Made by a program: the position numbers and the translations under genes
Shown: one piece after another, positions 1-64,000 of the stretch
Position numbering within the stretch: position 1 is the first letter of the stretch
Layout: each line of letters begins with the position of its first letter
NCBI GenBank assembly: GCA_964016885.1
Contig: OZ024741.1
Location: forward strand, 87,296,001-87,360,000
Origin: Eledone cirrhosa
Taxonomy: Eukaryota
Reading direction: 5' to 3'
Length of the DNA stretch: 64,000 bases
Notes under the pieces: model-generated
What the model was told of the DNA's origin: nothing
What the model saw: only the letters and a program-made list of their open reading frames with translations
Database searches by the model: none

Positions 1-29
1 AGGGTAATAGAGTGGGTAATAGGGCAAAT

Positions 30-118
30 GTCAGGACCCCGATGGCTGAGCTTCGGTCGTTTCGGCAGCTAGATCTGATTGTCGAAAACAGCCGAAGCTC
101 AGCCGTCGGGCTTCTGAC
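30..118 (+). other. 89-nt GC-rich hairpin (near-perfect inverted repeat)
   Basis: 30-68 pairs with 79-118 (core CCCGATGGCTGAGCTTCGG / CCGAAGCTCAGCCGTCGGG), with 5 G.U pairs, 2 mismatches and 1 bulge on the + strand. It is followed by CTCTTTTCC and a (TA)n tract. Confidence 0.8.
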
Positions 119-124
119 TCTTTT

Positions 125-127
<3 letters not shown>

Positions 128-206
<79 letters not shown>
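128..206. repeat. (TA)n microsatellite
   Basis: Pure TA run. Similar runs lie at 411-460, 3870-3941, 5203-5246, 8848-8888, 15852-15901, 20911-21000, 21388-21433 and 37697-37752. Confidence 0.98.
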
Positions 207-209
<3 letters not shown>

Positions 210-405
210 AGGATGAATATAAAATGAAAGTGCTTTTGTTAAAAAAGGAATTTATAAATTCCTTTTTTAACAAAAGCACTTTCATTTTATATTCATCCTT
301 TTTACATTTCTCCGGAATATAATTTATACTCGTTGAGCAAACCTGCACGTACGCTGTTCATCTCTAACGTAACGATATATTATCACTACATTATTGATAA
401 CCTGA

Positions 406-462
<57 letters not shown>

Positions 463-464
<2 letters not shown>

Positions 465-1458
465 ATGATATTCAATAAATGGAAACTATATTTATAAAAC
501 CATATATATTTTATTATATATATTTCAAGAGTACCAAGACAACATTGGTACGGTTTCATCAGATAAAATACAAAGTTTGTTTTATAAATAGAGACATACC
601 CATGAAAAACATACCTTATCGGTTGGAAATTCACTGGATAGTGGAAATATATTAGGGATTATTCAAACTTATGTGTGAATATGAAAATGAATATGTAAAT
701 CACTGAAAAACAACCGTTTATTTAAATGACACTGGAGAAAGAGAGAGAGAAAAAATACAAGGGGATAAAGATAAAAAATATTACGAGAGAGATAGAGAGA
801 AGAAATAAACAAGAGGATGAATAAAACTCATATAACGTTAATTTGGGGGAAATATATTCTAAGTATATATCTTAACAATACGTGTATTTACTATTATTAG
901 TTGTTTAAAATTCGTTTCTAATATATTTTCTGTTATAAGTAAATAAATAAATAAATAAATAAATAGATAAATAGATAAATAAATGAATAGATGGGTATAT
1001 TATGTTATAGATAATTGTTTTAATGAGTTATGAGGGATATTGGTTATGTATTTAATGTAAGTAATAAGAATATTTATATTTATATATTTTAAAGAATATT
1101 TATATTTATATATTTTAAAAGGGAAGATACGGAAAATTCCAGTTTAGTTTATTTATTCGTTAGTATGAGACTATTTAGTCGAAATAAGTATAAATGTTGA
1201 AATATATATTTAGCCAGAATCAGTTAGTGATTATAAATCTAATAAAAAATATTGAAAAAATATAAAAAAATTTGAGAGAATTAAAAAAAATATATATAAA
1301 AAAATAATGTAATTTTTAAAAGAGATAAAAAATTAAAGAAATAAAAAATAAAGAATTAAAAATTATTAAGATTAAAATTATAATTAAAATTAAAATTAAA
1401 ATTTAAAAATTAAAATGTTAAAAAAATTTAGAATTATATATGTATATATTTTATGAAA
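463..1458. repeat. Left arm of ~1-kb inverted repeat (partner 2770-3777)
   Basis: Reverse complement aligns along its length with few differences, e.g. 601-660 vs 3582-3640 and 1418-1457 vs 2771-2810. Confidence 0.93.
509..568 (-). ncRNA. Type I hammerhead ribozyme in PLE pLTR
   Basis: Minus strand reads TTTTAT-CTGATGA-aaccGTACCAA tgttgtc TTGGTACtctt-GAAA-TATATA-TA-ATAAAA. Stem I is TTTTAT/ATAAAA, stem III is the palindrome ATATATAT, and the triplet is AUA. Confidence 0.75.
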
Positions 1459-1558
1459 CTTTAAGAAGTGAAATTATAGCAAATGATTTAGAGATATCAA
1501 TATATTAAAACCAAGTGGATGATTGTTATGGAGATAAGTAGAAATATTATAAGTGTAA

Positions 1559-2759
1559 TTATAATTTATATATAGTTCTAAACGTTGAATTCGGGCGATG
1601 TCTACAAGAATTAAATAAATTCGTTCTTAGATTAATAGAGTTCTTACATTTAAGTATGAAAAAAATTTCCTCAACACACAATTTGCAGAATCTAGAGAAA
1701 GCTGTGTTTTGGTACGCGGGTGCTTTTGAAATTATTTCCCAAGTTAATGAATAGTCAATATTCTTGCATTTTAAGTTCCATATCAAGTTTGAAAGAGAAT
1801 TTGAAGATTTTTTTATCAATTCTTTTGAAAGAGCATTTGTGATTAATCCAGCGACTTTTAAATTCTGTAGAAGTTGCATCTACATAGTTAAATATATTAT
1901 CACTGGTTTTGACTGTATATTTATAGACCACATCCTTATCTAAACATTTATTTTGTAAAGGACAGTTTAATTTAATTCTACAGTTACATTTTGCGGAGTT
2001 GTTGTTATTCAGAACGGTACTATTATGTTGGATATTGCTAGAGATATTACTGCTATTTTGGTTATTTTGGTTAGGGTTTAAATTTCTATTATTGATTCTA
2101 TTTATATTTTGTGCTATGTTCATAGTAGTAGAGTAGGATAGTTTTATAGTATGTCTGTTAAAGATTGAGTGGTATCTGTGGGCTTTAGGAAAACATTTAT
2201 CTAGAGCTTTAAAGAATAGCTTTGCTAAAGGTGTTTTAACGCTTAATGAGAATGGGGGTGAGTACCAAATAATATTTCTAGTTCTAGTTTTTTTGTTTGG
2301 TTTAGTGTTTAAGTTAAATTGTTTATTATTATTATAATTAATTCTAGGATGATTTGTCATGTTATTGTTATCTATGTATTTAATTTTATTCGAGTATCTA
2401 TGTAAAGCTTCATTGTAATATACTGCCTTATCGTCAAAAATGTTTTTATTAGCGGAGATGCGTGAAATACGTTGTTGGATAGAGTTGACAATAGTGTTCT
2501 TGATAGATCTAGGATGATTAGAGTTAAAACTTACATAGTTTAGATTCTCATTAATTTTATGGAATGGATAGTAGAGCCCTGTGTTTAGGTTTAATTTTAC
2601 GTCTAAAAAGTTAACAATTTTATAGTTATTCTCAATTTCTAACTTAAGGTTGTAGCTATTGAAGAATTGTATTATGGATTTTCTTTTTCTATTAATTTCA
2701 CAATCACTATGATTTTCAATTAAAAGCAGCATATCATCACGATATAAACCACCGGTCAT
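1559..2759 (-). pseudogene. PLE ORF remnant: C-terminal RT plus GIY-YIG endonuclease, one frameshift near 1810
   Basis: Motifs GGLYRDD, VNFLDVKLNL, SNHP, IIWYSPPFS, KCNCR..CPLQNKCL, VVYKYTV..YVDAT..FKSRWINH, then in the other frame LSNLIWNLK..CKLC..SCRH. Confidence 0.9.
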
Positions 2760-2769
2760 CTCTGGTATT

Positions 2770-3265
2770 TTTCATAAAATATATACATATATAATTCTAA
2801 ATTTTTTTAAAATTTTAATTATAATTTTAATCTTAATAATTTTTAATTCTTTATTTTTTATTTCTTTAATTTTTTATCTCTTTTAAAAATTACTTATCTC
2901 TTATAAATTATATAATTTTTTTTAATTCTCTCACATTTTTTATATTTTTTCAATATTTTTTATTAGATTTATAACCACTAACTGATTCTGGTTAAATATA
3001 TTTTTCAATATTTATACTTATTTCGACTAGATAGTCTCATACTAACGAATAAATAAACTAAACTGGAATTTTCCGTATCTTCCCATTTTAAAATATATAA
3101 ATATAAATATTCTTATTAACTCAGTTAATTTAATTTAATTTAACTTAATACTTATTTACATTAAATACATAACCAATATCCCCCATAACTCATTAAAACA
3201 ATTATCTATAACATGATATACCCATCTATTCATTTATTTATTTATCTATTTATTTATTTATATAT

Positions 3266-3296
<31 letters not shown>

Positions 3297-3777
3297 TCTA
3301 CTTATAACAGAAAATATATTAGAAACGAATTTTAAACAACTAATAATAGTAAATACACGTATTATTAAGATATATACTTAGAATATATTTCCCCAAAATT
3401 AACGTTATATGAGTTTTATTCATCCTCTTGTTTATTTCTTCTCTCTATCTCTCTCGTAATATTTTTTATCTTTATCCCCTTGTATTTTCTCCCTCTCTCT
3501 TTCTCCAGTGTCATTTAAATAAACGGTTGTTTTTCAATTATTTACATATTCATTTTCATATTCACACATAAGTTTAAATAATCCCTAATATATTTCCACT
3601 ATCCAGTGAATTTCCAACCGATAAGGTATGTTTTTCATGGGTATGTCTCTATTTATAAAACAAACTTTCTATTTTATCTGATGAAAGCGTACCAATGTTG
3701 TCTTGGTACCCTTGAAATATATATAATAAAAAAAATATAGTTTTATAAATATAGTTTCAATTTATTGAATATCATTG
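2770..3777. repeat. Right arm of ~1-kb inverted repeat (partner 463-1458)
   Basis: Begins at the point where the RT coding sequence is truncated, and extends ~90 bp further than the left arm before (TA)n. Confidence 0.93.
3672..3731 (+). ncRNA. Type I hammerhead ribozyme in inverted pLTR copy
   Basis: TTTTAT-CTGATGA(3678-3684)-AAGcGTACCAA..TTGGTACcCTT-GAAA(3714-3717)-TATATA-TA-ATAAAA. Predicted cut after A3725. Confidence 0.8.
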
Positions 3778-3867
3778 CATATTTACTCCAGTAACCAGTT
3801 GAGTGCTCTAAATCAGTTATAAACATTTATGTTTGTCAGACTTCCAACAAATTAAATACCACTTCTA

Positions 3868-3940
<73 letters not shown>

Positions 3941-3943
<3 letters not shown>

Positions 3944-4436
3944 TAAAAAGGATATGAAAATGCTGACAAATTTTTCCCAGTGAAAAATAGTTTAATTAGG
4001 AATAAGTATAAATTAGTAATAAGTATCAGTTAGTATTCAGTTTTAGTTTAAAGTTTTAAGTTTTTACCGGTTGCGCATTTCTTATACTTTTCAAAAATAA
4101 TTTTGAGATAGAGTGCTCGTGATTTTTGCTCTAATCTGATCAGTTTTGGAAATTATTCCCGTTTCATGTGAAAAAAGTGGCTTGGGAGGTATTAAGATTT
4201 GGTTGGTTGTTGAATGTCACGTGAATAAGCACTATAAATTTCGCGCAAATTCGTGTTGCAAAAATTCTTGTAGTGAAAACAATTTTGATTGGTCGGTAGG
4301 TCACGTGAATGTTTAAATTGATTTTAGCACGAGCTGGTTTCGCGCCAAATGTAGGTTTGTCGAAGAGTGTCCTTTTCCGCTTGATTGAGTTGCAGTCATG
4401 TTGAGAGGTCAACAGTTCAGGTGTCTATTAAGACAA

Positions 4437-4486
<50 letters not shown>

Positions 4487-4705
4487 CAAAGTGGTTCATT
4501 GTTGTGATAATGGTAATGAATCGGTCAGTAGGAATGTGTGTGTACGTGTGCGTGTGTGTGTGTGGGTAGTAAAGTGGTTCATTGTTGTGATAATAGAAAT
4601 GAATCGGTCAGTAGAAATGTGTGTGTACGTGTGTGTGTGTGTGAGGGGGGGGGGGTATTTTAACATGTTGAAACATATTTTTCAGCTCTTGTCTTATACG
4701 GAGAA

Positions 4706-4755
<50 letters not shown>

Positions 4756-5170
4756 CTGTCTGTATGTTAGTTTTCGCGTGTGCATGCGCGCGCGCGTGTG
4801 TGGATGGACCAGTATTTTTGTGGTACTGGTAAAAATGGCGTATATTATTCGATATTTTCAGTCATTTGCAAAAACGATTCTCTCAAAAGAAAGTCAATAA
4901 CCTCAATAATAAAAGAGGTGAAATGATGTATAGTATTGTCATAACAACAAGGCGTGTGTGAGTCCAGATTTTACGTACTGCATTAGGCCCTGTCGTACGG
5001 GATACTTGTGTACAAATATCTATGCACCCATCTATGTGCAATACATGTGTGCGTGTCGGCACGTGTATGTCTGAATACTAACTAATACTTATTACCAATT
5101 TATACTTATTCCTAATTAAACTATTTTTCACTGGGAAAAATTTGTCACCATTTTCTTTTCCTTTTTACTA
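3941..5170. mobile_element. Non-coding element bounded by ~100-bp inverted repeats (3941-4040 / 5071-5170), between (TA)n tracts
   Basis: TAGTAAAAAGG..TTTTTCCCAGTGAAAAATAGTTTAATTAGGAATAAGTATAAATT..TAGTATTCAG has its reverse complement at 5071-5170. The interior contains (TG)n runs and an ~84-bp duplication. Confidence 0.6.
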
Positions 5171-5199
5171 ATGTATCACAACTTGTGTGTCACACCTCA

Positions 5200-5248
<49 letters not shown>

Positions 5249-5683
5249 TATATATGAATAGGTAAATATTTAGGTATATATAGGTATATATGAATAGGTA
5301 AATATTTAAATTATATTTTTTAATTTATTTTAAAAAATTGGTTGAATTTTGCTTGTTCTGCTTATATTAATATTATAGTTCTGGTATGTCAAATTGATAC
5401 CATAGAACAACCTTAAATCATAGACAACCTATGTATTTCCAGGGGTACCTAGTACCCACGGGCTTACTAACTTCTTCTATCACCCTCCATTTGTTGAGAA
5501 CAATCACGTTGATTCTATTTAGCTGCTATTTTTAGTAACGAGATAGACAACACGTCTATGTTTTTCCCGCTTTAACCTCGGGTAGTTCACGTACAGGTCA
5601 TTTTTCGGCCTTTTGGATCTGTGCTAGCTGGCAGATAACAATATATTTTATCGTTCCTGGGTCTTTAGCCCTAGGAAAGGAAA

Positions 5684-5770
5684 ATGCTTCTCTGATGAGC
5701 CTTGATTTTCCATTAGAAATCCATTGGGTCTCTGGTGTTTTACAAGGCGAAACCGATCGGTAAGAGCCAT
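5684..5770 (+). ncRNA. Type I hammerhead ribozyme, array copy 1
   Basis: Stem I ATGcTTCT/AGAGcCAT; core CTGATGA 5692-5698; stem II GCCTTG/CAAGGC enclosing 38 nt; GAAA 5749-5752; palindromic stem III ACCGATCGGT; GUA triplet with cut after A5762. Confidence 0.9.
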
Positions 5771-6164
5771 ATGAATAGGTAAATATTTAAATTATATTTT
5801 TTAATTTATTTTAAAAAATTGGTTGAATTTTGCTTGTTCTGCTTATATTAATATTATAGTTCTGGTATGTCAAATTGATACCATAGAACAACCTTAAATC
5901 ATAGACAACCTATGTATTTCCAGGGGTACCTAGTACCCACGGGCTTACTAACTTCTTCTATCACCCTCCATTTGTTGAGAACAATCACGTTGATTCTATT
6001 TAGCTGCTATTTTTAGTAACGAGATAGACAACACGTCTATGTTTTTCCCGCTTTAACCTCGGGTAGTTCACGTACAGGTCATTTTTCGGCCTTTTGGATC
6101 TGTGCTAGCTGGCAGATAACAATATATTTTATCGTTCCTGGGTCTTTAGCCCTAGGAAAGGAAA

Positions 6165-6251
6165 ATGCTTCTCTGATGAGCCTTGATTTTCCATTAGAAA
6201 TCCATTGGGTCTCTGGTGTTTTACAAGGCGAAACCGATCGGTAAGAGCCAT
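6165..6251 (+). ncRNA. Type I hammerhead ribozyme, array copy 2
   Basis: Same sequence as copy 1, offset 481. Confidence 0.9.
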
Positions 6252-6645
6252 ATGAATAGGTAAATATTTAAATTATATTTTTTAATTTATTTTAAAAAAT
6301 TGGTTGAATTTTGCTTGTTCTGCTTATATTAATATTATAGTTCTGGTATGTCAAATTGATACCATAGAACAACCTTAAATCATAGACAACCTATGTATTT
6401 CCAGGGGTACCTAGTACCCACGGGCTTACTAACTTCTTCTATCACCCTCCATTTGTTGAGAACAATCACGTTGATTCTATTTAGCTGCTATTTTTAGTAA
6501 CGAGATAGACAACACGTCTATGTTTTTCCTGCTTTAACCTCGGGTAGTTCACGTACAGGTCATTTTTCGGCCTTTTGGATCTGTGCTAGCTGGCAGATAA
6601 CAATATATTTTATCGTTCCTGGGTCTTTAGCCCTAGGAAAGGAAA

Positions 6646-6732
6646 ATGCTTCTCTGATGAGCCTTGATTTTCCATTAGAAATCCATTGGGTCTCTGGTGT
6701 TTTACAAGGCGAAACCGATCGGTAAGAGCCAT
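6646..6732 (+). ncRNA. Type I hammerhead ribozyme, array copy 3
   Basis: Same sequence as copy 1. Confidence 0.9.
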
Positions 6733-7126
6733 ATGAATAGGTAAATATTTAAATTATATTTTTTAATTTATTTTAAAAAATTGGTTGAATTTTGCTTGTT
6801 CTGCTTATATTAATATTATAGTTCTGGTATGTCAAATTGATACCATAGAACAACCTTAAATCATAGACAACCTATGTATTTCCAGGGGTACCTAGTACCC
6901 ACGGGCTTACTAACTTCTTCTATCACCCTCCATTTGTTGAGAACAATCACGTTGATTCTATTTAGCTGCTATTTTTAGTAACGAGATAGACAACACGTCT
7001 ATGTTTTTCCCGCTTTAACCTCGGGTAGTTCACGTACAGGTCATTTTTCGGCCTTTTGGATCTGTGCTAGCTGGCAGATAACAATATATTTTATCGTTCC
7101 TGGGTCTTTAGCCCTAGGAAAGGAAA

Positions 7127-7213
7127 ATGCTTCTCTGATGAGCCTTGATTTTCCATTAGAAATCCATTGGGTCTCTGGTGTTTTACAAGGCGAAACCGAT
7201 CGGTAAGAGCCAT
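7127..7213 (+). ncRNA. Type I hammerhead ribozyme, array copy 4
   Basis: Same sequence as copy 1. Confidence 0.9.
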
Positions 7214-7607
7214 ATGAATAGGTAAATATTTAAATTATATTTTTTAATTTATTTTAAAAAATTGGTTGAATTTTGCTTGTTCTGCTTATATTAATATTAT
7301 AGTTCTGGTATGTCAAATTGATACCATAGAACAACCTTAAATCATAGACAACCTATGTATTTCCAGGGGTACCTAGTACCCACGGGCTTACTAACTTCTT
7401 CTATCACCCTCCATTTGTTGAGAACAATCACGTTGATTCTATTTAGCTGCTATTTTTAGTAACGAGATAGACAACACGTCTATGTTTTTCCCGCTTTAAC
7501 CTCGGGTAGTTCACGTACAGGTCATTTTTCGGCCTTTTGGATCTGTGCTAGCTGGCAGATAACAATATATTTTATCGTTCCTGGGTCTTTAGCCCTAGGA
7601 AAGGAAA

Positions 7608-7694
7608 ATGCTTCTCTGATGAGCCTTGATTTTCCATTAGAAATCCATTGGGTCTCTGGTGTTTTACAAGGCGAAACCGATCGGTAAGAGCCAT
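7608..7694 (+). ncRNA. Type I hammerhead ribozyme, array copy 5
   Basis: Same sequence as copy 1. Confidence 0.9.
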
Positions 7695-8088
7695 ATGAAT
7701 AGGTAAATATTTAAATTATATTTTTTAATTTATTTTAAAAAATTGGTTGAATTTTGCTTGTTCTGCTTATATTAATATTATAGTTCTGGTATGTCAAATT
7801 GATACCATAGAACAACCTTAAATCATAGACAACCTATGTATTTCCAGGGGTACCTAGTACCCACGGGCTTACTAACTTCTTCTATCACCCTCCATTTGTT
7901 GAGAACAATCACGTTGATTCTATTTAGCTGCTATTTTTAGTAACGAGATAGACAACACGTCTATGTTTTTCCTGCTTTAACCTCGGGTAGTTCACGTACA
8001 GGTCATTTTTCGGCCTTTTGGATCTGTGCTAGCTGGCAGATAACAATATATTTTATCGTTCCTGGGTCTTTAGCCCTAGGAAAGGAAA

Positions 8089-8175
8089 ATGCTTCTCTGA
8101 TGAGCCTTGATTTTCCATTAGAAATCCATTGGGTCTCTGGTGTTTTACAAGGCGAAACCGATCGGTAAGAGCCAT
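8089..8175 (+). ncRNA. Type I hammerhead ribozyme, array copy 6
   Basis: Same sequence as copy 1; CTGATGA at 8097. Confidence 0.9.
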
Positions 8176-8572
8176 ATGAATAGGTAAATATTTAAATTAT
8201 ATTTTTTAATTTATTTTAAAAAATTGGTTGAATTTTGCTTGTTCTGCTTATATTAATATTATAGTTCTGGTATGTCAAATTGATACCATAGAACAACCTT
8301 AAATCATAGACAACCTATGTATTTCCAGGGGTACCTAGTACCCACGGGCTTACTAACTTCTTCTATCACCCTCCATTTGTTGAGAACAATCACGTTGTTG
8401 ATTCTATTTAGCTGCTATTTTTAGTAACGAGATAGACAACACGTCTATGTTTTTCCCGCTTTAACCTCGGGTAGTTCACGTACAGGTCATTTTTCGGCCT
8501 TTTGGATCTGTGCTAGCTGGCAGATAACAATATATTTTATCGTTCCTGGGTCTTTAGCCCTAGGAAAGGAAA

Positions 8573-8659
8573 ATGCTTCTCTGATGAGCCTTGATTTTCC
8601 ATTAGAAATCCATTGGGTCTCTGGTGTTTTACAAGGCGAAACCGATCGGTAAGAGCCAT
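8573..8659 (+). ncRNA. Type I hammerhead ribozyme, array copy 7
   Basis: Same sequence as copy 1; CTGATGA at 8581. Unit 7 is 484 bp because of a GTT duplication near 8398. Confidence 0.9.
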
Positions 8660-8844
8660 ATGAATAGGTAAATATTTAAATTATATTTTTTAATTTATTT
8701 TAAAAAATTGGTTGAATTTTGCTTGTTCTGCTTATATTAATATTATAGTTCTGGTATGTCAAATTGATACCATAGAACAACCTTAAATCATAGACAACCT
8801 ATGTATTTCCAGGGGTACCTAGTACCCACGGGCTTACTAACTTC

Positions 8845-8893
<49 letters not shown>

Positions 8894-8931
8894 GATATTA
8901 AATAAATGGAAACTATATTTATAAAACCATA

Positions 8932-8982
8932 TTTATTCTATTCAAGGGTACCAAAACTTTGGTACGCTTTCATCAGATAAAA
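8932..8982 (-). ncRNA. Degenerate hammerhead ribozyme in pLTR of the second PLE
   Basis: TTTTAT-CTGATGA-AAGcGTACCAAAG TTTTGGTACcCTT-GAAtag-AATAAA. Stem II is intact but GAAA/stem III is damaged. Confidence 0.6.
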
Positions 8983-10140
8983 TACAAAATTGTTTTATAA
9001 ATTTTGACATAACCAAGAAAAGATACCTTAACGGTTCAAGTTTTTCTTGGATAGTGAAGGGAAAAGAGAAGAAAAGTAAGATATTTCAAATTATTAACAT
9101 GAGTATGCAAATGAGGTTGAGGTATAGGGCTGAAAAAACGCTATGCAGAATTTAAATGATTAGGATATATGTATGTATGAGTAGGAAGAAGAAAAAAGAA
9201 AGAAGAGATTGTATTTAAAAGGAATTAACAATTTGCGGGAATGGTGGAATATGATTCCAGAATTTAAATTTATTTAGCTATATTATGAGTTATGATATTG
9301 TATATATAATCAATTAGATTATATGAAGAATTATGGTTGTAAGTAGATTTTATCTTATTACATTACAATAAGTTGTAAGTATATAAATATCTATATAGAT
9401 TAATAATTGTGCATGTATAAGTATTATAGAAATTAAAAAAATAATTTACAATTATTAGTTGTTTACATTTATAATATGAGTTACGAAGGATGTTGATTTT
9501 GCATTTTACATAAAAAAACAGGTAGTTCAAGTTGTAAGAGAACAAATTGTAGATTCGAATATTTTGTTCCAACATTGAAAATGTTTTCAGAATATTGTTA
9601 ATTTAGCGAAGTTATATAGTTTATCATACATATTATATTATAATATAATGTTTATGTTTGCACGATTGAAAAGGGAAAGATAACTCCAATCTTGTTTGTT
9701 AACCGTTAAATTTGATGAATGATTTACTCAGAAAATATATAAAGAAAATTATATATTATTTTGTGTGAGATTAATTTCAATTATATATTATTTTAGTCGA
9801 AAGATGAGTGAAAGTTTGAAGATCAAAAGGAGAGGAAAAAATAATGTGCATTTCGAAGAACTATCGTAAACAGGATAAACTTCCAGAATGCCAATTATAG
9901 ATTATCAATCTACATCTAAAAAAATATATTTAGAGGGGTATCATTAGGAAAATAATGTCAAAAGGTAAAAATAGTAAAAAAAATATATTAAAAAATTAAA
10001 AAATGAATGTCAAATAGTAAAAATAGTAGAAATATTAAAAAATTAAGAAGGAAGATCATTTAAAAAAAATTTAATTTAAATTTTTAAAGAAAATAGGATC
10101 ATTTTGAAGGTGTATTAGATATAGTCAAGTGTAATGAATA

Positions 10141-11870
10141 TCATAAATTAAAAATACTTCTGAAAGTGGAATTTTGGCGATGACTGCAAGTAGAAAATAA
10201 TTCTGTTTTAAGATTAATAGAGTTTTGACAGTTAATTTTATAACAAATTTCCTCGATACACAAGTTACATAATCTTGAGAAAGCCATATTTCGGTATGCA
10301 GGTGCTTTCGAAATAGTTACCCAAGATATTGAATAGTCTATATTATTGTCTTTTAAGTTCCAAATTAAATGTGAAAGTGAAGTGGAAGATTTTTTATCGG
10401 ATCTATTAAATGTGTGTTTATGGTTATTCCAGCGTTCTTTAAACTTTATAGAAGTGGCATCAATATAGTTAACAACTTTGTCTCTAGTTTTAACTGTGCA
10501 TTTATAAATTACGTTTTTGTCTAAGCAATTATTTTGTAAAGGGCAGTTTGATTTAATTCTACAGTTACATTTTCTGGAGTTGTTGTTCGGGACGGTACTA
10601 TTATTCTGAATATTGCTGTTAGAAATATTATTATTGCTATCTTGGTTAGTTTGGTTAGGGTTTACATTTAAGTTTCTATTATTAATTCTATTTATATTTT
10701 GTGCTATGTTCATAGTAGTAGGGTAGGATAGTTTTATAGTGTGTCTGTTAAAAATAGAGTGGTATCTGTGGGCTTTTGGAAAACATTTATCTAGTGCTTT
10801 AACAAACAGCTTTGCTAAAGGTATTTTAACGCTTAATGAGAATGGGGTGAGTACCAAATAATATTTCTAGTTCTAGTTTTTTTGTTTGGTTTAGTGTTTA
10901 AGTTAAATTGTTTATTATTATTATAATTAATTCTAGGATGATTTGTCATGTTATTGTTATCTATGTATTTAATTTTATTCGAGTATCCTGCTCTATGTAA
11001 AGCTTCATTGTAATATACTGCCTTATCATCAATAATATTTTTATTAGCAGAGATGCGTGAAATCCGTTGTTGGACGCTATTGACAATAGTGTTTTTAATA
11101 TTTCTAGGATGATTAGAATTGAAACTTACGTAATTTATATTTTCGTTAATTTTATGAAATGGATAGTAAAGACCTGTGTCAAGGTTTAAGGTTACATCTA
11201 AGAAGTTAACGATTTCGTAATTATTCTCGATTTCTAAATTAACGTAGTTGTTGAAAAATTGTATTATGGATTTCCTTTTCCTATTAATTTCACTATTGCT
11301 ATGTTTTTCAATTAAAAGTAACATATCGTCGCGATATAAACCCCCGGTCATCTCTGGCATTTTCCTATGCAGTACATTATTAATAAATAATCCAACGAGG
11401 TCCGTTGCTTGCGCCGAGTCAGATGATCCCATAGTGATATCAAAATTGTTTTTTCTGTCGGCTCTTGTCCAGAGATGATTATTAAATTATATTAGGGTTT
11501 TACGTGCTGTTAGAATTATATTCATTTCTTCACTAGATAGGTCTGTATGTTTAGACGCGTAGATAAGTGCCTTATTAAGTAAGCTAGGGGTAATAGAGGA
11601 GTAGTAATTTGCAATATCCATTTGAATGAATTTTTTGTTATGTTTTAATTTTATGTTATTTAACCAATTTATAACTTCATAGTTTAAGGTGTGATTTTTC
11701 TTTAACTAATATATGCTTGCTAATTATGCCTAAGTTCGATTTAGATGGTGCGATGAGTTTGACTGGAAGTTCAATTTCAAAATTTCTTTTGTGGTCCTTC
11801 AGGTTAATCTTCGGTTTTCTAGGTATAAAGGGTTCGGTCCTATTTTGGATGCCTAATGTATAAATAATTT
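10141..11870 (-). pseudogene. PLE RT + GIY-YIG ORF remnant with frameshifts
   Basis: Motifs FIQMDIANYYSSI, FDITMGSSDSAQATDLVG, GGLYRDD, FLDVTLNL, KCNCR..CPL..C, VIYKCTV..YIDAT..FKERWNNH, CNLC..CSH. Confidence 0.9.
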
Positions 11871-12062
11871 CCGAAGCTTATATATATATATATAAGTAAA
11901 CGGGGTATCGTATAAGGTAATCCAAGTAGAGGTTATGAGTAATCTGTACCGCGGATGATTCTAACGTTCGGCGTTGTTTGACTCGGCACGATGTTTATTT
12001 AGTTGTGGTTTTCGGGTAGCCGATTGCAGACAATTTCTCGGTAAACAGTTCCTGGAGTATTA

Positions 12063-12247
12063 ATAACTGTTTCTACTTTTGGCACAAGGCCAGCAATTAC
12101 TCAGTGTATTACTGGTACTTTATTTTATCGACCCCGTAAGGATGAAAGGCAAAGTTAACCTCGGCGGGATTTGAACTCAGAATGGCAAGGGACGTAACTC
12201 TATGCTGCAAAGCATGGCGTCCGACCCTCTACGGATACTGCCAATCA
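12063..12247 (-). mobile_element. tRNA-derived SINE
   Basis: Reverse complement of the 13043-13231 copy; Pol III A-box-like TGGCAGTATCCG and B-box GAGTTCAAATCC. Confidence 0.85.
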
Positions 12248-13042
12248 TTAATAATGAAGGAGTGAAGAGTAATACGTATAAGCTATACAATTGCTACTGT
12301 AGGCATAAAGTCGCCACCAAATTCTTAAGCTACAAACCAAAAATAAGCATGATTCGATCCAATAACCTTACTATTTGTATAGACAATATAATTCCCCAGA
12401 CTTATAACGTCTGCAAAATTGGCGCCACTGAACCACTCTAACATTTCTCTGATCACGATTAACGGACACCACACCGTAAATCCACCGTAACTCATCTTAG
12501 AAGCATAGACATTTATCTATCACCAACAACAATAAACAGACGGATCCACCAAAGACATCAATGGTTATACCATTAACCAATCGAATGCAAAGAACAAACT
12601 CCTAACCAATCAGACGCAAGAGAAGTTGGCATTCTAAGAACACTCTCACTGTGAATAAGTATTTTATCTTTATAGACACATCCCTTCAACTCCCTTTCCC
12701 TCACATATGGCACCAATCATCCAATATTGCCATTGGCACCCTCAATCTACACCCCACTAACTTAACCCCCCATCTTTATCACCTATCGGACATGTATATC
12801 CCTGCTTTTATCTTTCGGTATATCTTTCGGTTTACTTGTCTGTCCTTTACTATATTGTCTATCATACTATACAGTCCACCACCCTATTACTCTTTCATCC
12901 CAACTTCTGTGTACTTAAATCTCTATATATGTTCATTTTATTTTATTTTTATTTTTATTTTTTATTTTTTTACTTTTTTATTTTCTTATTTTATTTTTTA
13001 TTCTTATTTTATCTTATTTTATCTTATTATTTCTCATTTTAG

Positions 13043-13231
13043 GGCGGTGGATTGGCAGTATCAGTAGAGGGTCGGACGCCATGCTTTCCAGCATAGTTAC
13101 GTCCCTTTACGATCTGAGTTCAAATCCCGCCGAGGTTGACTTTGCCTTTCATCCTTACGGGGTCGATAACATAAAGTACCAGTAGTGCACTGGGTAATTG
13201 CTGGCCTTGTGCCTAAAGTAGAAACAATTAT
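13043..13231 (+). mobile_element. tRNA-derived SINE (full length)
   Basis: GGCGGTGGATTGGCAGTATCAG (A box)..GAGTTCAAATCCCGCC (B box), body GCCTTTCATCCTTACGGGGTCGATAA..AGTACCAG, and an ATT-type tail. Five copies occur in the window. Confidence 0.88.
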
Positions 13232-13448
13232 TTTTCATTTCACTATATTTTCATCTTATTATTTTTCATGTTATTTTCATATCATTGTCTGTACACCTCA
13301 GTATAAATGTGATAACAGTACTTAAAATCGAATGTCAAAGCAGCACCGCAGATAGCGATTTAGGACACACCGAGCCAATGAAACATTTGTTAATTCCTGG
13401 AATAAACCCTATTGTATAGCTTATCCGTCTTATTCTTCACTCCTTCAT

Positions 13449-13488
<40 letters not shown>

Positions 13489-13522
13489 CACACACACGCA
13501 CACACACACACACGCACACACA

Positions 13523-13624
<102 letters not shown>

Positions 13625-13949
13625 TTATGATATTCCAACTCCTCCTTCACAATTTTCCCCATCCTCCCCCACTTAACATTAATGGTGTGGTGGTGTTATA
13701 GATGAAGCTAACCTCCGGGAGGGGATGGCTGTCAAATACCACTATAACAACCACTGCCTAGTAGAGAGAAGGGGGTACAGGCTACTTTCAGAATTTGTTC
13801 CTACAACGATGATTTGCTATTTTTGACATTTAGCGGCAGTGGCGTAGGACAGGGCCAGACCTACACTTTCATCACAGCGCTATGGGTCATACAGGGACCA
13901 GCTGGTATAGAAGCAGCATCAAAAATTTTGCCATCCCATGTATCATGAA

Positions 13950-14150
13950 GCGGAGTTTCATGGTACGTTTCTGGAAGAGTTTCTACATAATCCCCTAACC
14001 GGAAATACCACTTTCCAGAAACCGAAATGGAGACTATAAACTTGGAGACACCCAGCTGGGCATCTTTCCCAAATTGATTTGATCATTTATAGGAAACAAT
14101 GGAGAAACAATATTCATGATTGTCAGGTACATACTTCCTCTGCGGGAAGT
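13950..14150 (+). pseudogene. LINE (RTE-like) AP-endonuclease fragment
   Basis: Translates NTTFQKPKWRL*TWRHPAGHLSQIDLIIYRKQWRNNIHDCQ, which matches the APE TW..SQID motif. Confidence 0.7.
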
Positions 14151-14379
14151 CAAAGTTAAACTCAGTCTTCACTCAAACAAGACATCCTATTAGAAACAGC
14201 TTTACTAAGGGAAGATGTCAACCTTGCAAGAACGATTGATGACTCATTGATTGATGACTTATTGCTGATAAGTTTGAATACTTGCCTGCTGTAAGAAAAA
14301 TTATGCCTGCTTTGTTTCCATCTATAACGAAGTGGGTGAGCAAATCCTATAATACGAATAACAATAATAACAAAAATAG

Positions 14380-14557
14380 TAAAAATAATTGTTCCTACCT
14401 TAGGCACAAGGCCAGCATAGTAATAATAGTAATAATTGTTTCTACGTTTGGCACAAGGCCAGCAATTACCCAGTGCATTACTGGTACTTTATTTTATCGA
14501 CCCCGTAAGGATGAAAGGCAAAGTTAACCTCGGCGGGATTTGAACTCAGAATGGGAA
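14380..14557 (-). mobile_element. Same SINE, head-truncated, with duplicated tail
   Basis: GGCACAAGGCCAGCA appears twice, followed by the SINE body up to the B box. Confidence 0.82.
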
Positions 14558-15638
14558 GGGCCGTAATAATAGTAATAATGGTAATAATAATAATTATTAT
14601 TATAGTGACCAGTAACTATCATAATGGCCACTATAATAATAATAACCCCATCAGTAAAATGAACAAAAATTGCACGTGACTGTATGTGTGTGTGGGGGGG
14701 GGGGGGGCGTGTGTATGTGTGTGTGTACATGCATATATGCGTTGGGTTATTATGGTTCAGTCAGTAACCGTGTGTACAAATATATTTTCTTTATTTTGAA
14801 TAAATATATTTCCTTATATTTATTCTTGTGTTGTGTGGGTCTGGGGTGTGTGTCTTAGCAATACCGATTTTATTACCTTCTCTGTTCGGGTACTGAGGCT
14901 CATCTGATAACATAACGGCAACAACAACAATAGCAATAATGATGATGATAAATATTTCATTAACAATAATATTACCTTGTTAATGAAATTATACGCTTGT
15001 GTGTGTGGATAGTTAGAGGTCTATTCAGACGTGGTTTGTAATTTTGTATAAATATTTCTTTATTTATTTGTGTTTGATCAATGGCATTATGTGGACAACG
15101 TATTAGTGGGAAGACCTGGAATTTAGGGGACAAATCTAAATGTTCACTAAGTGGTATACATATAATCATATATATCTGTGTGATGTTGAGGGACGTGAGA
15201 ATCAGTACACAGTAGCGAAGTAGGGTTTAAATATTCTTTATGGCTAAGTGATAAGTTTAGTCCTATTTAATAGTAAGATCTTAGCAATTTTTCTTTCAAT
15301 ATATATATATATATATATATATGTTTGTTTAATAACATCTAGTTAAGAGCTTTTATTCGGTTTGTGTAAAGGATATAAATCCTTTGTTCAAATTTTAAAT
15401 TTGACCGCCAAAATTGGGGTTACCTCCCTTCGGATAAACCACGTGACTACTGGCGGTGTTTACTGCTAGTTCTTACAACCGGTGGCGGCAGAACGAAAAC
15501 TTGTTGACGAAGTAAATTCTACTGTTCTATCTTCCAAAACCAATAACTTGCAGGCCCCTGCAAATGGATTTTGTTGATTTCGGATTTACAGAAACCTAGC
15601 GGAGATATTATATAATATTTCCACGATGGTCCAGGTAT

Positions 15639-15849
15639 GTCAAAATTTTCCTGAGTCGGTTTTTTTCGTTTTTCTGGTCCTAGCGGCTCGCTTTTCGGTC
15701 GCTGGCTTCAATTTGCATAGCTGTCTAAACGTAATGTTACAACTCTAATGTAAAATTCCTTATTGAGTGCTTTAGCTGCACTTCCCAATCCCGACTGCAT
15801 TCGTTAGCTTGGCTGCAACCAGAGCTTCGATTATGCTGTACTTCCTTCT

Positions 15850-15851
<2 letters not shown>
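15639..15851. repeat. ~210-bp dispersed repeat ending at (TA)n (second copy 21178-21384)
   Basis: TCTGGTCCTAGCGGCTCGCTTTTCG..TTGCATAGCTGTCTAAACGTAATGTTA..GCAACCAGAGCTTCGAT is shared by both copies. Confidence 0.8.
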
Positions 15852-15924
<73 letters not shown>

Positions 15925-16524
15925 TGGAAATAGCACGGAAAATATATTTAAGGGTCTGTTTTTCTTTTTTTTCCCCTTTCTTTGTCAAAGTGACATTATT
16001 GAAAAAATGAGAGGGACAATTCTTTTAAAAAAGAAGTTTATAATGTATATAAAGTATATCAAGTATAACCGGTTTCGATGTATTAGTAAAATTCAACTTA
16101 TCAATGACAATTAGAGAATTAATAAGAATTAAAAACTAAAAATTAAAGTGTTGAGGTAATTTTTTTTAATATTGAAAATACCAAAGTGGTGCTTATTGGG
16201 AAGGCACAGAAGCAACCAATCCAACTGTAGGACCAGACTCTGGAAACCGTTTATACCCTCGCAGACGAGGGCAGTGCCTCTGCTAAAGATGGCAATTCAA
16301 GAATCGATGGGAAAAAGACATTCGGGAAAACAGCAGATATTTTCAGCATTCGATCTCTGTATTTTTCAACTATTATTCCAGTCAAGTCTCAATGCTCTGC
16401 CTGTTTATCTTAATCGTTATGCCCGTCAGGTTTCCGTGTAGATTCTGACATATACTTAGTTATATAGCCACTAGTGCATGGATGGAGTTTAAAGTTTTCA
16501 TTCACAAATTCTATATACCATAGA

Positions 16525-16800
16525 GTTTACCTTAGGACCATACTTAGGATTTCTTGGCGTGGCCATATCACGAATGAGAAGGTCATGGTAAGGCCTGGCT
16601 GAGTAATTTACGGGATACCGTTATCATACGACGGTGGAAGATGCTTTGCTACGTGCTATGCATACCCACGAAGAGACCAGTAGTGTCCTCACTCGAATGG
16701 AAACCAGGAGGAGATATATGAGGCATGGCCCACCCCTCACAATCTGGTTTAAACCTGTGGAGGAAGACCTGAGAACAGGCCTGTGACAATGTTTGTGGCT
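16525..16800 (+). pseudogene. RTE-like LINE, C-terminal coding fragment
   Basis: YLRTILRISWRGHITNEKV and IRRWKMLCYVLCIP..LEWKPGG resemble the post-RT region of RTE elements. Confidence 0.6.
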
Positions 16801-17003
16801 GTGAAGAGTGGAGATTACTCATTGTCAAATATTCCATAGGGAGGAAAAGGGTACTACGGACATGTGGTGAGAATGTCTCGGGAAAGAATCGGTGCATAAA
16901 TTTCACGGGCAAAGTCAATCGGCAGGAAACCTAGATTAGACTAAAAGCTTGATGGTTGCATAACATCTATGAGATCGGTTGGTTTCGCTTGGGGATCTAG
17001 TCG

Positions 17004-17080
17004 GAAGAAGAAGAAGAAGAAGAAGAAGAAGAAGAAGAAGAAGAAGAAGAAGAAGAAGAAGAAGAAGAAGAAGAAGAAGA
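17004..17080. repeat. (GAA)n microsatellite
   Basis: Pure GAA run. Confidence 0.97.
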
Positions 17081-17351
17081 CAGTCAATGATTAAAGCTGG
17101 AATGCCTTTAATCACTGGGTTGACCTACATAACAATAATAACAATATTAGATATATAATAACCATGAAGTTATTATCAATAATTAAAGGTAAAATCGATA
17201 GTTGGGAAAGGAATCGTTCATTTCACTAACATATGCATCTGTTATATGCTGGAGAGGAAACTAATAAAAAATGTTGTTGAACTTTGTAAAATCAAGTTCG
17301 TTTCTAATTTAAAAAAATAAAATTGTCTATCTATCTGTGATAATAATGGTT

Positions 17352-17722
17352 CGTTTTTTCAAATATCATTTTGGAAGAAGAATCAGGATGGAGAGAGAGG
17401 TGCTGTACCCCAGCAAATTTTATAAAAGGTGGGTGAATGTGGCAAAGATGGCCCGAGTGGTTGGGCCTTCTCTCTATATAAGTCTGTAGGTTGAGGAAAA
17501 AGAGGAAGAGAGGAAGGGAGTACTCACTCTTGGTGCTCCTGGAGATGAGGGTTGTACATTTTTTCGGGGTGTATACAACCCCCGTGTAACGCCTCCCCCC
17601 TATTGGGGATTTCAATTGTTATTTGTTATTTTATTAATAGTTTTATTTTCATATACCTGTATGTAAACTCCCCATTTGTATTTGTCCCCTTCTTTTGTGC
17701 CCTTGTGGCTAATAAAGAAATA
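17352..17722 (+). mobile_element. 5'-truncated L1/Tx1-like LINE 3' end with 20-bp target-site duplication
   Basis: TATCTGTGATAATAATGGTT occurs at 17332-17351 and 17723-17742. The insert begins FFKYHFGRRIRMEREVL..FYKRWVNVAKMARV and ends AATAAAGAAA. Confidence 0.72.
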
Positions 17723-18000
17723 TATCTGTGATAATAATGGTTTACTGCATAAAAGACGTTTCATTCATTTCCTGGCTACCTAATTTGGTTCATTTTGTAT
17801 TCATTTGTTCCCCCAAGTTTTTATTTGGACTTGTTTTATTTGGTTTTCTTTTACTTTTTGTTTAATTTTCTTTGCTCTGAGTAAATTACGCCACTACAGA
17901 CATGTTTTGTATGAGAATCCTAATTATATATTTATTTAACTTGTGTGGTTGTGAATTTAGAGAGTATGTTCGGGCATATACTAAGGAGACACAAACACTC

Positions 18001-18070
<70 letters not shown>
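18001..18070. repeat. (ATCT)n microsatellite
   Basis: Pure tetranucleotide run. Confidence 0.97.
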
Positions 18071-18619
18071 TTACCTGTCTCTCTCTCTGTCTCTGTCTCT
18101 ATATGTTTCTCTCTATATACACCCGCAAATGTGTGTGTGTAATAAATGATAAGATATTCGGAAAGCCGATACAACACGGATGGAAATATAAAGGTGGTAC
18201 TGGAGTAAAGGATGACAAAACAAAAAACAAAATATTATTTTTATTCAATATATTTCTTCTTGATATGTCAAGGTAAAAATACCTTCTTTTCAAATGAATG
18301 CAGAAAAATGAGGTATCGAACATAAATGTCAAGGCAGCAGAGAAAGAGTGTCAGGGTTCCTTCAGCAAATCAGTATTAAAGCAAGACAATTACCAATCTG
18401 AGACCACATGGACCACCTTAGTACTAGGTTCAATGACATTACTACTAAGATCCAAGAATATACTCCATAGTTTAGAGAAGCTCATGTTTCGGGTGTGCAT
18501 GAGTTTCAAATATGCAAAAATCCGGTTTTGGGTTTTGAAGAAAGGAAAAGGGACAAACATTTTCCACTTCAAGCTTCAGTCCATCGGTCACAGAAAGATC
18601 AGTGAGGACTCTGAATAAG

Positions 18620-19970
18620 GTATTCAACTGCAGTCTGAAATGACAAACTCTACCAAGGCGTTGGCGCTTACGTGGAGGTTTAGTTGAGAGCTATAGACAG
18701 ACCATGGCTCATGGGAGGACTCAAGTCATCGGTTTACAAACATGGAGCATTCCCGAGAATCTTCTGATTCTTGCTCATCTATGAAGTCCCCATGAGCGCA
18801 TTTTTATAGATGTCTTGACTTGTCCAACTCTGTAGTGAAAAATTCATAGTGACTAAGATACGTGAACATATTCAGTACACTGGATCAAATGTCTCCAACG
18901 TAGCCAATACGGGACCTTTTTGAGAGTGTAACACAGAGCAGAGTCGGACTCGATTGGTTAATATCAACTCTATGTAATACTACAAAGAGGAAGAAAAGAT
19001 GGCAAAAGAAAAGTTGGGAGCTTCCGTGGAAGAAGATCGAGTACGCAGTGCAATGGTAATGCGAAAATAGTGTGCTTGGATGGAGAGGGAATAGATGATG
19101 GAGCGGGGTGCTACATGGCAGAGCATCAAGAAGTGAAACCCACAGAGGCTAACGTTCTTGATTCGAATTGTCTTTGATGTCCTCCCCTGGCCGATTCAAT
19201 TTGATTTCTTTTGATATAGTACAAACCCAAACATTCCCGCATTGTTTCAAATCAAATACCCTCGAACACATCCCGAGAAGCTGTCCCAAGCCACAGGGGT
19301 GATGGTACTATCTGTGGAGATATGCTCAGCTCCTCAAGATCATCAATGAGCTGATCAGCAAGGAGATAAACGCCAGAAGACACACGCACACTACATCCTT
19401 TAGTAAGGAAAGAGGACGACCGCTGAAAAGACACAAGTACTGTTACGCTGGTTTGCTTACGACTGTCTCATGACAGTCGACTTAGAGAGGCGGCTGAAAA
19501 TTTCATAATATATCACTCAATCCTAGTTGAGATTAAACATCGTCTTGATTTATGAAGTAACCATACATCTCATTTTACTAGAGTTAACTATTGCCTGGGA
19601 TATGGGGTTAGAAGAGGCGCAAGAAAGGAAGAGAGCAAAAGATCAGTTGGTAGATGTTTGCCGCAGGAATGACTGGACTACCAAGAGCATGCCAGTTGTG
19701 GTTGGAAGTCGAGAGTAAGGCCAATTGAAACCTGGGTATTGTAGGAATGAATAGGAGAGAAACCATCTAAATAAAAACAAAAAAAAAAAACGTGGAAGCA
19801 CCATCTAAATGGCTCTGACTGAAAAAAAGTGACAGGCTAGGTCAATAGAATTCCATTTGGATACAGGTTAAGGCCATATCAAACTCAGTTTGGTCATCTG
19901 GTTGAGGTTATATGCTGTAAGAGACAAAACGGCCACAAGATATACTAATGATGTGTCCGTGTATTTGCAT
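18620..19970 (+). mobile_element. Decayed HERO-like (R2-group, restriction-like endonuclease) non-LTR retrotransposon 3' half
   Basis: RLTFLIRIVFDVLP, TLEHI, and LRLNIVL..LILLELTIAWDMGLEEAQERKRAK..MPVVVGSR, a degenerate RPD..ELTVPWE..ERK..PVEVGCRG RLE motif. Many stop codons. Confidence 0.7.
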
Positions 19971-20310
19971 CGGTATATACATGAAGAACTAGTTCTAAGT
20001 TTGGTTTAGCTTCTTCTAACTATATCTATTTTTATCAAGCACTCTAAACGACTTTGTATGAAAATATTTCCTAAGTGTGTTCAGAGATATATATTAGTAT
20101 CGTTATTTTGATAGATGATATCTGAAATTTCATCAATATGGAATTCGGATGTTCGAGCACTCTAATGTGTAAAGATTTCCAACTAATTTGGAATTCACAT
20201 TTCAACGATATCCTTTGCTATATAAAGTGTAATTTTAAATACATTTTCTCTATGTGTCGCCCGATAATGAAAGTAGAGCATGTTATATATTTTCCTTCCC
20301 ACCCATTAAA

Positions 20311-20457
<147 letters not shown>

Positions 20458-20895
20458 ATTATTCAAATTCCGTTTGTTTAATCAATTAAATTGATTGTTT
20501 AACAATAATCAAAGACTGCTTACAGTAGTGTTTACTCAACGTACGAATTATTCCAATTGGTAGTTCTTGTGGTAGTTATATAGTTTCCAAGTATAACAAT
20601 TTACGCAGTATCTATAGAAAATTACAAAATATTATAAAAAACACCATAATCCAGATGAGTGGGAATAACTTTTTTTGCGTAACACTTACACGTGTTTCAT
20701 CATATGTATTACATATACGTCTTGGACCGCTAGTTCCTGATTATTTCATTATTTTAATGAAAATTGATTCGCATCCAACTACTTAGATATGTAGTCACAA
20801 TGAATTTTGAAAATTCATTAAGTACATTTTTGTAATTTTCTGTCACACACATACACACGCGCGCACAGACACACACACACACACATACACCCCCC

Positions 20896-20933
<38 letters not shown>

Positions 20934-20960
20934 TCTATATATATATATATATATATATTC

Positions 20961-21007
<47 letters not shown>

Positions 21008-21062
21008 GTAGATAAATCTACCAAAAGTTTACGGTAGTGTCCAATCCGTATGAATTTTTTAA

Positions 21063-21121
<59 letters not shown>

Positions 21122-21177
21122 TATATATATATTATATACACACACACATATATATGTATATATATATATATATAACA

Positions 21178-21384
21178 GTCAAACTTTTCCCTGGGTCGGT
21201 TTTTTCGTTGTTCTGGTCCTAGCGGCTCGCTTTTCGCTCGCTGGCTTCACTTGCATAGCTGTCTAAACGTAATGTTATAACTCTACGGTAAAATTCCTTA
21301 TTGAGTGCTTTTGGCTGCACTTCCCGACAGCATTCGTTAGCTTGCCCGCAACCAGAGCTTCGATCATGCTGTACTACTTTCTTG
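21178..21384. repeat. Second copy of the ~210-bp (TA)n-associated dispersed repeat
   Basis: Aligns with 15639-15851 in the same orientation. Confidence 0.8.
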
Positions 21385-21439
<55 letters not shown>

Positions 21440-21979
21440 TACTCTTCTACTCTTTTACCTCTGTTCCAGCCATCCGGCTGAGGCCATGCTGGGGCACCGC
21501 ATATATATTATATTTAGTTTATATATCTATATATATAGAAATAAATCTACCAAAATAAACGGTAGTGTCCAATCCGTATGAAGAACTCAATGTAATCCAA
21601 ATATAGAAGATATCATGAAAAGAGAAAATGCATTAAAAAATTAATGATAAAAATCATAGGAAAACAGAGTCAAGATAAATTAATAAAAACAATGAAAAAA
21701 TAACAAAGAACAGATTCCTTATATTGAAAAATTCATCATTTTACGATCGTTTCTGTGATATATATGTGTGTTGGTATGTATATCATGTTAAAGATCTATG
21801 TAAAAAAATATTACAAATTATCAGAGGAGATATACATACCTTCACCTATACATGCCATCTTCAGAAATGATGAATTATGTTTATTGAAAGAAACAAAGTA
21901 TTAATATAAAAAGTCTGTTTGGGAACAGGTTTTGAATTGACCAATAGAAAAGAGTTAGAGGTTAAGTTGATAGAGTAGG

Positions 21980-23000
21980 CGGAGGTGGTGAATGTCAACC
22001 ACGATGCTGAGAGCTTTGTAGCCTGCGTCACGGACGTGCGGTCCATTCTCTACCAGGTACAGGTGACTCCTAAAGAGAATGTCCTCATCCTCGCGTCACC
22101 AATCCACACGCCGGCTATCCGCTCTACCATCAAGTCCAGGCTCCAACAATTCAAAACCCTCACGAGCTGACTGGGCATGATTGACGCCCACTAAGCCCTC
22201 TTCCTGTTGAGGAACTGCATCGCCATGCCGAAGCTCCTCCATATTCTTCGCAGCGCTCCGTGCTACAGCCACGCATCTTTCCTTGCTGACCTCGACATTT
22301 GTATCCGAGCGGCAGCTGAGAAGATATGCAACGTCAGATTTGACGATATTGGATGGCAACAGGCCACCTTACTTGTTAGATATGGTGGCCTTAGCCTCTG
22401 TTCCCCGATCTCGCTGGCTTTGCCGGCGTTTCTTTCGTCGGTAACCTCGTGCCGCGTCCTCGTCAACAGGGTTCTCCTAAACACAATGGAACCCACTGTG
22501 ATCGAGAAACGCGAGGCCGCCTGCGAGACGTGGAACCAGCTTGGATATAACCCAGAAGACGTCCCTCCTCCTTCTCCTCCTGCTGACGTCAAGTCTCCCC
22601 AGAGTATTTGGGATGCCATCCAGTGCAACCTGGCTTCAGACAGGCTAGCGCACCAGCTAGACCAGCACCGCCTTGCATGTGGATCTGCGAACCACACACA
22701 TGTTGCTGCGGATCCACCATGGAATCTTTCGCCCTCCACCCGCTTTCCTGTCGCTACAGTGCCGGCGCCTTCCACGCTATGCTGCCCTCAACGAGCTCAT
22801 AAAGCACGTTTGCGGTCGTTCTCCTGGCTGTGGAGACTGCTTGTGTCCTTGGTCCGATGGTTACCTTCCTACTTACCACCATAGGCGCTGAGCTGGCTAG
22901 CCGCATGTGTGAGCCTCGCGAGATGGACTGGCTCTTCCAGCGCATCTCCTTTATCATCCTCCGGAAAAATGCCTTCTCCATTCTGTCCACCGGGACCGTG
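21980..23000 (+). mobile_element. CRE-clade-like non-LTR retrotransposon fragment, internally deleted
   Basis: GC-rich island encoding ALFLLRNCIAMPKLLHILRSAP..WQQATL.VRYGGLSL..LALPAFLSS and the C-terminal WLFQRISFIILRKNAFSIL. Confidence 0.72.
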
Positions 23001-26000
23001 GGCGGCCAGCACAGAGATGGGGAGGGCGAGGGAGATGGCGACGACGATGACAGAGGGAGTTCGGCTCTTCCGTTTTCGGACACATTTATCAATTCTATGT
23101 CGCTGCCATCCTTATTAGGATTTACTTTTTAATTGATTTTGTTTTTGTACTTGCAAATTATTTTATTTACGCACTTATTTGCAAATATATAAGGCCAAGG
23201 TAAGTATGAAAATGAAGTTCAAATGTGTCGTGAACTTTCAGTTTTATTTCAGTTTTATTTCACATTTTCGAAATGATTTTAAATATATTTTCATCATAAG
23301 TTGATGTATATACATTTGACGATTGCATTTGGGTGATTTTGTACTTAAGAAGATCCATTTGCTGGCAATGTAAAATGTAAAAATGTGTGTATATTATATG
23401 CTAATGTATGATTGTTTCCGCAATGTATGTGAAAGTTCAGAGTGAGAAAATTTAACCTGTTTGTATTTGAAAGTGGTTCAATAAATATAAATCCAGTTGC
23501 TTACATTTAGAAATCTATTTTTTTTTTTATTTAAAAGTCTATACTTAATATATGGAATTTTTCACCTACGCGTAGCTGACATGTTTAATTTCGGTTGCGT
23601 AAGGTGCAACCTATTCTTCTGTATGCTAGGTTATATTGTAGTTCGTTATATTATTGTCCTTAAGTGTTCATACATATTTGGCGAAGGATCTGTTATTCAT
23701 GTGCTAAGAGTACACATGCTGGTAGTAACGACTGTAGGGCCAATGTAATGTCTATCTACATTTTGAGATGATGATATTAATGTGCGATACATTACTATTC
23801 CATTAACGAGCCGGGTGTGTGAACGCAAATACAACGTTCCTCGGACTTGTTTCTATTTGCATTTAGATATTACATTTGTATCAGTATGTCTGCATGTATC
23901 CGTACGTGTACTTAGATTTGTAATTGTATTTACGTTTGTAATACTCATACTGCTGTTCATCTTTACATGTGTATATGCATTTGCACCAGTGCTTGTGTTT
24001 GTGTCAGTGACTGTACTTATGTTAGTACTTGTGTTTTAATAGCATGATTATTTGAGACAGTATTTACATAATTAATTTCAGAGTTAGTATTTGGGCTTAT
24101 GTTTGTTGTACACTGCATATTGTATATTGAATGTATGCTTGTATGTATGTTTCTTTTATGTATGTTTGTAAGTATATTATTTCTATGTTGTTACCTGTGT
24201 TTGTGCTAGCAACTGTATTTGAATTTGGGTTTGTGTTTGCATGTGTTGTTGTATATATGCTTGTATCTGAATTCGTGTGTGTGGATATTTTTGCGGTTCG
24301 TAGGCTCAGTATTCGGTTAGCTTTCACTTAGTTGAAGTTAATGATGTTGGGGTTGTGTTTGATACACCCTGTGTTAGCGTGTGCATTGTAACCAGCATGA
24401 ACTATTGGTTTTGAAGTGTCTGGATGTTAGTGGGTTGTGTGCGCATAATAATAGGGCATTTATATAAAAACATTTATCTGCTCTTATATAAAGGCTCTAG
24501 TTTTGATGATTAAGCACACACACACACACATACACACACGCGCGCGCGCACACACATAAATATGTATAAATATACATACACACACACATATATATATATA
24601 AGTACCTGTGTGTACGTATATATGTGTGTATGTTTGTATATATATGTTTGTGTGTAGGTGTTTATGTATGTGTATGTGTGTTTGTGTTTATACTGTGTGT
24701 GTATGCACATATAATTGTATGCATTCTACATTTCTGGCCCACATGTCCCCTTTTTTTAATTTTACCATTTATGACGAAATTCTAAATTCTTCTCGTTCTT
24801 TATTTTTCTATTTTCCTTTTCTATTTTCTGCTTTGTAATAATTCTTTTGATTTCTATAAACGTCCTCTTCACTTATAAACTCCGCAGTTTTAATCTTATG
24901 TTCTCACAACCCGAGAAGACGTTGCTGGTGAAACTTCGAAGTCAGAGTTACCCTGTATTTCTTTCTTCTAAAATATTTAGATTCTACTTTTGCCCTTTAT
25001 TTCAGTGAATGTTACCAGCTGTTTTTAATTTAAAATTAAAAATATTAACCTCATATATACACACACAATGGAAGTGATGCGATCTCTGCGTACATGAAAG
25101 GACTCCTGTTCTTCGAGGACAGAAATCTTCCAAAGAATAATTCAGTTTCAAGTATGAGATTTTCATATCTTGTCCTCATTTTAGAAAATATTTGCTTTCT
25201 TCTTGGAGAGATCACCCACCCCCAGAACACCAGCCAACCCAGCGAATCGAACTTCACCTACACCCACATTTCTTTCGCCCATAGATTATTAGCCACATAG
25301 TTGATCTGTCTGTCACATGGAGAAAAATTAAAACATATCTAAAAATCATAGGAGAGTGAAAAGGAAAAAGAGCAGGAGAAAGAGAAGGAAAGACAACGGG
25401 AAAGAGAGGAAGTGCGAGAAGAGTGGGGAAATACGAGAAAAGAGGGAGGAGAGAGGAAGAGAGACAGACGATGGAGAGAGAGAGAGAGGGGGGGGGAGTA
25501 AAAAGGAAAGATAGAAATAGAATTAAGTATTGGTCGAATGATGAAGCAACAGCTATAAAATAGTTTGAGATATACACAAAAACTTAAATACAATTCTTGA
25601 ATTCAATCACATTATCACAATTGAAAAATAAACAACAACAAAAACAAAACAAAAATATTTGTCAACACAGGAACACTGAATAATTAAATGTGCTACGGGC
25701 TTTTATTTGTTATTTCTCTACGAGCCAATTACTGTATCGTTAAAAATAAACAGTTTAAATTTCATTTATACTATCACCTAAAGAAATGTATCAGGTGTGC
25801 AACACTTGGGTCAAACCACATATTGAACAAAACGATTGTCAGTCTATTGTATAACATTTTCATGAAACAACAAATGGAGGAGCCTTAACAAAAAAAGAAA
25901 CGAAGACTAGCATGGAAAAGAAAAAAGAAGGCAAAGTTCAAACGAAACAGCAGCTGCAAGAATTGCAGTTTTCTATTGCAGACAACGGTCCTTGCCGCAG

Positions 26001-26699
26001 GGAAATTAATATGAACGCCAGTCAAGTTGAGAAGCAGAAGAATAGAAACAGAGAGAGAGAGGGGAGGGGGAGCTTTACGCGTAGAAGAGGACATACATCG
26101 GAAGAAATAATAAATGAAAACAGAATGTTACATATAGAAAGAGAGGTTTGCGGAAAGAGCAGGATAGTTATCACCAGAAGTAATAGCAAAAGAAGTACAG
26201 AAAAAAAAAAATTATCGCAAGTCGAAATAAAAGAAAAAAGAATAGAAAGAGAGATTGCAGACAGAGGAGCAAATGAAACCAATTAAGCTGCTCTACTTTT
26301 CTGACAAATTTTGAGACAATTAAGAACAGATTCTCATGTCACATGGAAGAACGTAACTTATAATAAAGCCAAAAAAAAAACAAAAAAACTCATGACTATG
26401 GCACACCTAATGGTATTTGCAAGCTATACAGATCACTGTTCTCCAAAGAGGAGATACTAGGTAATAGAAAGTTTAATAGCTGCTATGATAAAGGAAAACT
26501 TGGAGTACCATCCCAAAGAAATCTGGAATATTTACTCCAATTAAATTCCAGCACTAGTAATGCATGCTGTGCCAAATTCAAAGATAACTCTTAATCTCAT
26601 AACTTGGCACTTTCCCTTGGTTCAATGGAAGCACAAATCAGCATTCCATATATATAATTGCTGTTTCTGTGTGAATTCTGCTTTTGCCATGCTTTGACG

Positions 26700-26841
26700 T
26701 ATAGAGTTACGGCCCTTGCCATTCTGAGTTCAAATCCCGCCGAGGTTAACTTTGCCTTTCATCCTTACGGGGTCGATAAAATAAAGTACCAGTAATACAC
26801 TGGGATAATTGCTGGCCTTGTGCCAAAAGTAGAAACAATTA
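26700..26841 (+). mobile_element. tRNA-derived SINE, 5'-truncated
   Basis: B box, body and tail as in 13043-13231. Confidence 0.85.
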
Positions 26842-27139
26842 TATCTGTGTCGATAACACAATGCGCTTTCTGTCGATAAACTACTGTGCATATATTTGCG
26901 GGGCTTTAACTCTTTCATTTTTGTTCTCTCACTATTTCCCCTTCTACCCCCCCCCCCAATTCTACTTTCTCCTTGTTTCTCTCACTCCCATTCTCTCTTC
27001 TTCTTTCTCCCATCCCTCTGTCTGTCTTTCTTCCATTAGAATCGGTAGAGATCAGACAAAATATTAACACAGATACAACATATGTGAAACTAACTCTACC
27101 TGCCATGCTTCATCTGCTGAGAAATTATACACCAGACGT

Positions 27140-27255
27140 GATGACCCCGATCTAGATGCAAACGGATTGGCCTTATTAGACTTCTGTTCTATTAATGGGC
27201 TCTCTATTATGAACACCTTTTTCCAGCTCAAAGATATCCATAAATATACATAGCA
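27140..27255 (+). pseudogene. RTE-like LINE endonuclease fragment
   Basis: PDLDANGLALLDFCSINGLSIMNTFFQLKDIHKYT. Confidence 0.68.
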
Positions 27256-27277
27256 AAATGAATAACTTTTAAAATGA

Positions 27278-27447
27278 AATAATTGTTTCTACTTTAGGCA
27301 CAAGGCCAGCAATTACCCAGTGCATTACTTTATCGACCCCGTAGGATGAAAGGCAAAGTCAACCTCGGCGGGATTTGAACTCAGATCGTAAAGGGACGTA
27401 ACTATGCTGGAAAGCATGGCGTCCGACCCTCTACCGATACTGCCAAT
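27278..27447 (-). mobile_element. tRNA-derived SINE
   Basis: Reverse complement of 13043-13231 with a small internal deletion. Confidence 0.85.
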
Positions 27448-30400
27448 ATCGTTCATGAACTAATCGAAAGACAGAAAACGTATATGAACATGTCAGTTTT
27501 ATGGGCGATGACAATGGATTGAGAATTAATTTTAGAACAGACTTTCTTCATGAAAAGGCTCCGTCATGAAAGTTTCAGTATATTTTGCACCCTCTACCCT
27601 ACTACAAAAAAGCTGGCTCTCTTATCATGTTGCTGCGCAATTTAAATAAATGAACTTCTTAATGGTTGGTAGTGAAAGAACTGTATATTTGTCTCATTGT
27701 AAGAATATTTACTGGCAGTTATAAAAGAGATTTAATTCCATACCAAGAATATCTCTAATGAAAGAACGCTAGCATTCAAGTTAAAAAACGATAATTCCTA
27801 ATGTTACCCGCCCACATAAAAACATAAATGCATCGCAAAGAGGAAATCTATTTAGCGGTGTCTGCCTCAGCCATGCTTCTGTGTGCGTTGTTCTAAGGCG
27901 TACAACGACAAAAGGAAACCTCAAAGTTCTTAGTGTCGAATAAATTTCAAGGAAATTTACTTAAAGTTGAGCAGCTATATACTAAAAATGTTGTACTTAG
28001 AACATTTCTTCAATAAACATGTTATTCTGTTTACTGAATAATTGCTTCGATGTATATTTATTTCAACTGAACTTGCTTATGGACAGCTGAATGGACAATT
28101 GATTTCTGTCTTAAATAAAAAGGTAATGTAAGTATATTAAAAGAAACATATTGCGTGAATAAAAATACTATGAATAGGTATAGCCTATATTTTTTTTATG
28201 ATTAATAAACAGTTATCGTTTTTTACGACACTGGTACTCCAGTCGTAGATGAAATGTAAATAAACCTTTTCTTCATTTCTTCAATATATTGTCCTTATAT
28301 AAGGAGATATACGAATACGTAAAGAAATAGGATAAACCATCACAAAATAAGATTTCTTGTGATTAAAGCCAAACAACTATTCTCTAATCTGGATTACAGC
28401 TGTATTTGTAATTCTTCGTAAGCAGATATCACTTCAAAAGAAAAATAGCGTTTTCAAAGTAAGCCCATGCCACTTAATATTTAGACATTTGATTTAATTA
28501 GTCAAGAATACATAAAACTTCACATAGCGAAAGTGAAGATTTATCAGGTGAAGAATATGATGCTATAAAGAAAATCTGACGGAGTGTAGCTCCAAAGATT
28601 GTTTCATGAATGCATTTTTAGGCACAGTGCATGATCTAATCATATAAAAGTTTAACTGCTTATTCTTTGAACTGTATTTTTCTAATACAAACAACATTAA
28701 ATAGATGGGGAGTGAAACAAAGAACATAGGTTGTTATGATTTTGTATCGGTACCATTTCCGTACCTACCCATGAAAAAAAGCAAATATTACAACCACAAG
28801 AAGAGTTTTTTGTATTATTACTTTCTTGGTGATAAAAAAAAATTACAATTAACAAGGCAAGTTCACATTGTTGATATTGTAAATGATGTTATGGCATTTT
28901 ATTGTTATATTTTCTATTAAATAAAACTCTTTTGTGTACCTCCTCCTTTTCAACACTTCTTTCCGGCTCTCTGTTCGTCTCTCAGAATCTCGAACTCAAA
29001 TCCTTCTGTCTTAATCTCATTTTGAAATAGCTATTCTCATTTTGAAATCTAATCTCACTTAGAAGTAGCAAGGTCTTACTTTGAACTGTTTGTAAAATTA
29101 GAACTGCAAATACTTAGATCTATTGGAACCTTCTCACACATTACGAAGTTTTGTTGCAATCTTGATTATTCATTAATTTAAATTTATTACAGGATACTCT
29201 ATTCTCTGTATGAAAATAAGTATGTATGAAAGAGGATGAAACTGTACATAATCGGCCCGCATTTTTGATATATGATATTTTGAGAGAAGTTTCACTAATT
29301 TAGATAGGAGCTTTACGTTAAATAAAAATAAAAAATAAAAAATCTAATTTGAGAATCTATTATAAAGAATTTTACTGTGAAAAACTTAGTTTGTTGTTCT
29401 AGAAAATGTAAACTTTACTCTTAAAAATTTAATTCCGAACATCAGAGATATCTTAATGTTTGAGTTATTTAGTTGCCCCCAGCGAGGTTGTCTTTAATTC
29501 ACTGTTATCACAAACAATTTCACATTGATATCGTTTTATCAAATTATCTATAAAAAAGTTTGAGCTCAAGTAATAATTATATATAATAACACAAGAAGAC
29601 ATTGCTAAAAAATCAATTGGAAAGTAAAAACAATAATACTTTAATCTTCATATTTATTATATAAAAGAAATCATTAAATAAATAATCTATGCTAGGAATA
29701 TTTTAATTCAGTTTTTGTGCAAATTTTGCGGAAATATAATCGATAGTTTAAAATGGCATCCATTACAGAAAAAGTATGATTCTCACCCAAATGGAAACAT
29801 CAAAACTAGACAACAGCGACTAATTGTTGTCATGTAGTATTATTGTCAAATTCTTACTTTTAACTAATTTGGAATTGTTTTAGAAACTTCTGCAGATAAC
29901 CACATACGTGTTCAATTGTGCATTTGTATGGCGGTGGAAGAATGTATATAGCATTAATGCATCACGCTATCTCTTATCAGCCAATGTTCACAATAATCAC
30001 GATGCCTCGTCCTTTCTCTAGAATTCCATTTCTATCTGTGTAAACCTAGAGCCATCTACGTGTAACTCTTCAAGGGGTCACTTATTGCATCGACCACCCC
30101 TGTATCTGAAGGTCTGCGGTAATCATGGATACATCCCCATCCTTCAGACAACACCGCTTATACGTACATATATACATACATAGATACATGATGGATGCCC
30201 CTGTGTTATCGAGTATGGCTACTGCACGATATACCATTAGTGATAATTATTAATTAATTCTAACGTGTTATGCCTGTGCGTGAAGATATTTTTTAAAGTG
30301 AGGAAAGACTCTGCATTGAGCCAACTCCACTCTATGAGCGACAGTAGCTATAACCCGAAAAGAAGAAAATATCAACATCATCGGTAACTACTGAGCCGCA

Positions 30401-30574
30401 GGTTTTATATCGGAGTTAACCCAGTTTCCTGAGTTGCCTTCTCCTAGAAGAATGCCCCGACATAGATACATACATACATACATACATACATACATACATA
30501 CATACATACATAAAAACATACATAAATACATACACATACACAAACAATCCGTCAAGAGTGCGTACTGTCACTTC

Positions 30575-30742
30575 TCCTGTTACTCATCTCCATGAACATA
30601 TGCGCAACCGAGTAGGAAGTGGTATCTCAGATGGTGCGAGTAGGATCAGTCGGGTGGAATTTGTAGACGACATGGTATTACTTAACTCGTCAGAAGGTGA
30701 TCTCCGACATGCACTTGATAGGTTTAATGACGAGTGCTGCAC
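30575..30742 (+). pseudogene. RTE-like reverse transcriptase fragment
   Basis: RISRVEFVDDMVLLNSSEGDLRHALDRFNDEC, a FADD-type catalytic motif in context. Confidence 0.68.
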
Positions 30743-30765
30743 GGAGAGAAAACCAGTGCTGCCAT

Positions 30766-31704
30766 ACCATTCTAAAGTATATTGGTTATCACAGGGACAC
30801 GTGTTATTAATCTTTACAAGAACAGATAAGCAAATTTTACGAAGAAAGGAATCTGCAATGTGGATTATTGAAAGAGAATGTTTATAGAAAGGCTGCATTT
30901 CTGTGTGATATGTCAAAGCAAAATGATTTGAATATTTCTTTACAAGGTAGAACTAAGTCTATATATGATATATGACAAACAATTTACGCATTTCGAAAAA
31001 AGCTATATTTTTTCAAAACACTTCTTCAAAAGGAAATTTCGTATGCAATGGTTATTGAAGTCCAGGAGAATTCATGTGAACCATCTGAAGAATACACAGC
31101 TGTTATAGACCTATTAATTATAGAATACAATGAAAGGTTCACTGGTTTTGAGAATAGTAGTATCACACACAAATTAGCTTTTCCACTTCACCTAGTTTTA
31201 ATATCTCCAAGGCTCCTAAAGAATTATTGAGCTCTCAGATGATATTATAAGATATCTTTTTGACGCTAAGAAAGATCTGATTGGGATATGGAAAATGCAA
31301 TAGTATACCCATACCTTCAGCAGCATCTACGAATAATGTTCTCTTGCTTTTCGCCAAAATCAAGACGTCTTTGAGATCACAAATAGCGGATGCCCATCTA
31401 GAGGTTCAGTTGAAATTTCGGACCTCCATGCGGCAAACAAATATTAAAATGCTTTCTTACAACATGCAGCCACAACAAAGTCATTAAAAGCTTTAAAATC
31501 AATTTTCTTTTTTAGATAATTAGTACTAAGTCATGAAAAGCTTTAAAATTAATTTTGTTTTTGTTTTTTAGATAATTAGTACATAGTAATTAGATTTTTT
31601 ACAAAATAATGTAGATTTTCAGAATATGTTTTCTTAAATGTGGCCTTATTATATTATAAGTAACTTAATGTGGCCTTTCAATCTGAAAAAGCTCCCCACT
31701 CCTT
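30766..31704 (+). mobile_element. Decayed hAT (Charlie/SPIN-like) DNA transposon, 3' part
   Basis: VYWLSQGHVL, AAFLCDM..NDLNISLQG, KIKTSLRSQIADAHLE (dimerisation domain). Ends in the TIR-like AAAAGCTCCCCACTCCT. Confidence 0.72.
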
Positions 31705-33035
31705 TATTATACCATATTATGTCATTTCTTATGTAAATTCGTACACAATACACGCTGTGCACAGCCGATGTATACTTTTGAGAATACTATGTATTCTCAA
31801 TAGCTCCCACAGGTAGCAGTGACGAGAGGATATATAGTCTTGATAAGGGGCAATAACTTCGAAACAATTGTCAATTATTTTCTACCATTGGAGCAAACGA
31901 ATGACGTCTGTCATCTAGAAAACATACACGGGTGTTGCGAGGCTGTTTGTTTGTGCCTAAAGTAAAAACAAACTAACCGAATATTAATAATCTCTATATA
32001 TATTTCTGCAATTCTGTCACAACACGTAAGGAGAGAGGAGTAGTTTGATTACCTCATACTACTCCTCGCTCTTTACGTCTGCTACCTGAGTGAATGTATG
32101 TGTGTGTAAAAGAAAGGCGAGGGTGGTGAAAAACCTATAGCAAAATAGCGGCTGGCGTTGCATTTGTTATGCTGTGTATGTGTGTATGTGTTTGTGTGAA
32201 TGTATGTGTGTGTGTTTGTGTAATGTATGTCTGGGTGTGTATTTTTGTAAGTGTGTCTGTGTTTGCATGTTTATATTTATATACTCATATACATATAAAT
32301 GTATGCATACGCAGATACACACATACGCGTCAGAGTGTTAAAATTCTGTATATATTTTATGTATGCGAAGACTGAGACATTCGTCCTGTCAATGAAGCCT
32401 GCGCATTGCATTCTATATGTGAGTGGAATTCTCAGAAGTCGTAGACTAAAATTCTAACTAGGAGACCGAATGAATCTCCGCTTCAGAGTTAAGAATAAAG
32501 TAAATAAATACAATACAGAGATAATAGAAATTAAATAAATACATACACGCATACAAATACGTACATACACAAGCATACGCGAAAACACTTACCACAGGTA
32601 TACAAAACCACACACATATAAATATGTGTGTGTGTGCGCGTGTATACAAATAAATAGATAATTAAATAAACGTATATAAATAAATAAATACGTATATAAC
32701 AAGCGCACACACATACCTACATGTAAATACACAAATGTTCGGAGACGTAAGTCAACCAAAACATGAAGTACACATATACACACACCCTACATACGTACGA
32801 ACCTGCATACTCACACAGACGCAAAACTCCCGTATACACATAACCAAACCATATCTATCAATATATAAAATTATACGCCATAACATATACAATCAAATAT
32901 ACGTACGAGAAAGTATACGTACCTTCACAAAACATACAGGTAATATATACTTACCTATGCAAATAAGTAATGGTATAAACAAAACATATACTTAGCTACC
33001 ACATCAAGGCGTAAAATATCCACGTATAGATCGTA

Positions 33036-33478
33036 CTATCCGTTAGGGTATAACGTGGGGCTGTAATACAGGAAAGTTTTGTGCAATTTATGTTTACAAG
33101 CCGAAATTGCCTCAGATTTTTTATTTAAGATGTGGTCTGTGGCGTAGAGTATTTCCAGGGCCTCAGCGGCGCAGAGGTCACATGGTCTTATATTTCCGTT
33201 ATACGATCTAGCCCTAGCTAGGATCTCCCAGTGTAACTTATATTGGGTGTGGTTGTCTTTTAGACTCCAGAGCTCCACTTGATATAGGTTGCCAGTTTTG
33301 TCGGAATGGACGTGCACGGCATTAGAATCCTTAATAGAACGAATTATATTCTTCCGGTCCTGCTGGAAGGAATTGCTCCTATTCCGAAATTTGATACTCC
33401 GTATGAGTTCCAAAAATTGAACGTGAACAAAACAGAGAGGCAGTACGAACAAAGGTTTATTAGTTTCACGCTCTTGAG
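33036..33478 (-). pseudogene. Internally deleted Naiad-like PLE: pre-RT segment fused in frame to GIY-YIG C-terminus
   Basis: LIRSIKFRNRSNSFQ..SDKTGNLYQV is joined to LWSLKD..WEILARARSY..CDLC..ILNKKSE..CKH. Confidence 0.72.
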
Positions 33479-33484
33479 AGTGGG

Positions 33485-35945
33485 GTGGTGGTGGGGAACG
33501 ACGCTTCGGGCATAAGCCCTTCTTCAGGCGAAAAGTGTGTGGGAAGAGAGTTCCAAGGGTGTGTAGGGGAGTGGGGGAGAGACATTTAGAAAAATGGGGG
33601 TGAGAGGAAACGGTACAAATGAAAATAAATATAGAAGCATAATAAAAATGAAAATAAATATGGAAGCATAATAAAAATAAAAATAAACATGAAGTAAAAC
33701 AAGTGGTGTGGGGCGTGTAGGGGTGGTGGCGGGTGGAGTGGGGAGAGGGCGGCGGGGTATCCGAGCGGGGAGGGCTGAAGGTGGGGTGTGTGTGTAGGTG
33801 TATGTGTGTGTATGTGAATGTGAGAGTTGGGGGAAGAACGGGGTTGCATGTTCAGGAAAAGGTGTGTGTGGGGTGGGGTGTAGGTCGGTGTGTGTGTGCG
33901 TGTGTGGATGGGGAGGGGTCAGAGGGGTGGGGGAGGGGAGGAGAGGATTCCGGAGGCTGAGTGTGTAAATATGTGGTGGTACGCACGTGTGTCTGGTGTT
34001 TATACGTATTGTGGATGTAGGTGGCGTGTGGGAAAAAAATGTGTTTAGTGTATGTCCGTGGGTAAGTTCCTAAGGTAATTCCGTAGAGGATGTGGTGGGA
34101 TGCTGGGTAATTTCCTTGTGATGTAATTGATTCTTGGGAGCGATGTCCAATGTGTGTAATTCGTTGTTGGGTTGGTCGGAAGAGGGGAGATGTGGGGTGC
34201 GCGCGCAACAGGAAGTGGTCAGAGGGGCAAGGCAGGAGGAGGGTTGTGTGTCTGTGTGTGCCGAGAGGTGGTCAGAGATTCAGGGCATAGCAGCAGTCGG
34301 GGAGAATGGCAGGTGGAGAAAGTCGGTGTGTCAGTGTGTGCGGAGGTGCAGTGGACAGGGGAGAGGATGGGTAGGTGTGAAAGGTGGTGGGGGGGGGGTT
34401 GTATTAGTAGAGGTGTTAGTGGGATGTGTGTGTGTGAGAAGGGGTGTGGGTGGAGCGGGGAGGGGGAGGGGGAGAGAAAGGTGTGGGGGCCGGTGGAGGG
34501 AGTGTAGTGTACTGGTGTGTGTGTGCGTGTTTGGATGAGTGTGTGTGTGGTGAAGGGGGTGTTAGTGGGTGGTGTAAGTGGGTGTGTGTGTTCGTGTGCG
34601 TGGAGTCGGGGGGTGTTAGTGGTATTAGTTGTGGGGTGGTGGGAGTGGATGTGTGGGTGTGACGGTTAGTGGTGGTAGTAGGGTGTGTGGTTAGTGTGAG
34701 TGCGTGTATATATGTACCGGTGGGTGTGTGCGTGATAAGGGGAGAGGGGGAGAAGAAAGGAGGGATGTTAGTATTGTTAGTTGGGGAAGGGTGGTCGGGT
34801 GTGGGGGTGTTAGTATTGTTAGTTGTGGGGTGGGCGGTGAAAAGGAGGGGTGTGTTAGTGGTGTTAGTGGGGGATATGTGTGGGGGGAGGGGGAGTAAAC
34901 AGGGCGGTCGAAGGCTAAAGGAATAGGGGTGGGGAGTTCAGGCCGGGGGAGTGTGGGTCTGTAGGGTGAAGATGGTGCGTTGTTCGACCCTGAGGAGGGT
35001 GGCAGGTGTTGCGAGGCATTGGAGTAGGCCACAGACTGTGAGGTGGTGCGCGGAATGTCCGAGGGGGCCAAAGTGGCGGTCGATGGGGGAACTACCGCCG
35101 AGACGAATATCCCGGAGGTGTTCGGTAAACCTGTCCGCCAGGCGACGTCCAGTCTGTCCGACGTAGGTCGCGTTGCACTCCGTGCAGCGAAGTCCATAGA
35201 CTAGGTTGGAGGAGGTGCAGCAGAAGGCGTGCCGGACAGAGAGAGAGTGGCCATTGGGACCCTGGAAGGTGGTGGTATTGGTGATGTGGGGACAGGTGTT
35301 GCAACGAGGCCTGGAACAGGGGAGGGAACCGGTGGGGGGGGGAGCTGCGGACGAGGAGGGTGCGGAGATTGCGTGCGCGTTTGAAGGAGGGGAGTGGTGG
35401 GGCTGGGAAGATGTGGGAGGTGGAGGGGTCGGACTGGAGGCGTCGGAAGAGGCGGAGGATGGTGCGGTGGAGGGGTAGGGTGGAGGGGTGGTAGGTGATG
35501 GGAAAGGGGAGACGGTGGGTGGGTGTGCGGTGGCATGGGGTGAGGGTGGTGGAGCGGTGGACAGCACGGGCGCGGGTAAGAAATGGCTGACTAGGGAAAG
35601 GGCCTGGGACTCAAAGTCAGCATCTCGGCTACAGAGGCGGCGGATCCTGAGGAGTTGGGTGTAGAGAATAGAGTGTTTAATGTGTGTAGGTTGGGAAGAG
35701 GTGAAGTCGAGGTAGGAGTGGGAGTCGGTGGGTTTAAAGAAGGCGGATGTGACGAAGGAGTGGTGGGAGGGGTCGAAGGCGACGGAGATGTCTAAGAAGT
35801 GGACGTGGGTGGTGGAGATAGAGGTGGTGAAGTGGAGGGTGCGGTGGAAGGAGCAGAAGAAGGAGAGAAAGGAGTCGAGCTGTTCTCGGGTGTGGGTCGT
35901 GGCTCCGATACAGTCGTCGATGTAACGACCGTACACTTCGGGCGT
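33485..35945 (-). mobile_element. GC-rich Neptune-like Penelope-like retroelement, 5'-truncated
   Basis: ORF 35944->34938 has YGRYIDD, FLDISV, FKPTDSHSYL, PCSRPRCNTCP and NLVYGLRCTECNATYVGQTGRRLADRFTEH. A long C-rich 3' UTR ends in a hammerhead-like motif, and (TA)n lies at the 5' junction. Confidence 0.85.
33495..33532 (-). ncRNA. Minimal hammerhead-like motif at PLE 3' end, probably inactive
   Basis: CTGAAGA-aGGGC ttat GCCC-GAAg-CGTC. GAAA is mutated to GAAG and stem I is poor. Confidence 0.55.
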
Positions 35946-36306
35946 ATATATATATATATATATATAAACTCGTACACCCACACTCTTAAATTATCTGGTG
36001 GTAACTCTCATAGAGAAGAACTAAACAAAACCAGGCAAAGACAAATCTGACAAATAGTATTGAGTCAATATGGAGTCACATAATATCATTATAAATTACA
36101 TATAAAACGATGTATATATCATAATATATATATCATAATATATAGTTGCAAAACGTTCATGTGCGAGTTGGAGTGTAAAAGGACTTCCACGGGCATATAA
36201 GGCATGCACTTACATTGGATGTTTGAGAGCACACACGCTATGTGCAGTGTGCACAGCGTATATTGTATACGAATTTACATAAGAAAGAGCATAATGTGGT
36301 ATAATA

Positions 36307-37252
36307 CAGGAGTGGGGAACCTTTTCATATTGAAAGGCCGCATTAAGTTACTTATAATATAAGACTGCATTCAAGAAACAATAATTATATATTCTGAAAA
36401 TCTAAATTATTTTGTAAAAAATCTAATTACTATGTACTAATTATCTAAAAGACGAAAACAAAATTAATTTTAAAGCTTTTAATGACTCTGTTGTGGCTGC
36501 TTGTTGTAAGAAAGCGTTTTGATATTTGTTTAAAACATGGTGGTCCAAAATTTCAACTGAACCTCTAGATGAGCATCCCGCATTTGTGATCTCAAAGGCA
36601 TCTTGATTTTGGTTAGGTAGGAGAATGTAGATTCGCATCAATAAGTGGTTGAAAAGCAAGAGAGTATTTTTCGTAGACGCCGTTGAAGGTATGGGTAAAC
36701 TTTTGAATTTTCTATATCTCAATCAGATCTTTCTTAGCGTCAAATAGTTATCTTATAATATCATCTGAGAGCTCAATAATTATTTAGGAGCCTTGGAGAT
36801 ATTAAAACTAGGTGAAGTGGAAAAGCTAATTTGTGTGTGATACCACTATTCTCAAAACCAGTGAACCTTTCATTGTATTCTCTAATTAATAGGGCTATAT
36901 CAGCTGTGTATTCTTCAAATGGTTCGCATGAATTCTCCTGGACTTCAATAGCCATTGCTAACTGGGGGAAATTTTCACACTAATTTCCTTTTGAAGAAGA
37001 AATGTTTTGAAAAAATATAGCATTTTTCGAAATGCGTAAATTGTTTGTCATATATCATATATAGACTGAGTTCTATCTTGTAAAGAAATATTCAAATCAT
37101 TTTGTTTTGACATATCACACAGAAATGCAGCCTTTCTATAAACATTCTCTTTCAATAATTCACATTGCAGATTATTTTCTTCGGTTCTCCCAAAGATAAA
37201 TCTTTTTATAACATCTCTCTCTCTGTGATAATTAATGCACTTTAGAATGGTG
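36307..37252 (-). mobile_element. Second decayed hAT copy, inverted relative to 30766-31704
   Basis: Same peptides (KAAFLCDMSKQNDLNISLQ; AIEVQENSCEP..YNERFTGFENS); TIR CAGGAGTGGGGAACC at 36307. Confidence 0.75.
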
Positions 37253-37695
37253 ACACAAATATACATTATATACCGCATCGTCCAATTTTAGCATGCTACG
37301 AAGCTGATGGTGCCATGTTCCATTTGCACGAATGTAGTTAACAATATTTATACACCATATTTCTGAGACCGGCTTATGTCACCAGACCATGATGACCGTT
37401 CGGTGACGTCATCAGATGTAATGAACATACACAATTTAGTTCAGCAATCTCTATTTGGTTACAACAAAGAATTGATACGCGGCTAGCAGTGTCATCAACA
37501 CGGCGAAGAGCCTCTATATGCTTAAACAATCGATAATGGTATGTATTGTGGGTTAGTATACGCAATCAAAGGGATGTATGCGTGTTTGACGGTGACATTC
37601 CAGCCAAGGGTTGATATGTGATGCTATCAATTACAGCCTCTCGCACATCCACCCCAAACCATTAGTTCAATGTATTCAACCAAGGTCAGGATGTG

Positions 37696-37751
<56 letters not shown>

Positions 37752-37756
<5 letters not shown>

Positions 37757-37962
37757 TGTATGTATAGTATATTTGGCAATATATTGTACGTTTAATTAAA
37801 AGCTTTTGAAGACCTTTCGCTATGTCGATAACTCTTTGTTTTTCCCGAGAATAAGTAAGTGATATAGTCACTACTTTAAAACTCATAGCGAATGGTCTTC
37901 AAAATGTTTTTAGTTAAACATACACTATATTGCCAAATATACTATACTATACATACATTTAT
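37752..37962. repeat. ~75-bp inverted repeat with ~58-bp spacer (MITE-like foldback) between (TA)n tracts
   Basis: ..TATATTTGGCAATATA..TTTTGAAGACCTTTCGCTATG pairs with CATAGCGAATGGTCTTCAAAA..TATATTGCCAAATATA. Confidence 0.8.
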
Positions 37963-38011
37963 AGATCGCTATTTCAGAGCACCAATATTAATATATATAT
38001 ATATATATATA

Positions 38012-40475
38012 AATTGTTAATTTAACCTCTAAAGAATTAACAACAGACCAAATCAACATACTCTCCAAAGGTCTAAAATTTACACCAACTCCCCAACAAC
38101 CAAACTACCCCGAAATGAAGGAAGATATTGCAGAATTCTGTAGAAAACTAAGACTCAGCGAGCAACTATACGACAAATACAATGAAGATGACTCAATAGC
38201 CAGAAATAGAAGCAATTACACCCCACCAAAAGGCAAGAACAAATTCCTCGATCAATTCTGCGAACACATTACTTATTACCCATACCACCACCTACACAGA
38301 CATAAACAGAAACCAAACCTAAGCAAAAAAGAATGGAATGGTCTTAACAGTCTAAAAAATAACAAAACCCTAACAATCAAAGAGACGGATAAAGGGAGTG
38401 TAGTAGTCCTTATGGAGACAGATTATTACACGACTCTAGTACTCTCAACTCTAGAAAACCAAACATATTATGAAAAGGCCCAACACTACACACAACAGAA
38501 AATAATGAGAAAGCCAAAATCCCTAACAACCCTTTACAAAGAAGGCCTTACAGACAAGGAATACAACTACATCACCAATTTCAAAAGCAGAACCAGCCTC
38601 TTCTATGGTATCCCAAAGACACACAAAATCGAAATAATAGGTAGGGCCTGCAAGCATGCCACAGACGTTTACATCAATATAGCCCCTCCTGGTGACCTTA
38701 AATTAAGACCCATAATAGCAGGCACCACATGTGAAACCCACCGCCTAAGCAACTTCCTAGATATTCTGCTTAAACCTTTCCTAAAACACATAAAAAGCTT
38801 TATAAAGGACGACCTTGACATGCTCAACCACCTCTCAACAACACTCAATAATGAACATACCCTACTAGTAACCTTTGATGTCATCAATTTATATTCCAAT
38901 ATCCCATACAATTCTGGCTTGAAAATTTCCCTAGTGAACTCCCACAGCGCATCCCTAAAGAATTTGTGTTGGAGGGACTCAAATTCATCTTGGAAAACAA
39001 TTTCTTCGAATTCAATGCCAAATACTACAGACAGAAATCTGGAACTGCCATGGGCACGAAAGTAGCCCCCTCATACGCAAACCTTGTCATGGGATATTTG
39101 GAAACCACTCTCTACCGCAAAGTTCTAGACAAATACGGCAACCACTTCTACCAACACATAGAAAAGAACTGGAAGAAATATCTGGACGACTGCTCCGTCC
39201 TCTGGCATGAAAAAAGTATAGATAGACTGTTTGAGTTTAAAACCCTTCTGAATGGACTCAACACAAACTTACAATTCACAATAGATTACAGCCATGAACA
39301 ACTCCCTTTCCTCGACATCCTCATCAAGAAAACAAACAACAAAATAGAAACAGACATATACTACAAACCCACAGACTCCAAAAAATACCTCCCATTCAAC
39401 TCGTGCCACCCTAGACACACCAAAATGGGAATTCCTTATAACCTAGCCAAAAGGATCTGCACAATAGTTTCAGATAAATACACATGCTACACACGACTAG
39501 AAAAATTAAAAAACTCACTTATCAGCAGAAACTACCCACCATCCCTAATCAACAATGGATTCCAACGTGCCCTAAAATCGACATCCAGGAACTCAGACAC
39601 CCCAAACCCAGGAATGAACTGCAACAAAAAACTCTACCATACATCTCCACACACAATCCCCTCAACAATGAGGCATCCGACACCATCCTCCAGAACATTT
39701 CTTTACTAAAAAGAGACCCAAGAATGAACAAAATCCTCCAAACACACAACATCATAAAGAGCAAAAGACAACCTAAATCCATAAAAAACATCCTCACACA
39801 AGCCAAAATCCAACAAACACTCACAATGAACCCTACAATAAGAAAATGCGGAAGGCCCAACTGTAACATATGCATAAATCTAATGGAAGGTTCAACATTC
39901 CATTTTAAACAAGGACAACATTTCACAGTTAAACACAACTTTACATGTGCATCTGAAAACCTAATCTATGTTTTGACCTGCTCAGGTTGTCAAGAGCACT
40001 ACATAGGACAGACAAAAAACAACCTCCGTCAAAGTATGACCGCCATAAATCACAAATTAAAATACAGGAATACAGAAAGATTGCATTTAGTGAACATATC
40101 GATAATTGTGCGCACAACCAACATCCAAACTTTATTATTTTCCCCATTTACAAATTCATAGACAATGCTACTTTCATCCATCGAACCAATAAGGAAACAT
40201 ATTTCATTAACAAATTCCAACCTCTACTTAATGCACAAAACTTCGGACCAAAGTAAAACTGGAACAAACAATCAATCATTTGCAAGAGTTACCGCCCACA
40301 CACCCTACCTAATCCTTTAAAAAGGGAAATCTAAAAAGGGAAATCATATCAAACCCCAGTCCACCATTTGCCTCCATAGTGGAATCATGGATCAACTAAG
40401 CACCCTTGCTATATTAACACATTTTGATCTGCTTAACTTCAAGAACTATGCCTATAAGTAACATTATTTACAGGC
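38012..40475 (+). mobile_element. Neptune-like Penelope-like retroelement, near full-length ORF with frameshifts
   Basis: IVNLTS..LSKGLKFTPTP, TDKGSVVV, RPIIAG, FDVINLYSNIP, GTAMGTKVAPSYANLVMG, YLDD, YYKPTD, KCGRPNCNIC, NLIYVLTCSGCQEHYIGQT. Preceded by (TA)n. Confidence 0.9.
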
Positions 40476-40491
40476 ATATTTACACCACTTG

Positions 40492-43252
40492 CGTTGTAGA
40501 CTGTGTCTGTGTACCAAGTGGTGTATATGTTGTAGACTGTGTCTGTGTACCAAGTGATGTATGTGTTGTAGACTGTGTCTTTGTACCAAGTGATGTATGT
40601 GTTGTAGACTGTGTCTGTGTACCAAGTAATCTATGTGTTGTAGACTGTGTCTGTGTACCAAGTGAGGTATGTGTTGTAGACTGAGTCTTTGTACCAAGTG
40701 GTGTATGTGTTGTAGACTGTCCGTGTACCGAGTGGTGTATGCGTTGTAGACTGTGTCTGTGTACCAAGTGGTGTATGTGTTGTGGACTGTGTCTGTGTAC
40801 CAAGTGGTGTACGTGCGTTGTAGACTGTGTCTGTGTACCAAGTGATGTATATGTGGTAGGCTGTGTCTGTGTACCAGGTGATGTATGTGTTGTAGACTGT
40901 GTCTGTGTACCAAGTGAGGTATGTGTGTTGTAGAATGTGTCTGTGTACCAAGTGATGTATGTGTTGTAGACTGTGTCTGTGTACCAAGTGATGTATGTGT
41001 TGTAGAGTGTGTCTGTGTACCAAGTGGTGTATGTGTTGTAGAATGTGTCAGTGTACCAAGTGATGTATGTGTTGTAGACTGTGTCTATGTATCAAGTGGT
41101 GTATGTGTTGTAGACTGTGTCTGTGTACCAAGTGGTGTATGTGTTGTAGACTGTGTCTGTGGACCAAATGATGTATGTGTTGTAGACTGTGTCTGTGTAC
41201 CAAGTGGTGTATATGTTGTAGACTGTGTCTGTGTACCAAGTGATGTATGTGTTGTAGACTGTGTCTGTGTAACAAGTGAGGTATGTGTGTTGTAGACTGT
41301 GTCTGTGTACCAAGTAATCTATGTGTTGTAGACTGTGTCTGTGTACCAAGTGATGTATGTGTTGTAGACTGAGTCTTTGTACCAAGTGGTGTATGTGTTG
41401 TAGACTGTCCGTGTACCGAGTGGTGTATGCGTTGTGGACTGTGTCTGTGTACCAAGTGGTGTATGTGTTGTGGACTGTGTCTGTGTACCAAGTGGTGTAC
41501 GTGTTGTAGAGTGTGTCTATGTTCCAAGTGGTGTATATATTGTTGACTGTGTCTGTGTACCTAGTGATGTATGTGTTGTAGACTGTGTCTGTGTACCAAG
41601 TGGTGTATGTGTTGTAGACTGTGTCTATGTACCAAGTGGTGTATGTATTGTAGACTGTGTCTGTGTACCAAGTGGTGTATGTGTGTTGTAGACTGTATCT
41701 GTGTTCCAAGTGATGTATATATGTTGTAGACTGTGTCTGTGTACCAAGAGGTGTATGTGTTGTAGACTCTGTCTGTGTACCAAGTGATGTATGTGTTGTA
41801 GACTGTATCTGTGTACCAAGTGGTGTATGTGTTGTAGACTGTGTCTGTGTACCAAGTGGTGTATGTGTTGTAGACTGTGTCTATGTACCAAGTGGTGTAT
41901 GTGTTGTAGACTGTGTCTATGTACCAAGTGGTGTATGTGTTGTAGACTGTGTCTGTGTACCAAGTGGTGTATGTGTTGTAGACTGTGTCTGTGTACCAAG
42001 TGGTGTATGTGTTGTAGAATGTGTCAGTGTACCAAGTGATGTATGTGTTGTAGACTGTGTCTGTGTACCAAGTGATGTATGTGTTGTAGACTGTGTCTGT
42101 GTACCAAGTGATGAATGTGTTGTAGACTGTGTCTGTGTACCAAGTGGTGTATGTGTTGTAGACTGTGTCTGTGTAACAAGTGGTGTATGTGTTGTAGAAT
42201 GTGTCAGTGTACCAAGTGATGTATGTGTTGTAGACTGTGTCTGTGTACCAAATGATGTATGTGTTGTAGACTGTGTCTGTGTACCAAGTGGTGTATGTGT
42301 TGTAGAATGTGTCAGTGTACCAAGTGATGTATGTGTTGTAGACTGTGTCTGTGTACCAAGTAATCTATGTGTTGTAGACTGTGTCTGTGTACCAAGTGAG
42401 GTATGTGTTGTAGACTGTGTCTGTGTACCAAGTGGTGTATGTGTTGTAGACTGTGTCTATGTACCAAGTGGTGTATGTGTTGTAGACTGTGTCTGTGTAC
42501 CAAGTGATGTATGTGTTGTAGACTGTATCTGTGTACCAAGAGGTGTATGTGTTGTAGACTGTGTCTGTGTACCAAGTGATGTATGTATTGTAGACTGTAT
42601 CTGTGTACCAAGTGGTGTATGTGTTGTAGACTGTGTCTATGTACCAAGTGGTGTATGTGTTGTAGACTGTGTCTGTGTACCAAGTGGTGTATCTGTTGTA
42701 GACTGTGTCTGTGTACCAAGTGGTGTATGTGTTGTAGAATGTGTCAGTGTACCAAGTGATGTATGTGTTGTAGACTGTGTCTGTGTACCAAGTGATGTAT
42801 GTGTTGTAGACTGTGTCTGTGTACCAAGTGGTGTATGTGTTGTAGAATGTGTCAGTGTAGGAAGTGATGTATGTGTTGTAGACTGTGTCTGTGTACCAAG
42901 TGATGTATGTGTTGTAGACTGTGTCTGTGTACCAAGTGGTGTATGTGTTGTAGAATGTGTCAGTGTAGCAAGTGATGTATGTGTTGTAGACTGTGTCTGT
43001 GTACCAAGTGATGTATGTGTTGTAGACTGTGTCTGTGTACCAAGTGGTGTATGTGTTGTAGACTGTGTCTGTGTACCAAGTGGTGTATGTGTTGTAGAAT
43101 GTGTCAGTGTACTAAGTGATGTATGTGTTGTAGACTGTGTCTGTGTACCAAGTGATGTATGTGTTGTAGACTGTGTCTGTGTACCAAGTGGTGTATGTGT
43201 TGTAGAATGTGTCAGTGTACCAAGTGATGTATATGTTGTAGACTGTGTCTGT
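40492..43252 (-). repeat. 36-bp minisatellite, inverted block
   Basis: Units GTG(G/A)TGTATGTGTTGTAGACTGTGTCTGTGTACCAA, the reverse complement of the main array. Confidence 0.97.
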
Positions 43253-46200
43253 GACAGTCTACAACACATACACCACTTGGTACAAAGACTCAGTCTACAA
43301 CACATACCTCACTTGGTACACAGACACAGTCTACAACACATAGATTACTTGGTACACAGACACAGTCTACAACACATACATCACTTGGTACACAGACACA
43401 GTCTACAACATATACACTACTTGGTGCACAGACACAGTCTACAACACATACACCACTTGGTACACAGACACAGTCTACAACACACATAACTCACTTGTTA
43501 AACAGACACAGTCTACAACACATACATCACTTGGTACACAGACACAGCCTACAACACATACACCACTTGGTACACAGACACAGTCTACAACACATACATC
43601 ACTTGGAACACAGACACAGTCTACAACACACATACCTCACCTGGTACACAGACACAGTCTACAACACATACACCACTTGGTACACAGACACAGTCTACAA
43701 CACATACACAGTCTACAACACACATACACCACTTGGTACACAGACACAGTCTACAACACATACATCACTTGGTACACAGACACAGTCTACAACACATACA
43801 TCACTTGGTACACAGACACAGTCTACAACATATACACTACTTGGTGCACAGACACAGTCTACAACACATACACCACTTGGTACACAGACACAGTCTACAA
43901 CACACATAACTCACTTGTTAAACAGACACAGTCTACAACACATACATCACTTGGTACACAGACACAGTCTACAACACATACACCACTTGGTACACAGACA
44001 CACTCTAACACATATACACCATTTGGTACACAGACACAGACTACAACACATACCTCACTTGGTACACAGACACAGTCAACAACCCACATACACCACTTGG
44101 TACACAGACACAGTCTACAGCACATACACCACTTGGTATGGTACACAGACACAGTCTATAACACATACCTCACTTGGTACATAGACACAGTCTACAGCAC
44201 ATACACCACTTGGTACACAGACACAGTCTACAACACATACACCACTTGGTACACAGACACAGTCTACAGCACATACACCACTTGGTACACAGACACAGTC
44301 TACAACACATACACCACTTGGTACACAGACACAGTCTACAACAGATACACCACTTGGTACACAGACACAGTCTACAACACATACACCACTTGGTACACAG
44401 ACACAGTCTACAACACATACACCACTAGGTACACTGACACAGTCTAAAACACATACACCACTTGGTACACAGACAGTCTACAACAGATACACCACTTGGT
44501 ACACAGACACAGTCTAAAACACATACACCACTAGGTACACTGACACAGTCTACAACACACACCACTTGGTACACAGACAGTCTACAACAGATACACCACT
44601 TGGTACACAGACACAGTCTACAACACATACACCACTTGGTACACAGACACAGTCTACAACACACATACCTCACTTGGTACACTGACACAGTCTAAAACAC
44701 ACACACCACTTGGTACACAGACAGTCTACAACAGATACACCACTTGGTACACAGACACAGTCTACAACACATACATCACATGGTACACAGACACAGTCTA
44801 CAACACATACACCACTTGGTACACAGACACAGTCTACAATACATACATCATTTGGTACATAGACTCAGTCTACAACACAGATACAACACTTGGTACACAG
44901 ACACAGTCTACAACACATACATCGCTTGGTACACAGACACAGTCTACAACACATACACCACTTGGTACACAGACACAGTCTACAACACATACATCATTTG
45001 ATACACAGACACAGTCTACAACACATATATCATTGGTACACAGACACAGTCTACAACTCATACACCACTTGGTACACAGACACAGTCTACAACACATACA
45101 CCACTTGGTACACAGACACATTCTACAACACATACATCATTTGGTACACAGACACAGGCTACAACACATATGTCATTGGTACACAGACACAGTCTACAAC
45201 ATATACTTCACTTCGTACACAGACACAGTCTATAACACATACATCACTTGGTACACCGACACAGTCTACAACACATACCTCACTTGGTACACAGACACAG
45301 TCTACAACACATACACCACTTGGTACACAGACACAGTCTACAACACATATACCACTTGGTACACAGACAGAGTCTACCACATATACACCACTTGGTACAC
45401 AGACACAGTCTACAACACATACCTCAATTGGTACACAGACACAGTCTACAACACACATACACCACTTGGTACACAGACACAGTCTACAACACATACCTCA
45501 CTTGGTACACAGACACAGTCTACAACACATACACCACTTGGTACACAGACACATTCTACAACACATACACCACTTGGTACACAGACACAGTCTACAACAT
45601 ATACCTCACTTGGTACACAGACACAGTCTACAACACATACACCACTTGGTACACAGACACAGTCTACAACACATACCTCAATTGGTACACAGACACAGTC
45701 TACAACACACATACCCCATTTGGTACACCGACACAGTCTACAACACATACATCACTTAGTACACAGACACAGTATACAACACATACACCACTTGGTACAC
45801 AGACACAGTCTACAACACATATACCACTTGGTACACAGATACAGTCTACCACACATACACCACTTGGTACACCGACACAGTCTACAACACATACCTCACT
45901 TCGTACACAGACACAGTCTACAACACACATACCCCACTTGGTACACAGACACAGTCTACAACACATACCTCAATTGGTACACAGACAGAGTCTACCACAT
46001 ATACACCACTTGGTACACAGACACAGTCTACAACACATACCTCAATTGGTACACAGACACAGTCTACAACACACATACACCACTTGGTACACAGACAGTC
46101 TACAACACATACCTCACTTGGTACACAGACACAGTCTACAACACACATACCCCACTTGGTACACAGACACAGTCTACAACACATACACCACTTGGTACAC

Positions 46201-49200
46201 AGACACATTCTACAACACATACATCACTTGGTACACAGACACAATCTACAACACACATACCTCACTTGGTACACAGACACAGTCTATACCGCATACATCA
46301 CTTGGTACACAGATACAGTCTACAACACATACATCACTTGGTACACAGACACGGTCTACAACACATACACCACTTGGTACACACACACAGTCTACAACAC
46401 ATACATCACTTAGTACACAGACACAGTCTGCAACACATACATCACTTGGTACACAGACACAGTCTACAACACATACATCACTTAGTACACAGACACAGTC
46501 TACAACACATACATCACCTGGTACACAGACACAATCTACAACACACATACCTCACATGGTACACAGACACAGTCTACAACACATACATCACTTGGTACAC
46601 AGATACAGTCTACAACACATACATCACTTGGTACACAGACACAGTCTACAACACATACATCACTTGGTACACAGACACAGTCTACAACACATACATCACT
46701 TGGTACACAGATACAGTCTACAACACATACATCACTTGGTACACAGACACAGTCTACAACACATACATCACTTGGTACACAGATACAGTCTACAACACAT
46801 ACATCACCTGGTACACAGACACAATCTACAACACACATACCTCACTTGGTACACAGACACAGTCTACAACACATACATGACTTTGTACACAGACACATTC
46901 TACAACACATACATCATTTGGTACACAGACACAGTTTACAACACATACATCACATGGTACACAGACACGGTCTACAACACATACATCACTTGGTACACAG
47001 ACACAGTCTACAACACACATACCTCATTTGGTACACAGACACAGTCTACAACACATACATCACTTGGTACACAGACACAGCCTACAACACATACACCACT
47101 TGGTACACATACACAGTCTACAATACATACATCGCCTGGTACAGAGACACAGTCTACAACACATACACCACTTGGTACACAGACACAGTCTACAACACAT
47201 ACATTATTTGGTACACAGACACAGTCTACAACACATACATCACTTGGTACACAGACACAGTCTACAACACATACATCACTTGGTACACAGACACAGTCTA
47301 CCACACATACACCACTTGGTACACGGACACAGTCTACAATACATACATCACTTGGTACACAGACACAGTCTACAACACATACATCACATGGTACACAGAC
47401 ACAGTCTACAACACATACACCACTTGGTACACAGACACAGTCTACAATACATACATCATTTGGTACACAGACACAGGCTACAATACAGATACACCACTTG
47501 GTACACAGACACAGACTACAACACATACATCGCTTGGTACACAGACACAGTCTACAACACATACACCACTTGGTACACAGACACAGTCTACAACACATAC
47601 ATCATTTGATACACAGACACAGTCTAAAACACATATATCATTGGTACACAGACACAGTCTACAACACATACACCACTTGGTACACAGACACAGTCTACAA
47701 CACATACATCACTTGGTACACAGACACGGTCTACAACACATACACCACTTGGTACACACACACAGTCTACAACACATACATCACTTAGTACACAGACACA
47801 GTCTGCAACACATACATCACTTGGTACACAGACACAATCTACAACACATACATCACTTAGTACACAGACACAGTCTACAACACATACATCACCTGGTACA
47901 CAGACACAATCTACAACACACATACCTCACTTGGTACACAGACACAGTCTACAACACATACATCACTTGGTACACAGATACAGTCTACAACACATACATC
48001 ACTTGGTACACAGACACAGTCTACAACACATACATCACTTGGTACACAGACACAGTCTACAACACATACATCACTTGGTACACAGACAGTCTACAACACA
48101 TACATCACCTGGTACACAGACACAATCTACAACACACATACCTCACTTGGTACACAGACACAGTCTACAACACATAGATCACTTTGTACACAGACACATT
48201 CTACAACACATACATCATTTGGTACACAGACACAGTTTACAACACATACATCACATGGTACACAGACACGGTCTACAACACATACATCACTTGGTACACA
48301 GACACAGTCTACAACACACATACCTCATTTGGTACACAGACACAGTCTACAACACATACATCACTTGGTACACAGACACAGCCTACAACACATACACCAC
48401 TTGGTACACATACACAGTCTACGATACATACAACATTTGGTACACAGACACAGTCTACAACACAGATACACCACTTGGTACACAGACACAGTCTACAACA
48501 CATACATCGCTTGGTACACAGACACAGTCTACAACACATACACCACTTGGTACACAGACACAGTCTACAACACATACATCATTTGATACACAGACACAGT
48601 CTACAACACATATATCATTGGTACACAGACACAGTCTACAACACATACACCACTTGGTACACAGACACAGTCTACAACACATACACCACTTGGTACACAG
48701 ACACATTCTACAACACATACATCATTTGGTACACAGACACAGTCTACAACACATATGTCATTGGTACACAGACACAGTCTACAACACATACCTCACTTGG
48801 TACACAGACACAGTCTACAACATATACATCACTTCGTACACAGACACAGTCTACAACACATACATCGCTTGGTACACAGACACAGTCTACAACACATACA
48901 CCACTTGGTACACAGACACAGTCTACAACACATACATCATTTGATACACAGATACAGTCTACAACACATATATCATTGGTACACAGACACAGTCTACAAC
49001 ACATACCTCAATTGGTACACAGACACAGTCTACAACACACATACACCACTTGGTACACAGACACAGTCTACAACACACATACCTCACTTGATACACAGAC
49101 ACATCCACAACACACATACCCCACTTGGTACACAGACACAGTCTACAACACATACCTCACTTGGTACACAGACACAGTCTACAACACATACACCACTTGG

Positions 49201-52200
49201 TACACAGACACATTCTACAACACATACACCACTTGGTACACAGACACAGTCTACAACATATACCTCACTTGGTACACAGACACAGTCTACAACACATACA
49301 CCACTTGGTACACAGACACAGTCTACAACACATACCTCAATTGGTACACAGACACAGTCTACAACACACATACACCACTTGGTACACAGACACAGTCTAC
49401 AACACATACCTCACTTGGTACACAGACACAGTCTACAACACACATACCCCACTTGGTACACAGACACAGTCTACAACACATACACCACTTGGTACACAGA
49501 CACGGTCTACAACACATACACCACTTGGTACACACACACAGTCTACAACACATACATCACTTAGTACACAGACACAGTCTGCAACACATACATCACTTGG
49601 TACACAGACACAGTCTACAACACATACATCACTTAGTACACAGACACAGTCTACAACACATACATCACCTGGTACACAGACACAATCTACAACACACATA
49701 CCTCACTTGGTACACAGACACAGTCTACAACACATACATCACTTGGTACACAGATACAGTCTACAACACATACATCACTTGGTACACAGACACAGTCTAC
49801 AACACATACATCACTTGGTACACAGACACAGTCTGCAACACATACATCACTTGGTACACAGACACAATCTACAACACACATACCTCACTTGGTACACAGA
49901 CACAGTCTACAACACATACATCACTTTGTACACAGATACAGTCTACAACACATACATCACTTAGTACACAGACACAGTCTACAACACATACATCACCTGG
50001 TACACAGACACAATCTACAACACACATACCTCACTTGGTACACATACACAGTCTACAACACATACATCACTTGGTACACAGATACAGTCTACAACACATA
50101 CATCACTTGGTACACATAGACAGTCTACAATACATGCATCGCCTGGTACACAGACACAGTCTACAACACATACATCACTTGGTACACAGACAGTCTACAA
50201 CACATACGTCACCTGCTACACAGACACAGTCTACAACACATACACCACTTGGTACACATACACATTCTACAACACATACACCACTTGGTACACAGACACA
50301 GTCTACAACACATACATCACTTGGTACATGGACACAGTCCACAACACATACACCACTTGGTACACAGACACAGTCTACAACACACATACATCACCTGGTA
50401 CACAGACACAGTCTACAACACACATACCTCACTTCGTACACAGACACAGTCTAAAACACATACACCACTTGGTACACATACACAGTCTACAACACATATA
50501 CACCACTTGGTACACAGACACAGTCTACAACACATATGCCACTTGCTACACAGACACAGTCTACAACACATACACCACTTGGTACACAGACACAGTCTAC
50601 AACACATACACCTCTTGGTACACAGACAGAGTCTACAACACATACATCACTTGGTACACAGACACAGTCTACAACACATACACCACTTGGTACACAGACA
50701 CAGTCTACATAACATACATCACTTGGTACACAGACACAGTCTACAACACATACATCACTTGGTACACAGACACAGTCTACAACACATACATCACCTGGTA
50801 CACAGATACAGTATACAACACATACATCACTTGGTACACAGACACAGTCTACGACACATACATCATCTGGTACACATACACAGTCTACAACACATATACC
50901 ACTTGGTACACAGACACAGTCTACAACACATACATCACTTGGTGCACAGACAGTCTACAACATATACATCAGTTGGTACACAGACACAGTCTACAAAACA
51001 TACACCACCTGGTACACAGACACAGTCTACAACATATACACCACTTGGTACACAGACACAGTCTACAACACATACACCACTTGGTACACAGACAGAGTCT
51101 ACAACATATACAACACTTGGTACACAGAGACAGTCTACAATACATACATCACCTGGTACACAGACACAGTCTACAACACATACATCACTTGGTACACAGA
51201 CACAGTTTACAACACATACATCACATGGTACACAGACACGGTCTACAACACATACATCACTTGGTACACAGACACAGTCTACAACACACATACCTCATTT
51301 GGTACACAGACACAGTCTACAACACATACATCACTTGGTACACAGACACAGTCTACAACACATACATCACTTGGTACACAGACACAGTCTACAACACATA
51401 CATCACTTGGTACACAGACACAGTCTACCACACATACACCACTTGGTACACGGACACAGTCTACAATACATACATCACTTGCTACACAGACACAGTCTAC
51501 AACACATACATCATATGGTACACAGACACAGTCTACAACACATACATCACATGGTACACAGACACAGTCTACAACACATACACCACTTGGTACACAGACA
51601 CAGTCTACGATACATACATCATTTGGTACACAGACACAGTCTACAACACAGATACACCACTTGGTACACAGACACAGTCTACAACACATACATCGCTTGG
51701 TACACAGACACAGTCTACAACACATACACCACTTGGTACACAGACACAGTCTACAACACATACATCATTTGATACACAGACACAGTCTACAACACATATA
51801 TCATTGGTACACAGACACAGTCTACAACACATACACCACTTGGTACACAGACACAGTCTACAACATATACATCACTTCGTACACAGACACAGTCTACAAC
51901 ACATACATCGCTTGGTACACAGACACAGTCTACAACACATACACCACTTGGTACACAGACACAGTCTACAACACATACATCATTTGATACACAGATACAG
52001 TCTACAACACATATATCATTGGTACACAGACACAGTCTACAACACATACCTCAATTGGTACACAGACACAGTCTACAACACACATACACCACTTGGTACA
52101 CAGACAGTCTACAACACATACCTCACTTGGTTCACAGACACATTCTACAACACACATACCCCACTTGGTACACAGACACAGTCTACAACACATACCTCAC

Positions 52201-55200
52201 TTGGTACACAGACACAGTCTACAACACATACACCACTTGGTACACAGACACATTCTACAACACATACACCACTTGGTACACAGACACAGTCTACAACATA
52301 TACCTCACTTGGTACACAGACACAGTCTACAACACATACACCACTTGGTACACAGACACAGTCTACAACACATACACCACTTGGTACACAGACACAGTCT
52401 ACAACACATACCTCAATTGGTACACAGACACAGTCTACAACACACATACACCACTTGGTACACAGACACAGTCTACAACATATACCTCACTTGGTACACA
52501 GACACAGTCTACAACACACATACCCCACTTGGTACACAGACACAGTCTACAACACATACCTCACTTGGTACACAGACACAGTCTACAACACATACACCAC
52601 TTGGTACACAGACACGGTCTACAACACATACACCACTTGGTACACACACACAGTCTACAACACATACATCACTTAGTACACAGACACAGTCTGCAACACA
52701 TACATCACTTAGTACACAGACACAGTCTACAACACATACCTCACTTGGTACACAGACACAGTCTACAACACATACATCACTTGGTACACAGATACAGTCT
52801 ACAACACATACATCACTTGGTACACAGACACAGTCTACAACACATACATCACTTGGTACACAGACACAGTCTGCAACACATACATCACTTGGTACACAGA
52901 CACAATCTACAACACACATACCTCACTTGGTACACAGACACAGTCTACAACACATACATCACTTTGTACACAGATACAGTCTACAACACATACATCACTT
53001 AGTACACAGACACAGTCTACAACACATACATCACCTGGTACACAGACACAATCTACAACACACATACCTCACTTGGTACACATACACAGTCTACAACACA
53101 TACATCACTTGGTACACATAGACAGTCTACAATACATGCATCGCCTGGTACACAGACACAGTCTACAACACATACATCACTTGGTACACAGACAGTCTAC
53201 AACACATACATCACTTGGTACAAAGACAGTCTACAACACATACGTCACCTGCTACACAGACACAGTCTACAACACATACACCACTTGGTACACATACACA
53301 TTCTACAACACATACACCACTTGGTACACAGACACAGTCTACAACACATACATCACTTGGTACATGGACACAGTCCACAACACATACACCACTTGGTACA
53401 CAGACACAGTCTACAACACACATACATCACCTGGTACACAGACACAGTCTACAACACACATACCTCACTTCGTACACAGACACAGTCTAAAACACATACA
53501 CCACTTGGTACACATACACAGTCTACAACACATATACACCACTTGGTACACAGACACAGTCTACAACACATATTCCACTTGCTACACAGACACAGTCTAC
53601 AACACATACACCACTTGGTACACAGACACAGTCTACAACACATACACCTCTTGGTACACAGACAGAGTCTACAACACATACATCACTTGGTACACAGACA
53701 CAGTCTACAACACATACACCACTTGGTACACAGACACAGTCTACATAACATACATCACTTGGTACACAGACACAGTCTACAACACATACATCACTTGGTA
53801 CACAGACACAGTCTACAACACATACATCACCTGGTACACAGATACAGTATACAACACATACATCACTTGGTACACAGACACAGTCTACGACACATACATC
53901 ATCTGGTACACATACACAGTCTACAACACATATACCACTTGGTACACAGACACAGTCTACAACATATACATCACTTGGTACACAGACACAGTCTACAAAA
54001 CATACACCACCTGGTACACAGACACAGTCTACAACATATACACCACTTGGTACACAGACACAGTCTACAACACATACACCACTTGGTACACAGACAGAGT
54101 CTACAACACATACAACACTTGGTACACAGAGACAGTCTACAATACATACATCACCTGGTACACAGACACAGTCTACAACACATACATCACTTGGTACACA
54201 GACACAGTCTACAACACATACATCACTTGGTACACAGACACAGTCTACAACACATACACCACTTGGTACACAGACACAGTCTACAACACATACACCACCT
54301 GGTACACAGACACAGTCTACAACATAAACATCACTTGGTACACAGACACAGTCTACAATACATACATCACCTTGTACACAGACACAGTCTACAACACGTA
54401 CACCACTTGGTACACCGATACAGTCTACAACACATACACCACCTGGTACACAGACACAGTCCACAACACATACATCACTTGGTACACCGACACAGTCTAC
54501 AACACATACACCACCTGGTACACAGACACAGTCTACATAACATATATCACTTGGTACACTGACACAGTCTACAACACTTACATCACTTGGTACACAGACA
54601 CAGTCCACAACACATACACCACTTGGTACACAGACACAGTCTACAACACACATACATCACCTGGTACACAGACACAGTCTACAACACATACATCACTTAG
54701 TCCACAGACACAGTCCACAACACATACATCACTTGGTTCACAGACAGTCTACATCACATACACCACTTGGTACACAGACACATTCTACAAAACATACATC
54801 ACTTGGTACACAGACACAGTCTACAACACATACATCACTTGGTACACAGACACAGTCTACAACACATACATCACTTGGTACACAGACACAGTCTACAACA
54901 CACATACCTCACTTCGTACACAGACACAGTCTATAACACATACATCACTTGGTACACAGACACAGTCTACAACACACATACCTCATTTGGTACACAGACA
55001 CAGTCTACAACACATACACCACTTGGTACACAGACACAGTCTACAACACATACACCACTTGGTACACTGACACAGTCTAAAACACATACACCACTTGGTA
55101 CACAGACACAGTCTAAAACACATACACCACTTGGTACACATACACAGTCTACAACACATATACACCACTTGGTACACAGACACAGTCTACAACACATATT

Positions 55201-58200
55201 TCACTTGCTACACAGACACAGTCTACAACACATACACCACTTGGTACACAGACACAGTCTACAACACATACATCACTTGGTACACAGACACAGTTTACAA
55301 CACACATACCTCACTTGGTACTCAGACACAGTCTACAACACATACACCACTTGGTACACAGACACAGTCTACATAACATACATCACTTGGTACACAGACA
55401 CAGTCCACATCACATACATCACTTGGTACACAGACACAGTCTACAATACATACATCACCTGGTACACAGACACAGTCTACAATATATACATCACCTGGTA
55501 CACAGACACAGTCTACAACACATACATCACTTGGTACACAGACACAGTCTACAACACATACATCACTTGGTACACAGACACAGTCTACAATACATACATC
55601 ACCTGGTACACAGACACAGTCTACAACACATACATCACTTGGTACACAGACACAGTCTACAACACATATTCCACTTGGTACACAGACACAGTCTACAACA
55701 CGCACACATCACTTTGTACACTTACACAACCACAACACATACATCACTTGGTACACAGACACAGTCTACAACACATATTCCACTTGGTACACAGACACAG
55801 GCCATAACACATACATCACTTGGTACACAGACACAGTCTACAACACGTATATCACTTGCTACACAGACACAGGCTACAACATATACCTCACTTGGTACAC
55901 AGACACAGTCTACAACACATACATCACTTGCTACACAGACAAAGTCTACAACACATACATCACGTCGTACACAGACACAGTCTACAACACACACACATCA
56001 CTTCGTACACATACACAACCACAACACATACATCACTTGGTACCCAGACACATTCTACAACACATATTCCAATTGGTACACAGACACAGGCTACAACACA
56101 TACATCACTTGGTACACAGACACAGTCTACAACACATATTCCACTTGGTACACAGACACAGGCTACAACACATACATCACTTGGTACACAGACACAGTCT
56201 ACAACACATATACACCACTTGGTACACAGACACAGTCTACAACACACATACCTCACTTGATACACAGACACAGTCTACAACACATACATCACTTGCTACA
56301 CAGACAAAGTCTACAACACATACATCACGTCGTACACAGACACAGTCTACAACACACATACACCACTTGGTACACAGACACAGTCTACAACACACATACC
56401 TCACTTGGTACACAGACACAGTCCACAACACATACACCACTTGGTACACAGACACAGTCTACAACACATACACCACTTGGTACACAGACACAGTCTACAA
56501 CACATACACCACTTGGTACACAGACACAGTCTACAACACACATACATCACCTGGTACACAGACACAGTCTACAACACACATACCTCACTTCGTACACAGA
56601 GACAGTCTAAAACACATACACCACTTGGTACACAGACACAGTCTACAACACACATACCTCACCTCGTACACAGACACAGTCTACAACACATATTCCACTT
56701 GCTACACAGACACAGTCTACAACACATACACCACTTGGTACACAGACACAGTCTACAACACATACACCTCTTGGTACACAGACAGAGTCTACAACACATA
56801 CATCACTTGGTACACAGAGACAGTCTACATTACATACATCACCTGGTACACAGACACAGTCTACAACACATACATCACTTGGTACACAGACACAGTCTAC
56901 AACACATACACCACTTGGTACACAGACACAGTCTACATAGTATACATCACTTGGTACACAGACACAGTCTACAACACATACATCACTTGGTACACAGACA
57001 CAGTCTACAACACATACATCACCTGGTACACAGATACAGTCTACAACACATACATCACTTGGTACACAGACACAGTCTACGACACATACATCATCTGGTA
57101 CACATACACAGTCTACAACACATATACCACTTGGTACACAGACACAGTCTACAACACATACATCACTTGGTGCACAGACACAGTCTACAACATATACATC
57201 ACTTGGTACACAGACACAGTCTACAAAACATACACCACCTGGTACACAGACACAGTCTACAACACATACACCACCTGGTACACAGACACAGTCTACAACA
57301 CATACACCAGCTGGTACACATACACAGTCCACAACACATACATCACTTGGTACACCGACACAGTCTACAACACATACACCACCTGGTACACATACACAGT
57401 CCACAACACATACATCACTTGGTACACCGACACAGTCTACAACACATACACCACCTGGTACACAGACACAGTTTACATAACATATATCACTTGGTACACT
57501 GACACAGTCTACAACACTTACATCACTTGGTACACAGACACAGTCTACAATACATACATCACCTGGTACACAGACACAGTCTACAACACATACATCACTT
57601 GGTACACAGACACAGTCTACAACACATATTCCACTTGGTACACAGACACAGTCTACAACACGCACACATCACTTTGTACACTTACACAACCACAACACAT
57701 ACATCACTTGGTACACAGACACAGTCTACAACACATATTCCACTTGGTACACAGACACAGGCCATAACACATACATCACTTGGTACACAGACACAGTCTA
57801 CAACACGTATATCACTTGCTACACAGACACAGGCTACAACATATACCTCACTTGGTACACAGACACAGTCTACAACACATACATCACTTGCTACACAGAC
57901 AAAGTCTACAACACATACACCACGTCGTACACAGACACAGTCTACAACACACACACATCACTTCGTACACATACACAACCACAACACATACATCACTTGG
58001 TACCCAGACACATTCTACAACACATATTCCAATTGGTACACAGACACAGGCTACAACACATACATCACTTGGTACACAGACACAGTCTACAACACATATT
58101 CCACTTGGTACACAGACACAGGCTACAACACATACATCACTTGGTACACAGACACAGTCTACAACACATATACACCACTTGGTACACAGACACAGTCTAC

Positions 58201-61200
58201 AACACACATACCTCACTTGATACACAGACACAGTCTACAACACATACATCACTTGCTACACAGACAAAGTCTACAACACATACATCACGTCGTACACAGA
58301 CACAGTCTACAACACACATACACCACTTGGTACACAGACACAGTCTACAACACACATACCTCACCTCGTACACAGACACAGTCTACAACACATATTCCAC
58401 TTGCTACACAGACACAGTCTACAACACATACACCACTTGGTACACAGACACAGTCTACAACACATACACCTCTTGGTACACAGACAGAGTCTACAACACA
58501 TACATCACTTGGTACACAGAGACAGTCTACATTACATACATCACCTGGTACACAGACACAGTCTACAACACATACATCACTTGGTACACAGACACAGTCT
58601 ACAACACATACACCACTTGGTACACAGACACAGTCTACATAGTATACATCACTTGGTACACAGACACAGTCTACAACACATACATCACTTGGTACACAGA
58701 CACAGTCTACAACACATACATCACCTGGTACACAGATACAGTCTACAACACATACATCACTTGGTACACAGACACAGTCTACGACACATACATTATCTGG
58801 TACACATACACAGTCTACAACACATATACCACTTGGTACACAGACACAGTCTACAACACATACATCACTTGGTGCACAGACACAGTCTACAACATATACA
58901 TCACTTGGTACACAGACACAGTCTACAAAACATACACCACCTGGTACACAGACACAGTCTACAACACATACACCACCTGGTACACAGACAGTCTACAACA
59001 CATACACCAGCTGGTACACAGATACAGTCTACAACACATACACCACCTGGTACACATACACAGTCCACAACACATACATCACTTGGTACACCGACACAGT
59101 CTACAACACATACACCACCTGGTACACAGACACAGTTTACATAACATATATCACTTGGTACACTGACACAGTCTACAACACTTACATCACTTGGTACACA
59201 GACACAGTCCACAACACATACACCACTTGGTACACAGACACAGTCTACAACACACATACATCACCTGGTACACAGACACAGTCTACAACACATACATCAC
59301 GAAGTCCACAGACACAGTCCACAACACATACATCACTTGGTACACAGACACAGTCTACAACACATACACCACTTGGTACACAGACACAGTCTACAACACA
59401 TACACCACTTGGTACACTGACACAGTCTAAAACACATACACCACTTGGTACACAGACACAGTCTAAAACACATACACCACTTGGTACACATACACAGTCT
59501 ACAACACATACACCACTTGGTACACAGACACAGTCTACAACACATACACCACTTGGTATACAGACACAGTTTACAACACACATACCTCACTTGGTACACA
59601 GACACAGTCTACAACACATACACCACTTTGTACACAGACACAGTCTACATAACATACATCACTTGGTACACAGACACAGTCCACATCACATACATCACTT
59701 GGTACACAGACACAGTCTACAATACATACATCACCTGGTACACAGACACGGTCTACAACACATACATCACTTGGTACACAGACACAGTCTACAACACATA
59801 CATCACTTGGTACAGAGACACAGTCTACAATACATACATCACCTGGTACACAGACACAGTCTACAACACATACATCACGTGGTACACAGACAGTCTACAA
59901 CACATATTCCACTTGGTACACAGACACAGTCTACAACACGCACACATCACTTTGTACACATACACAACCACAACACATACATCACTTGGTACACAGACAC
60001 AGTCTACAACACATATTCCACTTGGTACACAGACACAGGCTATAACACATCCATCACTTGGTACACAGACACAGTCTACAACACGTATATCACTTGCTAC
60101 ACAGACACAGGCTACAACATATACCTCACTTGGTACACAGACACAGTCTACAACACATACATCACTTGCTACACAGACAAAGTCTACAACACATACATCA
60201 CGTCGTACACAGACACAACCACAACACATACATCACTTGGTACACAGACACAGTCTACAACACATATTCCACTTGGTACACAGACACAGGCTACAACACA
60301 TACATCACTTGGTACACAGACACAGTCTACAACACATATTCCACTTGGTACACAGACACAGGCTACAACACATACATCACTTGGTACACAGACACAGTCT
60401 ACAACACATATACACCACTTGATACACAGACACAGTCTACAACACATACATCACTTGGTACACAGAGACAGTCTACATTACATACATCACCTGGTACACA
60501 GACACAGTCTACAACACATACATCACTTGGTACACAGACACAGTCTACAACACATACACCACTTGGTACACAGACACAGTCTACATAGTATACATCACTT
60601 GGTACACAGACACAGTCTACAACACATACATCACTTGGTACACAGACACAGTCTACAACACATACATCACCTGGTACACAGATACAGTCTACAACACATA
60701 CATCACTTGGTACACAGACACAGTCTACGACACATACATCATCTGGTACACATACACAGTCTACAACACATATACCACTTGGTACACAGACACAGTCTAC
60801 AACACATACATCACTTGGTGCACAGACACAGTCTACAACATATACATCACTTGGTACACAGACACAGTCTACAAAACATACACCACCTGGTACACAGACA
60901 CAGTCTACAACACATACACCACCTGGTACACAGACAGTCTACAACACATACACCAGCTGGTACACAGATACAGTCTACAACACATACACCACCTGGTACA
61001 CATACACAGTCCACAACACATACATCACTTGGTACACCGACACAGTCTACAACACATACACCACCTGGTACACAGACACAGTTTACATAACATATATCAT
61101 TTGGTACACTGACACAGTCTACAACACTTACATCACTTGGTACACAGACACAGTCCACAACACATACACCACTTGGTACACAGACACAGTCTACAACACA

Positions 61201-62908
61201 CATACATCACCTGGTACACAGACACAGTCTACAACACATACATCACGAAGTCCACAGACACAGTCCACAACACATACATCACTTGGTACACAGACACAGT
61301 CTACAACACATACACCACTTGGTACACAGACACAGTCTACAACACATACACCACTTGGTACACTGACACAGTCTAAAACACATACACCACTTGGTACACA
61401 GACACAGTCTAAAACACATACACCACTTGGTACACATACACAGTCTACAACACATACACCACTTGGTACACAGACACAGTCTACAACACATACACCACTT
61501 GGTACACAGACACAGTTTACAACACACATACCTCACTTGGTACACAGACACAGTCTACAACACATACACCACTTTGTACACAGACACAGTCTACATAACA
61601 TACATCACTTGGTACACAGACACAGTCCACATCACATACATCACTTGGTACACAGACACAGTCTACAATACATACATCACCTGGTACACAGACACGGTCT
61701 ACAACACATACATCACTTGGTACACAGACACAGTCTACAACACATACATCACTTGGTACAGAGACACAGTCTACAATACATACATCACCTGGTACACAGA
61801 CACAGTCTACAACACATACATCACGTGGTACACAGACACAGTCTACAACACATATTCCACTTGGTACACAGACACAGTCTACAACACGCACACATCACTT
61901 TGTACACATACACAACCACAACACATACATCACTTGGTACACAGACACAGTCTACAACACATATTCCACTTGGTACACAGACACAGGCCATAACACATCC
62001 ATCACTTGGTACACAGACACAGTCTACAACACGTATATCACTTGCTACACAGACACAGGCTACAACATATACCTCACTTGGTACACAGACACAGTCTACA
62101 ACACATACATCACTTGCTACACAGACAAAGTCTACAACACATACATCACGTCGTACACAGACACAACCACAACACATACATCACTTGGTACACAGACACA
62201 GTCTACAACACATATTCCACTTGGTACACAGACACAGGCTACAACACATACATCACTTGGTACACAGACACAGTCTACAACACATATTCCACTTGGTACA
62301 CAGACACAGGCTACAACACATACATCACTTGGTACACAGACACAGTCTACAACACATATACACCACTTGATACACAGACACAGTCTACAACACATACATC
62401 ACTTGCTACACAGACAAAGTCTACAACACATACATCACGTCGTACACAGACACAGTCTACAACACACATACACCACTTGGTACACAGACACAGTCTACAA
62501 CACACATACCTCACTTGATACACAGACACAGTCTACAACACATACATCACTTGCTACACAGACAAAGTCTACAACACATACATCACGTCGTACACAGACA
62601 CAGTCTACAACACACATACACCACTTGGTACACAGACACAGTCTACAACACACATACCTCACTTGATACACAGACACAGCCTACAACACATACCTCACTT
62701 GGTACACAGACACAGTCCACAACACATACACCACTTGGTACACAGACACAGTCTACAACACATACACCACTTGGTACACAGACACAGTCTACAATACATA
62801 CATCACTTGGTACACAGACACAGTCTACAACACATACACCACTTGGTACACAGACACAGTCTACAACACATACACCACTTGGTACACAGACACAGTCTAC
62901 AATACATA
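43253..62908 (+). repeat. 36-bp minisatellite array (~19.6 kb), consensus TTGGTACACAGACACAGTCTACAACACATACA(C/T)CAC, with higher-order repeats
   Basis: Continuous tandem units with 32-, 35- and 38-bp length variants. Variant patterns recur at kb scale. Confidence 0.98.
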
Positions 62909-63656
62909 TATAGCGAGATTAAAACCGGCAAATAGAAGAATATAGCTTAAGGCTGAAGAATCCTTGGGGGAGAAATGCTATCTCTGGCGTGCGGCTGTCT
63001 GTGAGGAGAGACATCTCAGTGAATCGAGAATTTATGCTGCCTACACGTGCCAATACAAGGTTGAAAAAAAAAATATTTCTAACGCGCGAGAAAATGATAG
63101 TGCAATTTTGAAAGTGACAATGATGAAAAAGAAAGGCTTCAATCAGCATAATTATAGGTGTGAACTTTGGAAAAAAACAAAAAACTTGAACGATGAAGAA
63201 AACGAAGAACAAAAGGCAATGGTTCATCGAAAATAAATGTTCCTGTTGAAATGTTTTTTAAAGAATATCAAATTTCTTTTTTTTTTTGTGTGTTTTGAAA
63301 GAGTTCGTTGTAAGAAACGAGAAACATATATATATATTGTGAAATGTTTTTTTTTGTTTTGAAAGTGTTCGTTGTAAGAAACGAGAAACATATATATATA
63401 TATTGGTGAAATGCGACAGTTAATTGATGCGTGAGAGAAAAAGTATGTCTGTGCGAATTCCACATGTGCGTGTGTGCGTGTCCTTGAGTATTTTCATAGT
63501 TTGTCGCTAAATTTGCTGTGTATTCGTAATGTTACTCACAAAACCAGATGTGCTATTTTTTTTCTTTTTTGGGGGGTGACCACTTATAGCGATGAACGGC
63601 TGCGTGTTCGTATCACGTCAGGGTTACCAATATAGCGAGATTACTGGTTGCATGAA

Positions 63657-64000
63657 TGTAACAAAACGAGACAATGTTTGTGTATGTAATATTTAATTAA
63701 CGGTAGATAGAATACTTGACATGTCAAAGATAGATGTTAGAATGAAACAAAGTTAGTAGTTACCGTTTTGATTGCCAGGCAAACGCGGCTGGCAGAGGGC
63801 GCCTGGCTAAGGCCAGGCGCCTGTTGGCCAAATTAATGGCAGAGCCAAATGAGAAGACTCTTGACCTGGTGCCGAAAAGGCAAAGAGAGAGGAAGGAAGC
63901 TTAACGTTGTTAGTTTTATAGGGCTCTGACCGGAAGTTGCAGAAAGGGTTCCACTTCCCGTCTAGATCCCAATCAAAACAAGGGAGACAACCGCTACACA
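63657..64000 (-). mobile_element. Possible LTR (right part), truncated by the window edge
   Basis: Minus strand has TATAAAA (63914-63920), a pyrimidine-rich tract, ATTAAA near 63695 and a terminal ..TTACA at 63657. Confidence 0.35.

What the first reader, a model, noticed from the sequence alone, without database searches (positions are those of the whole stretch)
5245..5310. Array 5' end coincides with the ribozyme cleavage site and shows junction stuttering
Seen: internal units read ..CGGTA^AGAGCC-ATATGAATAGG, and the first unit starts at ATATGAATAGG, only 6 nt downstream of the predicted cut. Just upstream, a 20-bp piece (ATATGAATAGGTAAATATTT, ~5252-5271) is duplicated and interleaved with AGGTATATA. 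Inference: the cDNA ended at the 5' end of a self-cleaved RNA and the RT jumped templates while joining to the TA target. For a DNA-level duplication, a start this close to the cut would be a coincidence on the order of 1-3%.
Basis: partly seen in the sequence, partly recalled or inferred. Interest (0 to 1): 0.72.

Follow-up and report, generated by a model that had tools for sequence, protein, structure and literature searches.

The report
Retrozyme end near ribozyme cut
This is one copy of a widespread 481-base non-coding repeat with a predicted self-cutting RNA motif, likely pasted into TA repeats by a Penelope-type jumping-gene enzyme; its copies stop just after the predicted cut about three times more often than chance, but nearly nine passes in ten run through it, and the stutter at this junction is likely a DNA-joining slip.

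Summary
Observation confirmed. The 7.4-unit array (5288-8850) starts 6 nt after the predicted hammerhead cut (+7), and the junction is a real stutter: 26-nt piece, 10-nt piece, same 26-nt piece. 3' ends are fixed at about +92 or +196-199, next to (TA)n; 100 loci carry one of each and none carries two alike, which is a Penelope-type footprint. 5' ends are scattered: 286 of 325 approaches cross the cut. Ends at -4..+15 are 2.7-fold enriched (38 vs 14 expected). The +7..+15 excess recurred in a pre-set held-out set (6 vs 2.0); the exact-cut excess did not. So about 8% of arms stop here for a ribozyme-related reason (cleaved end or stall), and ends within 6 nt of the cut make up 6%, not 1-3%. The stutter repeats a linker that is not in the unit, so it was likely made on DNA; similar stutters occur at +16, +77, +105 and +138. 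A new member of the known animal retrozymes. The scan found the same two-end layout and the same near-cut question before on other DNA.

The parts
5203..5246 (.). (TA)n target, left side
5247..5272 (+). Stutter piece X: linker GGTAT plus unit +7..+27
   Evidence: identical to 5283-5308; covered by a read contig
5273..5282 (+). Stutter piece Y: starts like X, ends in TA after 10 nt
5283..5287 (+). Third copy of the non-unit linker GGTAT, joined to unit +7
5288..8850 (+). Single-arm tandem array, 7.4 x 481 bp, from unit +7 to +199; longest complete arm sampled (3560 nt)
5373..5373 (+). Unit +92, the family's short fixed 3' end (internal here, terminal at other loci)
   Evidence: (TA)n loose ends behind 5373 in runs X1-X4
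5688..5766 (+). First complete type I hammerhead motif (stem I 5688-5691/5763-5766, core 5692-5698, stem II 5699-5704/5743-5748, short palindromic stem III 5752-5761); predicted cut after 5762; repeated every 481 bp
8848..8850 (+). Unit +197..+199, the family's long fixed 3' end; these three bases also fit the (TA)n target; inferred start of reverse transcription
8851..8888 (.). (TA)n target, right side

Best explanation
The array is a single-arm insertion of a hammerhead retrozyme in a TA repeat, likely written by a Penelope-type reverse transcriptase that started at a fixed internal site (+199), read through seven ribozyme sites and stopped in a modest hot zone just after the eighth, and its junction stutter was likely made afterwards on DNA. 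Shown: fixed 3' ends, (TA)n targets, head-to-head pairs with one long and one short end, read-through of most cut sites, about threefold excess of ends at -4..+15, the X-Y-X parse. Inferred: the template was a multi-unit or circular RNA in which most ribozyme sites were intact; in a minority of templates (about 8% of arms) the RNA's 5' end was a self-cleaved end, and the cDNA end was trimmed past the GC-rich +1..+6 to the first AT-rich microhomology. The TA-ended target strand then primed three times on the same cDNA end (26 nt, 10 nt, then full extension), as in microhomology-mediated end joining.
For: 3' ends: 186 of 200 segments in 126 loci end at +84..96 or +193..203; 60 of 68 in the 40 loci chosen without regard to ends. 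61 of 65 head-to-head loci have one end of each class, 4 have one non-canonical end, none has two alike; over all sets 100 of 210 loci have one of each and none two alike. 211 of 225 canonical ends abut a TA run. Penelope RT starts at two internal sites on both target strands, which gives the genomic tail (PMC11167929, parts 1-2 of 4 read). 5' ends: 286 of 325 approaches cross; +7..+15 23 vs 6.9, held-out set 2 6 vs 2.0 (P 0.016), +2..+6 2 vs 3.6. L032 is a perfect fold-back centred on +1; L125 has two sub-unit arms ending at +1 and +8. Junctions favour microhomology: 49 of 72 head-to-head joints overlap; single-arm ends share 1.36 nt with (TA)n vs 0.47 null, n=53. The stutter repeats a non-unit linker three times; iterative templated insertions are described for alternative end joining (PMC2895639, passages).
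Against: The exact-cut class (-2..+1) is 7 vs 2.1 overall but 1 vs 0.9 in the 123 held-out arms. Ends also lie upstream of the cut, where a cleaved end cannot put them: -4..-3 6 vs 1.4, -20..-5 16 vs 10.6, with fold-backs at the stem III palindrome (L162). The first held-out set showed no excess at +1..+15 (2 vs 2.2). +7..+15 was chosen after seeing the discovery data, and one of the 6 held-out hits (L367) rests on a hand edit. In the one Penelope element studied in vitro, cleavage was dispensable and no RNA reads ended at the cut. GGTA occurs in the unit at -4..-1 and +16..+19, so an RT could in principle have made the linker. No partner element was identified, and cleavage was not assayed.
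Confidence: 0.45

Rival explanations
1. Same element and enzyme, but the excess near the cut comes from RT stalling at the folded or dimerised ribozyme of an uncut or circular RNA, with joining helped by the stem III palindrome; no cleaved end is involved.
For: The excess begins at +7, just 3' of stem I, and 4 arms from two subfamilies end exactly at +7. Ends at -4..-3 and in stem III require passing the cut. Minimal type I hammerheads cleave poorly in vitro (PMC4209133, passages).
Against: Stem I is only 4-5 bp. -20..-5 was not enriched in held-out set 2 (2 vs 3.2). A second hairpin hot spot (165-173) also failed to recur (1 vs 2.0). L032 and L125 have ends exactly at +1.
Confidence: 0.25
2. 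This particular end is ordinary background: a random truncation that settled at +7 because ATAT there matches the (TA)n target.
For: 6.9 of 23 ends at +7..+15 are expected without any ribozyme effect. +7 is one of 11 TATA/ATAT sites in the unit, and single-arm ends favour TA microhomology. +1..+7 alone is not enriched (6 vs 5.3).
Against: The AT-rich stretch +21..+40 is enriched only 1.4-fold. Two of the four +7 ends are in a subfamily with AAAAG there and join another arm, not TA.
Confidence: 0.27
3. For the stutter only: the RT ran off near the RNA's 5' end and re-annealed repeatedly to the RNA and the target, writing X-Y-X itself, in a telomerase-like way.
For: All pieces derive from unit +7..+27, GGTA and TA. 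2 of 5 stutters lie at +7 and +16. PLE RTs are telomerase-related (PMC8557442 abstract).
Against: The same non-unit linker would have to be rebuilt three times; 3 of 5 stutters lie at +77, +105 and +138.
Confidence: 0.3
4. The array arose by DNA-level tandem duplication of a monomer, with no reverse transcription of multimers.
For: One CpG variant recurs in two units three apart and in only one other locus, so part of this unusually long array may have expanded after insertion.
Against: Dispersed copies share fixed 3' ends and head-to-head arms that cross the cut.
Confidence: 0.03

Closest known systems
Metazoan non-LTR retrozymes (PMC7229834, passages and Discussion read; bioRxiv 10.64898/2026.07.22.740005, parts 1-3 of 5 read)
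   Same: Non-coding tandem units of a few hundred bases, each with a type I hammerhead, dispersed as monomers to multimers; proposed to be moved by Penelope-like elements.
   Different: The parts read do not map insertion ends. Here the two fixed 3' ends, the head-to-head pairing and the distribution of 5' ends around the cut are measured. Circular RNA and cleavage are not shown here.
Endonuclease-positive Penelope-like elements (PMC11167929 parts 1-2 of 4; PMC8557442 and PMC3846280 passages)
   Same: Partial tandems, an adjoining inverted 5'-truncated copy, a tail on one end only, (TA)n targets, a hammerhead upstream of the start sites.
   Different: No ORF. The tail is about 105 nt rather than 30-40. 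PMC11167929 found no RNA reads ending at the cut, whereas genomic ends here are about threefold enriched beside it.
Templated insertions of alternative (polymerase theta-type) end joining (PMC2895639, passages)
   Same: Short pieces of flanking sequence repeated at a junction, with microhomology.
   Different: Here at a retroelement 5' junction; the enzyme is not identified.

Membership tests
Metazoan non-LTR retrozyme | Tandem repeats with a type I hammerhead motif in each unit | tested here: met
   Seven complete motifs at 481-484 bp spacing; 88.9% of cells paired and 8 of 13 pairs with a change on both sides across 12 sequences (structure drawn by hand on the window's copy); below Rfam gathering
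Metazoan non-LTR retrozyme | No protein-coding capacity | tested here: met
   None of the 16 stop-to-stop frames of 150 aa or more in window 1-40400 overlaps the array
Metazoan non-LTR retrozyme | Dispersed genomic copies | tested here: met
   503 matches to the short-end/TA junction motif; 210 loci analysed
Metazoan non-LTR retrozyme | Self-cleavage of the transcript | not testable with these tools
   Only the indirect excess of ends near the predicted cut
Metazoan non-LTR retrozyme | Unit-length circular RNA in cells | not testable with these tools
   Needs RNA data with read ends
Penelope-type insertion (works like) | Inverted 5'-truncated copy joined head to head | tested here: met
   65 of 126 discovery loci; absent from this window's copy
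Penelope-type insertion (works like) | Two fixed 3' ends that define a tail on one side | tested here: met
   +92 and +196-199; 100 loci with one of each, none with two alike; tail longer than the 30-40 bp in print
Penelope-type insertion (works like) | (TA)n target preference | tested here: met
   211 of 225 canonical ends abut a TA run, most of them selected by such a pattern; also seen in the 40 loci selected by whole-unit match
Penelope-like element (membership) | ORF with RT and GIY-YIG endonuclease | tested here: not met
   No ORF in the array; such ORFs exist elsewhere in the genome
Penelope-like element (membership) | Sequence homology to the terminal repeat of an autonomous element | tested here: inconclusive
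   A profile search of 80 RT or GIY-YIG loci hit only a separate retrozyme dimer in L281; 10,596 GIY-YIG candidates exist and 50 loci were examined

The most novel reading that the evidence does not exclude
The 5' junctions of these insertions are a genomic record that a minimal, dimer-type hammerhead cuts in the germ line: about one arm in twelve was copied from an RNA whose 5' end was a self-cleaved end, while most ribozyme sites on the same multi-unit templates stayed intact. This would give a per-site in vivo cleavage estimate from DNA alone.
Probability: 0.4. Interest if true: 0.55.

Novelty: new member of a known kind. Interest (0 to 1): 0.3.

Why it matters
The role of hammerheads in Penelope-type elements is open: in vitro they were dispensable, and no RNA ends were found at the cut (PMC11167929). 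An excess of insertion ends beside the cut would be indirect evidence of cleavage in vivo, and the two fixed start sites tie retrozymes mechanically to Penelope enzymes. Here the effect is modest, its cause is ambiguous, and a single junction carries little weight.

Tried and rejected
Rfam gave no match at gathering score and only E 6.2 for a hammerhead. No RNA holder was listed among 5 runs; this says nothing on expression. Exact-cut peak: seen in discovery (478..+1, 10 vs 2.6), 0 vs 0.75 in held-out set 1, and -2..+1 1 vs 0.6 in set 2; not accepted as established. Hairpin hot spot at 165-173: 16 vs 3.7 in discovery, 3 vs 2.6 in held-out arms; probably inflated by short arms selected with the long-end motif. 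Symmetric enrichment on both sides of the cut weakened in set 2. Assembly artefact for the stutter is unlikely. Partner search: RVT_1 search and GIY-YIG search, then a profile search of 80 loci and 30 loci of diverged sister families with 1.5-kb flanks: no partner found. Whether both arms of a locus come from one RNA: own-arm difference 0.020 vs best other locus 0.016 and median other 0.057 in 32 loci; uninformative. Literature: 'retrozyme' with 'head-to-head' gave 0 papers; one search listed 5 papers, and no title or abstract start among them points to a map of genomic 5' ends against the cut. Only the library of open papers was searched; supplements of the bioRxiv preprint are closed and were not seen, and no other supplements were opened.

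Full report
1. Observation. The array runs from 5288 to 8850 (7.4 x 481 bp) between two (TA)n runs. Predicted cuts follow 5762, 6243, 6724, 7205, 7686, 8167 and 8651. Numbering the first base after the cut as +1, the array starts at +7 and ends at +199. The units are identical except for one C>T in two units and a 3-nt insertion in one. The left junction is (TA)n, X (5247-5272), Y (5273-5282), X (5283-5308). X is GGTAT plus unit +7..+27; Y begins like X and ends in TA after 10 nt. A read-derived contig covers 5239-5304 without difference (possibly the source sample).

2. Ribozyme. Rfam does not call it. The core, a long stem II and a short palindromic stem III are read from the sequence; the type I layout and numbering are recalled and agree with passages of PMC4209133. 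On 12 related sequences from this genome, 88.9% of cells pair, 8 of 13 pairs change on both sides, and slid controls pair at 31-42%. The structure was drawn on the window's copy and the sequences are related, so this supports the fold and the cut position but does not show activity.

3. Family census. The window lies in a 3.0-Gb genome. Loci came from a whole-unit search (40 loci) and from motif searches, most of which select on a 3' end and so bias 3' counts but not 5' positions. In 126 discovery loci, 186 of 200 segments end at +84..96 (mostly +92) or +193..203 (mostly +196-199); in the 40 unselected loci, 60 of 68 do. 65 loci are head-to-head; 61 have one end of each class, 4 have one non-canonical end, none has two alike. 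Read contigs show (TA)n loose ends behind the same two positions. This matches the Penelope pattern of inverted truncated copies with a one-sided tail (PMC8557442 and PMC3846280, passages) and the two internal start sites found in vitro (PMC11167929, parts 1-2 of 4). The window's copy has only the long-end arm.

4. For each arm I counted passes and stops at each unit position, with expected stops taken from arms of similar length outside the zones tested. Discovery (187 arms): +-20 of the cut 37 vs 16.5; 478..+1 10 vs 2.6. Held-out set 1 (32 loci, 39 arms; windows set in note): 478..+1 0 vs 0.75; +1..+15 2 vs 2.2; +-20 6 vs 3.0. After this I saw a sub-peak at +7..+15, fixed the windows again and fetched held-out set 2 (86 arms, 54 loci): +7..+15 6 vs 2.0 (P 0.016); -2..+1 1 vs 0.6; -20..-5 2 vs 3.2; +-20 14 vs 8.3 (P 0.044); 165-173 1 vs 2.0. 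All 310 arms in 210 loci: -20..-5 16 vs 10.6; -4..-3 6 vs 1.4; -2..+1 7 vs 2.1; +2..+6 2 vs 3.6; +7..+15 23 vs 6.9; -4..+15 38 vs 14.1. 39 of 325 approaches stop in -4..+15 and 286 cross; 2 arms begin exactly at +1 and 4 at +7. P values are Poisson, uncorrected for the number of windows, and treat the two arms of a locus as independent.

5. Rows edited or dropped. Duplicated loci were counted once (L076, L176, L177, L359, repeats inside L043 and L142; L330-L332 had been seen before). Segments of sister families in L032, L083, L096, L114 and L138 were left out, as were segments with non-canonical 3' ends and two truncated arms (L337, first segment of L386). Outermost 5' ends were set by hand for L031, L035, L045, L114, L145, L162, L367 and L338. 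Without the L367 edit the held-out +7..+15 count is 5.

6. Reading of the 5' end. The excess in -4..+15 is about 24 of 310 arms (8%). For an end at +7..+15, about 7 in 10 are excess. A cleaved RNA end trimmed to the first AT-rich microhomology explains the low count at GC-rich +2..+6, the fold-back centred on +1 in L032 and L125's two short arms ending at +1 and +8. A stall at the folded ribozyme explains ends upstream of the cut and fold-backs in stem III. I put about 0.45 on a cleaved end, 0.25 on a stall and 0.27 on background for this copy. In any version the RT crossed seven sites first, so the template was multimeric or circular, or part of the array expanded later (one CpG variant recurs three units apart).

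7. Reading of the stutter. The three pieces share their start, and each aborted piece ends in TA. The shared start includes GGTAT, which does not precede +7 in the unit. The simplest template is therefore a DNA junction that already carried the linker, on which a TA-ended target strand primed three times. Junctions of this family favour microhomology (49 of 72 head-to-head joints overlap, 8 are blunt, 15 have inserts; single-arm ends 1.36 vs 0.47 nt). Direct re-copies of 10 nt or more were found beside 9 of 223 arms; 4 are artefacts of the stem III palindrome, and 5 are stutters at +7, +16, +77, +105 and +138. Iterative templated insertions are described for alternative end joining (PMC2895639, passages). 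The RT-jump version is not excluded, because GGTA occurs at -4..-1 and +16..+19.

8. Partner. The genome holds many RT-GIY-YIG elements (150 scored of 10,596 candidates; L281 encodes 748 aa with RVT_1 and GIY-YIG, and sits in (TA)n). None of the 80 loci searched carried a terminal repeat homologous to this family; the only hit was a separate retrozyme dimer in L281.

9. Comparison and novelty. It meets the sequence features of metazoan non-LTR retrozymes (PMC7229834, passages and Discussion; bioRxiv 10.64898/2026.07.22.740005, parts 1-3 of 5) and works like a Penelope insertion without being an autonomous member. My searches found no paper on head-to-head retrozyme ends and no listing that points to a map of genomic ends against the cut. 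Earlier notes of this scan (unchecked AI notes on other families) report the same two-end layout several times, and disagree on whether ends gather at the cut. My reading of the layout predates those look-ups; note e1-10329974 prompted the finer split of the zone around the cut.

10. Verdict. Observation confirmed; interpretation partly supported; new member of a known kind; interest 0.3.

Noticed in passing
window 40493-62908: A 22-kb satellite of 36-bp units in two oppositely oriented blocks that meet abruptly at 43253/43254.
   Followed up: no
window 1755-2771, 10141-11486, 34938-35990, 38013-40161: Broken reading frames that look like Penelope-type RT and GIY-YIG fragments (judged by eye from recalled motifs, not scanned).
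   Followed up: no
window 5297-5378 (unit +16..+97): An AT-rich stretch bounded by GT and AG, like a small intron; the flanking GT/AG also appear in sister families (L096, L114). The short fixed end (+92) lies just inside it. No copy lacking it was noticed.
   Followed up: partly
L281 2776-6275: A 5'-truncated RT-GIY-YIG element in (TA)n. Sequences like its 3' end abut retrozyme copies in L020 (ending near 6210) and in L048 and L110 (ending near 6275), which suggests two fixed ends about 65 nt apart and nested use of the same TA runs.
   Followed up: partly
L145, L308: Copies that lack the bases just after the cut through a slip between the two GGTA motifs, which removes one strand of stem I.
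   Followed up: no
L300-L329: Several diverged sister families share the hairpin at +97..+127 and the two-end layout; 1,176 matches to the hairpin motif.
   Followed up: partly
G000:C1:382892539-382901775: An array of the older subfamily spanning at least 9 kb, far longer than other copies; not fetched.
   Followed up: no
L154 5562-6072: A different hammerhead-bearing element in inverted arrangement about 4 kb from a retrozyme copy.
   Followed up: no
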